DNA of 64,000 nt from Nitrospinaceae bacterium (GCA_965223665.1 OZ245011.1:3616001-3680000), one strand, 5' to 3'; counted from the first letter of the stretch, positions 1 through 64,000 are shown. The notes: a model not told the origin generated them from the letters alone. Made by a program: numbers and translations.

Positions 1-610
1 CAAACATGAGAACCTTTTTTAAAACCTTGATTTCATCACCAAATCTACTTTGCATATCTAAAGCTGCGGCTAAATTGGCATAAGCAGTAGTGTCGGTCGG
101 GTTTATATCAACGGTTTTTTGGAATTCAATTGTGGCGCCTTCAAAATAATCCTGCAGCATATAAACACCACCCAAATTAAAATGAATTTCGGCGTCATCC
201 GGAGAAAGTTCAGCAGCACGATTCAATTCTCGTACGGCTTCATCCTCTTGATCACTTAAGGCGTATGCTGTTCCTAATACTTTTAAAGCTTTTGCATTTT
301 TGGGGTCCTTATTACTTACTTGCTTTACGACTTTGATAGCTTCATCATAGTTCCCGCCATCAATATACAAAGTCCCCAACTCTACTAACAAATCTGCATT
401 TTCCGGGTCATCGCGCAACTCTTTTTTTACTTGTCGAGTTTTTTTCATAATGGCCGTTTCAAGTTTAATTTGCTCAGGGTCCCGAACCCCCAACTCTTCA
501 AAAATCTCGGGATCAATTTTCATTGTTATGTAATCAGATTCTTTTTTACTGTCTTGACGTTGGCGATATCCCTCTACGTCAAAATCTTCATTAACATCTA
601 TATCAGCCAT
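1..610 (-). CDS. TPR-repeat protein, 3' end truncated by the window edge
   Basis: Manual translation MADIDVNEDF...DPENADLLVELGTLYIDGGNYDEAI...PDDAEIHFNLGGVY...; open to position 1; GGAGAGG RBS upstream; missing from the ORF track. Confidence 0.85.
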   Translation of the reverse strand, partial: MADIDVNEDFDVEGYRQRQDSKKESDYITMKIDPEIFEELGVRDPEQIKLETAIMKKTRQVKKELRDDPENADLLVELGTLYIDGGNYDEAIKVVKQVSNKDPKNAKALKVLGTAYALSDQEDEAVRELNRAAELSPDDAEIHFNLGGVYMLQDYFEGATIEFQKTVDINPTDTTAYANLAAALDMQSRFGDEIKVLKKVLMF

Positions 611-735
611 TAACTTACCTCTCCAAACAAGTGGGTTTTCGTTACCCGATAATATACCAAAAAGCTTTGCTCTTTTTTATTTATGTAGATTGTAGGCAAA
701 TGTCTTATGGTCTGTCAAACGCAAAAATCACAAGG

Positions 736-2547
736 TTAAGTTTGTAAGGTAGGAGACCGAGTCTGGTCCTCAACCATGTTTTGAATTCCTTCTCGTCCGA
801 AATGGTCTAAATACAACAAAAAGTGTTCGCGAGACAAGTAATTCCATATTTTTCTGGATGGAAAGTTTTCATTTAGAATGTTATCGAATTCCTGATAAAC
901 ATCCATAACTTCTTCTTTAGGCATTCCTTCTCGGATTTCGTAATCAAACATGATGGCCATATCACGGTCAGGATCCTGAATAATTCGATCAATAGAAAAC
1001 TTTTCGGGATTATGATAAATAGCAGAGTCTTTTTCTAAAGTAAAAATAGATTGACCCACCGAGTGTATTATTCCAGACCCTAATTCACCGTTTCGAGATG
1101 TAAACTGAATGGTATCCTCTGCTTCTTCTCGTTTTTCAGTAGGGAATCCAAAAAACAGGTAAAGGTGATTCCAAATACCGGCTTTTGAGCTATTTTGTAA
1201 TACAATTTGTTCCGTTTTTTGATCACATCCTTTTTCAATTATAGAAAGAATTCGATCATTGGCACTTTCCAAACCAAAGAAAAGCATTATGAATCCTGCC
1301 TCATAAACTTCTCGAAATAGATCTACAGATTCAACGGTATCCGCTTCAAATTTGAGCATCCCTAAAGCGCGCATATCTAATTTTATTTTCGATATTGCCC
1401 TGGACATTCGCTTGAAAGCGTTAGGGGAAATGGCTTCATCGGAAAAAGTAAAATATCTTGTTTTATAACGTTTGCTTAGAAAATCAAGATCTTCCGCAAC
1501 ACGTTCTTCATTTTCTTTTCTATAAAAAGAATCGTAAATATGACTGTGTGTACAAAATGTGCATTTTCCCCAATAACAACCCCGGCTGGCCATGTAAGGT
1601 AAAACTGGGTAGGGCATAAGGTATTTTTCTAACGGCAACTGATCAAAAGTTGGGCGGGTCAATTGCTCATACGGAAGGGATTCTGCACGTGGATTTTGAA
1701 TCACCTTTCCATTTTCCAGGTAAATCAGGTTGGGAACTTCACTTAAACTCCCTCCTGCTTTTAGTTGTTCTACTAAACGAAGTAAGGGTAGCTCTCCTTC
1801 AAAAAGGATAATGCTATGGAAAAACTTTTCAAACAAGGCCCCTTTGGTTTCAATTATATTGAGGTGACGAGTAAATACACTACCACCGATTACTAAGTGC
1901 AAGCCGGGATACTTTTCCCTTAACAGGCGGGCCAAGGTCAGCCCAGGGATCACTTGTCCGACATGGATAATAGAAATTCCCACTAATCCATATTTTCCCC
2001 AATCAGTATGGTTCGATAATTGATTTTGGAAAAGATCTAAATAAGGATTTGTTTCCGGGTTTATGGTTTCAGCCAAAATTCCCTCTAGATTTTCCTCCGG
2101 ATTTCCTCGCATAAAAAAAGATTCCAGATCAATTCGGCTGGGGTAAAAAGCATAAGAAATGAGCTGCATTGCAACTTTTAGTGTTGTATATGCCTGCTTG
2201 TAAACTGGGAATTGAAAAAAGAGTTCCTCGTTTCTTAAAACTTCCTTGGACTCATCGACTGAAGATAAAATTGAATCTAAATACTCGGTGTCATTTAAAA
2301 TTTCTCTATATGTGGATTTTAATTGACTTGCTTCCTGGGTATAAGCAGGTTTTTGCAAACGATTCTGAATTATTTTTAAACATTGTTCCAGGTAAGGGCG
2401 TGACAAGAAAATGTTATAACTTTCAATATTTAAGTCGAATTGATCCACAGAATGACCCTTTTCTTCCAAAAATGCGGTCAATGTTGGTAAAGCCAAATAA
2501 GGTTGGCTTGGAAACCACTGTGGGGGAAAAACTAAGGCCGTTTTCAT
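736..2547 (-). CDS. B12-binding-domain radical SAM protein
   Basis: CYWGKCTFC (CxxxCxxC) after SRG; N-terminal LVFPPQW..PYLALP cobalamin-binding-type domain; start placed at MKTALV. Confidence 0.85.
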   Translation of the reverse strand: MKTALVFPPQWFPSQPYLALPTLTAFLEEKGHSVDQFDLNIESYNIFLSRPYLEQCLKIIQNRLQKPAYTQEASQLKSTYREILNDTEYLDSILSSVDESKEVLRNEELFFQFPVYKQAYTTLKVAMQLISYAFYPSRIDLESFFMRGNPEENLEGILAETINPETNPYLDLFQNQLSNHTDWGKYGLVGISIIHVGQVIPGLTLARLLREKYPGLHLVIGGSVFTRHLNIIETKGALFEKFFHSIILFEGELPLLRLVEQLKAGGSLSEVPNLIYLENGKVIQNPRAESLPYEQLTRPTFDQLPLEKYLMPYPVLPYMASRGCYWGKCTFCTHSHIYDSFYRKENEERVAEDLDFLSKRYKTRYFTFSDEAISPNAFKRMSRAISKIKLDMRALGMLKFEADTVESVDLFREVYEAGFIMLFFGLESANDRILSIIEKGCDQKTEQIVLQNSSKAGIWNHLYLFFGFPTEKREEAEDTIQFTSRNGELGSGIIHSVGQSIFTLEKDSAIYHNPEKFSIDRIIQDPDRDMAIMFDYEIREGMPKEEVMDVYQEFDNILNENFPSRKIWNYLSREHFLLYLDHFGREGIQNMVEDQTRSPTLQT

Positions 2548-2740
2548 AAACCAATTAACCAAATGATAAATAGTTCTTTTTAGGAAAATTCTTAAAACAC
2601 ATCATAGAATTACTGATTTGGCATGTCAATGTGTGGCATGTTTTATTTTATAGATTGATAATTGCTAAACATTTGATCCATTTAAGAAAGGAGATATAGA
2701 TAAAAAGAATCATCTCTTTATTTCTAAGGGCCTAATGCTC

Positions 2741-2770
2741 TTGACACCTTATTAGGGAAACTTATATAAT
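2741..2770 (+). promoter_or_regulatory. sigma-70 promoter
   Basis: TTGACA-N18-TATAAT about 110 nt upstream of the 2878 ORF. Confidence 0.7.
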
Positions 2771-2877
2771 GCCCGTAAAATCCCAGGAAAAGTTCATAAC
2801 TCCTTACTTCTTAAAGGGTTAAAGAACCGTTTTTTGAGAATTATTTGTGTGTTTGATTAATATAAGGAGAAAATGCC

Positions 2878-3504
2878 TTGAGTGAGCAAGAAACTAAGTC
2901 CAATCCCGAAGAAGAAACACAAATTCCGGAAGAAGGGAAAGGCCCTGAAGAGGATTCTCAAAGATCCGAAGACCCTCTGGGAGACCTTTCTGACCTGGAA
3001 AAAATAAAAAAAGAGCTAGAAGCCGAAAAAGCGAAAGCAGCTAAGGAACTTGAGGAAGGTGAGGAGGAAGAAGAGGATTTACGTGAAGTAGACTTTTTAC
3101 AAAAACTCATCAATTTAGCTGTACAATTTGATCACCATGTAGGGGTTTATTTAATGGCGGGTTATATTGATTGTGGATTAAAATATGACCATAAATTGGC
3201 CGACAGTTATTTAAAGCATCTAGCATCAATTCAGGGTTTTTTAAGGCTCTTGGAAAAAGTAGATGGTGTAACTCGTGAAGCTGTGACAAAAGATTGTATT
3301 ATTCGTCTCAGAAATGTGGTTCAAGAAATCCATAAAAATTTAGTAAAACCGCTTTATAAAGAAGTGGGTCTGATGAAGAAGAAGCCTAAGATGGATAACT
3401 TGGAAGATTTTAAGCGTGAATGGAATGGGCGTTTGGAAGATTTACAAAATGCATGTGACTTTGAATATCAAGTTTTGGATGTAAAGAAGTTTTGGGTTAA
3501 TTAG
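2878..3504 (+). CDS. hypothetical protein, acidic N-terminus and helical C-terminus
   Basis: 208-aa ORF, AAGGAG RBS, TTG start. Confidence 0.75.
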   Translation: MSEQETKSNPEEETQIPEEGKGPEEDSQRSEDPLGDLSDLEKIKKELEAEKAKAAKELEEGEEEEEDLREVDFLQKLINLAVQFDHHVGVYLMAGYIDCGLKYDHKLADSYLKHLASIQGFLRLLEKVDGVTREAVTKDCIIRLRNVVQEIHKNLVKPLYKEVGLMKKKPKMDNLEDFKREWNGRLEDLQNACDFEYQVLDVKKFWVN

Positions 3505-3557
3505 TCAGATTAAATAAATTGGTCCTCAATAAATTAATAGGGATTTTTTGAATAAAA

Positions 3558-3598
3558 CCACCCAGGCCGGCGTGCTTTTGGGTGGATTTTGTTTTTTT
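3558..3598 (+). terminator. probable intrinsic terminator
   Basis: CCACCCA...TGGGTGG stem followed by a T-rich tail. Confidence 0.55.
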
Positions 3599-3635
3599 AA
3601 GAAGCCTTTTAGAGGGAATTATTCGAGCAGATAAT

Positions 3636-4658
3636 ATGCAAAATGATTTAGAAAATATTGAAAATGAAGTTGATTCAGAAAAAGAGGAATTAACAGAATC
3701 TGCCTTGGAATTAATGAATCAGGAAACTCTTCCTGAGGAGCAGCCAAAATGGAAAGAGGTCGATCATTCAAAACTTTATATATGGGTTGCGGACTCTGGA
3801 AACGATAGAATCCAAAAGTTCGATGGAAACGGAAAATTTCTTTTTGAATTTGGTCGATCTGCAGGAACGCGTCCTCCTTATGAACCTAGTCATTTTAAAG
3901 GTCCCTTTGGCATAGCAGTAGACCAGGAAGGGAATGTCTGGGTAGCTGATACAGGGTGCCATCGTATCCAAAAGTTTGATTCTGAAGGAGACTTTATTTT
4001 AGAGTTTGGCACTGAGGGTTATGGTCAAGACAAATTTTATTGGCCCGAATCTATAATTGCTGAGCCGGGAGGTACCATTTTAGTAGCGGATACTCACAAC
4101 CACTGTTTAAAAAGATTTGATGAAGACGGTGAATTTTTACTTGGGTTTGGTTTTGCGGGAGACTTCGATGGGTTTTGTAAATTTCCCACAGGGGTTGCGG
4201 TGGATGGAGAGGGTAATATTTATGTTGCGGATAGAGATAACCAGCGGATACAAATTTTTAATGAAGATGGTCAGTTTCTATCGAAGTTTGGAGAATATGG
4301 CTTTGAAGAAGGGCGGTTTAATTTTCCCTGTGACATAACCGTGCGAGGGGACGGTACTTTACTGGTATCTGAAAAAAGTCAAAATAGAGTTCAGATTTTT
4401 GATCGAGACGGGAATTATTTGGGATATTTTGGGGAATATGGAAAAAGAGACGGACAATTCAATTGCCCTATGGCGATTGAAGAAGATCCTTATGGTTTCG
4501 TTTTTGTTGTAGACACTTTAAACCACAGGATCCAAAAGTTTGACCCTGAATTAAACTTTATGTCCAAATGGGGTTCTGTGGGCGGAGAGGAAAAACAATT
4601 TAAAAACCCTTCGGGACTTTGCCTGTCTTGGGAGCCTGATTGGGCGCCGACAGATTAA
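3636..4658 (+). CDS. NHL-repeat six-bladed beta-propeller protein
   Basis: Repeated P.GIAVD..GN.YVAD..N.RIQKFD..G.F motifs; start moved to ATG 3636 because the track start lies inside the terminator. Confidence 0.9.
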   Translation: MQNDLENIENEVDSEKEELTESALELMNQETLPEEQPKWKEVDHSKLYIWVADSGNDRIQKFDGNGKFLFEFGRSAGTRPPYEPSHFKGPFGIAVDQEGNVWVADTGCHRIQKFDSEGDFILEFGTEGYGQDKFYWPESIIAEPGGTILVADTHNHCLKRFDEDGEFLLGFGFAGDFDGFCKFPTGVAVDGEGNIYVADRDNQRIQIFNEDGQFLSKFGEYGFEEGRFNFPCDITVRGDGTLLVSEKSQNRVQIFDRDGNYLGYFGEYGKRDGQFNCPMAIEEDPYGFVFVVDTLNHRIQKFDPELNFMSKWGSVGGEEKQFKNPSGLCLSWEPDWAPTD

Positions 4659-5305
4659 ATTATTTTGGAGGGATTTTGTTTTTAGAACGAAAACTAAGTG
4701 AGTCGAAATATATTGTTGGAACCATTCTAATGGTTCTGGTTGTTTTTTTATCAAGCACTTCTGTTAGAAGCGAAGATAAGGCCATGGAAAAGGACCCTGA
4801 GTTCATGGGGCAGATTCTTACTTTGACCGAACCTAAAGTTGAAGTAGGAGAATCCAAGAATCCGCGGTTTAAGGACAATCAGGATGGGACGGTTTCTGAT
4901 TTGGATATGAAACTTATATGGGTGAAAGACGATTCTTACCAGCGGTTAAAAAAGTGGATTAACTGGGATATGGCTCAGGATTATATAAAAGAGCTTAATG
5001 ATAAAAAATTTGGTGGAGCAAACAACTGGCGTTTGCCTTCCCGTAAAGAACTGGCCAGCTTGTTTGATGAAAGTGTTTCTATTCCCTGGAATTATTATTG
5101 GACAAAGAATGAGGTGCATCTGGATCCCATTTTTGGTAATAGTCATTGTTGTTATTGGACGGGTGAAGAATATAAAAATGAGATGGCCTGGGGATTTAAC
5201 TTTATTCGGGGAAAAGCATATTTGAGTAAAAAAGGTGGGAATCAATTGTCTTTAACTGTGATCAGAGCGGTTAGAGAATTAGAAATGACAAGCCAAAAAC
5301 AGTGA
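4640..5305 (+). CDS. DUF1566 (Lcl C-terminal-like) protein with N-terminal signal/TM segment
   Basis: RFKDNQDGTVSD..LIW...WRLPSRKEL...YWT motif; exact start uncertain. Confidence 0.85.
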   Translation: MGADRLNYFGGILFLERKLSESKYIVGTILMVLVVFLSSTSVRSEDKAMEKDPEFMGQILTLTEPKVEVGESKNPRFKDNQDGTVSDLDMKLIWVKDDSYQRLKKWINWDMAQDYIKELNDKKFGGANNWRLPSRKELASLFDESVSIPWNYYWTKNEVHLDPIFGNSHCCYWTGEEYKNEMAWGFNFIRGKAYLSKKGGNQLSLTVIRAVRELEMTSQKQ

Positions 5306-5327
5306 TTTCATTGTGGTTGACTGATTT

Positions 5328-6143
5328 ATGATTGCAGAGAGCGAAAATAATCCAGAAGAAACTCCTCCTGAGGAGACACCGGAACTCCCGGGAGAAGAAG
5401 AACATTTAAGTAAAAACTTCCAGGAGATGGAAGATGATCCACTTGAAAGAGCGCAAAAAGAAGGTGGGGAAGAAGCGGAGTTTGATCTTTCAGCCCAAAT
5501 TGAAGAATTTCGCAAACAAATAGAAGAGGAACCCGATAACTGTATTCATCATTACAATTTAGGGGAGGCTTTAGAGGAACTTGGTGAGCATGAAGAGGCA
5601 AAGTCTGAATATGAATTAGCCCTCCATTTGGATAAAGAAAAAGAATATCACTCCATCATTCATTATGGATTAGGAAATTTTTATTACGGTACACTCCTTT
5701 CTGGAATTCAATCGGTGGTGGTAAAAAGCTCTGTGGGATTACACTCTTCTCATAAACCTGGGGATAATATTACTGAGGTCAACGATTTAGATTATTCGGT
5801 TCCTATTGAGAATTTGGAAAAAGCTTTAGAGTATCTTCCCTTGCTAAAAGCGGATGATGATATTATTGATTTTATAAACAAGGAAGCTCCGACGCTTTTA
5901 GCAAATATTTATTATAAATGGGCATCGGATTTAATAGATAAGGCTCGGCAAATAGACAAGTATGGCGATGAGATAAAAGATGTAAAGCAAGCGTTACAAC
6001 TTTTAAAGAAATCGATTAATGTTGATCCTAACCATTCACAAGCAAGTATGACAATTAAATATGCAAAAAAAATGTTGGCAGAAGGTTGGAAAGTTTACGA
6101 TGAATATGGTTTTGAGGCTAAGCATATTGAGGGCTTAGAGTAG
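5328..6143 (+). CDS. TPR protein with acidic N-terminus
   Basis: PDNCIHHYNLGEALEELGEHEEAKSEYELAL TPR-like motif. Confidence 0.75.
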   Translation: MIAESENNPEETPPEETPELPGEEEHLSKNFQEMEDDPLERAQKEGGEEAEFDLSAQIEEFRKQIEEEPDNCIHHYNLGEALEELGEHEEAKSEYELALHLDKEKEYHSIIHYGLGNFYYGTLLSGIQSVVVKSSVGLHSSHKPGDNITEVNDLDYSVPIENLEKALEYLPLLKADDDIIDFINKEAPTLLANIYYKWASDLIDKARQIDKYGDEIKDVKQALQLLKKSINVDPNHSQASMTIKYAKKMLAEGWKVYDEYGFEAKHIEGLE

Positions 6144-6168
6144 TTATTCAATTTAGCATTTACATAAT

Positions 6169-6564
6169 ATGGCGGATATAAAAAAATTAATTAAAGATCA
6201 CCTAAGCAAAGATGGGCAGGTTCTCAGTTTAAAGGCAAAGTTTATTCGAGAAGTTGGAGCCAAAGAATTAGCTCAATGTGAGGAATTGTCTAAGTTGAGA
6301 TCCTTGGATTTATCTCAAAACGATATTGGGGATGAAGGTGTTAAGGCTATTGCCGAATCAGAAGTTTTTGAAAATTTAAGAACATTGAATTTAAAGTCGA
6401 ATAAGATAACTGATGAAGGAGCAGAATACTTGGCAAATTCAACAACATTGAGTAATTTAAGAAGTATTCAGCTGGTGGTAAATGACCTAACCGAGGAGGG
6501 AGAACGCGCTCTGATGAACTCCACTCAACTGATTAACCTTACATCATTGAAATTTCAGGTTTAA
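6169..6564 (+). CDS. ribonuclease-inhibitor-like leucine-rich repeat protein
   Basis: LRSLDLSQNDIGDEGVKAIA / LRTLNLKSNKITDEGAEYLA repeats. Confidence 0.85.
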   Translation: MADIKKLIKDHLSKDGQVLSLKAKFIREVGAKELAQCEELSKLRSLDLSQNDIGDEGVKAIAESEVFENLRTLNLKSNKITDEGAEYLANSTTLSNLRSIQLVVNDLTEEGERALMNSTQLINLTSLKFQV

Positions 6565-6873
6565 TGAATTCACCCTTTTTTTGGCTGGCAATCAATAAAG
6601 TACTTAAAATCAAAGGGTTATAGTTCAGATATTAATAAAAATTTAAGTCTTGACTTAGTTTACGGGTTCTGATAATTTTTGCTAAACCTCGTGAAGGATA
6701 ATGCACTTTGGAGTTGTGTCCGAGCTAGGGGCCTTTTTGAAAAATTAAAGATTATTTGCAAGACTCGCTTTTTCATTTGGAAGGCATTATCAATAAATTT
6801 CAAGTCTAGTTGGCTTTTAATTTATAGTTTAAAAAACTTTTCCATCACCTAAAATTTTTGAAAGGGGGAGCAC

Positions 6874-7365
6874 ATGTTAAAGAAAGCTGTTGCTGTTTTA
6901 GCTGCAGGCTTGGTTCTTGTGGTTTTTAGCTCCATGGCTACTGCCAACGAAACCACTTTGAAAGCAGGAGGGACATCAGTTTGTGAGAATGCTTCTTGGA
7001 TCGCTTATAATACCAGCGAATCAGAGAATACTAAGCTGACATTTAATGTTGGTCCACAAGCTTACCACTGGGGTAAAGACACCACCCGAGAAATTCCTCC
7101 CGGAGGATACCAAGCAAATGCTTTAGAAAGAAAAACTACATTTAAAAATCAAGGTCCAGCAGACGTTGTAGTTAACTGTCAACGACAGCGTTTTGACCGC
7201 CATGACTGGAGAATTGATGCTGGTTCCGGTAAAACCTACCAGAGCAATTATCACATGGATCACGTTCAACCTGGTACATACATTGAGCCCGGAATGGGCG
7301 TACCTACTGGTACAGAGCGTGGTATTGGCGCAGTTTCTGGACATCGATCAGAAGCTAATCGTTAG
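6874..7365 (+). CDS. secreted hypothetical protein
   Basis: Sec signal peptide MLKKAVAVLAAGLVLVVFSSMATA; GGGGAG RBS; followed by a terminator. Confidence 0.8.
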   Translation: MLKKAVAVLAAGLVLVVFSSMATANETTLKAGGTSVCENASWIAYNTSESENTKLTFNVGPQAYHWGKDTTREIPPGGYQANALERKTTFKNQGPADVVVNCQRQRFDRHDWRIDAGSGKTYQSNYHMDHVQPGTYIEPGMGVPTGTERGIGAVSGHRSEANR

Positions 7366-7387
7366 TTTGAATTAGATTTTTTTTGTT

Positions 7388-7422
7388 AAAGCCGGAAGGG
7401 TTTCCCTTCCGGCTTTTTTTTT
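7388..7422 (+). terminator. intrinsic terminator
   Basis: GCCGGAAGGG-TTT-CCCTTCCGGC followed by T9. Confidence 0.9.
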
Positions 7423-7481
7423 GAAACTTATCCTTCATGGCTAAATCTAAATTTATAGTCAGTGAAATTTTGGAGGGATGT

Positions 7482-7976
7482 ATGGAAGAACGATATTTAG
7501 ACAACGGGGATGGTACGGTTTCTGATAGCCATTCTAAATTAATGTGGATGAAGAATGATTCTTTTAATGACCTTGGTAAATTCCTTGTTTATAGCCAGGC
7601 AAAGAAGTATGTAGCTAAAAAAAATGAGGAATCATTTGCTGGCTATAATGATTGGCGTTTGCCAGATAAAAAGGAAGCTCATTCCCTGTATTATCTAGAA
7701 AAAGAAAAGTCTATTATCGATAAATACGAATTAGAGTTATTTATTGACCCGGTTTTTACTCCGGGTGGTGGATTCGATACTTGGACAAGCAACACCTTGG
7801 GCAAAATAACGGCTTACGTCTATTCCTTTGGTAGTGGAACTGGAGGCCATAAAGAGGTTGATGATACGCTAAATACCAGTGTAAGACTGGTACGGGGAAC
7901 AATGGACCCAAAGTTTGCGGCAACCTTAACAAAAATCCCCTCTAAAAAAGGAATGATAGTTACCAGTCAAAGGTAA
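7482..7976 (+). CDS. DUF1566 protein
   Basis: RYLDNGDGTVSD..LMW...FAGYNDWRLP; GGAGGG RBS supports ATG 7482 (track start 7437). Confidence 0.85.
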   Translation: MEERYLDNGDGTVSDSHSKLMWMKNDSFNDLGKFLVYSQAKKYVAKKNEESFAGYNDWRLPDKKEAHSLYYLEKEKSIIDKYELELFIDPVFTPGGGFDTWTSNTLGKITAYVYSFGSGTGGHKEVDDTLNTSVRLVRGTMDPKFAATLTKIPSKKGMIVTSQR

Positions 7977-8195
7977 ACTCTTGTAATTGGGGAAATTTAA
8001 AGTATGTCCTGTGACTAAATTAAAGTGTTTGCAATCAATGGGTTTAGTGTTGAAAAAAATTAAGGCGAATGATATTGTAGCCTTAATAAATTTTATAAAA
8101 CTATAGGTTAGACCTTTTTAAATCGGGCCGAACCCGTGGTCAGTTTTGGTTTGGAATTTAACCTGCTCCATGGCTGAGCCCTTTTTGTGTTTATT

Positions 8196-8636
8196 ATGGC
8201 TGATTGGAAAGAAATATTTAAGGATAATGGAAATGGAACAATTTCAGACTCTGATTCTGATTTACAGTGGGCAAAAAAGGACTCCAGGCAGGAATTAGGA
8301 AAGTGGCTCAATTGGGATGAAGCGAACTCCTATAAAGATGTCTGTAATGAACAAAAATATTTAGGATTTGATGATTGGAGGCTTCCTACAAAAAGTGAAA
8401 TTCGTGGGTTGGTAAAATTCAAGGAAGCATACTACGAATTATTTATGAATCTCCCTCCTAAAAAGAAACGGAATGTTTCAGATTACCAGCCAGGAGGAGA
8501 ATGGAGCTTGTGGACTTCTGATACGCGTTATGATTCATATGCTTGGAAATGTTATTTCCCTTCCGGTAAGGAAGTTTGTGTTGATCAACAGGTCTCAACT
8601 ACAGGAACGTCTGTTCGTCTGGTCCGTGATGCTTAG
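8196..8636 (+). CDS. DUF1566 protein
   Basis: FKDNGNGTISD..LQW...GFDDWRLPTKSE...SVRLVR. Confidence 0.85.
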   Translation: MADWKEIFKDNGNGTISDSDSDLQWAKKDSRQELGKWLNWDEANSYKDVCNEQKYLGFDDWRLPTKSEIRGLVKFKEAYYELFMNLPPKKKRNVSDYQPGGEWSLWTSDTRYDSYAWKCYFPSGKEVCVDQQVSTTGTSVRLVRDA

Positions 8637-8682
8637 AGCCGATGACTCAGGATGTCAAAATTTATTAAGGTGAGGAAGAATT

Positions 8683-9318
8683 ATGTCTGATGAAGAAATC
8701 AATGATGAGGCTGAAGAAAAACCTAAACCCAATGGAGAATTGCCGGTAGAGGATTTGCTTGAAGACGAATCTTACGATGTTGATGAATGGATTGGTGATG
8801 ACTGGGATGATATTGAGGAAGAGGAAGAAGAAGAATTTATTCCGGAAGGCCCCAGGTTTGTGGACAACGGCAATGAAACTATTAGCGATTCCACAAATAA
8901 TTTAATGTGGAAAAGGAGTGATTCTTTTTCTCAATTCAAATATGGAATTAATTGGTACGAGGCCAATGATTATATTGAGGAATTGAATGAAAAGAAATTT
9001 GCCGGTTATGATGACTGGCGGTTATGCAGTTTTGAAGAAGCAAAATCATTATTTATGTTTACCATTTCTAATCGAGATAAAGACGGTGCAGAAATTCATA
9101 TTGATCCTCTTTTTGAAGAGGGCGGGGGGCACAATACTTGGACATATGAAGAAAAGCCGGACTATCAACAATATGCAATGCTATTTAGTTATGTGACAGG
9201 AAATGAAAAATGGGAACATAAAGATAACGAGTATTGCCATGTCCGGGCCGTTCGCGAAGAGCAAAAAGAGGAATGGGAACCTGAGTGGAGAACCGAAACG
9301 AAAAAATTTGATAACTAG
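8683..9318 (+). CDS. DUF1566 protein with highly acidic N-terminus
   Basis: RFVDNGNETISD..LMW...FAGYDDWRL...HVRAVR. Confidence 0.85.
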   Translation: MSDEEINDEAEEKPKPNGELPVEDLLEDESYDVDEWIGDDWDDIEEEEEEEFIPEGPRFVDNGNETISDSTNNLMWKRSDSFSQFKYGINWYEANDYIEELNEKKFAGYDDWRLCSFEEAKSLFMFTISNRDKDGAEIHIDPLFEEGGGHNTWTYEEKPDYQQYAMLFSYVTGNEKWEHKDNEYCHVRAVREEQKEEWEPEWRTETKKFDN

Positions 9319-9352
9319 AATTTGTGTCTAAAAATATTTTTAGAGGAATTTA

Positions 9353-9568
9353 ATGGGACACTATATGATTTTCGGGAAAGAAGATTGTCCGCATACAAAA
9401 AAAGCGAGGGATGATTTTAAAAAGAAATGCCGACCATTTGTTTATATTGATGTGGATAAGAATCAGCACGGCCTTAAAAAAATGTTGGAATATTCCAATG
9501 GCGAATATGTGGTCCCGGTGATTGTGGATGTTGATAAAGGTGATGTTGAAATTGGTTACACTGATTAA
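9353..9568 (+). CDS. small glutaredoxin-like protein (CxxT)
   Basis: IFGKEDCPHT...YIDV...VVPVIV..GDVEIG thioredoxin-fold motifs; GAGG RBS. Confidence 0.75.
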   Translation: MGHYMIFGKEDCPHTKKARDDFKKKCRPFVYIDVDKNQHGLKKMLEYSNGEYVVPVIVDVDKGDVEIGYTD

Positions 9569-9586
9569 TTTAAGAGGAAAATTCTG

Positions 9587-10108
9587 ATGACTGAGGAAGA
9601 AAAGAAATCGCAATCGCTGGAGGCAGTTCCAGAAAATCAAGAAGCAGTTGAAAAAAAGGATGAGGGTCCAAAACGATTTGTTGAAAAGGGTCCTTGGGTT
9701 ATTCATGATACAAAAACAGGGTTGTATTGGTTGAAAAAAGATTCTTGGCAAGAAAAGCAAAAGTTTTTTAATTGGCATGAATCTAAAGAATACGCCCAAA
9801 TGAAAAATGTTAGAAAAATTGGTGGATTTAATGACTGGAGAATGCCGAGTACCGATGAGGCTACTACTTTATTTGATGAAAACCTAAAAAATGTTGCTAA
9901 AGGTGGCGATGAAATTCACATTGATCCGGTATTTCCAGAAGGTTCTTTTAAAGTGCAATGGACTATGGCTGATACATCTACCAAAAGGCCCCGCTTTGAT
10001 TTCACCCAGGGAAAAGTAGTGCATGCTGATGAATATGCTTTTGGCTCAGTGCGAATTTGTAGAAAAGATCCTGTAAAAAAAGATGATCGGCGGCAACGAA
10101 GGAGATAA
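9587..10108 (+). CDS. DUF1566 protein
   Basis: DTKTGLYW...GGFNDWRMPS...IHIDPVF...SVRICR. Confidence 0.85.
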   Translation: MTEEEKKSQSLEAVPENQEAVEKKDEGPKRFVEKGPWVIHDTKTGLYWLKKDSWQEKQKFFNWHESKEYAQMKNVRKIGGFNDWRMPSTDEATTLFDENLKNVAKGGDEIHIDPVFPEGSFKVQWTMADTSTKRPRFDFTQGKVVHADEYAFGSVRICRKDPVKKDDRRQRRR

Positions 10109-10115
10109 GGAAGCT

Positions 10116-11006
10116 ATGACAGCAACCAAAGTTAAACCTCGATATTTAGATAATGGTGATGGAACCATAACCGACCTTCGCAAAAATCTGATGTGGGTTA
10201 AAAACGATACTTGGGTTGAGCTGGGTCGTTTGATCACTTGGTGGGATGGAGCAGATTATGTGAAGGAATTGAACTCTAAAAAGTTTGCCGGGTTTTCCAA
10301 TTGGAGAATACCAAACGCACATGAGGCTAAAGAACTTTATGACCCGGGATTAAGTAATATTGATATGGAGGGATGTGAAATTCATATTGATCCAGTTTTT
10401 TCTTCAGGTTGTGGTTATTCCACATGGACTACTGAAACACGAGGAGCCAAAGCTGCTATGGGCTATGATTACCGAGCTGATTATGAGTTTTGGCTTGCTA
10501 GGGAAAACGATGGGTTCCCAAGTGGATTACGTCCCGTTAGGAGTATAGAAGAAGACGGGAAATTGCCTCGTGAAGAACGTTTTATTGATAATAGAGACGG
10601 AACGGTTAGCGATCTTGAAATGAATTTGATGTGGAAAAAAGATGATTCATTTTTGGATCTTGATAAATGGATTAGTTGGCAAGAGGCAAAAATATTCATT
10701 GGAGAGCTAAATAAAGATAATTTCGCAGGACATTCCGACTGGCGTATGCCATCCCGTAAAGAAGCGCAATCCATTCATGATCCCTCTAGCCCGGTGGAAG
10801 ATACCTATGGGGATACTATTTTTATTGTACCGACATTTTCTCCGGGTGCTGGCCAAACCTCTTGGACTAAAACTTTGCATAAGACTGATGATACGGTGGC
10901 GATTCGATTTAATTTTTATAGTGGAGATTTTAAGTTCCATAAAAAGGGTTTGAGAAGTCACGGTGTTCGACCGGTTAGGGATATTAAGGAAAGCTTGGAG
11001 AATTGA
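10116..11006 (+). CDS. tandem double-DUF1566 protein
   Basis: Two copies of R(Y/F).DN.DGT..D..LMW...FAG...WR.P...RPVR. Confidence 0.9.
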   Translation: MTATKVKPRYLDNGDGTITDLRKNLMWVKNDTWVELGRLITWWDGADYVKELNSKKFAGFSNWRIPNAHEAKELYDPGLSNIDMEGCEIHIDPVFSSGCGYSTWTTETRGAKAAMGYDYRADYEFWLARENDGFPSGLRPVRSIEEDGKLPREERFIDNRDGTVSDLEMNLMWKKDDSFLDLDKWISWQEAKIFIGELNKDNFAGHSDWRMPSRKEAQSIHDPSSPVEDTYGDTIFIVPTFSPGAGQTSWTKTLHKTDDTVAIRFNFYSGDFKFHKKGLRSHGVRPVRDIKESLEN

Positions 11007-11009
11007 TCA

Positions 11010-11468
11010 ATGAGTCAATCTTCTGCACCGAAATCTCAATCATCAAAGACGTTGCGATTTGCTGAAGCAGATGAGCATTCAGTCATTGATTTAAAGAAAC
11101 GATTAATATGGCTAAAGCAAGATACTCGACAATTGACTGGAAAATGGCTTAGTTGGGTGCAGGCCAGGGATTATGCAAAAGAATTAAATTCTGCAAGTTA
11201 TGGGGGATTCAGGACCTGGAGAATGCCTTCGGTAGAAGAGGCTCGAACTTTATTTGATAAAACTCAATCCAATAAAGACCATATGGGTCAAAAAGCTTTA
11301 ATTCCGGAAGTTTTCCCTGAGGGGTTTGGTTTTTTGTGTTGGACTAAAGATGTGCGAAATAAGGTACAGGCAATCCGTTTCAGTTTTCGAAAAGGAAGTA
11401 TTATGTACGATGATATTTACAGGGTGTCCCGAGGGGCCACTCGATTTGTGAGAGAGATAGAGAAGTAA
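11010..11468 (+). CDS. DUF1566 protein
   Basis: LIWLKQD...YGGFRTWRMPSVEEA...CWT...TRFVR. Confidence 0.8.
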   Translation: MSQSSAPKSQSSKTLRFAEADEHSVIDLKKRLIWLKQDTRQLTGKWLSWVQARDYAKELNSASYGGFRTWRMPSVEEARTLFDKTQSNKDHMGQKALIPEVFPEGFGFLCWTKDVRNKVQAIRFSFRKGSIMYDDIYRVSRGATRFVREIEK

Positions 11469-11471
11469 ATC

Positions 11472-11900
11472 ATGGGTAAAAGATTCGTAGACAATGGGGA
11501 TGGGACGGTAACAGATAATGAAACCCAATTAATGTGGAAGCAAACGGATGGCTTTCAAGATGAAAGTATTTTTCACACATGGTTTAAAGCGGAAGATTAT
11601 GTTCGTAAGTTAAATTTAAAAAAGTTTGCCGGGTATAATGATTGGCGTATGCCAACATTAAATGAGGCTGAATCTTTATTTAATGAAGACGATCCAATTC
11701 GTGATTGTGACCGGTTTGAAATTTTCATTGATGATGCTTTTTCTCCAGGAGGGGGTTACACAACCTGGACTTGCGATTTAAAACCTCATAATGGGGCAGT
11801 GATTTTTTATTTTCGATACGGACATGCCAATGTCAATAACCGCGATGATCCGTCAAAAGACTCAATCCGGGCCGTGCGAAATATAATTAATAAAGAGTAA
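11472..11900 (+). CDS. DUF1566 protein
   Basis: RFVDNGDGTVTDNETQLMW...FAGYNDWRMPT...SIRAVR. Confidence 0.9.
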   Translation: MGKRFVDNGDGTVTDNETQLMWKQTDGFQDESIFHTWFKAEDYVRKLNLKKFAGYNDWRMPTLNEAESLFNEDDPIRDCDRFEIFIDDAFSPGGGYTTWTCDLKPHNGAVIFYFRYGHANVNNRDDPSKDSIRAVRNIINKE

Positions 11901-11978
11901 GGTAAATCATTATTTTTAAGAAGGAGGTTTGTCATCGAGGGCTATCATGTAATTAATCGAGAGGAAAGCCTCAATGCG

Positions 11979-12770
11979 ATGCTTACATACAGATTCGAAC
12001 AGGAGAATTTTCGTAACCTGTATGTATTGGAGGATTATTATTGCACTAATCCATTTTGCGATTGCAACCATGTGACTATTTCTTTTAGTGATAAGGAGAA
12101 TATTGATAACCGGTTTTCCTTTTTGTTGAACTTTAACAAAAAAACAGGAACATTACCCAACCAACCCGCTCTAACAACCGAACAGAATGCAATTGTTAAA
12201 GAGTTTATCGAAAGTCTTTCAGATGAGTTATTGATCTTATTTAAACAACGATATATGGAAGCAAAGGCTTTTGGGGAAAAGAACCCCATGTCCTATTTGG
12301 TATTTGAACCAGGACGTTATGTGAATTATATTGAAGTGCGCCCTCGGGGTAGCGAGCTTTTAGATTTTTCTTATAAAGGTGAAAAATATTTTGCCGAGGA
12401 TGCTTATGAATTAGATCCACGAAATGACAATAAAAGTGTCCAGCTTACCTTTTATAGATTTGAACAAGAGGATGAGAAAACACCTCCGATATTTGCATAT
12501 AAATTTTACTTTGATGAGAAAGAAAGAGAACAAGAGGACGCAAAACTTGATTCTGACAAAAGTGATATGTTATTAGAATTTAATGGGTTTATTCCTAATT
12601 TGAACGATATATTAAAAAAGCGTTACAAGGAAACAAAGGGAATTGGGAAAGAGCTTTTAAATTCTTCACCTAAATTGGAATTTCAACCTCATAAAATCTC
12701 TAGAAATGACCTGTGTCCTTGTGGTTCAGGAAAAAAATATAAGAAATGTTGTGCGTTAAAAATTAATTAA
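11979..12770 (+). CDS. SEC-C motif protein
   Basis: C-terminal SRNDLCPCGSGKKYKKCC; N-terminal YCTNPFCDC. Confidence 0.85.
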   Translation: MLTYRFEQENFRNLYVLEDYYCTNPFCDCNHVTISFSDKENIDNRFSFLLNFNKKTGTLPNQPALTTEQNAIVKEFIESLSDELLILFKQRYMEAKAFGEKNPMSYLVFEPGRYVNYIEVRPRGSELLDFSYKGEKYFAEDAYELDPRNDNKSVQLTFYRFEQEDEKTPPIFAYKFYFDEKEREQEDAKLDSDKSDMLLEFNGFIPNLNDILKKRYKETKGIGKELLNSSPKLEFQPHKISRNDLCPCGSGKKYKKCCALKIN

Positions 12771-12850
12771 GAATTTTATTATTCTTGTTATTTAAAAATT
12801 AAAATTTAATTTCAGTAATTGATCACTGATAATTTTAAAGCGAGACCATT

Positions 12851-13405
12851 ATGAGTACCAAAGAGAAAAAAGTTAAAAAAGTCCAGGCACGTCATATTTT
12901 AGTGGCAACCAAAGAATTAGCTGAAGAATTGAAGCAAAAAATTGATGAGGGAGAGGACTTCGCTAAACTTGCTGAACAACATAGCGAGTGCCCTTCGAAA
13001 AAGCGAGGTGGCGATTTAGGTTGGTTTGGAAAAGGTGCAATGGTTAGGCCTTTTGAAGTGGCCGCGTTTTCTGCACAAGAAGGAGATATTGTTGGTCCTT
13101 TAAAAACCGAGTTTGGTTGGCATCTGATCTATGTTTATGAAATCAAAGATGATGTTGACCCTGACTCCGGGCCACCTACTGGCGATGAAGATGCGGATGA
13201 AAAAACGCTACGCTTAGTTGCAGAAAATTATGCGCATGAGTTTTTGATGTTAGGTTACTCTAGTAAAAAAGTTTTGAGTTTGTTTACCAGTACCCATTTT
13301 AAATCTGCAAATGCTGTCTATAATATTTTGGGTGAAGAGGTTATCAATGAAGTTATAGCCAAAGTTTTTGGGCAATCTGGAAAATCTGAAGAGGGAAAAA
13401 AATAG
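12851..13405 (+). CDS. parvulin-type peptidyl-prolyl isomerase with extra C-terminal domain
   Basis: ARHILV...FAKLAEQHSECPSKKRGGDLGWF..GAMVRPFE..AF...TEFGWHLI. Confidence 0.9.
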   Translation: MSTKEKKVKKVQARHILVATKELAEELKQKIDEGEDFAKLAEQHSECPSKKRGGDLGWFGKGAMVRPFEVAAFSAQEGDIVGPLKTEFGWHLIYVYEIKDDVDPDSGPPTGDEDADEKTLRLVAENYAHEFLMLGYSSKKVLSLFTSTHFKSANAVYNILGEEVINEVIAKVFGQSGKSEEGKK

Positions 13406-13420
13406 ATTTGATCTTGGTTA

Positions 13421-13464
13421 AAAAATAAATCGCCTAAACCATTAACGGTTTAGGCGATTTTTTT
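13421..13464. terminator. bidirectional intrinsic terminator
   Basis: AAATCGCCTAAACC-ATTAAC-GGTTTAGGCGATTT with flanking A and T runs, between convergent genes. Confidence 0.85.
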
Positions 13465-13466
13465 AC

Positions 13467-15044
13467 TTAAAGGATCACAGAAAATACTTCTACAACATTT
13501 GAAGTTTCTCGAAGTTCTCTTATGGCTTCACTGGTGGGAGGAGAATCAATATTAATTACTGAGACCGCATTTCCCTTTTCAAGTCTTCCCAAATGAAAAC
13601 CTGCAATGTTAATATTATTCTTTCCTAAAACTTGACCCAAATTTCCAATAACACCTGGGACATCTTTATTGCTTGTAATAAGCATATGCTTTGAAATAAC
13701 TGCCTCAAAAGAATATTCGTCGAAGCCAACAATTCGTGGGTCTCCTTTACCAAATATACTTCCGGTAATTTGACGTTGGCCGCTTTTAGTTTCAACGGCT
13801 ACCTGAATAGTGCTAGTGTATTCCTTAATTTCATTGCTTTTTAATTCCTGAACTTCAATGCCTCTTTCTTTTGCAATAAAGGGGGCATTGACCATATTGA
13901 TGCCATCTATAGTTCCAGTAAAAATTCCTTTTAGGACAGAAATAGTGACTGGTTGTACATTTAGATTAGCAACCTCCCCATTGTACTGAACTTTTACTTT
14001 CGTAATGGGGCTGTCTACCAATTGGGCAACAATCTTCCCCAAATCTTCTCCCAAATTAAGAAAAGGTTTGATTTTTTTCAAAAGTTCTTCATCAATTGAA
14101 GGCATATTGACCGCATTTTGGATGCTACCATATTTTAAGAAATCGATAATTTGATCACACACGGCAATTGCCACCTTATCCTGGGCTTCTCCGGTAGAAG
14201 CGCCTAAATGCGGGGTACAAATTATTTCATCCACATCCAGTAGAGGACTGTCGCCTGGTAATGGTTCTTGATCGTATACATCTAAAGCCGCTTGAGCTAC
14301 TTTTTTATCTTTGACTGCTTGAATGAGAGCCTCCGTATCAATTAGCCCTCCTCTTGCACAGTTAATAATACGAACCCCAGGTTTCACTTGATCGAACTCT
14401 TCTTTACCCAACAAAGGTTTTCCGCCAATTTTTGGTGTGTGCAAACTAATGAAATCAGATCTACTTAACAGATCTTTAAGCTCAACTGCTTCCACCCCCA
14501 TTTTTTCCGCATGTTCTTTAGAAATATAAGGATCATAAGCAAGAACTTTCATATCAAACCCTTTAGCCCGACTTGCGACAACGGAACCAATTCGACCCAG
14601 CCCCACAATCCCTAAAGTTTTGCCAAAAAGCTCTACTCCCATAAATACTTTAGGTGTCCATTTTTTTTCTTTTTTCAGAGAAACGGTGGCTTGAGGAATA
14701 TTGCGAGACATGCTTAACATTAAAGCTAATGCATGTTCAGCAGTTGTGATCATATTTCCATCCGGAGCATTCATAACAATTATGCCCTTTTTACCAGCTG
14801 CATCCAGATCAATATTATCTACACCAACACCAGCGCGGCCAATCACTTTTAATTTGGAAGCCGCTTCAATAACATCTGCAGTGACTTTAGTTGCACTCCG
14901 AACAATTAAACCTTCATAATCGGGGATTACTTTAATCAATTCCTCTTTGGGCATTCCGGTTTTAACATCAACATCGATGCCACTTTCTTTTTGTAATATT
15001 TCAACTCCAAGCTTGGAAAGATTATCGCTAACAAGGACTTTCAT
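13467..15044 (-). CDS. serA: D-3-phosphoglycerate dehydrogenase (long form with ASB and ACT domains)
   Basis: [22 protein letters not shown] and TPHLGAST motifs; C-terminal ACT-like domain. Confidence 0.95.
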
Positions 15045-15108
15045 GTTTAAACTCCAAAGGGTATATATTCAATAAAGATGTTGATTTAAATTTTTTAAGT
15101 ATCCATAT

Positions 15109-16254
15109 TTAATAGGCTTCTAATAGAATTTCCTGGGCTGCCGCCACACCTTTTCCCATTTCAACCGGGTGACCAAATTTTTTCAAAGCCATTTCTAAGG
15201 CGGAGATTCCTATAATGGTATCAAAAGTATCAACATAACCAAGGTGTGCAATGCGAATAACTTTTCCTTTCCATTGATCTTGTCCTCCAGCCATTGTGAC
15301 ACCAAATCCATCTCTTAAAGTTTTGACTATTTTCCCACCATCAATTCCTTCGGGAACAAAAACTCCTGTTGCGCTATCTGCAGGAGAATCTGTGGCTATT
15401 ATCTTTAATCCCAAAGCTTTAACAGCTGCTCGAGTAGCTCTTGCTAAACGGTTATGGCGTTTATGGACATTTTCGATGCCTTCTTCCTTAACGCTCTTGA
15501 GTACAGAACGTAAGCCTATGACCAGCGAAACAGCCGGTGTATAAGCAGAAGTTTGATTTTTTAAATTTTTGCGTTCTTTCTTCAAATCAAAATAAAAGTG
15601 TGGGCACTTACTTTGATCAGCAAATTTCCAGGCCTTTTCACTTAAGGCAACCAGGGCCAGTCCCGGAGGAAGTTGTAATGCTTTTTGAGATCCAGTAATT
15701 AACGCATCAATTCCCCATTCATCCATGGGTAATGGGAAAACACCTACACCAGTAATTCCATCCACAACTAATAAAATATCATCTCGGTCTCGTGTCAACT
15801 TAGATAACTCTTCAATTGGATGAGCAGCGGTTGTACTGGTTTCACTTGCTTGAGTTAAAATTCCGCGAATGTCAGAATGTTCTTCTAAGATTTTTTTGAC
15901 TTCTTGAATATCTGCGGATCGTCCCCATTCAACGTTAAGCCATACGGGTTCCATGCCAAACGTTTCGCAGATTTTTCCCCAGCGCTCTCCAAATTTTCCT
16001 CCATTGATTACTAACAATTTATCTCCGGGTGAAAATAAATTTGTCACACAACTTTCCATTCCCCCGGTTCCTGTGGAAGCTAATATCAAAACATCTTGTT
16101 TGGTTTGAAATAAATATTTAGCATCCTCAGCCGCTTCAGCAAATATTTGGCTAAATTGAGGAGTCCGATGGTGAACCATTGGAGCTGCCATATCTAAATT
16201 AACAGTTTCTGGAACTGGAGTAGGACCAGGAGCTAATAAATAAGTCTTCTTCAT
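15109..16254 (-). CDS. class V PLP aminotransferase (alanine-glyoxylate/serine-pyruvate type)
   Basis: APGPTPVP, ETST, TGSQKAL.LPPGL (PLP lysine), IRIAHLG. Confidence 0.9.
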   Translation of the reverse strand: MKKTYLLAPGPTPVPETVNLDMAAPMVHHRTPQFSQIFAEAAEDAKYLFQTKQDVLILASTGTGGMESCVTNLFSPGDKLLVINGGKFGERWGKICETFGMEPVWLNVEWGRSADIQEVKKILEEHSDIRGILTQASETSTTAAHPIEELSKLTRDRDDILLVVDGITGVGVFPLPMDEWGIDALITGSQKALQLPPGLALVALSEKAWKFADQSKCPHFYFDLKKERKNLKNQTSAYTPAVSLVIGLRSVLKSVKEEGIENVHKRHNRLARATRAAVKALGLKIIATDSPADSATGVFVPEGIDGGKIVKTLRDGFGVTMAGGQDQWKGKVIRIAHLGYVDTFDTIIGISALEMALKKFGHPVEMGKGVAAAQEILLEAY

Positions 16255-16284
16255 GTTGTAAAGTTTCCTGTGAAAAATTTTTAA

Positions 16285-16746
16285 TTATGAATTTTGAACC
16301 ACGATTGTTTTAGCCAACTTATCGTGAAAAGTTTGATTATTTTCGTCAAATAGAGCCCAAAGAAACCCAATTCCTAAAGTTAAGAAAGAAATCCAATAAC
16401 CAAAAAATGATCGGATAAATGCTGTGGAATAATTTATGGGAGCTCCATTATCATTTTTAACTAAGATTCCCAGAAGCTTTTTCCCAGGAGTTTGCCCATT
16501 ATTCCCTAAAAAACTAACAAAATAAATAATCCATATAAGAGTATTTAATATAAAAAAAACTCCTAACCAAAGGATAACTTCATTGGGGAAGCCGTTATCC
16601 CAAGAATTTGCGGAAAAAATTTTACCCCAATCCGGAAACTCGTTCCCAATTGCCAAAAGTGGAGTTAAAATTATTCCCAATATTTCCAAAATAGTAATAT
16701 CTACCAAAAGTGCAAGATATCGGCGATACAAACCGGCTTTTTTCAT
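16285..16746 (-). CDS. RDD family membrane protein
   Basis: RRYLALLVD, GQTPGKKLLGI and QTFHDKLAKT motifs. Confidence 0.9.
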   Translation of the reverse strand: MKKAGLYRRYLALLVDITILEILGIILTPLLAIGNEFPDWGKIFSANSWDNGFPNEVILWLGVFFILNTLIWIIYFVSFLGNNGQTPGKKLLGILVKNDNGAPINYSTAFIRSFFGYWISFLTLGIGFLWALFDENNQTFHDKLAKTIVVQNS

Positions 16747-17028
16747 GGAAGATATCAGAGAATGGATTTTGGGACGATGAAACGACTTCTATTGATTAAA
16801 AAAACTAGTGGCAATCAAAAGCCAACTATTTTTAATCCAAATTGGAGTTTTTATCAGATTTTTCAATGAAAATCACTACAAAATCGGGCTTTTTTGAAAT
16901 TTTTAAACCTAAAGCTTATAATGGATTCTTAAAAAAAAGAAATAGCCCATTAAGTTTCTGTTTAATAAGATATTGGGGTCACAAAAAAGAATTTATAATT
17001 GCAATGGAGGATTTAAGACAGGAAGGGA

Positions 17029-18018
17029 TTATTTTTCTTTACTCTCATCATCTTCGTTCTCTAACTCTAATCCATCCAATTCTAAGGATAGATCATCATC
17101 TGAAGATTCTATAGGGGGAACCTCCTCTATTTTATCTTGAGGTTCAAAATCTAAATTTGAGGACTCAGGTTTTTCTTCTAAATCCATCGTATCCATATCG
17201 AAATTAATTTCATTCTCTTCATTAATTTCCTCAGAGGTGTCACTTTTTTCAGTGGATTCAGTTGTTTCTGTGGCCTCGCTTGTTTCTGTTATTTCATCAT
17301 TATTTTGAGTTGCAGCATCCAATGAATCTTCTTGTAAGGAAATTTCCTCATTTTCATCGGTAAATGAAAAGTCAGAATCATCTGAATCAAGTGAAGTTTC
17401 TTCATCAAAATCTAAGTCCAGATCCAGGTCCCCAGTAATTTCAGAATCTAAATCATCCAGATCAAACCCTAACCCTTCAATATCTTCTGAATCTTGGTCT
17501 GTAGTGACATCTAATGAAACCTCGGGGTCTAAATCGACGTCATCATCAATAGAAACTTCAGGTTCCATTGAGTTTGATTGATTAATTAGAGTTGGTGTGT
17601 CTGCAATTGCTGTCGCCTCAGTAAGGTCTAAATGGAAATCATTTGGGGAGCTTTTATCAAAATCGTCTTCGACATCTTGTAGTTCCGAAACCCCTTCAAT
17701 AGTATCAAGGTAGCCGTCCCCATTTCCATTCCCATTTTCATGAAGATGGTTAGCTTCACTTAAGTCTAAATCAAAATCTTCAGCGGGTTCTGGTTTGGGG
17801 TAATCTAAATCTGCATCTGCAATTGAGGCGAATTCAGATTCTGAGCCATTATTATGACCATTTCCAGATGAAAACTCAGGAATGGGGCCGTCGAATATTG
17901 TAAAACCTACCTCTGCAGCCACTTCTACAGGGAGTTTTGAAGCCGTTTTTGCTTCGTTACAACTCGGACACTTCTTCGATTGCTTGAAGTTAATATAACC
18001 ACAATTTGTACACTGCAT
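17029..18018 (-). CDS. zinc-ribbon protein with long acidic low-complexity tail
   Basis: MQCTNCG...KKCPSC followed by a D/E/L-rich region; the upstream in-frame extension in the track is AT-rich and probably non-coding. Confidence 0.75.
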   Translation of the reverse strand: MQCTNCGYINFKQSKKCPSCNEAKTASKLPVEVAAEVGFTIFDGPIPEFSSGNGHNNGSESEFASIADADLDYPKPEPAEDFDLDLSEANHLHENGNGNGDGYLDTIEGVSELQDVEDDFDKSSPNDFHLDLTEATAIADTPTLINQSNSMEPEVSIDDDVDLDPEVSLDVTTDQDSEDIEGLGFDLDDLDSEITGDLDLDLDFDEETSLDSDDSDFSFTDENEEISLQEDSLDAATQNNDEITETSEATETTESTEKSDTSEEINEENEINFDMDTMDLEEKPESSNLDFEPQDKIEEVPPIESSDDDLSLELDGLELENEDDESKEK

Positions 18019-18202
18019 ACTTAAAATGTTAAGGGAAGGATAGAATAACGTCAAGAAAAATAAGTAATTAGCGGAGAATTGAATTTGCCCAATATGGAAA
18101 ATTAAAATTTTCTTAAAAAAGATTGAAAAACCCTTACAAATTAGAATATTTTTTTTTGATTCAATAGAAAATAAACTAAAAAAGTCAAAAAATTTTTTTG
18201 TC

Positions 18203-19480
18203 TTATCTGGAAATAATTGGATCTGCATTTCCATCAGGGTCTTTTAAGGCGACTCCGTTTGAATTAGGAAATTCATTGAGTAATAAAACTCCGCAAACAT
18301 GCGGAGCGGACATTGAAGTGCCAGAAAAAATGGTTACGCCTCCTCCCTTTTTTGTGGATAAAACTTGTACCCCCGGAGCAGCAAAATCTACAGGGGTCCC
18401 ATAGTTGGAAAAAGAAGCAAATTCATCGTTACTGTTAATTGCGGAAACTGTGTAAATATTAGGATGATTTATATGCGCTGGTTCGTAGTTATTTGCATCG
18501 TCCGCTTCATTTCCCGCCGCAATGGCAATACGAATTCCCAAATTGGCCAATTTTAAAACACTGTCATGAAGGCTTTGCCAATGGCCTAATATTCCAAAGC
18601 TCATGTTGACGCAATCTCCTGGTTGAGCAAAATTGGAGATATAGTCAATACCCATAATAGCGTCAGAAACTCTTCCTTTACCACTGGGCCCTAAAATGCG
18701 AACGGAATTTATTACCGTTCCTGCTGCAACACCAACAACGTCAATTTCATTGTCTATTGCTCCGATAGTACCTGCTATATGGGTTCCATGTCCGTGAACA
18801 TCACTTCCAGTGTTTTTTCCTGTTTGGGAAAAATTTACGGACAATCCAGTGTTTAAATCAGGGTGAGTGTCATCGACTCCAGAATCCAAAACCCAAGCTT
18901 CCGGACTTTCTTCATTTACGGTGACGGGTCCTCCTACTTTAATTATTCCAATTGGAATTTCCTGAGGTATGTCATTTTTTTTCTTTTTTGATATTGAAAA
19001 TGTATTTTTTTGAGACCCATGGAGAGAGTTTTTGGTCATAGAATCTACCATCCAAATAATTCCATCTCTCTCATAATACTTAATGGACTTTGATTCATTA
19101 GCCAGTTTTGCAGCTGAGGCATCAGACATATTTGCACTAAAACCTTTGATGGAATGTTGATAAATATGGCCAATTTCTCCATTAAACTTTTTTGATAATC
19201 CTTTGGCCAGCCCAGGAACATCTTTGGAATGAATATCATCCGATTCGAAAATAAAAATGAAGTTGTTTTGTGTTTTTTGAATTAAATTTCTGTCTGAAGA
19301 ATTGAACATGGAATCGGATTGTGCATGAGAATTTAAAACTGAAAGAGAAAGGATAAAAATAATAAAGATGAAGTTAATAAATTGAGGAATCATAATTTTA
19401 CTCTGGATAAGGTTGTAGGGGGCAAACCAACTAATAAAAATCAAAGATCCGGAAAACTTGAGATTTGCATCGAAGTTCAA
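18203..19480 (-). CDS. secreted subtilisin-like S8 peptidase with I9-like propeptide
   Basis: VLDSG, HGHGTH and GTSMSAPH catalytic triad motifs; true start probably slightly downstream (MIPQF). Confidence 0.9.
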   Translation of the reverse strand: MNFDANLKFSGSLIFISWFAPYNLIQSKIMIPQFINFIFIIFILSLSVLNSHAQSDSMFNSSDRNLIQKTQNNFIFIFESDDIHSKDVPGLAKGLSKKFNGEIGHIYQHSIKGFSANMSDASAAKLANESKSIKYYERDGIIWMVDSMTKNSLHGSQKNTFSISKKKKNDIPQEIPIGIIKVGGPVTVNEESPEAWVLDSGVDDTHPDLNTGLSVNFSQTGKNTGSDVHGHGTHIAGTIGAIDNEIDVVGVAAGTVINSVRILGPSGKGRVSDAIMGIDYISNFAQPGDCVNMSFGILGHWQSLHDSVLKLANLGIRIAIAAGNEADDANNYEPAHINHPNIYTVSAINSNDEFASFSNYGTPVDFAAPGVQVLSTKKGGGVTIFSGTSMSAPHVCGVLLLNEFPNSNGVALKDPDGNADPIISR

Positions 19481-19584
19481 TAAATTCCATTATGAGTTGG
19501 AAAGGCAAAAATAATCAATAAAAAACTATTGAAAAATAGGAGGTTAACTAATTTAGGGGGGAGGCTGAAGCCCAATCTCAAAAT

Positions 19585-20781
19585 TTAGCTTTTGGGGGAA
19601 AAGATTTTTTCAACAATGAATTTTGAAAATGGAAGGCAACTTGTAAAGGCTGGTGATACTGCGTTAAGTATGTGCAACGAACGATTATCAACATGCACAA
19701 CAAAATCGGATACTAAACTTTTAGTTTTCAAATTTATGAGTTGGGCTCGAATGCCGTTTAATTCTGATTTATAAAAAGAATTAGAATCTAATCCATAATA
19801 AAGTTTGCTTGCTTTTTTAATTAGTCGAGCTTTGGAAATTTTTCCAATCTCATTTAATGCGATTCGTTTATGATTGAAATCTGAATTGAAAAAAAACTGG
19901 GTTTGTCGCCATAAAATTTCTATAAATTCCTGAAGCTTGAAGTTTTTTAAATTTTTATATTGTTCTCGCCAAAGAGCAGGAATTGCCGTGGGGCCAATTT
20001 TAATGTGTTGATTCACTGTTGAAGTTAAGTGAACCCCCAGAAAAGGATTTTGAGAGGGCGGAACCGGATAAATATGTGTATTTAATTTTGGAACTTTCTT
20101 TTTTGAAATTAAATAAATCCCCTTAAATGGGACAATTTGATATTCCTTGCCAAATCCGAAGTCTTTGGCGATTAAATCTGCGTACAATCCCCCTGCGTTA
20201 ATTACAAAACCCGGAGTGTAATTTCCTTTTGATGTGGAAATAATGTTTCCAGTTTTTTTTAGATATCTAACTTTGGTATGTATTGAAACTCCTTTTTGTT
20301 GTGCATCGGTTTTTAGAGAGTTAAGAATTTCGACAGGATCAATAGTTGATGTTGTGGGTGAAAAAAGTGCCTTCTTAAAAGTCTTAACATTGGGTTCTAT
20401 TGACTTTGCTTCTTGTTCAGAAATTTCTTTTAAATGGACTTCATTAACTTGAGCACGGTTTAAAAGAGTCGCCATTTGATTTAAATCCTTTTGAGATTGC
20501 GCAACAATCAGTTTTCCGCAACGATTAATTTTTAATTTGTTGGAAAGGCAATATTCTGTTAATTGCTGATTGCCAGATTTACAAAATTGTGCTTTTAAGC
20601 TATCAGATGAGTAGTAAAATCCCGCATGCAATACTCCACTGTTACGTCCGCTCGCGTGCTGCCCGCATTGTTCTTCTTTTTCGATAAGAATGATAGAAGC
20701 TTTGGGACTTTGCTTTTTTAATTCTCGAGCAATACAGATCCCATTGATACCTCCACCGATGATTAAAAAATCTGGATTCAA
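19585..20781 (-). CDS. lhgO: L-2-hydroxyglutarate oxidase-like FAD oxidoreductase
   Basis: IIGGGING, HASGRNSGVLHAG, FLGVH, GIRAQ, NAVSPAFTS. Confidence 0.8.
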   Translation of the reverse strand: MNPDFLIIGGGINGICIARELKKQSPKASIILIEKEEQCGQHASGRNSGVLHAGFYYSSDSLKAQFCKSGNQQLTEYCLSNKLKINRCGKLIVAQSQKDLNQMATLLNRAQVNEVHLKEISEQEAKSIEPNVKTFKKALFSPTTSTIDPVEILNSLKTDAQQKGVSIHTKVRYLKKTGNIISTSKGNYTPGFVINAGGLYADLIAKDFGFGKEYQIVPFKGIYLISKKKVPKLNTHIYPVPPSQNPFLGVHLTSTVNQHIKIGPTAIPALWREQYKNLKNFKLQEFIEILWRQTQFFFNSDFNHKRIALNEIGKISKARLIKKASKLYYGLDSNSFYKSELNGIRAQLINLKTKSLVSDFVVHVDNRSLHILNAVSPAFTSCLPFSKFIVEKIFSPKS

Positions 20782-20983
20782 CGCAATATCCCTTTCTTTG
20801 GAAATTTTCTAGAAAACTTTTAAAAGAATGTTCTTTTCGATACAATAATCCTCAAAATGGAAAAATTAAAGTTAAATTAAATTTTTTTGGTCAATTATTA
20901 TCACATTTAAAAGGTTTGAGAAGAGACATTAGTATTAATTTTTAAATTAATTATTTTTGCACAATATTTGATATGGAAAAAAA

Positions 20984-22132
20984 TTGATTAAACGCCAGGA
21001 TATAGAAAAAACAGAAAAAAAATACTTGGCTTCTTATGCAACTAAAAGTGGAGAAAGTTTGGGTAGGAAGTTTCGGGAAAAGGAGCATGCCTATCGTACG
21101 CGGTTTCAGCGAGATCGTGATCGAGTGATTCACTCTTCTGCGTTTCGTAAATTGGAATATAAAACCCAGGTGTTTGTTTATCACGAAGGGGATTATTATA
21201 GAACTCGACTAACACATACATTAGAAGTGGCCCAGATTGCCCGATCCATATGTAAATCATTACAACTTAATGAAGATCTGGCCGAAGCTATAACATTAGC
21301 CCATGATTTGGGGCATCCTCCCTTTGGTCATACCGGACAACGAGTTTTAAACCATCTTATGAAAGATCATGAAGGATTTGAGCATAATAAGCAAAGCCTG
21401 CGTATTGTAAAGTTTTTAGAAAAACGATATCCAAAATTTGATGGTTTGAATTTAACTTGGGAAGTTCAGGAGGGGATTAGTAAGCACTCTAAGGATCCCG
21501 AAAATCCTCTTCTTAAAAATAAAGATTTCAAGTTTCCTACATTAGAAGGACAGGTTGCAGATTTTGCAGACAGTATTGCCTATAACGCACATGATTTAGA
21601 TGATGGAATCACTTCCAACTTACTTGACTTATCTCAACTACGAAAAGTTGAGTTGTGGCGAGAGAATGAAAAAATATTAGATCAAAAATATACTAATTTA
21701 GATTTTGACTTAAAAAAATATCAAGTAGTACGGAGTATCATTAATGATTTGATCACTGATTTTCGTAAGGCGACTCAAAGGAAAATAAAAAAGTACGATA
21801 TTCGTTCTGTGGATGATGTCAGAAAATGTGAGGTGTTATTAGCAGGATTTGGGAAAGAGTACACCGAAAAAAATCAGGAATTAAAAAAGTTTTTATTCAA
21901 GAATATGTACCATCATCGAAAAGTTCGCCGGATGGAGTTTAAGGCGGAACTTTATCTAACCGAGATCTTTAAAGCGTATCTTAAAATTCCGCAACTTTTA
22001 CCGGAAGCTGTTTTGAAAAGTAGGCCACAAGATTCCCTCAAACGTCGAATTTGTGATTATATATCAAGTTTAACGGACCGATCTTCGATAGATGAATATA
22101 AAAAGCTATATAGTCCAGATGAAAATGATTAA
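20984..22132 (+). CDS. dgt: deoxyguanosinetriphosphate triphosphohydrolase (HD family)
   Basis: FQRDRDRVIHS.AFRKL, RTRLTHTLEV, AHDLGHPPFGH, FEHN. Confidence 0.9.
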   Translation: MIKRQDIEKTEKKYLASYATKSGESLGRKFREKEHAYRTRFQRDRDRVIHSSAFRKLEYKTQVFVYHEGDYYRTRLTHTLEVAQIARSICKSLQLNEDLAEAITLAHDLGHPPFGHTGQRVLNHLMKDHEGFEHNKQSLRIVKFLEKRYPKFDGLNLTWEVQEGISKHSKDPENPLLKNKDFKFPTLEGQVADFADSIAYNAHDLDDGITSNLLDLSQLRKVELWRENEKILDQKYTNLDFDLKKYQVVRSIINDLITDFRKATQRKIKKYDIRSVDDVRKCEVLLAGFGKEYTEKNQELKKFLFKNMYHHRKVRRMEFKAELYLTEIFKAYLKIPQLLPEAVLKSRPQDSLKRRICDYISSLTDRSSIDEYKKLYSPDEND

Positions 22133-22207
22133 GAAATAAAATTTCCGCGTTAAAGTTAAAATTAGAAAAACAGATTATTTATTGTGGGATCAATAAAAGG
22201 AGAAAAC

Positions 22208-22522
22208 ATGATATTGACAAACATCGAAACCATCCCAGGAATGGAAATTGTTCAGCATCATGGTGTGGTTTCTGGAAGTACGGTGCGTGCGAAACATGTC
22301 GGTAAGGATATTTGGGCTGGCATTAAAAATGTTTTTGGTGGTGAGCTTAAGGGATATACAGAGTTGCTATCGGAATCCAGAGAGGAAGCTGTTTCAAGAA
22401 TGAAAAGCCAGGCAAAACAAATGGGAGCTAATGCAGTTTTAAATGTTAGGTTTTCGACTTCATCGGTAGCGGCTGGGGCAGCGGAGTTATATGTTTATGG
22501 AACCGCTGTTACGGTTAAATAA
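22208..22522 (+). CDS. YbjQ/UPF0145 family protein
   Basis: GSTVRAKHVGKD..AGIKNVFGGELKGYT...GANAVLNVRF...YGTAV. Confidence 0.9.
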   Translation: MILTNIETIPGMEIVQHHGVVSGSTVRAKHVGKDIWAGIKNVFGGELKGYTELLSESREEAVSRMKSQAKQMGANAVLNVRFSTSSVAAGAAELYVYGTAVTVK

Positions 22523-22534
22523 GGAGACATTGTT

Positions 22535-22981
22535 TTGGACAATTTAATAATATTTTTGTTTTTATTATTGCTGGGATATTTCTTTGGGAAACGAGCGGAA
22601 AAGAAACATTACCAAAGTATTATTCAGAGAGAAAAGGCAATGCAAAAACTGCCTACAATTGCATTGAAAAAACCTTTGCCGTCGAGTGCCAGGTTAGTGA
22701 AGTCAGAATTGGTCACGGGTTCAGTGGTAATTTCAATTGACTATTTCAAACGATTACTGGCGGGGTTAAGAAATTTGTTTGGGGGAAATGTTGCTTCATA
22801 TGAAACATTAGTGGATCGTGCCCGAAGAGAAGCAATATTAAGGATGAAGGAAAGTTGCCCTCAAGCAGGTCAAATAATTAATCTAAGAATTGAAACCTCA
22901 TCAATTTCAAAGAATGCCCAAAAAGGAGCGGTTGGAAGTGTAGAAGTTTTGGCTTATGGAACTGCGCTTACCTTCGAGTAA
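22535..22981 (+). CDS. membrane-anchored YbjQ family protein
   Basis: N-terminal TM, then GSVVISIDYFKR..GG.V.SYE.L.DRARREA...YGTA. Confidence 0.85.
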   Translation: MDNLIIFLFLLLLGYFFGKRAEKKHYQSIIQREKAMQKLPTIALKKPLPSSARLVKSELVTGSVVISIDYFKRLLAGLRNLFGGNVASYETLVDRARREAILRMKESCPQAGQIINLRIETSSISKNAQKGAVGSVEVLAYGTALTFE

Positions 22982-22989
22982 TTAAAAAA

Positions 22990-23802
22990 ATGGAATACTC
23001 CGGAAACCTACCTGAATCCAATGATAATGTTACTCATGAATCTCCTCTAAAAGAATTTTTTGTTTTATTGATTGCCTTATTGGTAATTATTTTTGGAGTA
23101 TACTATGCATTAGGTTTCGCGGTGGATTATTCCATAAGGAAGCTTTCTCCCGAAACTGAAATAGCGCTTTTTAAATCTGTAAAAAGTCAATTAACTCAAT
23201 TAAAAACTTCCGATACGCAAACAGAATATCTGCAAAGTATTGTGGATCAATTGCAACGAGACTGCGTTTCTCTACCCTACAAAGTGAAGGTTTATGTGGT
23301 TGAACAATCCATTCCCAATGCGATGGCTATGTTTGGTGGAAATGTAATTGTTTATTCTGGATTGTTACCTCTACTTAAATCAGAAAATGCCCTTTCTTTT
23401 GTATTAGGTCATGAGCTGGGGCACTTCAAAAATAGAGATCATTTGAGAGGCTTAGGTCGATCCTTAGTATTAGTCACTTTGTCGGCCATTATATTTGGTC
23501 CGGATAGTGGGATTAGCGGATTTTTGGCAGGGACCATAAATTTAGCAGAATCTAGCCATTCTCGAAGTCAAGAATCGAAAGCAGATGAAGTTGCTTTAGA
23601 TGCGTTAAATTGTCGCTATGGGCATGTTGCGGGTGCCACAGGATTTTTTGAGGAAATGCTAAAACTGGACAACCTTCCTAAATTTGCAGAATTTATATCG
23701 ACACATCCTCACAACGAAAATCGAATAGAAAAAATAAAGTCTTTAAGTAAATCACTTGGATACAAGAAAAAAACTACTACTCCTTTAAAAAGAAATACTT
23801 GA
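22990..23802 (+). CDS. M48 family zinc metallopeptidase
   Basis: PNAMA, HELGH, QESKAD, STHP. Confidence 0.9.
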   Translation: MEYSGNLPESNDNVTHESPLKEFFVLLIALLVIIFGVYYALGFAVDYSIRKLSPETEIALFKSVKSQLTQLKTSDTQTEYLQSIVDQLQRDCVSLPYKVKVYVVEQSIPNAMAMFGGNVIVYSGLLPLLKSENALSFVLGHELGHFKNRDHLRGLGRSLVLVTLSAIIFGPDSGISGFLAGTINLAESSHSRSQESKADEVALDALNCRYGHVAGATGFFEEMLKLDNLPKFAEFISTHPHNENRIEKIKSLSKSLGYKKKTTTPLKRNT

Positions 23803-23806
23803 ATTG

Positions 23807-23834
23807 AAAAAAGGGCCATCGCATTGATGACCCC
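23807..23834 (-). terminator. intrinsic terminator for the small upstream ORF
   Basis: Minus strand GGGTCATC-AATGC-GATGGCCC-TTTTTT. Confidence 0.65.
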
Positions 23835-23867
23835 CAGACAAAAAAATAAGATTAGGTGAAAAAAGTT

Positions 23868-23972
23868 TTACTCTATATTTTTTCCTAAAAAGAAAATAAA
23901 TGCAATTCCCGCCAGACCTGCCAAGGCGGCCATTAAAAAACTACCTGTTGATCCAATCTCAATCCATTCCAT
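23868..23972 (-). CDS. 34-aa small membrane protein, not in the ORF track
   Basis: MEWIEIGSTGSFLMAALAGLAGIAFIFFLGKNIE*, AGGAGG RBS, single hydrophobic helix, own terminator. Confidence 0.7.
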   Translation of the reverse strand: MEWIEIGSTGSFLMAALAGLAGIAFIFFLGKNIE

Positions 23973-24199
23973 AGGAGACCTCCTAATAAAGGATTTAAAT
24001 TGCAAGACACAGCCCCTGCAATTCTTTTATTATTCCCAAATATGTGGACCAGAAATCATCTTGTCAATACTAGCAAAACTATTGAAAAATAAAAGTTTTG
24101 AAATGTCATGTGTAATTTGAATGTTATGGAAAGGATGAATATTAATAAATGTTGTACTAAAATTATGCTGAATTTAAATTAAGGTAATAGAGTTAATTC

Positions 24200-25264
24200 A
24201 TGAAAAGAAGAGAGAGTTTTTTAATAGTATTCTTCATATTTTTTTTCAGCGGTTCTATCACTTTTGCCCAGTCCGGTTGGGAGAAATTATATCAAGAAGG
24301 TTTGAAGCTTTCTTTAAAGGGATTTTCTCTGGAAGCAGTGCAAAAATACCAGGGGGCCATAGAGTTAAAAGCAGATTACCCGGAAGCGCATCATGCCTTG
24401 GGTGTCTTATATTTTAGAATGGGAAAAGGACCGGATGCCATAACCCATTTCCGTTCAGCAGAGAGCCTTTATTTGGGAAAGGAAGATGACTCTTCTAAAA
24501 AGAATTTAGAGATTGTCCGACGAAATTTAAAAAAAGCATATAAGGCTTTTAAATTAAGTTCAAAAGATTTTGATCAATTGGATTTAATGGCTCACCTTCA
24601 AAGTGACTCGAATTGGGTGAAATCAGGAATTGGTTTTTATATAGGAAATGAAGGTCATTTTCTTACACCGCTCCATGTAATAAATGGCGCAGAAAAAATC
24701 CGATTAACTACGAATAATTCCGGAGAAGTTCCAGCAAAACTGATTGCTTCGTTTATAATTTATGATTTGGCAATACTGAAGGTACAGAATCCCCCCATGG
24801 AAAGGGAAAAAGGTTTGGACTTTGCAGATTCTTCTTCTGTCAGTCTAAAAGAAATGGTTTATACCATTCCGATTCCCCTTCCCAGTTCATCTGACTATCA
24901 CTTGACTCAAGGTTCTCTCCTCAAAATAAACGCTATTGAAAATAATCAAAGAATGTTTTTAATTGATATACCTATCAGTCAAGAAAATGATGGATTACCT
25001 TTGCTGAATGATAATGGAGAAGTATTAGGGATAATATTTTCTAAAGAATCTATAAAGAAAAATTTTCCCAAAATCATTACAAGCCAAGAAAAAGCAAGTA
25101 TGGTTGTAAAATCTAATTATTTTATGAAGTTATGGAAAAATAAATTAAATTTGGATAGTGAAAGTGAAGACAAAGATACTCAGGATAATAAAACAAGGCT
25201 GAATGAAAAGGATTTAAAATCTCATATTCTTCAAAGTGTAGCCATAGTTGAGGTAAAAAAATAA
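24200..25264 (+). CDS. exported TPR + trypsin-like (S1C-type) domain protein, probably catalytically inactive
   Basis: Signal peptide, TPR, then GIGF, TPLHVI and DLAILK, but ENDGLPL where GNSGGPL is expected. Confidence 0.75.
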   Translation: MKRRESFLIVFFIFFFSGSITFAQSGWEKLYQEGLKLSLKGFSLEAVQKYQGAIELKADYPEAHHALGVLYFRMGKGPDAITHFRSAESLYLGKEDDSSKKNLEIVRRNLKKAYKAFKLSSKDFDQLDLMAHLQSDSNWVKSGIGFYIGNEGHFLTPLHVINGAEKIRLTTNNSGEVPAKLIASFIIYDLAILKVQNPPMEREKGLDFADSSSVSLKEMVYTIPIPLPSSSDYHLTQGSLLKINAIENNQRMFLIDIPISQENDGLPLLNDNGEVLGIIFSKESIKKNFPKIITSQEKASMVVKSNYFMKLWKNKLNLDSESEDKDTQDNKTRLNEKDLKSHILQSVAIVEVKK

Positions 25265-25912
25265 TTGATTTGTATTTTAAAAATGAAACTTTTTAAATTA
25301 GCAACTTTTGTTTTTCCATTGTTGTTGTTGGGTTTGAGTAAGGGATTTTGTGCTCAAGCAACTATTTGGTTAGCTAAGGATGTTAATTATCCTGGTTGGG
25401 TTTCTTGGGAAAGTGATTCTCTAAAAATTGACCATTTATGTTTTTTAGGTAAGTCAGCAAAGGGTTTATTAGATGATAAAAGTCTGGATGTATTGGCTAA
25501 AAATGATATTCCTGAAGGTGAATATATGATTTCCGATTCTATTCCAGAAGAAAAATGGCCAAAATCTCCCTTTGTTAAAAATAGCGCCCTTCGATTTAAA
25601 CCTATTTCTCCACAAGCGGTAAAAGCTTTCAAAAAAGAAACATTTGTGGGATTTACCATACATGGTAAAGATTTTTTTCCGCTCGTTACAATGTATGTGA
25701 AAGATTCAAAAATGATAGAATTTTATAATAAACAATTTTTTAAAAACTTAACTTCCCGTTGGAGAGGATTAAGAATTTCAAATTGGGATATGGATCGATT
25801 GTATGATTTTTGGACCAAAGTAAGTATTCCTCAGAGCCAATGGAAGGTAGAAATAAAGCAGGTTGAGGCTTTAATTTCTGAAAAAAAATGTAAACCTTCT
25901 GCTGTTAAATAA
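25265..25912 (+). CDS. exported hypothetical protein, possibly a degenerate L,D-transpeptidase-like fold
   Basis: Signal peptide; IPEGEY, FTIHG, GLRISNWDMDRLY. Confidence 0.6.
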   Translation: MICILKMKLFKLATFVFPLLLLGLSKGFCAQATIWLAKDVNYPGWVSWESDSLKIDHLCFLGKSAKGLLDDKSLDVLAKNDIPEGEYMISDSIPEEKWPKSPFVKNSALRFKPISPQAVKAFKKETFVGFTIHGKDFFPLVTMYVKDSKMIEFYNKQFFKNLTSRWRGLRISNWDMDRLYDFWTKVSIPQSQWKVEIKQVEALISEKKCKPSAVK

Positions 25913-25932
25913 AAATTTAATTTGTTAGAAAA

Positions 25933-26907
25933 TCAAAAATAAAGATCGCTAACCTCACCAGCGTAGCCATTAAATTTTAAGGTTGGAATTTTCCTGTTTT
26001 TTCCTAAATCCAATTCCATCCTTTGATCCCACCTGGCATAGGGTGTGCTTGGATCCACATTAGCCCAAAAATCATATTCTAAAGGAGAAACTGTTTGCCA
26101 AAAAGTTGGAGGTTCATCCCGAGTGAATTCAATTGAGGTTATCGATTTAATACTCTTAAAACCATATTTCCAAGGAATTACCAGGCGAATAGGAGCGCCA
26201 TTTTGGTTTTGTAAAGATTTTCCATACATTCCAGTGGCAACAAATGACAGGCTATGCATTGCTTCCTTTAGGCTTAATCCTTCTGAATAGGGCCAAGGTT
26301 CCCAAAACCGTTGTTTTTGTCCTAATGCAATATTGGGATCAAGAAAAGTTTTGAACTTTATATACCTTGCAGTAGAAAGTGGTTCCACCAGATCAATTAA
26401 AAGTTTTAGTGGAAATCCTTTCCAGGGGATGACCACAGACCAACCTTCGACACAACGCAATCGATAAATCCGTTCTTCTTGAGGAAGATATTTAATCAAC
26501 TGATAAAAATCAAGTACCTGATGATTTTTAACTAAACCCTCGATACGTATTTCCCAGGGATTCGTTTTTAGAGCTTGGGCTTGTTTCCAAATTACACTTT
26601 TGTTCGTACTGAATTCATAAAAGTTGTTGTAATGAGTAACTAGTTTTTTAGAGGTGACTTCTTCCTTTTTGATAAAATTTTGTGGATTGTTTTGGGAATC
26701 GGAAGTTTGGGCGATGGCACTTGAAACCCTGGTCAAAGGTTGCAAAAAAGAAGTGGATATTCCGAATAGTGCCACTTTGCCCAATCCTTTTATAAACTTT
26801 CTTCTGTCGCAGTAAATACTTTCCGGGGTTACTTCTTTCGCAGGAATTTCCCAAGATTTAGGAATTTGTATATTTGGAGATCTATTATTTCTATTTGGTA
26901 GTTTCAT
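25933..26907 (-). CDS. msrP: protein-methionine-sulfoxide reductase catalytic subunit
   Basis: Tat motif DRRKFIK; YNNFYEF, RLRCVEGWS, QNGAPIRLVIPWKYGFKSIKSI. Confidence 0.95.
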   Translation of the reverse strand: MKLPNRNNRSPNIQIPKSWEIPAKEVTPESIYCDRRKFIKGLGKVALFGISTSFLQPLTRVSSAIAQTSDSQNNPQNFIKKEEVTSKKLVTHYNNFYEFSTNKSVIWKQAQALKTNPWEIRIEGLVKNHQVLDFYQLIKYLPQEERIYRLRCVEGWSVVIPWKGFPLKLLIDLVEPLSTARYIKFKTFLDPNIALGQKQRFWEPWPYSEGLSLKEAMHSLSFVATGMYGKSLQNQNGAPIRLVIPWKYGFKSIKSITSIEFTRDEPPTFWQTVSPLEYDFWANVDPSTPYARWDQRMELDLGKNRKIPTLKFNGYAGEVSDLYF

Positions 26908-26922
26908 TAATTGTGGCTATGG

Positions 26923-27678
26923 TTAATTCCCAGGTTTATCAGGAACATCGTAAGCACACCTAAATCCAACTGAATTTAATTTTATTTGAGGAGCTAATTT
27001 AAACCGTCTGCCAACATGAGTATAATAACCAGGGTTGTACCAACTACCTCCACGGACAACCTTTTGTATTCCGGATTTGGGGCCTTTAGGATTTTTTTTC
27101 TCTTTATTTGAGTAAGCTTCATACCAGTCGCCCACCCATTCCCACACATTTCCACTCATGTGATGAAGACCGTATCCATTAGGGGAAAATGTGTCCACCG
27201 GAACCGGACCCGTATCAAAAGACTTCTCAAAATGACCTTTGCTTAACTGAATTTTAGGTCCAAAAGAAAAGTTCCACTTTTTGGGTCCACGAGCAGCTTT
27301 CTCCCACTCAGCCTCCGTGGGGAGCCTTCCACCTTTAAACCGGCAATAGGATTCAGCTTCATACCAACTTACCAACGTTACAGGACAATTTTTGCATTCA
27401 GAATGAATGGAGCTATTTGAAATTTGACGAAATAAATTGAATGCCTGTTTTGAGACTTCAAATTTATCAATATAAAATGCATTCACCCAAACATTTCTAA
27501 TGGGACGCTCCTCCATATTGCCGTCCTTGGTTCCCATTAGAAATTTTCCGGATGGAATAAAAGCAGAATCCGAAGGAATATTTTCCTGAGCTATCGAAGA
27601 ATCTGATTTTGCTAATAAACAAAAGCTAAAAAATATCCATGCTATTTTTAGAAAAAATGGTGATTTATTTATGGTCAT
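26923..27678 (-). CDS. exported FGE-sulfatase domain (SUMF1/EgtB/PvdO-like) protein
   Basis: F.MG, RLPTEAEWEKAARG, NGYGLHHMSGNVWEW, RGGSW, GFRC. Confidence 0.9.
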   Translation of the reverse strand: MTINKSPFFLKIAWIFFSFCLLAKSDSSIAQENIPSDSAFIPSGKFLMGTKDGNMEERPIRNVWVNAFYIDKFEVSKQAFNLFRQISNSSIHSECKNCPVTLVSWYEAESYCRFKGGRLPTEAEWEKAARGPKKWNFSFGPKIQLSKGHFEKSFDTGPVPVDTFSPNGYGLHHMSGNVWEWVGDWYEAYSNKEKKNPKGPKSGIQKVVRGGSWYNPGYYTHVGRRFKLAPQIKLNSVGFRCAYDVPDKPGN

Positions 27679-29230
27679 TTTTTAAAATCATTTGATGCCA
27701 AAAGCTGACTGCTTTTTTTGCATTTTTATCTTCGCGGCTTCCGTCCCAAATGGCAAAACTTATAAGCAAAGGAATATTAATTTGAAATTGAATATCTTTA
27801 TTATCCAAAGTTAATAAGTCACGAACAAATACTACTGTCCATTTCCCGTTCACCCAATTTGCTTTTCCATTTAGAATCTGGCTTTGTAAAGGTTGGATTA
27901 CTAAATTTCCAAGTCCCTCAGCATTTAATTCCTCAACAGAAGTTTCTTTAAATGGATTTACAAACAAAATATTATTTGGTTTGTTCAATGAAAACTTTAA
28001 TTCCTGATTTTTGGCTTTTGCCTTCCAGTGCCAAATATTTACAGGTTTTGAGGGATGACCCATTCCAAAAAAAGGCCCTTTAATCAAAGGTTGGGTGCCT
28101 AAAGCAAACTGAATTGCCGCAGAGTCTATAAAATGTTGGCCTTTTTTAATCGTGTTATCTTCAGAAAGGTCCTCCCAGGTAAGACGGATAGCAATTTGAT
28201 TTTGATTGAAAATAGATTGAATCCAAATAAAATTTATACTTTTCTTCTCTGCTTGCAAAGCTAACATTTTAATTTTTGATTTTGGGATATTATCCCAGAT
28301 TAAATTATTAGGTTGGACAGTAAGTGGTTCCGCAGTCCATTTCGAAATTATAGGAGTAACAAAATCATTAGGGAAGCTTTTTGACAGTTCAGTTATGTGT
28401 TGAGACTGTAAAAAATGAACTAGATGCCAGAGTTCGTCTTCATTTAAAAAATCATAAGCAGACATTGAGGTCCCATCAATTCCTGTTACGAGTGTTTTAT
28501 AAATGTTTTCTGAGGAGGATCCTGCTTTGTATAAGAAGGGATTTCTCAAATCAAAGACATAAGATGTCTCTCCCCAAGTATCATTTAAAGAATCTTCGAG
28601 AATCCCGGATCGTTCTCCTTCTTTACCATGACAACGGCCACATCGCAATTGTCGATATAATTCTCTGCCATAAGAAATCGAATTTCCATCATATGGAAGT
28701 TCAGCATTTATTTTGATTTGGAAATTTGGGATTTCCTGGTCAAACCTAGGGGAAAAAGATTTAATGTAAGTGATAATCGAATCAATATTTTCTTTGGAGA
28801 GGACTTTTCCCATAGCAGGCATCGAGGTTCCTGGTATCCCTTGGTATATGGTATTAAACAAGTCTTCGTTTAATGGTAGAGAATTGTTTTGAGTAGAGTG
28901 AAATTTAAAAATTCCTCGACTGATATCTCTAGGTTTAGGCGTTAAATAATAGGAGGTTGTGCCGTCTCCTTTTCCTTTTTTTCCATGACAATGACTGCAG
29001 AAGCGTTTGTATAGAAATTTTCCGTTTTCAAATTTTTTATTACTTTTTTGGGATTGATGGAGTTTTTCACTATCTGGTAGGGTGTCCTCAATCATTTTTT
29101 CAACCTTACGTGATTCAACAGCTGAAGTAATCGAGGGATAAATTAAAAAGATGGAAAGAAAATATATTACCCAAGGACGGGAGCAAGAAAAAAAAATGAG
29201 AATTTTTTGTTGAGTTGCCCCTTGCATCAA
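27665..29230 (-). CDS. diheme c-type cytochrome fused to an ethylbenzene-dehydrogenase-gamma-like (DOMON heme b) domain
   Basis: CSHCH and CGRCH each followed by GTSM; C-terminal IRLTWED, AAIQF, FGMG, VNIWHWKA, WTVVFVR, FAIWDG. Confidence 0.85.
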   Translation of the reverse strand: MMQGATQQKILIFFSCSRPWVIYFLSIFLIYPSITSAVESRKVEKMIEDTLPDSEKLHQSQKSNKKFENGKFLYKRFCSHCHGKKGKGDGTTSYYLTPKPRDISRGIFKFHSTQNNSLPLNEDLFNTIYQGIPGTSMPAMGKVLSKENIDSIITYIKSFSPRFDQEIPNFQIKINAELPYDGNSISYGRELYRQLRCGRCHGKEGERSGILEDSLNDTWGETSYVFDLRNPFLYKAGSSSENIYKTLVTGIDGTSMSAYDFLNEDELWHLVHFLQSQHITELSKSFPNDFVTPIISKWTAEPLTVQPNNLIWDNIPKSKIKMLALQAEKKSINFIWIQSIFNQNQIAIRLTWEDLSEDNTIKKGQHFIDSAAIQFALGTQPLIKGPFFGMGHPSKPVNIWHWKAKAKNQELKFSLNKPNNILFVNPFKETSVEELNAEGLGNLVIQPLQSQILNGKANWVNGKWTVVFVRDLLTLDNKDIQFQINIPLLISFAIWDGSREDKNAKKAVSFWHQMILKNDHK

Positions 29231-29361
29231 GAAACTCCTAACAAATTTTTTTTATATTAACATACTGGTTTTACTAATTTAGAGAGGAAAATGCCAAGAA
29301 TTTTGGAAAATTGTAAATAAGTTTCTTGAAGGTTAAAATAGGACCAAAATTTTAGATATAA

Positions 29362-29949
29362 ATGATATTTATGGAATCAATTCGATCAGTTTGTGTATTT
29401 TGTGCTTCAAGTAATAGTGTGGATACCAGTTTCTTAAAAATGGCGTTTGAATTAGGTCAACGCTTGGCAAAAGATGGTATTCAATTGATTTATGGAGGTG
29501 CATCCATTGGGCTAATGGGAGAAGTTGCAAGAGGAGTTCATAATGAAGGTGGGAGAGTAACGGGAGTTCTACCAGAGTTTTTTAAAGTCAAAGATATTGA
29601 GTATTCTGAGGCAGATGAATTGATTATTACCCGTGATATGCGAGAACGAAAAGCAGTTATGGATTCTCGATCCGATGCATTTATTGTCTTACCGGGTGGA
29701 ATAGGAACTTTGGAAGAAGCTCTGGAAATATTGTCAATGATACAGCTTCGTATAACTGAAAAGCCTCTGGTTTTTATTAATACAAACCGTTTCTATGATT
29801 CTCTGATGGCACACTTTCAAAGCATGGTGGATTTAAAGTTTGCGAAGGAGGAAACCTTGCAGATGTTCGCCATGTGTCAAACACCTAAAGAAGCTATTGA
29901 ATATTTAAAAAATTATCGTCAGACCCACTTTCACAAGAAATGGCTTTAA
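29362..29949 (+). CDS. LOG family nucleotide phosphoribohydrolase (TIGR00730-like)
   Basis: VCVFCASS, YGG..GLMG, MRERK, PGGIGTLEE. Confidence 0.9.
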   Translation: MIFMESIRSVCVFCASSNSVDTSFLKMAFELGQRLAKDGIQLIYGGASIGLMGEVARGVHNEGGRVTGVLPEFFKVKDIEYSEADELIITRDMRERKAVMDSRSDAFIVLPGGIGTLEEALEILSMIQLRITEKPLVFINTNRFYDSLMAHFQSMVDLKFAKEETLQMFAMCQTPKEAIEYLKNYRQTHFHKKWL

Positions 29950-30560
29950 GAGGCAGCCATTTCTTGGGTTTGCACCTTTATCTCTTTTCCAAGGGTATCT
30001 TGTAAAAAAGTTTCAATATATTGAAGTGTTCCTGTGGTAGAACTAGGACAAGTCCCACAAGCTCCCTGATAGTGGATATGGACAATGTTTCCTTCCACTT
30101 TTATCAGAGTTATTCCACCTCCGTCATTAGCTAATGCTGGACGAATGGCATGATCCAATAAAGCATCTATGACTTCCTGCTTTTGTTCATTGTTTAGTGA
30201 GGGAAAATCTTCAACATCCACATTGTCCAAAACATTTGAAACTTTGGAAGCAGCTTTTTGGTCCTCATCGCAGGTTTCATAAAAGGTCATATTTTTTTCA
30301 AGTGTATTTTGAATGGGTTCCATTATGGTGGTCCAAGCAACCACCGGAGATTTCGTAATGGTGACAAAGTTTTCCTTAATAAAAATATTTTCTACACCAA
30401 AAATATTAAATAAACTTTCTGCCAACGGATCTCCTTTGGTGTCTTCAGGAGATTGAAATGTCTTGGTTCCTTTTTTAATGACGTCGGCACTCATAATAAA
30501 TTGTGCCGCTTCCGGATTGGGGGTGTGATGGAAGGTCATTACTTTGAATTCCGATCCCAT
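29946..30560 (-). CDS. NifU/Nfu-type Fe-S cluster carrier
   Basis: TPNP N-terminal domain; IRPALANDGG...YQGACGTCPSS. Confidence 0.9.
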   Translation of the reverse strand: MGSEFKVMTFHHTPNPEAAQFIMSADVIKKGTKTFQSPEDTKGDPLAESLFNIFGVENIFIKENFVTITKSPVVAWTTIMEPIQNTLEKNMTFYETCDEDQKAASKVSNVLDNVDVEDFPSLNNEQKQEVIDALLDHAIRPALANDGGGITLIKVEGNIVHIHYQGACGTCPSSTTGTLQYIETFLQDTLGKEIKVQTQEMAAS

Positions 30561-30642
30561 AACCTGAATCCTTTAAAGATAAATTATTTATATGTACTTT
30601 GAGATATTATACTTTGGTTTTTCCCATATGGGAAATAAAGTC

Positions 30643-31170
30643 TTAATGAGATATTGAATCTAATTGTTTTTTAAAAGTGTTTAATGTTTCTGAGTCATAG
30701 AGAGCAAAGCAAACTTTTTTTAATCGAGTCTCCTCCTGTAGATAGTTGTAGACCTCTGATAACATTATTTTTGCACATTTCTCTACAGGAAAGCCAAAGA
30801 TACCTGTGCTTATTGCCGGGAAAGTGATTGAGCTTAATTGATGTTCTTCTGCCTTACGAAGAGAATTAAAAGTGGCATTTTTTAACTTAATTTCTTCATC
30901 TCCTTCTCCCATCCGGGGTCCCACCGCATGAATAATAAAATGGGCTTTTAAGTTTCCCCCGGTGGTAAGAACGGCTCCCCCTACAGGACAAAACCCTATG
31001 ATATTACATTCCTTTTGAATATCCGGACCTCCTTTATTTTTTATTGCTCCAGCCACCCCTGCTCCCAAAATCAAACTTGAATTGGCTGCATTGACAATGG
31101 CACTGGTTTCACTTTCTGTAATATCCCCTTGAATAAGCTCAATAATAGAATTTCTGATTCTAAGTTTCAT
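30643..31170 (-). CDS. macro-domain (O-acetyl-ADP-ribose deacetylase-like) protein
   Basis: GDIT, AIVNAAN, GAGVAGAI, IHAVGP, FPAISTGIFGFP. Confidence 0.9.
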   Translation of the reverse strand: MKLRIRNSIIELIQGDITESETSAIVNAANSSLILGAGVAGAIKNKGGPDIQKECNIIGFCPVGGAVLTTGGNLKAHFIIHAVGPRMGEGDEEIKLKNATFNSLRKAEEHQLSSITFPAISTGIFGFPVEKCAKIMLSEVYNYLQEETRLKKVCFALYDSETLNTFKKQLDSISH

Positions 31171-31255
31171 AAAACCACTCCCAAACTTAAATATTTTGTA
31201 CAAAATAATTTTTTAGGAGGAACGGATGGTTAGAGGAAGCTGAATGGAAAAGGAA

Positions 31256-31690
31256 TTACTGAGATTGATCCGTGGAGCCGAATCCACTGCCACCTCGAAC
31301 GGTGGTGTTAAGTTCTGTAACAGTCAAAAAGTTCACAGTCTCAATTTTCTGGATTAGGAGTTGGGCTATTCGATCCCCTTTTTGGATAACAAAATCCTCT
31401 TTGGAATGGTTAAAAAGTAAAACCTTAATTTCTCCTCGGTATCCGGAGTCTATGACACCGGCTCCGGTATCAATTCCTTTTTTTACTCCAAGTCCACTCC
31501 GGGGCCAAACCAGTCCTACATGGTTCTCAGGTAACGCTATTCGTATGCCTGTTGGAATTAGTTTTCTTTCACCTGCGAGGATAATTTGGTCAGTGGATGA
31601 CCTTAGATCAGCACCAGCATCACCTGGGTTGGCGTAGGAAGGTAGGTACTCACCTTGAACTGGACATTTTGACAACTGAGATTTATCCAT
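31256..31690 (-). CDS. dut: dUTP diphosphatase
   Basis: AGADL, PRSGL, GVIDSGYRGEI, GDRIAQL, RGGSGFGST. Confidence 0.95.
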   Translation of the reverse strand: MDKSQLSKCPVQGEYLPSYANPGDAGADLRSSTDQIILAGERKLIPTGIRIALPENHVGLVWPRSGLGVKKGIDTGAGVIDSGYRGEIKVLLFNHSKEDFVIQKGDRIAQLLIQKIETVNFLTVTELNTTVRGGSGFGSTDQSQ

Positions 31691-31828
31691 ACGCTCTTTA
31701 AATATAAAAGGCCTTGCTTATACTAACCGAGAGAGCAATAAGAAATTTGTCCTTGGCAAAATAAACTTGGATAAAAATCGAACGTGAGCTATAAATAGTA
31801 CAAGCAAGACCTTTGATAACGAAAGGAT

Positions 31829-32054
31829 GGCGGGTCACTTTTTGGTTTTCCAACCCGTGTTGCTGCAACAACCCGGGAAAAGAGCTTCCACTTAACGCCG
31901 CTTGGAATGAGCTGTTTCGCCGAATAAATACGGGGATTTCGGCCGGCGCTCAATACATTTGGGGATTTGGGAAGGGGCTTTAGTCGCACCCAGAAATCTT
32001 TAAACTCTCTGAGATACAACGTAAGAGCAGAAATCTCTTTCAAAGTAACCCGCC
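31829..32054 (-). ncRNA. putative structured RNA (unassigned)
   Basis: 13-bp terminal helix GGCGGGTTACTTT/AAAGTGACCCGCC enclosing several hairpins; G-U pairs favour the minus strand. Confidence 0.5.
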
Positions 32055-32162
32055 TATGGTGGCAGGTATTAGGGATTATAATATTTAGTTTCGGCATTTA
32101 TGGACTTCCGAAATTGACATATTTACCCTCATCTCCCTACCAATAAATCCTATCAATAGCAA

Positions 32163-32216
32163 ATCCATTATCTTGTGTTACTGGAAAATGATACCACTAT
32201 ATATTGTAGGTGTCAA
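32163..32216 (-). promoter_or_regulatory. sigma-70 promoter overlapped by tandem NrdR boxes
   Basis: TTGACA-N17-TATCAT on the minus strand; boxes ATCCATTATCTTGTGT (32163-32178) and CCACTATATATTGTAG (32194-32209), 31 bp apart. Confidence 0.75.
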
Positions 32217-32313
32217 TTATTTTATCTACAATTCATAATTTTGACGCTAATTCTAATAAAATCAAATAATTATGGAGAGTAGTAATTATGGGGTATCTAA
32301 TTTATGATTGGGA

Positions 32314-32359
32314 ATACAATATATAGGTAAAAACAAAACTGAGTCCCTATATATGGAGA
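32314..32359. promoter_or_regulatory. second pair of NrdR-like boxes
   Basis: ATACAATATATAGGTA and TCCCTATATATGGAGA, 30 bp apart, matching the CwATATATwG core. Confidence 0.45.
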
Positions 32360-32488
32360 TAAAAGGAGAACCCATAGAGAAATCAAAATATTTTGAAGAT
32401 CTTATGGTTTTTTCGGAAAAATGATATTTTTCTTAGAGAATCTCGATTTTAATTGGAGGTAACCTTAGAATATCCAGGTTAAATTGAT

Positions 32489-34249
32489 TTATGATTCTTC
32501 TTTTTCAAAACGGTCTAAACTGGCAGGAATTTCATCCAAAAATCTCTCTGCAATAATATAAATAACATCTGACCCCTGTATTTTTGCAAGATACTGAGGT
32601 TTCCCTTGAAATTGTTTTCCTACCTCAATTTGTCCTATTAGCTTTTCTTTATCAAACAAGGATAACGTAAGCTGACCTTCTCCTAACTCCAAATTCAAAT
32701 CTCTCGATTTGGGAGGAAATTGGTCCTGATATTCTAAATTGTTAATTGTCCAAAGAATATCTTTTCCTATAAATGGAGCAATAGGATCAATTTCTTTCGG
32801 TTTCTTTAAAGCCCAGTCCTTTTTATTTCTTACCAGCTCAAATGTTTTATTGGGATACTTTATCTGAATCCGTGTTACCTGGTTGGTGTCCAATGAGAAA
32901 AGGTTTTTATTTTGAAATTCATCTAAAGACCGAAAAATTTTTTTCTTGGCATCTTTTTCCAAAATAAAAACTGCATTGTCCACACTCCGAGATGCATAAT
33001 AATTATGTTTTTGAGAATCGGCATTTCCTAGAAAAAGAGATTGCCGCTTCCCTTTTTTATCAATAAGAGTTAACTCTTTTCTTGGAGTGTGCAACCCAAA
33101 ATTCTTTAATTCTTCTGCTTTAACGAATTCCTTGATGCGGGTTTCTTTTAAATCGAAAAGTAGGTTATTAACGGTTTCTGAGTCACCTTTTTTTTCTGTG
33201 GGATCAAAAAGTGTCCAGAGTTTTGGATCCTCATTATCTCTTTTTATTTGAATGGTATTTATTCCTTGCCTAATACGAATTTCAACCACCTCGTCCTCTT
33301 GAATATTTATTAGGGATTTATCAAAGTAAGTCACGGGTGGTTTAGATAATGCCTCAATAATTTCTTTATTAACGGTGAAAATATTTGCTGCATGTGTGGT
33401 TTGGGCGTAATAAGTATCTTCTTCATCCTTACCACCAATAATTAATTCCCAGGGTTGATCACTTTTCTCGGATTTTACTGAAAACTTTATTGTTGGAATT
33501 TTTAAGCCGAATGGAGTGATATCTTTTGGCTTTTCATCAACAAACTTTTTAACTCTACTCCGTTTCAAGGTATTGAGTAATTGTTCAATAGAATCTCCAT
33601 CACCTTTTCCAGACAATCCTTTCACTAAAGTCCAACTGTTGTTCTTTTTTTCAAATCTTTGAATTTCATTTTTGTATTTGATTTCGAAAGAAGTAACGTC
33701 TGGTGTCTGGTATTTAAAAATGGACCGGTCCCGAAGATCATTAACTGACTTGTCTAACGCTGATTTTTCCAGGTTTGCGAGCAAGACTCTTGGATTTTCG
33801 GAAAGCTTTACATAATATGAATGGCCAATTGGGCTTGCATCTCCAAGCTCCAGGGTCAAAGGTTTATTGGATTTTAATAATAGTTTGATTTTTAAATCAG
33901 GAGAACTTAGGCCATAGTTTGATAATTTATTAGCTTTCTCTTCTATTACTCTGGAAATTTCGCCGGATTCTAAAGTACCTAATAGTTGATCGATTTGCAT
34001 GGGATCAGCAATTAGTTCCAAAGGTTTTTTTATTTCCCAAAGAAATTCATTTACTTTTTTAACCTTGATAGTTAAATCGTTTTTAATGATTTCAATTCCT
34101 TCGATATCATCATGAGAAAAATTAATGACTTTTTTAGCGAGTATTTTTTCTTGGGTTTTTTTTTCCTCTTTTGGTTTTTCTACATAAAAGGTGTAGAAGG
34201 CTAGAGTGGCACAAACCAAAACCAGAACTATTGTTCCTTTAAATTTCAT
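32489..34249 (-). CDS. DUF4340 repeat protein
   Basis: N-terminal TM; repeated W.......D...V..LL..L / FGL..P modules; last gene of the Gld-like ABC operon. Confidence 0.8.
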   Translation of the reverse strand: MKFKGTIVLVLVCATLAFYTFYVEKPKEEKKTQEKILAKKVINFSHDDIEGIEIIKNDLTIKVKKVNEFLWEIKKPLELIADPMQIDQLLGTLESGEISRVIEEKANKLSNYGLSSPDLKIKLLLKSNKPLTLELGDASPIGHSYYVKLSENPRVLLANLEKSALDKSVNDLRDRSIFKYQTPDVTSFEIKYKNEIQRFEKKNNSWTLVKGLSGKGDGDSIEQLLNTLKRSRVKKFVDEKPKDITPFGLKIPTIKFSVKSEKSDQPWELIIGGKDEEDTYYAQTTHAANIFTVNKEIIEALSKPPVTYFDKSLINIQEDEVVEIRIRQGINTIQIKRDNEDPKLWTLFDPTEKKGDSETVNNLLFDLKETRIKEFVKAEELKNFGLHTPRKELTLIDKKGKRQSLFLGNADSQKHNYYASRSVDNAVFILEKDAKKKIFRSLDEFQNKNLFSLDTNQVTRIQIKYPNKTFELVRNKKDWALKKPKEIDPIAPFIGKDILWTINNLEYQDQFPPKSRDLNLELGEGQLTLSLFDKEKLIGQIEVGKQFQGKPQYLAKIQGSDVIYIIAERFLDEIPASLDRFEKEES

Positions 34250-35841
34250 AGAGAACGTCTTCTCCACCATACACTGACACCCATTAAAGTCACGGCCATT
34301 GGAATTAGAATAGTACCAACGACGAATGCAAGGTTGCCTTGGGTAGCGGTTAGGGCAAGGGGACTATTTTTTCGTTTGCGGGGACGGATAGAAATTAAAT
34401 TTTCTTCTTGCAAAAGCCAGGAAGCCGAATTTAGAAAAAAGTCACCGTTACCAGAAAAACTGAAATAATTATTACTTGCAAAGTCTGAGTCACCAATTAC
34501 TACCAGGTTTGCTTTTAATCCAGCTTTTACTGGTTCATTTTGGTTGGGTGGATGGCTTGATTGATTTGCAATTGAATTTGAGGATTGAGTGCCAGGTTCT
34601 GCTTTTTGCGCATTTAAATTTTTGGTGATTGCAACTGCTACGGAAACAGGGCCCTTAAGATCCACATTAGGATTGTAGCGTGCTTTACCTGAAGAAATAT
34701 CAGTTTCCGCCCAACTCTCCGGTCCCGAAAATAATACTTCACTGGATTCCAATCCTTCAGTAGTAATAGCTTTTACGGATCGAAGTAAAGGAAAGATAGT
34801 GGGTAATGAAAAATCCTTGGTAATTCCATGGGGGCTGTATTGACTAACCACTGGAGCTGCATAGTCACCACCATATAATTTTGACATGGGGTCGATAATC
34901 AAATCGTTTTGTACTTCTACTCCCCATTTTTCCAGAAACGCCGTCCATCCATTATCAACTTGAGGATCTGCAAGTATTAAAACTGAGCCGCCTCCGTTTA
35001 AATAGTGATCAATGGCTTCAAGCTCCAGTTTTTGTATGGGTTTAGTTGGGCCACTGATTACTAATAAATCTGCGTCCTTAGGTACTTCTCCAGTTTTTAA
35101 TAGAAGAAGAGTTTTTATTTGAAAATTATCTTTTTCCAGAGACTCTTTAACCTTAGAGTATCCATTCTTTTCTTTGTCATGTATATTTTTTTCACCATGC
35201 CCTTTAAGGAAGTAGATAACTTTTTGTTGATCCTGCGTAACTTTAAGAAGAGCATTAGTTACATTTTCTTCTGTAGCTTTTGTTACTTTTGTTTCTTGTT
35301 TGCCGCTTTCAAAAACTACAGTTCCATAAGTGGTTACTCCATATTGTTTAGTGATTGCAGGATTTTTATCAGGATCTACAAACTCTAATTTAATTTTCTC
35401 AGTAAAGTTTTTATACCCATCCATCAATCTTTGAAATTCGTTACGAGTCCCATCATCGGTTTGATAAAAAGCGGTAAGCTTGACCTCTCGTGCTAAATTA
35501 GAAACTACCTTTTGGGTTTGAGGAGCCAGCGTATAAAACTTAGTTTCGGTAAGATCAATTCGGTGTTTATGTTTTAAAAATTGAACATTAAGAAAAATCA
35601 AAATTCCTAAAACTGCAAAAATTATTATGGCAGAGTTGGTTCCATAAAGTGTAGTTCGTGATTTTAAGGAGCTTTTTACTTCTTTACGGTCCAAGTATAA
35701 AAAGAACAATCCATTGGCTAAAGCGATTCCTAATAATGTATAAGTCGCCAAAGTTAGTTGGGGAGCAATGAGATACAATAATAACCCGACAAAACCACAA
35801 GCAAGCGCAATCCAACCGGCATAAGGGGCAAATTGTTTCAT
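34246..35841 (-). CDS. GldG-like ABC transporter auxiliary component
   Basis: RIDLTE.K.YTL, FVDPDKNP, YFLKGHGE, VIGDSDF, N.DFFLN. Confidence 0.85.
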   Translation of the reverse strand: MKQFAPYAGWIALACGFVGLLLYLIAPQLTLATYTLLGIALANGLFFLYLDRKEVKSSLKSRTTLYGTNSAIIIFAVLGILIFLNVQFLKHKHRIDLTETKFYTLAPQTQKVVSNLAREVKLTAFYQTDDGTRNEFQRLMDGYKNFTEKIKLEFVDPDKNPAITKQYGVTTYGTVVFESGKQETKVTKATEENVTNALLKVTQDQQKVIYFLKGHGEKNIHDKEKNGYSKVKESLEKDNFQIKTLLLLKTGEVPKDADLLVISGPTKPIQKLELEAIDHYLNGGGSVLILADPQVDNGWTAFLEKWGVEVQNDLIIDPMSKLYGGDYAAPVVSQYSPHGITKDFSLPTIFPLLRSVKAITTEGLESSEVLFSGPESWAETDISSGKARYNPNVDLKGPVSVAVAITKNLNAQKAEPGTQSSNSIANQSSHPPNQNEPVKAGLKANLVVIGDSDFASNNYFSFSGNGDFFLNSASWLLQEENLISIRPRKRKNSPLALTATQGNLAFVVGTILIPMAVTLMGVSVWWRRRSL

Positions 35842-35845
35842 TTAA

Positions 35846-36613
35846 TCACCTCCACCGCCTCGATTCTAAAACCCGATGGGTTAAAAAAAGGCCAAAGAAA
35901 ATAAAAGAAACATAATAGACCAGGTCGCTGGTATCGATGACACCTTTGAGAAATGATTCCAAATGACCAATCAAGGCGAGGTATTGTAAAACTTGGCCTG
36001 CTTCGGGTCCTGCTGCTTGTGCGGCCCATCCTATAATCCACATCAATAGAGCAAATCCAAAACTTATTACAGCTGCAATGATTTGATTATCCGTAAGTGA
36101 AGAGGCGAAAATTCCCATAGAAATATAACATCCACACATAAGAAGTAAGCCGAAGTATCCGGTCAGAATCGGGCCTATTTCCGGTTGACCTAAAGCAACA
36201 ATTAATAAAACAGAATATGCAGATAACAAAAGCATGACCCCCACTACTGCAAGACAAGCTAAAAATTTTCCTAAAATAATTTGTCTTAAATGGACAGGAG
36301 AAGATAACAATAATGGAAGGGTCTTGGTTTTCTTCTCTTCGGCAAAAGTTTTCATAGTAATTATGGGAATAATGAATAACAAAACTACCGCCATATTAGA
36401 AAGAGAAGGCTCGATAACAATTTCATTTACATTTAGACTTATTCCCATTCGTTCCAATTGCGAGGACTGAAAGCTTTGCATACTGAAAAAATTCAAAATG
36501 CTAAAGAACATGAAGCTGAATATTAAAAGAAAAACCGTAGTGACTACATAAAAAATGGGAGAATAAAAATAGGAGCCCATTTCTCTTTTTGTAATCAACC
36601 AAATGGCTCTCAT
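35846..36613 (-). CDS. GldF-like ABC-2 permease
   Basis: YFYSPIFY, ITMKTFAEEKK.KTL.LL, LGKFLA, SSLTDNQIIAA. Confidence 0.9.
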   Translation of the reverse strand: MRAIWLITKREMGSYFYSPIFYVVTTVFLLIFSFMFFSILNFFSMQSFQSSQLERMGISLNVNEIVIEPSLSNMAVVLLFIIPIITMKTFAEEKKTKTLPLLLSSPVHLRQIILGKFLACLAVVGVMLLLSAYSVLLIVALGQPEIGPILTGYFGLLLMCGCYISMGIFASSLTDNQIIAAVISFGFALLMWIIGWAAQAAGPEAGQVLQYLALIGHLESFLKGVIDTSDLVYYVSFIFFGLFLTHRVLESRRWR

Positions 36614-37545
36614 TCGCTGACTCCGGTTTCCTCTGTGGTTAATTTTAAGAAAATATCTTCCAAAGTTAATGCAAGAGGTTTCAGTTCAACCAATCCCCAT
36701 TTATTATCTAAGACGACGCGCGCGACTTCATCCTGTAAAGAGATATTTGGGGCACTTTCTATTAAGAATTGTCCTGAAGTTTCTGAGTGTACCGAAATTA
36801 CTTTTTCTATATTTCGAAGATTTTGTTCAACTTCATTAGAGGGGTTTAAAACTTTCAGCTGCAGTCTCGTATTTTTTTTCAGCGATGCCGTAAGACCCTC
36901 TAGAGTATCCATGGCAGCAATTTCACCCTCATTAATGATAATTACTCTCTCACAGATTTGCGTAACCTCTGGAAGAATATGGGAACTTAAAATAATAGTG
37001 TGGGAGGATGCCAATTCTCGAATCAATTTTCTAATTTCAATAATCTGGATGGGATCCAGCCCAATAGTGGGTTCATCCAAAATTAAAATTTCAGGGTCAT
37101 GGATCATAGCCTGGGCTAACCCTACCCGCTGCTGATATCCTTTGGAAAGACGTCCGATAATTCTTTTGCGGACATCTTCCAGTTTGCATTTTTCTATAAC
37201 TCGACCGACTGCTTGTGAAACTTTTGATTTAGGAACATTTCGAATACCTGCAGAAAACTCTAAAAAATCTTCCACCACCATGTCCTGGTAAAGAGGTGGA
37301 GTTTCAGGAAGATAGCCGATTATCTTTCTGATATTAAGGGATTGATCAAAAATATCGAATCCGCAGACTCGTGCAGTTCCGCTACTGGCAGGCAAAATGC
37401 AGGTGAGAATATTCATTGTGGTGGTTTTACCCGCACCATTTGGGCCTAGAAAGCCAACCACTTCCCCTTTATTTACTTTAAATGTCAGTCCTTTAATAGC
37501 AGACCGGGGCCCGTAGGACTTACTTAATTTCTCAACCTCGATCAT
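36610..37545 (-). CDS. GldA-like ABC transporter ATP-binding protein
   Basis: GPNGAGKTT, LSKGYQQR, ILDEPT.GLDP, SSH. Confidence 0.95.
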   Translation of the reverse strand: MIEVEKLSKSYGPRSAIKGLTFKVNKGEVVGFLGPNGAGKTTTMNILTCILPASSGTARVCGFDIFDQSLNIRKIIGYLPETPPLYQDMVVEDFLEFSAGIRNVPKSKVSQAVGRVIEKCKLEDVRKRIIGRLSKGYQQRVGLAQAMIHDPEILILDEPTIGLDPIQIIEIRKLIRELASSHTIILSSHILPEVTQICERVIIINEGEIAAMDTLEGLTASLKKNTRLQLKVLNPSNEVEQNLRNIEKVISVHSETSGQFLIESAPNISLQDEVARVVLDNKWGLVELKPLALTLEDIFLKLTTEETGVSE

Positions 37546-37666
37546 AGTTTGGAACGTTTAAATAAGGAAGGATATCGATTAATTACCGTATATATAGTTT
37601 TTAACAAAGATCATTTTAACAATAAAAAATTATCATAAACCAAAATGGCTTTCCATTAAAATTTTT

Positions 37667-38719
37667 TTAATTTCTAAAAACATTTTTAATTCTGATTTTT
37701 TTTCCATTTTGCTGTGCTGATTCATATATTGCACAAATAAGCTGGAGTGCTTTAAACCCATCTACACCGGTGGACTGACTTTGCCTCTTATTTTGTATGG
37801 ATTTGACCATGTCTCGAGCTGCCATTTCGAATGGACTTTTATTTTGTTTTACTTTAGGGAATTCTACGCGTTCCAATTCTCGAAAACCGGAAAAGCGTTT
37901 ACTTTTCCGGGTTACATACAATTCCCTTCCCTGATTTCCAATTAATAGCCGTCCTTCGGTTCCCTGGATGTCTAGTTCAAAGTTAAAGTATTTTCGATTG
38001 CCTCCTCCTTCAATAAATCCAGTTGCACCATTTTCAAATTTAATCATTCCTGAAGCAGTTTCTTCAATATACTTTTTGCCATTAGGTCTTTCTTCATTTC
38101 CTATTACCCATTTTGCGGATCCTCCAAAAAATAATAATAAGTCAGTAAGGTGAGTTCCATCATGAAAAAGTCCTCCACCTCCATATTTTTTGACAGGCAA
38201 TTTTGAAGGTTTTCCTGAGAGAGCATTTCCAATAATTGTTTTTACCTCGCCAATTTTTCCTTTTTGGATTATATTTCTGGCTAATAGGTGATATGGCTCC
38301 CATCGGCGCTCATGGTTAATACTTAAAATGATCTTTTTTTGTTTGCAAAGGCTGACCATTTGTTTTGCTTGATCTAAATTTAAGGCAATAGGTTTTTCAC
38401 AAAAGATTCCTTTCACTCCAGCTTTTACCGCAGCCAAAACCATAGAATGATGAAGTTCAGTCCATGTGGCAATACAGATAATGTCTAGAGATTCATTAGC
38501 AAGCATGGAGTTTAAGTTGCCGTAAAGGTGTTTTACATTCCATTGGTCGCCGAAAGCCCTAAGCCTTTCTTGATCAATATCGCAACCAGCAACTAATTTC
38601 ACAGAAGAGACATGAGCAAATCCTCCTGCATGGGTGCAGGGTTTTGCCCTAAGGGGATCTTGCTCTAATAAGCTACCAATACGTCCACAACCCGCAATTC
38701 CGACTTTGAGTTTCTTCAT
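37667..38719 (-). CDS. Gfo/Idh/MocA family oxidoreductase
   Basis: GCGRIG, CEKP, HDGTH. Confidence 0.9.
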   Translation of the reverse strand: MKKLKVGIAGCGRIGSLLEQDPLRAKPCTHAGGFAHVSSVKLVAGCDIDQERLRAFGDQWNVKHLYGNLNSMLANESLDIICIATWTELHHSMVLAAVKAGVKGIFCEKPIALNLDQAKQMVSLCKQKKIILSINHERRWEPYHLLARNIIQKGKIGEVKTIIGNALSGKPSKLPVKKYGGGGLFHDGTHLTDLLLFFGGSAKWVIGNEERPNGKKYIEETASGMIKFENGATGFIEGGGNRKYFNFELDIQGTEGRLLIGNQGRELYVTRKSKRFSGFRELERVEFPKVKQNKSPFEMAARDMVKSIQNKRQSQSTGVDGFKALQLICAIYESAQQNGKKIRIKNVFRN

Positions 38720-38776
38720 ATGATAGGGAAACCCCAGAGAATAAAATTAAAATAAAGTATAGCACTTGAAAAACTT

Positions 38777-38811
38777 AAAAAAAAAGCGCTCCTTGGGAGG
38801 AAGGAGCGCTT
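38777..38811 (-). terminator. intrinsic terminator after flaG
   Basis: AGCGCTCCTT-CCTCCC-AAGGAGCGC followed by T9 on the minus strand. Confidence 0.85.
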
Positions 38812-38869
38812 AGAGCTGATCTTTAATAAGATCTGAGGAAATGGCCAGTTCGAATCATTGTTGGCCAAA

Positions 38870-39253
38870 CTAAATATTTGTGTCTATTGTATTCGAGCGG
38901 TGTTGCCCAATAACTTTTGAAAGTCTTTCTGCATTTTCACCGGGTAATTGACGAATTTCTTTATTGGTATCGATATCAATAACTTTTATGACACCTTTTC
39001 TTGATTGCTGATCAATTTCATAAACTATTTTTTGATTATTAATTCCTGCCTTTTGTTCTGTACGGTAAGTTAACCCCAAGTTGTTTTCCTTGTCGGAGGA
39101 TCGAAGTTCAACAATGTCTTCTTGAAGACTTTGAAGAACACTCTTATTTATATTTTGAGAGTTGAGGTTTTGCGAATCCTCTAACTTTTTAACCGGGAGT
39201 GCTTTGGAAAATATTCCCAGGCTGAGTTTGTCGGGAATATGGGTTGAAAACAT
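38870..39253 (-). CDS. flaG: flagellar protein FlaG
   Basis: VIKVIDIDTNKEIRQLPGE motif; directly downstream of flagellin. Confidence 0.75.
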   Translation of the reverse strand: MFSTHIPDKLSLGIFSKALPVKKLEDSQNLNSQNINKSVLQSLQEDIVELRSSDKENNLGLTYRTEQKAGINNQKIVYEIDQQSRKGVIKVIDIDTNKEIRQLPGENAERLSKVIGQHRSNTIDTNI

Positions 39254-39293
39254 TTCTTAATCTCCTAAATTCAAAATATAAGGTTTAAATAAT

Positions 39294-40148
39294 TTAACCG
39301 CCCAATAAAGTTAATACCGATTGTGGTGTTAAATTAGATTGACTTACCATTGCAGCACCGCTTTGAACCAAGATTTGATTTTTAGTTAAATCTGTTATTT
39401 CTTCTGCTAAGTCTGCGTCGCGGATAGTTGATTCTGCTGCCGTTAAATTTTCAATTGAAATATTCAAGTTATTCAGTGCTCGAACTAATCCTTGTTGAGC
39501 AGCACCCACCCTTGCTCGAACTGAAATTAACTCTTCAATGGCCATTGAAAGATTTTCCATAGCATTTAGGGCACCTGAAACTGTTGAAATGGAATCAGAG
39601 CCATAACCTAATTGCGAAGCAGTTGTTGGCGTTAAATCTAACTCTTGGTTTAAATTGATTCGGTTATCATTTGCTGAACTGGTTCCAACCTGAAGAACAA
39701 TTTGTTCAGGTGCATTAGCTGCTAAAGAACCATTAAGTAGCTTCTGTCCATTGAACTCTGTAGTTCTTGCAATTCGATCGAACTCGGTCCTTAAAGATGT
39801 GAATTCAAGATTGATAGTTTCTCTTTCAACTTGGCCAATGGTTCCGGTGGCTGCTTGAGAGGCCAACTCCCGAAGCCGAATCATGATTGCCCCTTGTTCA
39901 CCCATGGCTCCTTCGGCAGCGTTGATCATAGAAATTCCGTCATTCAGGTTGCGGGCACCTTGTCTAAGAGTACGGGTATCTGCGCGGAGAGATTCTGTAA
40001 TAGCTAGCCCGGCGGCATCATCTGCGGCTTTTTGAATACGAATTCCCGAAGCAACTCGGGAAATAGAGTTGCCCAGCCTTTGATTATTTAGATCTAACAC
40101 TCTTTGAGAATTGAGTGAAGATAGGTTAGTGAAAATTCTTAATGCCAT
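39294..40148 (-). CDS. fliC: flagellin (divergent copy)
   Basis: SGIRIQKAADDAAGLAI...RELASQAA...TEFNG...IRDADLAEE. Confidence 0.95.
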   Translation of the reverse strand: MALRIFTNLSSLNSQRVLDLNNQRLGNSISRVASGIRIQKAADDAAGLAITESLRADTRTLRQGARNLNDGISMINAAEGAMGEQGAIMIRLRELASQAATGTIGQVERETINLEFTSLRTEFDRIARTTEFNGQKLLNGSLAANAPEQIVLQVGTSSANDNRINLNQELDLTPTTASQLGYGSDSISTVSGALNAMENLSMAIEELISVRARVGAAQQGLVRALNNLNISIENLTAAESTIRDADLAEEITDLTKNQILVQSGAAMVSQSNLTPQSVLTLLGG

Positions 40149-40197
40149 ACGACTTTTCCTCCTTGAATCAGGAATTAGATCGAAAAAGTATTACGAT

Positions 40198-40222
40198 CTT
40201 GTTTAGCATCCTTGCTAAATTC
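40198..40222 (-). promoter_or_regulatory. CsrA-type binding hairpin in the flagellin leader
   Basis: TTTAGC-AAGGAT-GCTAAA stem-loop with GGA in the loop, upstream of an AAGGAGG RBS. Confidence 0.6.
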
Positions 40223-40246
40223 CTGCGCGTGTATGCGCTTCGTCGT

Positions 40247-41119
40247 TTACTGTAGTAATTGCAACACGGTTTGTGGAATCAAGTTAGCCTGTCCCACCAT
40301 AGCGGTTGCTGCTTCAACTAAAATTTGATTTCGTGTCAATAATGCTACTTCTTCAGCGATATCTGCATCCCTAATGGCAGATTCAGCGGCTGAAAGATTT
40401 TCAACAGAAATTGAAAGATTTGCAATGGTGCGGACCAATCTATTTTGAACCGCCCCAACTTTACCTCTTCCTTGAGTAACTACGCCAATAGCAGAATTCA
40501 TAGAGTCCAGCGCTGTCAAAGCTGCGGCTGCAGTGGTGACTGCGAGATTAACAATTCCTAATGATGATGCAGTTACTGCTTGTAAATTTACTTCAGAATT
40601 TAGATCAATGCGACTGTCTTGAGAACTGTCGATACCAATTTGGATTAATATTCGGTCACCGCCATTTGAGTTTAAACCGCCTGGTCCTGAACCCAATGAG
40701 CCATCAACCAATTTTTGACCATTAAACTCAGTAGTATTGGCAATTCGGTCAATTTCTGTCCGCAGCGCATCAAACTCCAGTTGGATTGTGGCCCGTTCTG
40801 TAGATCCAACGGTACCAGTTGCCGCTTGCGAAGCCAGCTCACGTAGTCGGATTAAAATTCCCGATTGCTCGTTCAGGGCTCCTTCAGCAACATTGATCAG
40901 AGAAATACCATCGTTGGCATTTCGGATGGCTTGCCTAAGCGCCCGTATATCTGAGCGCAACGATTCAGAAATGGCTAAACCAGCTGCATCGTCTGCACCT
41001 CGATTAATCCTAATACCAGACGCAATCCGTTCAACGGATTGGGCCAGTCGGTCATTATTGATACCTAGGATTCTTTGCGCGTTAAGCGAAGGTATGTTAT
41101 TGAAGATTCTAATTGGCAT
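40247..41119 (-). CDS. fliC: flagellin
   Basis: Canonical N- and C-terminal flagellin domains. Confidence 0.95.
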   Translation of the reverse strand: MPIRIFNNIPSLNAQRILGINNDRLAQSVERIASGIRINRGADDAAGLAISESLRSDIRALRQAIRNANDGISLINVAEGALNEQSGILIRLRELASQAATGTVGSTERATIQLEFDALRTEIDRIANTTEFNGQKLVDGSLGSGPGGLNSNGGDRILIQIGIDSSQDSRIDLNSEVNLQAVTASSLGIVNLAVTTAAAALTALDSMNSAIGVVTQGRGKVGAVQNRLVRTIANLSISVENLSAAESAIRDADIAEEVALLTRNQILVEAATAMVGQANLIPQTVLQLLQ

Positions 41120-41279
41120 TACTTATCCTCCGTGATAATTGAAAAGAATCATCTTTTCTTTATTTCAGCTTCCCTGCTGAACATTTCCCTAAACAAGAAC
41201 TAGGCTGCTCTTTTTAGGATTTTAACAAAAACCAGATTTGCTAATAGGTTAGCGAATCCCGTTGTTGTTCATGGTATCT

Positions 41280-41307
41280 CTATCGGGATTTAAAAAATTT
41301 TCCTTTA
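41280..41307 (-). promoter_or_regulatory. sigma-28 (FliA) promoter
   Basis: TAAA-N16-CCCGATAG. Confidence 0.6.
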
Positions 41308-41423
41308 CAACTTTTTTTATTTTTGGGTATTTTTATTGAGAATAATGGAAGGAATTGGGATGAAGCGAAAGTAGCTTTTGGGAATCTTAGGTTAAATTAA
41401 AGGAAGAAAAACTCTAAAGAAGT

Positions 41424-41473
41424 TACTCCGGAAAGTAACCTAACTTGAATAAGATTAAATTACTTCCGGAGTA
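41424..41473. repeat. inverted repeat downstream of flagellin
   Basis: TACTCCGGAAAGTAA...TTACTTCCGGAGTA. Confidence 0.55.
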
Positions 41474-41515
41474 TATTATTTCCTTCCTTACTGAAAACCA
41501 GAATAAAATTTTGGT

Positions 41516-42373
41516 TTATCCGAGTAATGAAAGCACTGATTGTGGGATTAAGTTAGCTTGTCCCGCCATAGAAACCGAAGATTCTACCAAGATTTGGTTT
41601 CGGGTTAATAAGGCAACTTCCTCAGCAATGTCCGCGTCACGAATCGCTGATTCTGCAGCCTGTAAGTTCTCAACTGAAATTCCCAAGTTGGAAACGGTCC
41701 GTACCAATCGGTTCTGTGCGGCACCGATTTTACCTCGACCTTGAGTTACAACTGATATTGCGGAGTTGATGGAATCCAACGCCGTTAATGCAGCTGCAGC
41801 AGAGGTAACTGAAAGTGTATCAATGCCTAGAGAAGTTTGGGTGATTGATTGAAGATTCACCTCGGTATTGAGATTAATACGGCTATTTGCAGTACTATCG
41901 ATACCGACTTGAATCAAAATATGGTTAGCTGCAGATGCAGTGGATGCTAAAGATCCATCAACCAATTTTTGACCATTAAACTCGGTAGTGTTTGCAATAC
42001 GATCGATTTCATTTCTCAAAGCTGAGAATTCTAATTGAATCGTTTGACGTTCAGTAGAACCAACGGTACCTGTTGCTGCTTGAGAAGCTAGTTCTCTTAA
42101 ACGAATAAGAATACCTGCTTGCTCGTTAAGTGCTCCTTCAGTAACATTGATTAATGAAATACCGTCATTTGCGTTTCGAACCGCTTGACGAAGTGCTCGA
42201 ATGTCTGACCGCAAACCTTCAGAAATTGCCAAGCCTGCTGCATCATCTGCACCGCGGTTAATTCTGATACCAGAAGCAATCCGTTCAACGGATTTTGCTA
42301 GCCGGTCATTGTTAATGCCCAATAGTCTTTGAGCATTAAGCGAGGGAATGTTATTAAAGATTCGAACTGGCAT
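41516..42373 (-). CDS. fliC: flagellin
   Basis: Canonical flagellin domains. Confidence 0.95.
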   Translation of the reverse strand: MPVRIFNNIPSLNAQRLLGINNDRLAKSVERIASGIRINRGADDAAGLAISEGLRSDIRALRQAVRNANDGISLINVTEGALNEQAGILIRLRELASQAATGTVGSTERQTIQLEFSALRNEIDRIANTTEFNGQKLVDGSLASTASAANHILIQVGIDSTANSRINLNTEVNLQSITQTSLGIDTLSVTSAAAALTALDSINSAISVVTQGRGKIGAAQNRLVRTVSNLGISVENLQAAESAIRDADIAEEVALLTRNQILVESSVSMAGQANLIPQSVLSLLG

Positions 42374-42560
42374 TTCCTATCCTCCTTGATGATTTGTGTT
42401 TGCAAACTGGCCTCCCAACCGTTGTCGCAAACTACAGGATTAAAATACTCCGGGTTAGAGCCTCCTATTGCTCGTTCCGGTAAAGATGTTTTCTCAAACA
42501 CCTCCCAAATAAAAATTATTAATGTAAAAAATTCTTTGGATAAACCAAAGGCCACTCTGC

Positions 42561-42587
42561 TTATCGGAGGACTACTTTTGAACTTTA
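42561..42587 (-). promoter_or_regulatory. sigma-28 (FliA) promoter
   Basis: TAAA-N15-TCCGATAA. Confidence 0.75.
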
Positions 42588-42797
42588 GGGGGAATAATTT
42601 AAATTAAGATATCGTGAGGGGACTTGTCTATTTAGTACCTCAAAAACAATCCATTTTAGTTTCGAATAATTTTGAGGTTAAATTTTAAAAAGTTGGTGCA
42701 AATAGGTTTACTCTTTCTTTATTTACACTATTAATGAAAAAGTTTTGTGAAAAAATATAGTAAGGTTGGGAGAGATTAATATTAAGACCTTTCACCA

Positions 42798-42845
42798 CTT
42801 TGGGATTTCCAATTAATCTTTAAAATTAAATGGAAATTCCCAAAG
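42798..42845. repeat. inverted repeat downstream of flagellin
   Basis: CTTTGGGATTTCCA...TGGAAATTCCCAAAG. Confidence 0.5.
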
Positions 42846-42922
42846 CTAAGGACTTTAAAAAGACCTTAAAATGAAAGGCGGTGTTCAATCCCCAAAAATC
42901 TTGGGAACAAGCTATTCCAAGC

Positions 42923-43771
42923 TTAACCTAACAATTGTAATACGGACTGCGGGATCAAATTAGATTGGCCCACTGCTGCAGTTGCCGTTTCTACTAAAAT
43001 TTGGTTTCTTGTTAACAGTGCAACTTCTTCAGCTATATCAGCATCACGAATAGCTGATTCAGCGGCTTGTAAGTTTTCAACAGATACTCCAAGACTTGAA
43101 ATTGACCGTACCAATCTATTTTGAACCGCCCCAATTTTACCTCGTCCTTGGGTCACCACAGCAATTGCTGAGTTTATAGAATCCAAAGCAGTTAAGGCTG
43201 CTGCTGCAGAGGTAACGGAAAGTGCATCAATTCCTAAGGAAGTTTGGGTGATAGATTGAAGATTAACTTCAGTATTTAAATTAATTCTACTATTTGCAGA
43301 GCTGTCGATTCCAATTTGAATTGAAATTTGAGTTCCAGAAGATGCTAGAGATCCGTCTACTAATTTCTGGCCATTAAATTCAGTGGTAGCTGCAATACGA
43401 TCAATCTCGTTTCTGAGTGCGGAGAACTCTAATTGAATTGTTTGTCGTTCGGTTGAACCAACAGTACCTGTTGCTGCTTGAGAGGCTAACTCACGAAGAC
43501 GAATAAGGATACCAGATTGTTCATTAAGAGCACCTTCCGCAACATTGATTAAGGAAATTCCATCGTTTCCATTTCGGATTCCCTGTCTGAGAGCGCGGAT
43601 GTCGGACCGTAGTCCTTCAGAGATTGCCAAACCTGCGGCATCATCTGCTCCACGGTTAATTCTAATACCCGAAGCAATCCGTTCCACGGATTGTGCAAGT
43701 CTGTCATTGTTGATGCCTAAAATTCTTTGGGAATTTAATGAGGCAATATTATTAAAGATTCGAACTGCCAT
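42923..43771 (-). CDS. fliC: flagellin
   Basis: Canonical flagellin domains. Confidence 0.95.
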   Translation of the reverse strand: MAVRIFNNIASLNSQRILGINNDRLAQSVERIASGIRINRGADDAAGLAISEGLRSDIRALRQGIRNGNDGISLINVAEGALNEQSGILIRLRELASQAATGTVGSTERQTIQLEFSALRNEIDRIAATTEFNGQKLVDGSLASSGTQISIQIGIDSSANSRINLNTEVNLQSITQTSLGIDALSVTSAAAALTALDSINSAIAVVTQGRGKIGAVQNRLVRSISSLGVSVENLQAAESAIRDADIAEEVALLTRNQILVETATAAVGQSNLIPQSVLQLLG

Positions 43772-43971
43772 TTCCTAATCCTCCACCAAGAGTTGGAATG
43801 TTTTTAATATTATTTAATCGGTTATGATTCCGTTTTGAGCTTTATTTTAGAAACGTCTTTATTACCTCCTTGTGGTTTATTTAGATAATCCTTTTCTAAA
43901 TTTGTTTAGACATTCTCATTTCTGCGTTCAACAATTGAAATGTCTTTTGGGTATACATTGGCTCATGTTCT

Positions 43972-43998
43972 TTATCGGCAAGAAGACTTAGAACTTTA
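43972..43998 (-). promoter_or_regulatory. sigma-28 (FliA) promoter
   Basis: Consensus TAAA-N15-GCCGATAA. Confidence 0.85.
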
Positions 43999-44025
43999 GG
44001 AATTATTTAAAAAAAATTCAAAAAA

Positions 44026-44763
44026 TTATTTTCGCCAATCTTTTTGTTGAACATGAAGGTTATGAGAGGCAATTTCAGGATGAAGGCTAAGAAAATAAAT
44101 GACTTTTTCCAAGTCGACGATGGATTCAGGCTCGCTATAAAATTTTCCATATAACATTGCGATGAGTTCGAAATCTTTTTCAGTGTCTACTGTCAATCGT
44201 AAATTTATGTTCCTTAGATACCAGGGGGCAGGGATGTTTGAAATTGAAAACTTCTTAGGGTGATCTTGAAACCAGGTGGTTACATGCTCTCTATATTTAT
44301 TTTCTTTAGTTTGGCTCATTATTTTTTTTAAAGCATTTAAGCGAACCATTTCTGTGCCTGTTCCAAGAGGGATAATATCAGGAGTTATTGTATAATCGGC
44401 CTTATCTTTTAGGTGGGTTTGTGCTAATTCTTTTATCAATTCCAAATCTATCAACGGATTATCTCCACATACTCTGAGGGCATGGTCAGTATCAACCGAA
44501 TCACCTGCAAGAACAAATCTTTTGAGAACATCATTTTCGGGCCCTTGAAAATAATTCACATTTGAATTAACTGCTAATTCAATTAACTTTTGTTCTTTTG
44601 TTCCTTCAGGGATTGCCAATACTATTTTGTCAAAAATATCCGTTTTTTTAATTCGATTAATGATATGCTCCAACATCGGGAGGCCCTCTAAAAGTTTTAG
44701 GGATTTTCCCGGTAACCGTTCTGAACCAGTTCGTGATTGAATTATAGCGGCTATTTTTTCCAT
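44026..44763 (-). CDS. SpsF-like cytidylyltransferase
   Basis: IIQSRTGSERLPGK, G.ENDVL.RF, RVCGDNPLID, REHVT, RLTVDT..D. Confidence 0.85.
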   Translation of the reverse strand: MEKIAAIIQSRTGSERLPGKSLKLLEGLPMLEHIINRIKKTDIFDKIVLAIPEGTKEQKLIELAVNSNVNYFQGPENDVLKRFVLAGDSVDTDHALRVCGDNPLIDLELIKELAQTHLKDKADYTITPDIIPLGTGTEMVRLNALKKIMSQTKENKYREHVTTWFQDHPKKFSISNIPAPWYLRNINLRLTVDTEKDFELIAMLYGKFYSEPESIVDLEKVIYFLSLHPEIASHNLHVQQKDWRK

Positions 44764-44819
44764 ATCTTCTCCTTTCCCAAATTCATTATAATTGGGGTTT
44801 ACACTGGGGAAAAATAATT

Positions 44820-45752
44820 ATGAAAAAAATAAATCATCTCATAAAACCTCAAAAACTCCATCCGGGAGATGCCGTAGGTGTGATTGCCCCTTCCGGGCCC
44901 GTAAATTCGGAAGAATTAAGGAAAGGTTTATTAGTATTGGAAAAGATGGGGTTTAAACCCCTTGTTGGAAAATATGTTCATGAAAAAAATCATTTTATAG
45001 CTGGTACGGATGAACAAAGAGCTAAAGATGTAATGGATATGTTTGAGAATCCTGATATTAAAGCAATTTTTTGTGCTCGCGGTGGTTATGGTGTTAATAG
45101 AATCCTCCCCCTGTTGAATAGCAAAGTTATACGAAAAAATCCAAAGCCTCTTGTAGGTTCAAGTGATATTACTCTTCTACTAATTTTTCTTTTACAAAAA
45201 TGTTCGATGGTTTCTTTCCATGGGCCTATGGTTGCAGCCAACTTTGGAAACTTTCAAATGCGTCATTCCAAAAAACATTTTCAGAAATTGTTGATGGAAC
45301 CAGATAATGTTTTGATATCCTGGCCTAAGGCAAAAAATTTAAAATCAGGCAAAGCTGAAGGTCCATTGGTAGGGGGTTGTTTGACATTACTTTGCAGATC
45401 TTTAAAGACCCCTTATGAAATTAAAACTGAAGGATCCATTTTATTTATAGAGGATGTAAATGAGCCCGATTATAAAATTGATGGAATGCTTTGGCATTTG
45501 AAGACCGCGGGAAAGTTTCGTAATGTTAAGGGGATTATTTTTGGAGAAATGGTGAACTGTGGTTCTAAAGGAAAGGGAACCAAAAAATTAAGCTCCTTAT
45601 TTCAGGAGTTTTTTATAAATGAAAAACTTCCCATATTAACCGACTGTCCTATTGGTCACGGGTCCGAAATTTGGACACTTCCTATGGGAAGCCGGGCTGA
45701 ACTTGATTCTGATAAAAAGATAATTACTCTCACGGAACCTGCTTTAATCTAA
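44820..45752 (+). CDS. LD-carboxypeptidase (S66)
   Basis: ARGGYG, GSSDIT, HGP, GGCL, FIEDVNE, IGH. Confidence 0.9.
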   Translation: MKKINHLIKPQKLHPGDAVGVIAPSGPVNSEELRKGLLVLEKMGFKPLVGKYVHEKNHFIAGTDEQRAKDVMDMFENPDIKAIFCARGGYGVNRILPLLNSKVIRKNPKPLVGSSDITLLLIFLLQKCSMVSFHGPMVAANFGNFQMRHSKKHFQKLLMEPDNVLISWPKAKNLKSGKAEGPLVGGCLTLLCRSLKTPYEIKTEGSILFIEDVNEPDYKIDGMLWHLKTAGKFRNVKGIIFGEMVNCGSKGKGTKKLSSLFQEFFINEKLPILTDCPIGHGSEIWTLPMGSRAELDSDKKIITLTEPALI

Positions 45753-45892
45753 ATAATTAGTTATTTTTTTAATATATAGCTTTCCCATTCTGAGTCTCTT
45801 CTAAAAATCACCAATAAAAAGAATAAGTTATTTCGATAAAAATGATTTTAGATAATTATTTGAAGCGAGAATGGCTTTAGATGGAAATTAAG

Positions 45893-45908
45893 TGGCATGA
45901 TACTTGCT
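45893..45908 (+). promoter_or_regulatory. sigma-54 -24/-12 promoter
   Basis: TGGCAT-GATAC-TTGCT (GG-N10-GC). Confidence 0.6.
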
Positions 45909-45976
45909 TTTTGAATACTAAAACTAATTGATAGCGGGTGGCTAAAATACTGTTCCAATAATTTTTGGGGTGCCCA

Positions 45977-46441
45977 ATGGAATATTTTGCAATTTTTTTT
46001 AGTATATTTCTTTTAATTTTGGGTAGTTATTCCTTTATGACTTCTAAAGAAAGGGATAATGCCTTTAAAAAATCTTTGAAATGGCCTTCAGCAAAAGGGC
46101 AAATCCTTTTTTCTGGAACTTGCTTTTTGTACGATTTACCAGACAAGAAAAATAGTGAGTTAACTTTCCCTCAAATATTTTATCGTTATTCAGTTAACGG
46201 TATTTCTTACCGGTCCAATATCCTTCAAATGGAAGGAGCCTCCAATTATACTCAATCTCAAGATATTGATTATTACAAAGTAAAGTATCCCAAAGATGCT
46301 TCTGTTCAGGTTTTTTACAATCCTCAATGTCCAGGAGAAGCTTATATTGAGCCCTCTCAAAATTCTCATTGGATTGATCAGTTGCTAGGAATGTCAATTT
46401 TTATAATTGGCTTTTTAATGGCCTGCAGGTATTACGGTTAA
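45977..46441 (+). CDS. DUF3592-like membrane protein
   Basis: TM-WPSAKG.I...YRYSVNG..Y...V.VFYNP..P.EA-TM. Confidence 0.8.
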   Translation: MEYFAIFFSIFLLILGSYSFMTSKERDNAFKKSLKWPSAKGQILFSGTCFLYDLPDKKNSELTFPQIFYRYSVNGISYRSNILQMEGASNYTQSQDIDYYKVKYPKDASVQVFYNPQCPGEAYIEPSQNSHWIDQLLGMSIFIIGFLMACRYYG

Positions 46442-46551
46442 TTCTTTCTAAATTAAAAATGGATTAAGGTTTAAGTTAAATTAAAACCTTGAATCAAAAA
46501 TTGAATTCAATTGATTCAGAAAAATTAATTTCTTCAATATCCTTAAATTAA

Positions 46552-47577
46552 TTAGAAACCGTACTGTACTGCAAAAATCCATGTGTGATCTTTGTCTTTA
46601 ATGCCTGGGGCCGGTTGAGAATTTTGTTGAAATATATGGGTGAATTTAAAAGACCAATTTTCAGCAAACTGAGAAATCAAGGACGCTTCATTTCGAAGTC
46701 TATATTCTTTGGGGCTTTCGAAATTTGGGTAATAGAGAAAATAATTTGTAAAAAGTAACTGAGTGAAAATTTGGTAAGCTAAATTCACCGCAACCCTGCC
46801 GGATATAAATCGATCATCCATTCCCACTTTTCGATCCTCAGAAAAATAAGTAATACCAAGTTCAATTTCGGCTAAGTTTGCAGCTTGTTTCCAAATTTGA
46901 TAACCCAATCCGGCTCCCACAATAGCACGTAAATTCAGATCCTGAAAATCATCTCTTAATAATTCAACACTTAATACACTATAGATTACCTTTGTAAAAA
47001 AATGATCAAATTTCATGGATCCAAAAGTGTTTCTAGCGGTCATTGCTCCGTTTTGCTCACCATAGTTGTATAAAAATCTAAATGAAAAACGATCACGCTC
47101 CCATTCTCTTTTAGCTTCAGCAGAGACGTTAAAGGTAAACTGGGAGGTGTTTCCTGATTGCAAGGTTCCACCTGAGGCAATAAATCCAGTCCATTTTCCG
47201 GGAGGTTCATTTATAGTTTTTACATTCTTCCAATTTAGACTGACTTTTTCTTTAATGGTCGCCAGCAGGATCCCAAATTGTCCATCTTTTAACATAACCA
47301 GATTTCCGGTAAGAATTGAACCATCGTTTAATTTTATTTTGACTGGTTTTTGAGTTTCGATAAATTTAATTTTTTCGACAGGAATTTTTACAGAATCTGC
47401 AAACCCATTCTTAAACTCCAGTACACCTCCCGCTAACCCCTGTACAGTGCCAAAAAGAACATTACCTTTTCCAAATTCGACCCGATCTGCATAGGAGTAA
47501 ATGGGATTAACAAGAAATAAAGCAAAAGTAACAAGGAATAAAAGGCACGAATAAAAACGTTTGCAATGTTCAATCAC
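46552..47577 (-). CDS. DUF481 (YdiY-like) outer-membrane beta-barrel
   Basis: SGNT, RDDFQDLNLR..VGAGLGY, C-terminal VQYGF. Confidence 0.85.
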   Translation of the reverse strand: MIEHCKRFYSCLLFLVTFALFLVNPIYSYADRVEFGKGNVLFGTVQGLAGGVLEFKNGFADSVKIPVEKIKFIETQKPVKIKLNDGSILTGNLVMLKDGQFGILLATIKEKVSLNWKNVKTINEPPGKWTGFIASGGTLQSGNTSQFTFNVSAEAKREWERDRFSFRFLYNYGEQNGAMTARNTFGSMKFDHFFTKVIYSVLSVELLRDDFQDLNLRAIVGAGLGYQIWKQAANLAEIELGITYFSEDRKVGMDDRFISGRVAVNLAYQIFTQLLFTNYFLYYPNFESPKEYRLRNEASLISQFAENWSFKFTHIFQQNSQPAPGIKDKDHTWIFAVQYGF

Positions 47578-47737
47578 TGTAAAGGTACCTCCTTATTTGA
47601 ATTTAATTGGTTTTTGGAAATTTCAAGATCCAATTGAGGGAATATTGGTAAGACGAAGTTATTTTATAGTAGATATATAATCAAATGAAGTAGTTTTTTT
47701 TAAAAATTTAACATTAGGAAAATAAACCTGAGCCATT

Positions 47738-48571
47738 CTACGTAGTTCTGACAATAATTCCTTTATTTGCTAGATAAGCTTTGGTTTCTGGAATTGTAAA
47801 TTCTTTAAAATGAAAAATTGATGCCGCTAAAACGGCGTCGGCCTTTCCATTAACCAAGGCTTGATAAAGATGATCTAAATTCCCAGCTCCTCCTGAAGCA
47901 ATAATAGGAATATTTGTTGTTTCTGATACCGATTTATTTAGTTGCACATCGAATCCCTCTTTTGTTCCATCTTGGTCCATGCTCGTAAGTAAAATTTCTC
48001 CGGCACCAAATTGTTCCATTAGTTGAGCCCAGGGAATTACTTGAATACCGGTGGGATTTCTCCCGCCATGAGTAAATACTTCCCATGATGAATGGTTAGG
48101 ACGTTCAAATAGTTTGGGGAATTTATTTTTCCATTCCAGGGTAGGCTCAAATAGAGAAGAGTCTTTTTGAACCCTTTTTGCATCAATAGCAACAACAATG
48201 CATTGACTTCCAAATCGTTGCGCTGCCTCTTGGACAAATTGAGGATTGAATACAGCCGCTGTGTTGATGGCAACCTTATCGGCTCCCGCTTTTAATAAAT
48301 TTCTTATATCCTCCAGTGAACGAACTCCACCACCAACAGTCAAAGGCATGAACACTTGCTCAGCTGTCCGAGAGACAACATCTAAAATAATGTCCCTTTT
48401 CTCATGAGATGCTGTTATGTCTAAGAAAGTAAGCTCATCGGCTCCTTCTTTTTCATAAGCAGCAGCAATTTCGACCGGATCTCCTGCATCGCGAAGATTT
48501 ACAAACTTTACCCCTTTAACTACTCGTCCGTCTTTGACATCTAAGCAAGGAATAATTCGTTTAGCCAGCAT
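47738..48571 (-). CDS. hisF: imidazole glycerol phosphate synthase cyclase subunit
   Basis: [41 protein letters not shown]. Confidence 0.97.
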
Positions 48572-49295
48572 GGGGTTTAATCCGTTTTATAGCCTGTCGG
48601 TAATCAATGCGTTTGTCGTATAAGGCTTTACCTACAATTACGCCTTGAATGCCAAGGGATTCAATTTTTTGAAGGGCCTCCAGGTCTTCTAAGCGGCTTA
48701 CTCCTCCGGAAGCAATTACAGGTAAGGTAGTGGATTGGGCAAAGGATTGGATACTTTCCAAATTAGGCCCCTGCATCATTCCATCCCGTCCAATATCTGT
48801 AAAAATAAAACCTGCAACACCAAGGGATTCCATTGACTTTGCAAGATCGGTAGCCTTTTGTTCAGATATTTCAACCCAGCCTTTTATTGCCACATTTCCA
48901 TCACGTGCATCAATCCCTACTATTATTTTATTGGGAAATTTTTCACATGCTTCTTTTACAAAGTTTGGGTTTTGGTGTGCAATGGTTCCCAGGATCACTT
49001 TATAGGCACCGGCATTAATATACCCTGCGATAGTATCCATATTACGAATGCCCCCACCCACTTGAATATCCACCGTACTGTTATAAATAATATTTTTAAT
49101 TAACTCTGCATTCACTGGCTTGCCATCGAATGCCCCATCTAAATCTACCACATGAATGAGTTGAGCCCCCTGTTCATCCCAATAGCAAGCCATGGAAAGG
49201 GGGTCATCTGAATATACTGTTTCTTGATCTGCCTTACCTTGTGTTAGTCGAACACAGCGGCCGTTTTTTATATCCACCGCAGGAATAATTCGCAA
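48561..49295 (-). CDS. hisA: phosphoribosylformimino-AICAR-P isomerase
   Basis: [41 protein letters not shown] start with GGAGGG RBS. Confidence 0.95.
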
Positions 49296-49431
49296 TGTAT
49301 CCCTCCAAATTTGAAATTTTGTCTGGGGATTATAAGTGGAGTGGGGAGTGGGTGTCAATGAGTGTAAAGGGAAACTTCGACTTTATTATTAGAAAACGGG
49401 GTTTTAACTGAGAATTGTTGAAATTTTAAAA

Positions 49432-49602
49432 CTAGGAGAATTTGGATTGTCCCATTTTTTCGAACATTTTAGGATTTTTGTCAGCTAGCTTTTTTGCTCG
49501 TTTTAGATTTTTTCTAACAATGGAGAGATATTCTTTAATAGTTTGACGTTCTTGTGGATTAAATTCTGCCTGGGTTTGATTGTTGGGGGAAATGGTCTTC
49601 AT
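49432..49602 (-). CDS. small basic hypothetical protein (56 aa)
   Basis: AGGAG RBS; possible sigma-28 promoter TAAA-N16-GTCGATAC at 49670-49697. Confidence 0.5.
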   Translation of the reverse strand: MKTISPNNQTQAEFNPQERQTIKEYLSIVRKNLKRAKKLADKNPKMFEKMGQSKFS

Positions 49603-49781
49603 TAGGGAGGCTCCTATCACTATCTCATGGTTTTTTTTGGGATATCAAAGTAACTCTACTTTTCAATTTGTATCGACCAGGCTTTAGGAAAGCTTTATTA
49701 ATTTTTAAGGATTGAAGACTTTAAAAAGTTTAAGGTACAATCAAGAGGTCTTTAAAAAAATGCAAAGGTTTTTATAAAATT

Positions 49782-50327
49782 ATGAAAACACTGACTACGA
49801 AATTAAAGGGCTTACTCTTGATTGAACCTGATATCTTTAAAGATGAGCGAGGTTTTTTCATGGAAACCTATAGCCAAAAAAAATATCAATCTGTAGGAGT
49901 TAAAGTTCCTTTTGTTCAGGATAATTTTGCCAGATCTTCAAGGGGAGTTTTGCGGGGGTTGCACTATCAAGTTCAATTTGGCCAGGATAAGTTGGTTTAT
50001 GTGTCACAGGGAGAGGTTTTTGATGTTGTGGTAGATATTCGAAGAGAATCGGAAACCTTTGGTCAATGGGAGGGATTTTCGTTGTCTTCAAGTAATAAGA
50101 GACAATTATTCATCCCTAAGGGTTTTGCACATGGATATTGTGTGGTTTCCGATATTGCAGAATTTCAATATAAATGTTCGGATTATTATCATCCAGAAGA
50201 TGAGGGAGGTTTAATATGGAATGATCCAACGGTTAATATCGAATGGCCAGTACAAAATCCTGTTATTTCTGAAAAAGATTTAAACCTTCCCAAAATAAAT
50301 GAGATTTCTTATCCTGTCCTCGTTTAA
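49782..50327 (+). CDS. rmlC: dTDP-4-dehydrorhamnose 3,5-epimerase
   Basis: DERGFF.E, FVQDN, GVLRGLHYQ, FIPKGFAHG, YKC. Confidence 0.95.
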   Translation: MKTLTTKLKGLLLIEPDIFKDERGFFMETYSQKKYQSVGVKVPFVQDNFARSSRGVLRGLHYQVQFGQDKLVYVSQGEVFDVVVDIRRESETFGQWEGFSLSSSNKRQLFIPKGFAHGYCVVSDIAEFQYKCSDYYHPEDEGGLIWNDPTVNIEWPVQNPVISEKDLNLPKINEISYPVLV

Positions 50328-50329
50328 AT

Positions 50330-50992
50330 TTATTGTAAATTTTCCTTTAGAGCCTGAACAAAGTCGTTGTAAATTTCTCTAATAAATTGCTCAATATCAA
50401 AACTTTTTGAGGGATTTTTTGCTTGAAACCTAATAAGAGCATCGTCAATTTGATTGATTATTTGGTCTTGAAAGGCTGGAGTGTTTTGCATTTCTTTCCA
50501 ATAAATGGCAATCAATTCGTTCATTATTTTTTGAGCAGATGGATTTTCCAGAAATGTATCGTAAGAAAACCCTTTTTGATTGGCACTTTTTAATAAGTTA
50601 TAAATTTTTTGGTTATATTCTTCCCATAAATCATTTCCAAGAAGGATGGCAACGGATTTGGCTAAAGCGGGATAAATTGTTTGCCTAATTTGGCTCTTTT
50701 TGAAGTATGGTTCCAATTTGTGGACGAATAAGCGTCCGACATGGTCTTTTCGTTGACTTTTTTCGGTATTAATAAAATATTGATTTACTAATTTTGGGCA
50801 TTGGTCATCAAAGGCAGATTCAATACATAAATCACAAACTTGAATTGCTTCTTTTTCAGCTATTTCTAGTAGTTCAGACTCCTCCATATCTGGATTTTCC
50901 CTTACTAATTGAAGAGATTTCCGAATAATAACTCTCCGGAATTGTTCCGTACGCTTAGATTCGTCTGGAAATAATGGATTATAATTATTCAC
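50330..50992 (-). CDS. hypothetical helical protein
   Basis: 220-aa ORF with GTG start; no recognised motif. Confidence 0.7.
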   Translation of the reverse strand: MNNYNPLFPDESKRTEQFRRVIIRKSLQLVRENPDMEESELLEIAEKEAIQVCDLCIESAFDDQCPKLVNQYFINTEKSQRKDHVGRLFVHKLEPYFKKSQIRQTIYPALAKSVAILLGNDLWEEYNQKIYNLLKSANQKGFSYDTFLENPSAQKIMNELIAIYWKEMQNTPAFQDQIINQIDDALIRFQAKNPSKSFDIEQFIREIYNDFVQALKENLQ

Positions 50993-51153
50993 ATTGAACC
51001 TTTGAAAAAGGTGACTTTAGAGTTTTTAATTAAAAATATATTAAGAAAATTTAACTAAAAACTGCTTATGTTTGGTATTCAAATTACCGATTATTTATAC
51101 ATAAGTATTAATAGCAATTAACTTTAGAGTAATGGTAAATTGGGAAAAATACA

Positions 51154-51984
51154 ATGGAAGTTCAAACGACAACAAATGATGTAAACTTGATAGGCAAAAA
51201 GTCTATTGAAACGCAAATAGAATCTTTATTGTCTGGCGATATCAGTTTGAAAACTCAGGAAGGTGACGTTGTTAAAATTTCTGTAGGATCGGAGAAGTCA
51301 TTCGAGGAATCGGAAACCACCAGCCAGTTTTCCAATGGTAGTGTTCATCAGGAGTTGTCTGTCGTAGCGGTGGCCGCTTCTAAATATTCCTTATACGTAC
51401 AGGGTGATTTAAATGAAGAAGAGATTCGAGCAATTACTCAATTGGCGGAAAAAATAAACCCAATTGCTTCAAATTTTTTTAATTCTGAACAAATCAATTT
51501 AGAAGAATTGACTTCCTCCTTTTCAAATAATTCAGGGGTGATTCAGGCTTTAGAATTAAATTTAGAAAAAAGTGTGACAGCGGTATTTTCGAGTGAAACA
51601 TTTTCTAGGATTCCAACGCAGGTTCCTGCAAATAATCCCACAGAAATTCCAGTGGAAAATAACCCTTTGGCAAACCTGGCTGAGATTAGAAACCCTGTAG
51701 AATTGATCAATGTAACGACAGAAGCAGTTTTTGCTGAGCAAGCTATTTCAGTTTTACAGGAAAAAGAAATTATTCAAACATTGAGAGAATTCTTTAAGTT
51801 CCTACGTGAAAGATTGACTGCTTTTGCTGAAGTAGGACAGCTACCGTTTGAAACTCAAGCCAATCAAAACCAATCACCTGCTTTTGCAGATAATGAAAGT
51901 GATTTTTCTCAGTCAGAGGGAAATCCACCCAATCCAGCCCCTGAATCTCCAACCAAAGCACCTGAAATTGCTATCGATGTTTAA
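51154..51984 (+). CDS. hypothetical acidic protein
   Basis: LKTQEGDVVKI and VQGDLNEEE motifs; C-terminal IAIDV. Confidence 0.75.
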   Translation: MEVQTTTNDVNLIGKKSIETQIESLLSGDISLKTQEGDVVKISVGSEKSFEESETTSQFSNGSVHQELSVVAVAASKYSLYVQGDLNEEEIRAITQLAEKINPIASNFFNSEQINLEELTSSFSNNSGVIQALELNLEKSVTAVFSSETFSRIPTQVPANNPTEIPVENNPLANLAEIRNPVELINVTTEAVFAEQAISVLQEKEIIQTLREFFKFLRERLTAFAEVGQLPFETQANQNQSPAFADNESDFSQSEGNPPNPAPESPTKAPEIAIDV

Positions 51985-52049
51985 GTGAGGACATAAAAAG
52001 TAGATTTCGGAAGATTACTTTTTAAAGGAACATTAGAAGAAAAAATGAA

Positions 52050-52808
52050 TTACGGCATTAAGGCTCCATTATTGATATCTAAAGTCTGCCCTGTAATTGA
52101 AACTTGATCGCCGGAAATAAGAAAAGCCACCATTTGGGCAATTTCTTCAGGCTCCGACATTTTTCCCAAGGGAACATCATTCATTGCTTGTTTAAAGGCT
52201 TCATCTTTGGAAATTTTTAGAAAGTCGGCAAAGCTTTGCAAACCTTCATGTGCCATATCTGTGTTTACCCATCCGGGGCATAAGGCATTGACAAGGATTT
52301 TATCTTGAGTTAATTGATTAGAAAGAGAACGCATCAGGCCTAATATCCCAGCTTTAGAAGCACAATAAGCGGAATACCCGGGAACTCCTAATCTAGCCAA
52401 TATTGAAGAAATGAATACAATATGTCGAAACCCAATTGTATTATTTTTTAAGTAGGGAATAGTTTCATGAGCAGTAAAATAGCTTCCCGTTAGATTTGTA
52501 TCTATAATCTCATTCCACCGGTCTGTCTTGCCATATTGGTTTTCTCCGCCAATTCCTGCATTGATGATTACCGCATATAAATTCTTTGGATTGCTTGATT
52601 GCAGGGCTTCTTTGATTTCTTCAGGTTTGCGAATATCACAAGAAAAAGTTTGGTGGTGATTGCTGTTTTGAAAATTTTGAACCGCCTGATCCAGTTTAGT
52701 CCTATTTCTGCCCAGAAGAATAAGATGATATCCTCTTTGATCTAATAAGCTTGCAATGGCTAATCCAATTCCCGAGCCTGCTCCAGTTATAAGAATTTGG
52801 TTTTCCAT
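52050..52808 (-). CDS. short-chain dehydrogenase/reductase
   Basis: TGAGSGIG, NAG, YCASK, CPGWV.T. Confidence 0.9.
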   Translation of the reverse strand: MENQILITGAGSGIGLAIASLLDQRGYHLILLGRNRTKLDQAVQNFQNSNHHQTFSCDIRKPEEIKEALQSSNPKNLYAVIINAGIGGENQYGKTDRWNEIIDTNLTGSYFTAHETIPYLKNNTIGFRHIVFISSILARLGVPGYSAYCASKAGILGLMRSLSNQLTQDKILVNALCPGWVNTDMAHEGLQSFADFLKISKDEAFKQAMNDVPLGKMSEPEEIAQMVAFLISGDQVSITGQTLDINNGALMP

Positions 52809-52824
52809 CGGTTTTTAATGGTTG

Positions 52825-53679
52825 TTAACGGTTTAAAATGACTTCAATGAAATTCTCTAAATCTTTGGCTTTTTCGTCTTCCTTGTTTTTTTGATAAACT
52901 TTATTAAGGTTATACATCATGCGTACAATAATATCTCTATAGGTCAAGGGAAAAAGGTAATGCTCTTGAAATTCAATTCCAAAGCTTCGTACTAAATCTG
53001 CGCAATCTTTCGTAGAAAGAACCTTGCCGTCATTAAATGGATCAAAATAAATTGGGTTTTTAGGGGTATTATATTTCAAAATAAAATGTCCCGGCAGACC
53101 TATTCCAACTATGGGAAGGTTTAGCCGTTGACCAATTAATATATAAATAGCTGAAAGAGAAATTGGAATTCCGGTTTTATTCTTTATTACTGTGTCAAAG
53201 TAACTATTGTCCGGATCAAAATAATTTGACTTGTTTCCTTTGAAACCTTTTGTTTCGCTTAAGAATTTTGTTAATTCAGATACAATGATTTCATTTTTTT
53301 CCTTTAAAGAAACCTTGCTTGAAAATTCTTTGGCAAAATTATCTAAAGTGTCAGTGACCATTTTAGGGTCCGCGTTGGGATGGCCGTATTGCATTAATAG
53401 GAGAATGGCACTTTCAAGATTAATTTCTTCTCCAGATTTGGTTTTTGCAAGTTCTCGAAATTTTTCAGCTATTTGCCGAGGGGCAATTCTTTTTAAAATA
53501 TTTTCAATATGAAACCGTAGGTTTAAATTTTCTTCTCTCTGAGCCATTTCTAAAAAGGGAATAGCGTCAGTTCCTAATTCAATTAATCGTTGGCTCACTT
53601 TATCCCTGATGTCTGGATCACGATCTTCCAATAGCCTGATTAAAGAGAAGATTTCTGAGTTTTCCGAAGAAGTTGCCAT
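52825..53679 (-). CDS. SirB1/transglutaminase-like protein with N-terminal HEAT-like repeat
   Basis: GFKGN..NYFDPDNS, GIPISLS, GLPGHF, DPFNDG. Confidence 0.85.
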   Translation of the reverse strand: MATSSENSEIFSLIRLLEDRDPDIRDKVSQRLIELGTDAIPFLEMAQREENLNLRFHIENILKRIAPRQIAEKFRELAKTKSGEEINLESAILLLMQYGHPNADPKMVTDTLDNFAKEFSSKVSLKEKNEIIVSELTKFLSETKGFKGNKSNYFDPDNSYFDTVIKNKTGIPISLSAIYILIGQRLNLPIVGIGLPGHFILKYNTPKNPIYFDPFNDGKVLSTKDCADLVRSFGIEFQEHYLFPLTYRDIIVRMMYNLNKVYQKNKEDEKAKDLENFIEVILNR

Positions 53680-53703
53680 GAAATAAATCAGTAAAATGAT
53701 TAT

Positions 53704-53741
53704 AAAAGAAACATGAGTTTGATGTTCTCAAACTCATGCTT
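53704..53741 (-). terminator. intrinsic terminator after the peroxiredoxin gene
   Basis: CATGAGTTTGA-GAACA-TCAAACTCATG followed by TTTCTTTT. Confidence 0.7.
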
Positions 53742-53751
53742 CTATAATATT

Positions 53752-54387
53752 TTATAAATCTGGTTGAGGAGTCATACGTAAATAGGGCTTGACCACTTTA
53801 TGCCCTTTAGGGAATTTCGCTGGAATATCCTCAGTTTTTATTGCAGGGACTACTACACAATCCTCTCCATGTTTCCAATCTGCAGGTGTCGCTACACTAT
53901 AATTAGCTGTCAATTGTAATGAATCGAGGACACGAAGTAATTCATTAAAATTTCTACCTGTAGAGGCAGGGTAGGTTAGGGTGAGTTTTACTTTTTTATC
54001 AGGTCCAATAATGAAAACGGATCGAACTGTTAAATTATCCAAAGCGTTGGGATGAATCATATCGTAAGTAGTAGCAATTTTTTTTTCAGGATCAGCAATG
54101 ATCGGGTAATTAACTTTGCAATTTTGTGTTTCATTTATATCGTTGATCCACCCTTTGTGATCATCAACTGAATCCACACTTAAGGCGATTACCTTGCAAT
54201 TCCGTTTAGAGAATTCTTCTTTTAGGTTGGCAACTCTGCCAAGTTCAGTCGTGCATACCGGGGTATAATCTTTAGGATGTGAAAAAAAGATTCCCCAGCC
54301 ATCGCCCAGCCATTCATGAAAATCTATAGTTCCTTCTGTGGTTTCGGCGGTAAAATTCGGTGCAGTATCTCCAAGTCTTATGGCCAT
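53752..54387 (-). CDS. 1-Cys peroxiredoxin (Prx6 type)
   Basis: FSHPKDYTPVCTTELG, YPASTGRNF.E, ATPADW. Confidence 0.95.
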   Translation of the reverse strand: MAIRLGDTAPNFTAETTEGTIDFHEWLGDGWGIFFSHPKDYTPVCTTELGRVANLKEEFSKRNCKVIALSVDSVDDHKGWINDINETQNCKVNYPIIADPEKKIATTYDMIHPNALDNLTVRSVFIIGPDKKVKLTLTYPASTGRNFNELLRVLDSLQLTANYSVATPADWKHGEDCVVVPAIKTEDIPAKFPKGHKVVKPYLRMTPQPDL

Positions 54388-54609
54388 GATTTGGGTCCTT
54401 TCTAAATCAGGTTTTCTTTATCAAATTAATAAATGTAAAATATTTGCAATGATTCTTACTATTTTTTAAGGACGTAAAATCTGAAACCTTGAGGGAGGAT
54501 TCAACGTCCAATAATACAAGCAAATTTGTAGCTTTAAGAGGGATTATACCAAAAAAGTATTTAAGTTGGGTTCTAAAGCGTAATTAACCTAATCATTCTT
54601 GTAGAAATC

Positions 54610-54957
54610 ATGGGTAATGAAGCAAATTTTGATGAGCAATTCGACTACACACTGACTTTATTAAAGAAAATCTGGGTTGTATTGGTGATTGGGCTGTATG
54701 CGCTCTGTTTTTATAATGAATATAAATTTCCGGGAGCACACATTCAACCCTTAAAAGGTGAAGAGATATTGTGGAAAATGGAGCGGGTCTTATATTTTGG
54801 GTTGCTCGGAGTTGGGGTGCTTACAGATATTGTTCAAATGCGATTAGACAGAAATAAAGCATTTCTTTTTTTATTCGCTTCGCTAATTTTGGGAGGGCTT
54901 TCCACTTCGATAGGGGCTCTGCATTTTAAATCCGTACAATTTTTATTTGGAAATTAA
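54610..54957 (+). CDS. hypothetical membrane protein (about 3 TM)
   Basis: 115-aa ORF with three hydrophobic segments. Confidence 0.7.
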   Translation: MGNEANFDEQFDYTLTLLKKIWVVLVIGLYALCFYNEYKFPGAHIQPLKGEEILWKMERVLYFGLLGVGVLTDIVQMRLDRNKAFLFLFASLILGGLSTSIGALHFKSVQFLFGN

Positions 54958-55046
54958 GAGAGCAAAAGATTTATATAGGAATGCATTCTATATTTAAAGC
55001 GATTTATTTTTGAATTAAAATAATTCACAAAAAAATTTTAGAAGAT

Positions 55047-55119
<73 letters not shown>

Positions 55120-55177
55120 TCTGTTATCTGGAAGGGGGCTGTAGGGGCTGAGATTTTATTAGTTCAAGCTTTGATCT

Positions 55178-56647
55178 TTATGGATTAAAATCCTTAATGA
55201 GATGAATCACACTCGCATCCATCATCTCCATCAATGGTCCAGGATACAAACCAATACCCAATACCAGGAAAGCCAATGGAATCAACGCAGCAAGTTCCAA
55301 ATTCGATAAATCCGGGAGCATTTTTGCGGTTTCTGTTTTAGGCTCCCCTAATGCCACCCTTTGGAGCATCCACAACATATAAGCTGCAGCTAAAACAATA
55401 CCGCCCATAGAGATAAGAACTATTGGAAAATTGACATAGGAAGTTCCTACCAGTACTAAAAACTCACCAATGAAATTGCAGGTACCTGGTAGTCCAAAAG
55501 CAGCGACTGAGAACAAAAAGAAAAATGCAACAAATCTTGGCATGGGTTTATGCAATCCGCCGTAGTCCGAAATAGCTCGACTGTGAGTGCGGTCATATAA
55601 TTGTCCAACAGCAATAAACAAAGCGGCCGTAGTAATTCCATGGTTGAACATTTGCAAGACGGCTCCCTGAATGCCCTGATTATTAAACACAAAAATTCCG
55701 AGTGTGACAAAACCCATGTGAGAAACTGAAGAATATGCCACGAGTTTTTTAAGGTCGGATTGAGCTAAAGCCAGATAACCCCCATATATAATGGCTATGA
55801 CTGATAACCACAAAGTGTATGGTGCGAATTGTGCCGAAGCCTCCGGAAACATTGGCAAACAAAAACGTATAAATCCATAACCTCCCATTTTTAAAAGCAC
55901 ACCAGCCAGAATCACACTGCCAGCAGTCGGAGCTTCCGAGTGTGCGTCAGGGAGCCAAGTATGAAAGGGAACCATTGGCATTTTGATGGCAAAAGCCAGA
56001 AAAAACGCCAGGAACAACCAGAATTGTGTAGTGGAGGAATAAGTTTGTTTGGATAAAACCAATAGATCGTAGGTATGTCCCCCATTTAGATAAATGCCTA
56101 ATATACCCACCAGTAGCAGTAAGCTTCCAGTTAGACTGTACAAAACGAACTTTAGTCCGGCAGCTATACGATTTGGTCCTCCCCATAGAATAATCATAAA
56201 ATACATGGGAATCATTGTTACTTCCCACAACATGAAAAACAGGAATAGATCCAGAGCGGTAAAGACCACAATCATGGCCCCTTCAACTAACAATATTAAC
56301 GAGAGATAGGCTCTTACTCGATTGGTGATTCCCTTCCACGAGCAAAGGACACAAATTGGGCAAAGTAGAGCTGTGAGCATCACTAATAGAATACTGATGC
56401 CATCCACACCAACTGCGTACTGGATATTAAAAGTAGTCATCCATTCCACGCGTTCCACGAACTGCATGTCTTTTAGAGAGGGATCAAAATTCCTCCAAAG
56501 AATTAGCGAAAGGAAAAACACCACCAATGTGATGCACAAGGCAATTCGTCGAATCCATTCTTCATTACGCACGAAAGCCAGAATGACGATTCCTAAAAAA
56601 GGAACGGCAATCATCCCGCTAATCAGATGATCCATTAAAATAGCCAT
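55178..56647 (-). CDS. NuoM-like antiporter subunit
   Basis: GVDGIS, LFFMLWE, AFAIKMP.VPFHTWLPDAH.EAP, LLKMG.YG, AYSSVSHMG. Confidence 0.9.
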   Translation of the reverse strand: MAILMDHLISGMIAVPFLGIVILAFVRNEEWIRRIALCITLVVFFLSLILWRNFDPSLKDMQFVERVEWMTTFNIQYAVGVDGISILLVMLTALLCPICVLCSWKGITNRVRAYLSLILLVEGAMIVVFTALDLFLFFMLWEVTMIPMYFMIILWGGPNRIAAGLKFVLYSLTGSLLLLVGILGIYLNGGHTYDLLVLSKQTYSSTTQFWLFLAFFLAFAIKMPMVPFHTWLPDAHSEAPTAGSVILAGVLLKMGGYGFIRFCLPMFPEASAQFAPYTLWLSVIAIIYGGYLALAQSDLKKLVAYSSVSHMGFVTLGIFVFNNQGIQGAVLQMFNHGITTAALFIAVGQLYDRTHSRAISDYGGLHKPMPRFVAFFFLFSVAAFGLPGTCNFIGEFLVLVGTSYVNFPIVLISMGGIVLAAAYMLWMLQRVALGEPKTETAKMLPDLSNLELAALIPLAFLVLGIGLYPGPLMEMMDASVIHLIKDFNP

Positions 56648-56771
56648 TTTAGTATCCTCCTGCCTACGAAATAAACAATCTCTCGGATTTTTATATTAGC
56701 TCATGAAAAATGAAGTAAGGCAAATTGCAACCAGATTCTTTTATTATAACTGGGGTACAAATCGGAAACGT

Positions 56772-58868
56772 TTAAACCAAAAAATACAATAGACCAGTCA
56801 TTGCCACTAACCAAAATATCATTACTAATAACTGATGTTGGATAGTACGGGATTCCATTTCTCGTAGCATTTGTCCTGCCGCAACGCGTTCTGCTACTTT
56901 CCCAACCCTTTGATCCAACCAGTGAATGTCAATAATTCGCCATAACTTCCCGGCCAAATACACAGTAATGTTGGCCAAAGAATGGATAAAATGATCTATT
57001 ACCCTTATATCCATAAAACGCCACAACCACCTGGCAAAACTCACAGTATAAGTGGCCATAGATCCGATGAAACCATCAATAACTTTTACATCAACATTTC
57101 GCCACAACCAATGTGCGACCCTAATAGAAGGGTTTACAATAAAGGCCTCATAGAATTCATCAAAATACCCTTTATTCCAAAACAAGACATACAATCGACG
57201 GTTTTTTACGTTGGCATGTGAGGCTTGAGGTTTGGTTTGAGAATGTTTTGAGTATGCATAGAACCATCCTGCTACTGCTACGCCGAGAGAAACTACCAGC
57301 CAAAAAGAAAAGTTTTGTTCAACTGGGCCTTTCCCCAAATCAACTCCTGGAATGGTTAAGGCAGGAGCAAGAAAATTGGCAAACCAACTCCAAAAAAATG
57401 TCAATAACCCACCTACCAAAACCGTAACCAGAAAAAGGCCAGATAAAATTGACATATTTAAAAACTGAGGCCTAATTGATCGCATTTCCAAACTTTGTTT
57501 TCCTGAAGCAGGTAAGTACGTCTTTGGACCATGAGCAAAAAGCGAGATGATGCTTTTAAAAATATATTGAGAGGCGATAAATACAGTAATCAAGCCAATG
57601 ATTTTGAATCCTATCGAGGCTGACGCAAACCCTGTGATTCCCCATAAATATTCATACGATCCGGAAAAAAGTACTAACGGCGGGAGTAAAGCCAATAAAA
57701 AAGCCCCGCCATATAGGATACCCATGCCCTCATTGGTATGAGGTTCATGATCCTCATGCCCAAGTCCCTGTTCCACCGATCGCAAACTATTACCCGTAGA
57801 CAGAAAAAAGAAAGCTTTGTAGCACCCATGAGCAAGAAGATGAAAAATGGCCACTGCAAAAGCACCCAAACCGCAAGCCATGACCATGAATCCAATTTGA
57901 CTAATGGTGGAATAGGCTAAAGACTTTTTGATATCAGATTGAGGCAAGGAAACTATTCCGGCAAATATAGCGGTTGTAGCCCCAATTATGGCAATGAACG
58001 TCATGGCGGATGGAGAAAGGATAATCAATGGGCTCAATCGTACCAACAAAAAAGGACCTGCATTTACCATAGTAGCGGCATGAATAAGGGCTGAAACTGG
58101 AGTCGGAGCTTCCATCGCCCCCGGCAACCATACATGAAACGGTATTTGTGCTGACTTTCCCATAGCTCCCATAAAGAGGAAAAAAGGAATAAGAGTTAAG
58201 GGATATATATGAAATTCCAAGCCCATCCATCCTAAGATATTGATAGTATGGTTTTGCATGCTTTCAGCCTGGCCAAGAATAGTCGGAATATCCAGAGTTC
58301 CAAAGGTAAAGAAGGTTAAAATAATGCCAAAACTTAATCCGACATCCGCGATTGAGTTTACGAGAAAAGCTTTGGTGGCTGCGCGGCCAGCGGAAGGTCT
58401 TTCCGCTGCGTGAGAAATCAAAAGATAGGAACAGATTCCCATGACTTCCCAACTTATCAATAGCATCAAAAGGTTGCCACTCATAACTAACAAAATCATA
58501 GAAAAAGTAAACAACGCAATGACAGCAAAAAAACGATTATAGGTTGACTCTCCAATCATATAACGAGAAGAATATACATGCACAACCCCACTTACTCCGG
58601 TGACTAAGAGTAAAAGCAAAACAGTCAGTTGATCAACAAACAGAGTTAGATCAATGGTCAGCGAACCAGAGTGAAACAGTCGGTAAAGGGAAATGGTAAA
58701 CGATCCATTTTTTAACACTTCAATGAATGCGGCAACAGATAACGCAAAGGAAATTCCAATGGCAGGAATTCCAATACGGTGACCGTTCTCCCCCCAACGA
58801 CGTCCCCCAAGTAAAAGAATGAGAGAAGCTAGAAAAGGAAGCAAAGGAATGAGGACGTAAATTGCCAT
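56772..58868 (-). CDS. NuoL/MrpA/DabB-like antiporter subunit
   Basis: WEVMG.CSYLLI, KSAQIPFHVWLP.AMEAPTPVSALIHAATMV.AG, HLLAHG.YKA. Confidence 0.9.
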   Translation of the reverse strand: MAIYVLIPLLPFLASLILLLGGRRWGENGHRIGIPAIGISFALSVAAFIEVLKNGSFTISLYRLFHSGSLTIDLTLFVDQLTVLLLLLVTGVSGVVHVYSSRYMIGESTYNRFFAVIALFTFSMILLVMSGNLLMLLISWEVMGICSYLLISHAAERPSAGRAATKAFLVNSIADVGLSFGIILTFFTFGTLDIPTILGQAESMQNHTINILGWMGLEFHIYPLTLIPFFLFMGAMGKSAQIPFHVWLPGAMEAPTPVSALIHAATMVNAGPFLLVRLSPLIILSPSAMTFIAIIGATTAIFAGIVSLPQSDIKKSLAYSTISQIGFMVMACGLGAFAVAIFHLLAHGCYKAFFFLSTGNSLRSVEQGLGHEDHEPHTNEGMGILYGGAFLLALLPPLVLFSGSYEYLWGITGFASASIGFKIIGLITVFIASQYIFKSIISLFAHGPKTYLPASGKQSLEMRSIRPQFLNMSILSGLFLVTVLVGGLLTFFWSWFANFLAPALTIPGVDLGKGPVEQNFSFWLVVSLGVAVAGWFYAYSKHSQTKPQASHANVKNRRLYVLFWNKGYFDEFYEAFIVNPSIRVAHWLWRNVDVKVIDGFIGSMATYTVSFARWLWRFMDIRVIDHFIHSLANITVYLAGKLWRIIDIHWLDQRVGKVAERVAAGQMLREMESRTIQHQLLVMIFWLVAMTGLLYFLV

Positions 58869-58876
58869 AATTTCCC

Positions 58877-60346
58877 TTAAAGACCTGGTGGTAGAGCTTG
58901 ATTTAACAACATTTGAACAATGGGAGCACTGAATATTCCAAGAATCATAATTGCGGCGGACGTGATTCCAAGAGTCAGTTTAAATGACAGTGGAATTGCA
59001 CCAAATGTTCCGTCGGATGGAGTTGATGATTGACGGAAAATCCGCTCGAAGAGTTTGACGAAATAGGCAAGCGTCAAGAGCGTAGAAAGTAGTACTGCAG
59101 CGACTGAAAAATAATTGCTTTCATCCAACGCTCCAAGAATAATGTACCATTTGCCAAAAAAACCTCCGGTCGGAGGTAGGCCAATCATGCCCAAGGCCAT
59201 AACCACTAAAGACCCGGTAAGCCAGGGAGCTTGTTTTCCTACACGCCCTATATCATCAATAGTTCTGACCCCATAATGGCAAATTGCTACACCGGCTAAA
59301 AAAAACAGGGCAGCCTGCATAACAGCATCGTTCAATAAATAAAATACTCCTCCGGCAAATCCCGTTGGGTTTCCTTGACTGATGCCAATCAGAATGATGC
59401 CAATGTGCGAAATTCCTCCATAAGAAAACATCATTTTTATATCCCGCTGGGCCAAGGCCAGGCTTGCACCTATGACGGCAGCTAAGGCACCAACAACTTC
59501 CATCAGAACCAAAATAGGAATATTGTAAATAACAATCGATGCATTTAAGACCCAATAGATTATTCTGACCCACGCTAGAAGTGCTACCTTGGTGAGGAGA
59601 GGAGCCAAAATAGGTGAAACAGAATCAGGAGCATAAGTGTAGGCATCCGGCATCCAAGCATGAAACGGTACCAGGGCCATCTTGATTCCCAGGCCAATAA
59701 ACATAAACAGCAGTCCCCCCACTAAAGCTTTTGAACCTAATAATAAGGGAAGTCTTTCGGCTATATCCGCCATATTCAGAGTGCCGCTCACCGCATAAAG
59801 ATAACTAACCCCTAGAAGATAAAGGGAAGCGCCGAGTGTTCCTAAGATAAGATAACGGAATGCGGCAAACAGAGCTCTTCCGCCTGCGACACCGACAAGT
59901 GCGTAACTTGAGATAGCCGCAACTTCTAAAAATACGAATAGATTGAATAGATCCCTGGCGAAAACAATGCCGGTTAAAGCTGATATCAATAGCAAGATCA
60001 ACGTATAATAATGAACGATCCGGCCACCCAGAGCCTTGGGTGAAGTTGTTCCTGTAAATATCACACCCAGCAAACCCAAAGCACTCAGCAATACTAACAT
60101 GACACTCGCTAATCCATCAGCCACCCATTCAATGCCGAGGGGTACTGTCCAACCGCTAAAAACATAACGCACCTCTCCATGATTAGTGACGTTGTAAAGA
60201 TTCCAAATTGAGACAAGAACCATAACTGCTAGAATTACCAAAGAAATTCTGTGGCTCCAGTGACGATGTTTTAAACAAACCACTGGCATAGAAATGGCGG
60301 CGAATAATGGAAGTAAAAATAAGATTGCAGGAAGTTGGTGATTCAT
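58877..60346 (-). CDS. mnhD: Mrp/Mnh cation:H+ antiporter subunit D
   Basis: LGIEWVAD, DLFNLFVFLE, IKMALVPFHAW.PDAY..AP, GLPPTGGF.GKW. Confidence 0.85.
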   Translation of the reverse strand: MNHQLPAILFLLPLFAAISMPVVCLKHRHWSHRISLVILAVMVLVSIWNLYNVTNHGEVRYVFSGWTVPLGIEWVADGLASVMLVLLSALGLLGVIFTGTTSPKALGGRIVHYYTLILLLISALTGIVFARDLFNLFVFLEVAAISSYALVGVAGGRALFAAFRYLILGTLGASLYLLGVSYLYAVSGTLNMADIAERLPLLLGSKALVGGLLFMFIGLGIKMALVPFHAWMPDAYTYAPDSVSPILAPLLTKVALLAWVRIIYWVLNASIVIYNIPILVLMEVVGALAAVIGASLALAQRDIKMMFSYGGISHIGIILIGISQGNPTGFAGGVFYLLNDAVMQAALFFLAGVAICHYGVRTIDDIGRVGKQAPWLTGSLVVMALGMIGLPPTGGFFGKWYIILGALDESNYFSVAAVLLSTLLTLAYFVKLFERIFRQSSTPSDGTFGAIPLSFKLTLGITSAAIMILGIFSAPIVQMLLNQALPPGL

Positions 60347-60720
60347 TCTAATTTTTCAAGAATATTTTGTTCGTCAAGGCTTCCATATTTTCGATAGATA
60401 GCTGCGCACAGGGCTAATCCTACGCCCGTGGTCGCCACGCCGACCACAATAGCAGTCAGCGTCAAGACATGAGGTAATGGATTTGCGTAAGTGGCCGCTT
60501 GCACAGGCTCCGAGGTGGACAAAAGTACAGGAACGGTTGCGCCCTTCTTCGCACTGATAGATACTAGAAAAAAAATCACGCTGGTTTGCACTAAATACAA
60601 CCCGATAAGTTTCTTTACAAGATTGTATCTTGTAACCATTATATAAAATCCCCATAGAAAAAGGATAACGAACGTCAAAAAATTAGGTCGCTGAAGAACG
60701 GCCAAAAATGCATCAACCAT
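60343..60720 (-). CDS. mnhC: Mrp/Mnh subunit C
   Basis: NLVKKLIGL, NPLPHVLTLTAIVVG. Confidence 0.9.
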   Translation of the reverse strand: MVDAFLAVLQRPNFLTFVILFLWGFYIMVTRYNLVKKLIGLYLVQTSVIFFLVSISAKKGATVPVLLSTSEPVQAATYANPLPHVLTLTAIVVGVATTGVGLALCAAIYRKYGSLDEQNILEKLE

Positions 60721-61165
60721 TAATTGAATCCTCAATAATTTCTTCGGCAGATAAGCTGAATACAATAGAAACGGCTGTTACCGCAACGTCTATTGCCACG
60801 CCGACTTGTGTGAGCACAATTCCCAATGATCTTCGAGAAGCAGTTTCAAGGCCTGGGATTTCTAAATTTGCATAATTGAGAAATTCTCCACCACCGATCA
60901 TACATAAGCCTCCCACACCTGCGTAAATCAACATTCCAACTCCATCTCCATGTAAAACACTTTTAGCTATTTGACCCCTGGAGCCATCATGACCAAATAT
61001 CAAAACCGATAAAATCATTCCTGTGCCCAAAATCACCCCACCCACAAATCCACCTCCTGGTCCGAATTGACCGAAAAACAATACATAGATTCCAAAAATT
61101 TGGACCACAGGAATCAGAAAGCGGCCTAGAGTTTGAACAATAATGCTATCGTGTTGGCGTATCAT
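60713..61165 (-). CDS. mnhB: Mrp/Mnh subunit B (MnhB domain)
   Basis: GQFGPGGGFVGG. Confidence 0.85.
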   Translation of the reverse strand: MIRQHDSIIVQTLGRFLIPVVQIFGIYVLFFGQFGPGGGFVGGVILGTGMILSVLIFGHDGSRGQIAKSVLHGDGVGMLIYAGVGGLCMIGGGEFLNYANLEIPGLETASRRSLGIVLTQVGVAIDVAVTAVSIVFSLSAEEIIEDSING

Positions 61166-61683
61166 TATGTTTGCCTCCTGAGAAGTAGAGCGCAAGCAAT
61201 ACCCGCTGCAAAAATCACCACAGTTTCGATCATCGTATCAAGTGATCGATAGTCCATCAGTACTGAAGTCACAACATTCGGAGTGTGAGTATCCTGATAA
61301 CTTTGTTCGAGATAGGTAGGTGAAATATGAACACTCGCTGGAGAATTCGGGTCCCCATAACCTGGAAGATCATTTGCGGCATAGAGTAATAGAAGCCCCA
61401 AAAGAGGAAAAACAATTAAGGTTGTTAAAGAAGGCGGAGGGCGCCGGAGTCGAGTGTCTTTGGGAGCAGTTCCAAATAGAGTCAATAGAAATAGAACGGT
61501 AGCTAATCCCGCTCCAACAACGGCTTCTACGAAGGCGACATCTACAGCTCCCAGCCATCCCCAAACCAGCGCGAGGAAAAAGCTGTAAGAACCCAATAGC
61601 AGAATGGCACTCATTAAATCCTTAACGAGGATGGCACCAGCGGCAGTAGCTAAAAGAAGTAGGAGTAAAGGAATTTCTATCAT
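61165..61683 (-). CDS. DUF4040/MnhB-related subunit (MrpA C-terminal-like fragment)
   Basis: AVDVAFVEAVVGAG; PNVVTSVLMDYRSLDTMIE. Confidence 0.85.
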   Translation of the reverse strand: MIEIPLLLLLLATAAGAILVKDLMSAILLLGSYSFFLALVWGWLGAVDVAFVEAVVGAGLATVLFLLTLFGTAPKDTRLRRPPPSLTTLIVFPLLGLLLLYAANDLPGYGDPNSPASVHISPTYLEQSYQDTHTPNVVTSVLMDYRSLDTMIETVVIFAAGIACALLLRRQT

Positions 61684-61979
61684 GAGGATTCCCTTCGCCA
61701 GGGTTTTAAACCAGATCGGAGGGCTGCGCGCACCGTTGCATGTGCAATGCCAGGATTTAAAATATACAACAATACCAACACTACCAGAATTTTTAGCATA
61801 TTTTTTCCCAGTCCCTCATGCAAAGCAATTCCGATTAACATCAAAAAGGCCCCAATAGAATCTGTTAATGATACGGCGTGGGAGCGACTAAACACATCAG
61901 GTAATCGAATCACACCGATCGCCGCAACAATAAGAAAAAATAAACCTGCAATGATAAAAATAATGGAAAGTATATCCAT
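61680..61979 (-). CDS. mnhG: Mrp/Mnh subunit G
   Basis: IGVIRLPDVFSRSHA, NPGIAHA. Confidence 0.9.
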   Translation of the reverse strand: MDILSIIFIIAGLFFLIVAAIGVIRLPDVFSRSHAVSLTDSIGAFLMLIGIALHEGLGKNMLKILVVLVLLYILNPGIAHATVRAALRSGLKPWRRESS

Positions 61980-61980
61980 G

Positions 61981-62247
61981 CTATGGAAGCCCCTTTTCTT
62001 CCAAATATTTTGCCACGGCCAGCGCTCCTACTAAATTTAACAGAGCATACCCGGTGGAGATATCAATAAACATATCGACTCGATCAAAATAAATACCAAT
62101 AACAATAAGCAGAATAATTGCTTTTGTGGAAATGCCATTGAGACCCAACACACGGTCAAAAATTGTGGGTCCCCGCAGGACACGATAAAGATAGGCGCCA
62201 ATTAGAATAGCCAGCAATATTATTACGTAAAAGAGAAAAGGCTTCAT
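61981..62247 (-). CDS. mnhF: Mrp/Mnh subunit F
   Basis: YRVLRGPTIFDRV. Confidence 0.9.
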   Translation of the reverse strand: MKPFLFYVIILLAILIGAYLYRVLRGPTIFDRVLGLNGISTKAIILLIVIGIYFDRVDMFIDISTGYALLNLVGALAVAKYLEEKGLP

Positions 62248-62750
62248 AAATCTGGCTCTACGTCCTTAAAAATATTTGCAATTTTATTTTCCATCTGTTT
62301 ACTTTCAACATCTTCACTTAATTCTTTATCCATTGCGTGAACGATAAGGTTATTGCCGTCAACTTCGGCAGTTATCGTTCCTGGAGTTAAGGTAATGGAA
62401 TTACCAAATAGAACCACGGCCCCGTGGTGACGCAATTTTGATTCCACAGAAATCAAATGAGGAGCAATTGGAAGTGAAGGATGCAAAATGAGTTTTGACA
62501 AATGCAGGCCGCTTTGTATGATTTTATAAAAAAGCCAAGGTATATAGAGGAGGATTCTAAACCACAAATTAAATTTAGGAACAAAAGGCGAATGACCAGA
62601 ATTGATCCAGGTCACTAAGAAAGAAAAAATAATTCCCAAAAAAAGGTGAATCCATTCAAAACTGGCAGATAATAAAACCCAAAACAAAAACAGTGAAAGG
62701 GTTTTTAAAAACAGGAATTTTGAGGATATTGGTCGAGATCGAATTGCCAT
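62244..62750 (-). CDS. mnhE: Mrp/Mnh subunit E
   Basis: GNSITLTPGTIT...LIVHAM. Confidence 0.9.
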   Translation of the reverse strand: MAIRSRPISSKFLFLKTLSLFLFWVLLSASFEWIHLFLGIIFSFLVTWINSGHSPFVPKFNLWFRILLYIPWLFYKIIQSGLHLSKLILHPSLPIAPHLISVESKLRHHGAVVLFGNSITLTPGTITAEVDGNNLIVHAMDKELSEDVESKQMENKIANIFKDVEPDL

Positions 62751-62871
62751 AATATTACCAGATACAATTTTGATTGAAGAATATCAGTGGTTTTCGATTT
62801 TTCCAAAAAAAACTATTTAAGGACTTAATTTGAAATTTCCAAACGCCAATATGCAATATTTATAATTCTAA

Positions 62872-64000
62872 TTATAAAACATCAACTTTTTCCCAGGTAG
62901 CATTTGGATTGTACCGATGAAACTCAAATTTATGGCAATCCAAAGCTACAAGATTTAACCATTCATTATGAAACAACTGTTGAAGAATCGCATGCTTTTT
63001 AATGATGGATGAGATCACACTTGGTATTTGTTCGATGATGGCTAAAAGTCGCATCGGTTCATGATAGTGTATTTTCCCATTATTAACTGTTTGTAAAGGA
63101 AATCCCATTTGCAAATCACTTTGGGTTCCCAGCATCATCCCAACACCCCCAACGACATTGTGTAACACCTTACTCGCACTGCCAAACTTATAGGGATCGA
63201 CAGCTGAAAAATAATAACCAGTATTTATCCATTCCCCAACAATTAACGGTGCGGTCATAATTTTTTCAAGAATAGCCCCTTCGGGATCAGCAATAGGATC
63301 ATAAGAATGCAAGAAAACTCGACCTCCTAAATCTAACCCTTTAGTCAGTTTTCGTCTTCCAATGAGAAATGCGCCATTGCCCGCTAACCCCCATTCTGGC
63401 CGAGTATTTGCCCAATCGCAACTTCGCTCGTCTACATGAGCAAAGGCCTCCTTTGGAGAAATTTTAGTTGGCGCACTGGGAATGCGTTGACATCTTTCAA
63501 GAGCCTGCTTTGCGCCAGCTTCTTCGAGATCTCTTCTTAAGGCCTGAATATCTTCTTTATGAGAAGCGGGGAATTCCTCTAGATCGTAAAACTCGACTCG
63601 ATCTGTTGTCGTATTATGTTTACCGGGAAGGAACCAGGTGTCGTCGGGAATAGGCAATCCTTTTTCATTGAGAATATGACGAACCTCAGGTTCATTCGCC
63701 ATTGCAGCAAAAACACGAGCATTTGCATCTCCTGGTCTTCCACCGCATGCTCCGCAATCCAAGGCCCCATAATAAGGATTATTATCTGTCTCACTACCGT
63801 GGCCACAGAGGCAAACTAACCGAGCAAAATTTTTAGTAAGCCCCATAGCACGCAAGCCATTTTCGACAAATGTGGCTCGTTCCTCAAGAGAAAAACCCTG
63901 TGAAAGCCCCTCAGGAATCCCTTCGGCATTCACTTCTCCAATTTCCGGGTCTTGTGGATTCGACGGAGTGGAAATTAAGATTTGAGTTGGAACCCTTTGT
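62872..64000 (-). CDS. dabA: DUF2309 / DabA-type inorganic carbon transporter subunit, 5' end outside the window
   Basis: CGHGS...NNPY..ALDCGACGG, HNTTTD, RS.DW..TRPEWGLAGN, FLHSYD, MTAPLIV..WIN..YYFS.VD, HEPMRL; frame stays open to the window end. Confidence 0.9.
   Translation of the reverse strand, partial: QRVPTQILISTPSNPQDPEIGEVNAEGIPEGLSQGFSLEERATFVENGLRAMGLTKNFARLVCLCGHGSETDNNPYYGALDCGACGGRPGDANARVFAAMANEPEVRHILNEKGLPIPDDTWFLPGKHNTTTDRVEFYDLEEFPASHKEDIQALRRDLEEAGAKQALERCQRIPSAPTKISPKEAFAHVDERSCDWANTRPEWGLAGNGAFLIGRRKLTKGLDLGGRVFLHSYDPIADPEGAILEKIMTAPLIVGEWINTGYYFSAVDPYKFGSASKVLHNVVGGVGMMLGTQSDLQMGFPLQTVNNGKIHYHEPMRLLAIIEQIPSVISSIIKKHAILQQLFHNEWLNLVALDCHKFEFHRYNPNATWEKVDVL

Follow-up and report, generated by a model that had tools for sequence, protein, structure and literature searches.

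The spacer upstream of dut in a Nitrospinaceae genome probably holds a gene for a structured non-coding RNA, one that belongs to an undescribed family, is restricted to the Nitrospinales, occurs once per genome and forms part of the predicted NrdR regulon. Its conserved core (Domain 1) is a 226-nt multi-helix RNA read from the minus strand, 32054-31829, of the window, i.e. the whole 64,000-nt stretch of DNA that was analysed. The RNA appears to act on its own and not merely as the leader of dut.

A strand-specific fold with a conserved core

Folded as the minus strand, the core has an energy of -81.8 kcal/mol (z -4.23), and none of 200 shuffled sequences folds equally well. For the plus strand z is only -0.38, hence the fold is strand-specific. 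The element is also richer in G+C than the genome (49% versus 38.3%). These values bear out an earlier note on this DNA, made by eye, which had described a GC-rich island with a preference for the minus strand. The range proposed there holds for the core (31829-32054) but is too small for the element as a whole, to which a 5' leader of ∼125 nt and a second domain (Domain 2, 31814-31707) also belong. The parts of the leader and core are as follows.

32055..32181, minus strand: 5' leader, ∼125 nt, poorly conserved between families in the alignment
32054-32042 with 31841-31829, minus strand: P1, the closing helix, GGCGGGTTACTTT = GGCGGGUUACUUU with AAAGTGACCCGCC = AAAGUGACCCGCC
32040-32026/31893-31879, minus strand: P2 and P2a, with AAAGAG/CTCTTT as P2
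32020-31983, minus strand: P3 hairpin
31978-31950, minus strand: conserved single strand GCCCCUUCCCAAAUCCCCAAAUGUAUUGA
31949-31944 with 31900-31895, minus strand: P4, GCGCCG with CGGCGT, a pairing conserved across genera
31943-31939/31923-31919, minus strand: P4a, GCCGA/TCGGC
31906-31901, minus strand: UCCAAG single strand
31877-31854, minus strand: P5a, a CCCG..GCAAC..CGGG hairpin
31853-31842, minus strand: P5b

To obtain homologues, a 301-nt query was compared by BLAST with 41 related genomes, 32 of which gave matches; the genome of the window itself contains a single copy. An alignment of 29 copies (A1) yielded an RNAalifold consensus of 39 pairs and, from this, a covariance model (R1), which scores 198 bits on the window. 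When 42 sequences were fitted to R1 (alignment A3), a step that in itself favours the pairs of the model, standard pairs occupied 94.2% of the cells, compared to 39.0-45.9% with the partners slid by 1-3 columns. Changes on both sides were seen for 19 of the 39 pairs of A3, and none of 500 shuffles of this alignment matched any of the observed measures of covariation. Thus, the helices do covary among homologues, a check that the earlier note had proposed.

Conservation is distributed unevenly over the fold. P1, which was drawn correctly at the outset (32054-32042 with 31841-31829), occurs in every one of the 42 aligned homologues, and 99.8% of its cells are paired; the closing helix of Domain 1 measures 12-13 bp. 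Together with P4 (GCGCCG/CGGCGU) and P4a (GCCGA/UCGGC) it is nearly invariant, and covariation is heavy in P2 and P2a. Positions P3 and P5 are occupied by hairpins whose sequences are unrelated between genera (median energies of -15.6 and -7.75 kcal/mol, respectively), and P5 is absent from family f3. Of the inner helices first proposed from the window, AAAGAG/CTCTTT (P2), GCCGA/TCGGC (P4a) and CCCG..GCAAC..CGGG (P5a) are supported by comparison, whereas TGAGC/GCTCA and TTCCA/TGGAA can be drawn in the window and are lost in other genera. We therefore rejected the latter two as conserved helices, since other genera keep GCGCCG/CGGCGT in their place. Forcing this conserved P4 onto the fold of the window costs just 1 kcal/mol.

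The unpaired portions of the core are conserved as well. Its invariant single strands are GCCCCUUCCNAAAUCCCCAAAUGUAUUGA and UCCAAG, and its invariant unpaired C/U-rich stretches are CCCCUUCC, AAUCCCC and the AAUCYCC loop of P4a. The composition of these C/U-rich strands and of the P4a loop suggests that they may pair with G-rich partners or bind a protein. When the C-rich strands were compared by eye with the leaders of nrdJ, only generic anti-Shine-Dalgarno complementarity was found. C/U-rich unpaired stretches resembling anti-Shine-Dalgarno seeds recall the sRNAs of the RsaE/RoxS type, a likeness that serves as a lead only; the element described here differs from these in being four times larger, in having a complex junction fold and in showing no homology that we could find.

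One copy per genome in a single order

R1 was searched against 120 genomes of one class, which constitute the entire Nitrospinota set examined. Matches were obtained in 90 genomes, exactly one in each, and all 90 belong to one order, the Nitrospinales. With the genome of the window left out, the counts are 18/20 for family f1, 61/70 for f2, 5/6 for f3, 5/5 for f4 and 0/18 for the five other families, which represent other orders. Among genomes that are at least 90% complete, the RNA is present in 50 of 57.

For a wider survey, we used a degenerate pattern of the core, which recovers 41 of the 43 known copies checked. Scanned over 185,579 species, one genome each, the pattern matched at least 119 stretches, 80 of which were listed, and R1 confirmed 41 of the 80. 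These 41 come from records titled Nitrospina, Nitrospinaceae, Nitrospinales, Nitrospinia or Nitrospinota, with one exception, titled Nitrospirota, which is the same contig as genome G019. Among the matches listed, stretches from Streptomyces, planctomycetes and other organisms were not confirmed by R1, and the pattern had no match in viral contigs. Taken together, the R1 counts and the confirmed matches among those listed indicate that the family, as far as it has been traced, is specific to the Nitrospinales.

A promoter covered by paired NrdR boxes

Upstream of the leader lies a close match to a sigma-70-type promoter, overlapped by sequences that resemble NrdR boxes. These were scored against a consensus that was reportedly set out by Rodionov and Gelfand in 2005.

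32188..32216, minus strand: sigma-70-type promoter TTGACA-N17-TATCAT, 11/12 in the promoter scan, with TG before the -10 element
32194..32209, minus strand: NrdR box 1, CTACAATATATAGTGG, between -35 and -10, 13/16
32163..32178, minus strand: NrdR box 2, ACACAAGATAATGGAT, over the predicted start and 31 bp downstream of box 1, 12/16
32314..32329, minus strand: distal NrdR-like box, TACCTATATATTGTAT, ∼120 bp upstream of box 1, 12/16

Transcription is predicted to start near 32181. A box at about the distance of the distal one recurs in many, not all, of the homologous loci, and its role is uncertain.

Single boxes arise by chance in an AT-rich genome, and 28 sites in this one score at least 13/16 on this consensus. 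On a matrix built from the boxes of the homologues, box 1 is the top site of the genome, a ranking that is partly circular; the same scan returned one more intergenic candidate and several sites inside genes. In 42 of 43 loci, the RNA is preceded by a box of at least 12/16, and TTGACA and a -10 element surround box 1 in nearly all 43. A second box (at least 10/16) at an offset of 31 or 32 was counted 35 times over the 43 loci, compared to a maximum of 8 for any other offset from 20 to 44. The near-consensus promoter with tandem NrdR-like boxes that had been noticed in the window is therefore a feature of the family.

The genome also encodes the presumptive regulator and a target to compare with. 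An nrdR gene is present at C1:744431-744868 (TIGR00244, 187.8 bits versus a cut-off of 124.65), and the single ribonucleotide reductase (RNR) gene, nrdJ, is a class II-like frame of 1213 codons. The nrdJ promoter (G000:C1:2312190-2312330, locus L201) reads TTGACA-ACGCAATATGTAGTGC-TAATCT, with a second box 32 bp downstream. Here and in five other genomes, from four families, nrdJ promoters have the arrangement TTGACA-box-(-10) with a second box at +31/32, a layout nearly superimposable on that of the RNA's promoter. NrdR-repressed RNR promoters are alike in having two 16-bp palindromic boxes 31-32 bp apart that overlap the promoter, and they differ in that the product here is an RNA and no RNR. 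Paired boxes that overlap a promoter and are spaced by an integer number of helical turns constitute the layout of the NrdR regulon, and the two boxes here, 31 bp apart, conform to it. Given this layout, the conserved boxes and the presence of nrdR, the tie to deoxynucleotide homeostasis proposed in the earlier note gains weight. In E. coli and P. aeruginosa, according to a 2025 preprint, paired boxes occur only at RNR operons (bioRxiv 10.1101/2025.03.28.645925). A conserved target with paired boxes other than an RNR gene would be unusual.

Domain 2 and the approach to dut

Between the core and dut lie a linker and a second folded domain.

31815..31828, minus strand: pyrimidine-rich linker AUCCUUUCGUUAUC, a conserved CCUUUC-type sequence after P1
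31707..31814, minus strand: Domain 2, a 19-bp closing helix (31814-31796/31725-31707) around a hairpin
31761-31748, minus strand: loop of the Domain 2 hairpin, UUUUGCCAAGGACA
31709-31700, minus strand: U-rich tail UUUUAUAUUU after the closing helix of Domain 2, followed by the dut ribosome-binding site
31699-31694, minus strand: dut ribosome-binding site AAAGAG, with the AUG at 31690
31256..31699, minus strand: dut, dUTPase of 144 aa (PF00692, 128.5 bits)

The loop motif of Domain 2, G[CU]CA[AG][GU]G[AG]C, is found in 34 of 43 loci, and the domain is missing from the other 9. Its closing helix has 10-25 bp, differs in sequence from genus to genus and is followed in many cases by a U-rich tail. 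This combination of a long closing helix with a U-rich tail makes Domain 2 look like a branched terminator, and on these features we infer that it is either a branched terminator or an attenuator. The closing helix encloses ∼70-130 nt, i.e. no short hairpin, and a simple scan for intrinsic terminators found none in the window. In genus g6 (L021, L024, L025, L029 and L139), a classical hairpin-U7 terminator lies just after Domain 2, and ∼70 nt with a TATAAT-like sequence separate it from dut. In its 5' arm, this terminator uses bases that also belong to the 3' strand of the closing helix of Domain 2. Because these bases are shared, the two folds are mutually exclusive, a layout typical of attenuators and of riboswitch expression platforms.

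Selection on the RNA apart from dut

The RNA is followed by a co-oriented dut in 39 of 43 loci. The usual order is a DUF4340 gene, a spacer of 800-900 nt that holds the RNA, dut and a macro-domain gene. In the Nitrospinaceae, dut begins 10-40 nt past Domain 2, and the promoter scan of the window found no minus-strand promoter between the two. Families f2 and f4 have 110-400 nt between the RNA and dut, with TATAAT/TATAGT-like sequences.

On the far side of the spacer, 32489-35841 of the window (minus strand) holds the upstream ABC_transp_aux (GldG-like) and DUF4340 genes, a pair that adjoins the RNA in most of the order.

The four loci without dut downstream are those of all four species of genus g9. 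Here the RNA, its promoter and both boxes are flanked by a response-regulator-GGDEF gene on one side and a convergent ParB_N gene on the other, and no gene follows on the RNA's own strand. The g9 dut resides on a different contig, preceded by a spacer of 145 nt; inspection of this spacer by eye revealed neither the RNA nor a box. Among the g9 species, Domain 1 is 94.8-100% identical, compared to 74.5-80.3% for the DNA of the neighbouring gene and 66.8-73.1% for the upstream spacer. The rearrangement represents a single evolutionary event. That RNA and boxes have been kept in g9 in the absence of dut still shows selection on both apart from dut, and hence argues for an RNA gene within the predicted NrdR regulon that is not simply a dut leader. 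The earlier note had offered a non-coding RNA or a cis-regulatory leader; on the evidence from g9, the first is favoured over a leader of dut.

It is nonetheless conceivable, if unlikely in our estimation, that the element controls dut in cis, as a riboswitch or attenuator. Domain 1 would then be an aptamer for a metabolite of a nucleotide pathway; the role of expression platform, acting on transcription or translation, would fall to Domain 2, the terminator or the linker; and the g9 copies would be orphaned switches. Several observations are in keeping with such a device, beginning with the position directly upstream of a co-oriented dut in the 39 loci; this co-orientation, combined with the lack of room for a separate dut promoter in the Nitrospinaceae, fits a cis-acting leader too. 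The glmS ribozyme and the 2'-deoxyguanosine riboswitches are cis elements linked with a single gene or with RNR genes, and the RNA resembles them in its single copy, its fixed place upstream of one metabolic gene in most genomes (as for glmS) and its nucleotide-metabolism context. It differs in matching no model and in persisting in g9 without a downstream gene. The exclusive folds of Domain 2 and the terminator in g6 would suit an expression platform, as would the linker, which in the fold of the window can pair with the ribosome-binding site and AUG of dut, but beyond the window this pairing is weak, and neither feature is general across the loci. Finally, neither the RNA nor a canonical dut is present in five outgroup genomes from other orders of the phylum (G041, G042, G043, G046 and G108), a coincidence that amounts to one phyletic event. 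No relative of the window's Dut protein was found in these five, and the Pfam dUTPase model gave 20-24 bits in three of them, on frames of 187-225 codons.

Against a dut riboswitch, g9 keeps RNA, promoter and boxes (95-100%) while dut resides elsewhere without them, so that the RNA does not always occupy the 5' UTR of the gene it would regulate (dut in 39 of 43 loci, ParB_N in the four g9 loci). Moreover, the 9 loci without Domain 2 would lack that platform, the spacers of f2 and f4 leave space for promoter-like sequences before dut, and the RNA has no known ligand.

Comparison with known RNA families

At gathering thresholds, Rfam 15 found only a tRNA in the 64-kb window and nothing over the element. 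At E ≤ 10, the region 31600-32500 gave nothing credible, the best match being BsrG on the wrong strand with 20.6 bits (threshold 55), and 16 diverse homologous loci gave no match at E ≤ 1. The cobalamin riboswitch (RF00174) was matched neither in the window, including 31600-32500, nor in the 16 loci. The label 'unassigned' given to the RNA at first sight therefore survives a search of Rfam. The same can be said of the failure to recognize it by eye as RNase P, tmRNA, SRP or 6S RNA, as all four are located elsewhere in the genome, on contig C1 (RNase P RNA, 328 bits; tmRNA, 202 bits; 6S RNA, 89.7 bits; SRP RNA, 76.7 bits).

The tRNA of the window is encoded at 55047-55119 on the plus strand (71.7 bits).

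These results make it very improbable that we are dealing with a divergent member of a described family that the models missed, be it a cobalamin or other riboswitch, 6S, RNase P, tmRNA or SRP RNA, or one of the large 'ornate' RNAs. A general resemblance speaks for such a relationship, in that the element is a multi-helix RNA of ∼230 nt with a closing helix. Set against this are the lack of an Rfam match to the element in the gathering-threshold scan and in the E ≤ 10 scan, the lack of a match in the 16 homologues at E ≤ 1, and the presence of the four housekeeping RNAs at other places in the same genome. As a type, the RNA is reminiscent of the raiA-motif RNA, OLE, ROOL and GOLLD, which are clade-restricted, have elaborate folds, their own promoter and terminator and a fixed neighbour, and are of no known function. 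It shares with them the restriction to a clade, an elaborate fold of a few hundred nucleotides, a promoter of its own and the position beside a fixed neighbour gene. It is set apart by having no Rfam match, by its clade and fold and by a defined regulator. In the literature searched on Nitrospina, Nitrospinae and NrdR in connection with RNA regulation, no title describes the element.

The overlapping open reading frame

A reading frame runs across the RNA.

31789..32097, minus strand: 102-aa ORF, incidental, overlapping the RNA

We consider it exceedingly improbable that the conserved sequence codes for this 102-aa protein, with the RNA fold secondary. Three observations could be taken to favour coding. 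Of 43 homologues, 15 have a frame across the element that contains no stop, tblastn with the ORF detects translated similarity in many loci, and the distance from P1 to the core is divisible by 3 in 28 of 42 loci. However, the remaining 28 of the 43 homologues have stops in every frame. The P1-to-core distance takes 18 values and, within genus g6 alone, differs by single nucleotides (124, 125, 126 and 127), and the other two intervals show all three residue classes, so the frame is broken. Across nine species of genus g2, variable columns are spread over the three codon positions as 23/27/23, with no excess at third positions. Similarly, the share of synonymous changes is 18% in the frame of the ORF (141/787), compared to 19% (147/785) and 29% (244/828) in the other frames. 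The changes in helices are compensatory, and no Pfam family was found in the ORF. On the grounds of frame breaks, codon-position spread, synonymous share and the missing Pfam family, the coding interpretation was dropped, in agreement with the suspicion voiced from the start that the ORF may be incidental. We read the open frame as probably a by-product of composition and conserved sequence.

Traces in marine RNA libraries

Parts of one homologue, L139 (from a g6 genome, with the RNA at 945-1179 on the minus strand), were found in 11 runs of marine RNA libraries from eight studies. For four runs from three studies, we examined the cover of L139 by contigs; this locus comes from a family other than that of the window's organism. 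The contigs of the four runs cover Domain 1 of L139 and its flanks, 831-1293, with the reservation that contigs from such libraries carry no strand, level or true ends and that the libraries may include DNA. The listed contigs are distributed as follows.

Run X1: L139 831-1283
Run X2: L139 1043-1293, plus one contig at 580-835
Run X3: L139 1038-1283
Run X7: L139 946 to within the 1168-1211 bin

The contigs extend 104-114 nt upstream of P1. In three runs from two studies they end at 1283-1293, adjoining the predicted start near 1300, and we take this as a weak hint that the ends mark that start. The listed contigs cover neither the sequence ahead of the promoter nor the greater part of dut, save for the low-depth contig at 580-835; contig depths and gaps on L139 cannot rank the RNA relative to dut.

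One contig of run X7 joins an Illumina adapter to L139 946, a position just a single base away from the 3' end of P1. Release of Domain 1 as a processed RNA is a possible explanation for this junction, seen in a single contig.

The idea that conservation downstream of the promoter is not that of an RNA, and that the whole is an extended NrdR operator/promoter region of dut acting as DNA, owes its appeal to the paired boxes and strong promoter, the most recognizable features of the locus, yet it has next to no chance of being right given a conservation peak 130-350 nt downstream of the boxes, a strand-specific folding energy, compensatory base changes that only an RNA explains and the cover of a homologue by contigs from RNA libraries.

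A model for the RNA and its implications

As an RNA gene with its own regulation, the element may work in the following way. A dedicated sigma-70-type promoter would drive the RNA, with the two NrdR boxes, 31 bp apart, covering this promoter. When deoxynucleotides run low, NrdR would leave the DNA and the RNA would be made together with nrdJ, a prediction that follows from the shared arrangement of boxes. The transcript would comprise the variable leader of ∼125 nt, the 226-nt core and, in most lineages, the second domain. The core would not depend on dut and would act either in trans or on some partner that is not dut. In the Nitrospinaceae, dut itself would most likely be expressed by read-through of Domain 2, and such read-through would place dUTPase under the same control by NrdR.

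What the RNA does can be suggested only tentatively. One possibility, which we put forward with the balance tilted against it, is an RNA arm of deoxynucleotide homeostasis: the RNA would be co-repressed with RNR and would sense, buffer or relay nucleotide or replication status by binding a metabolite or sequestering a protein. If this were true, the NrdR regulon would have its first member with canonical paired boxes that is neither an RNR nor a protein, and ocean RNA libraries would contain, as a discrete species, an RNA of a globally important nitrite oxidiser. The element also challenges the idea that only RNR operons carry paired NrdR boxes.

Most of the nitrite oxidation in the ocean is the work of Nitrospina and its relatives. 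To our knowledge, almost nothing is known about their regulation at the level of RNA. With its conserved 226-nt fold and a transcriptional input that is defined, the element lends itself unusually well to testing for an orphan RNA. It is predicted to be induced upon depletion of deoxynucleotides, together with nrdJ; cultured strains exist, and the Nitrospina genus g4 carries the element.

A third strong NrdR-like box, CTACAATATATTGTGG, was encountered at G000:C1:3217769 and may point to a further NrdR target. It lies in the spacer between a gene for a 793-aa SMC/RecN-like protein and one for a 114-aa protein that, by eye, resembles the ArsC/Spx family.
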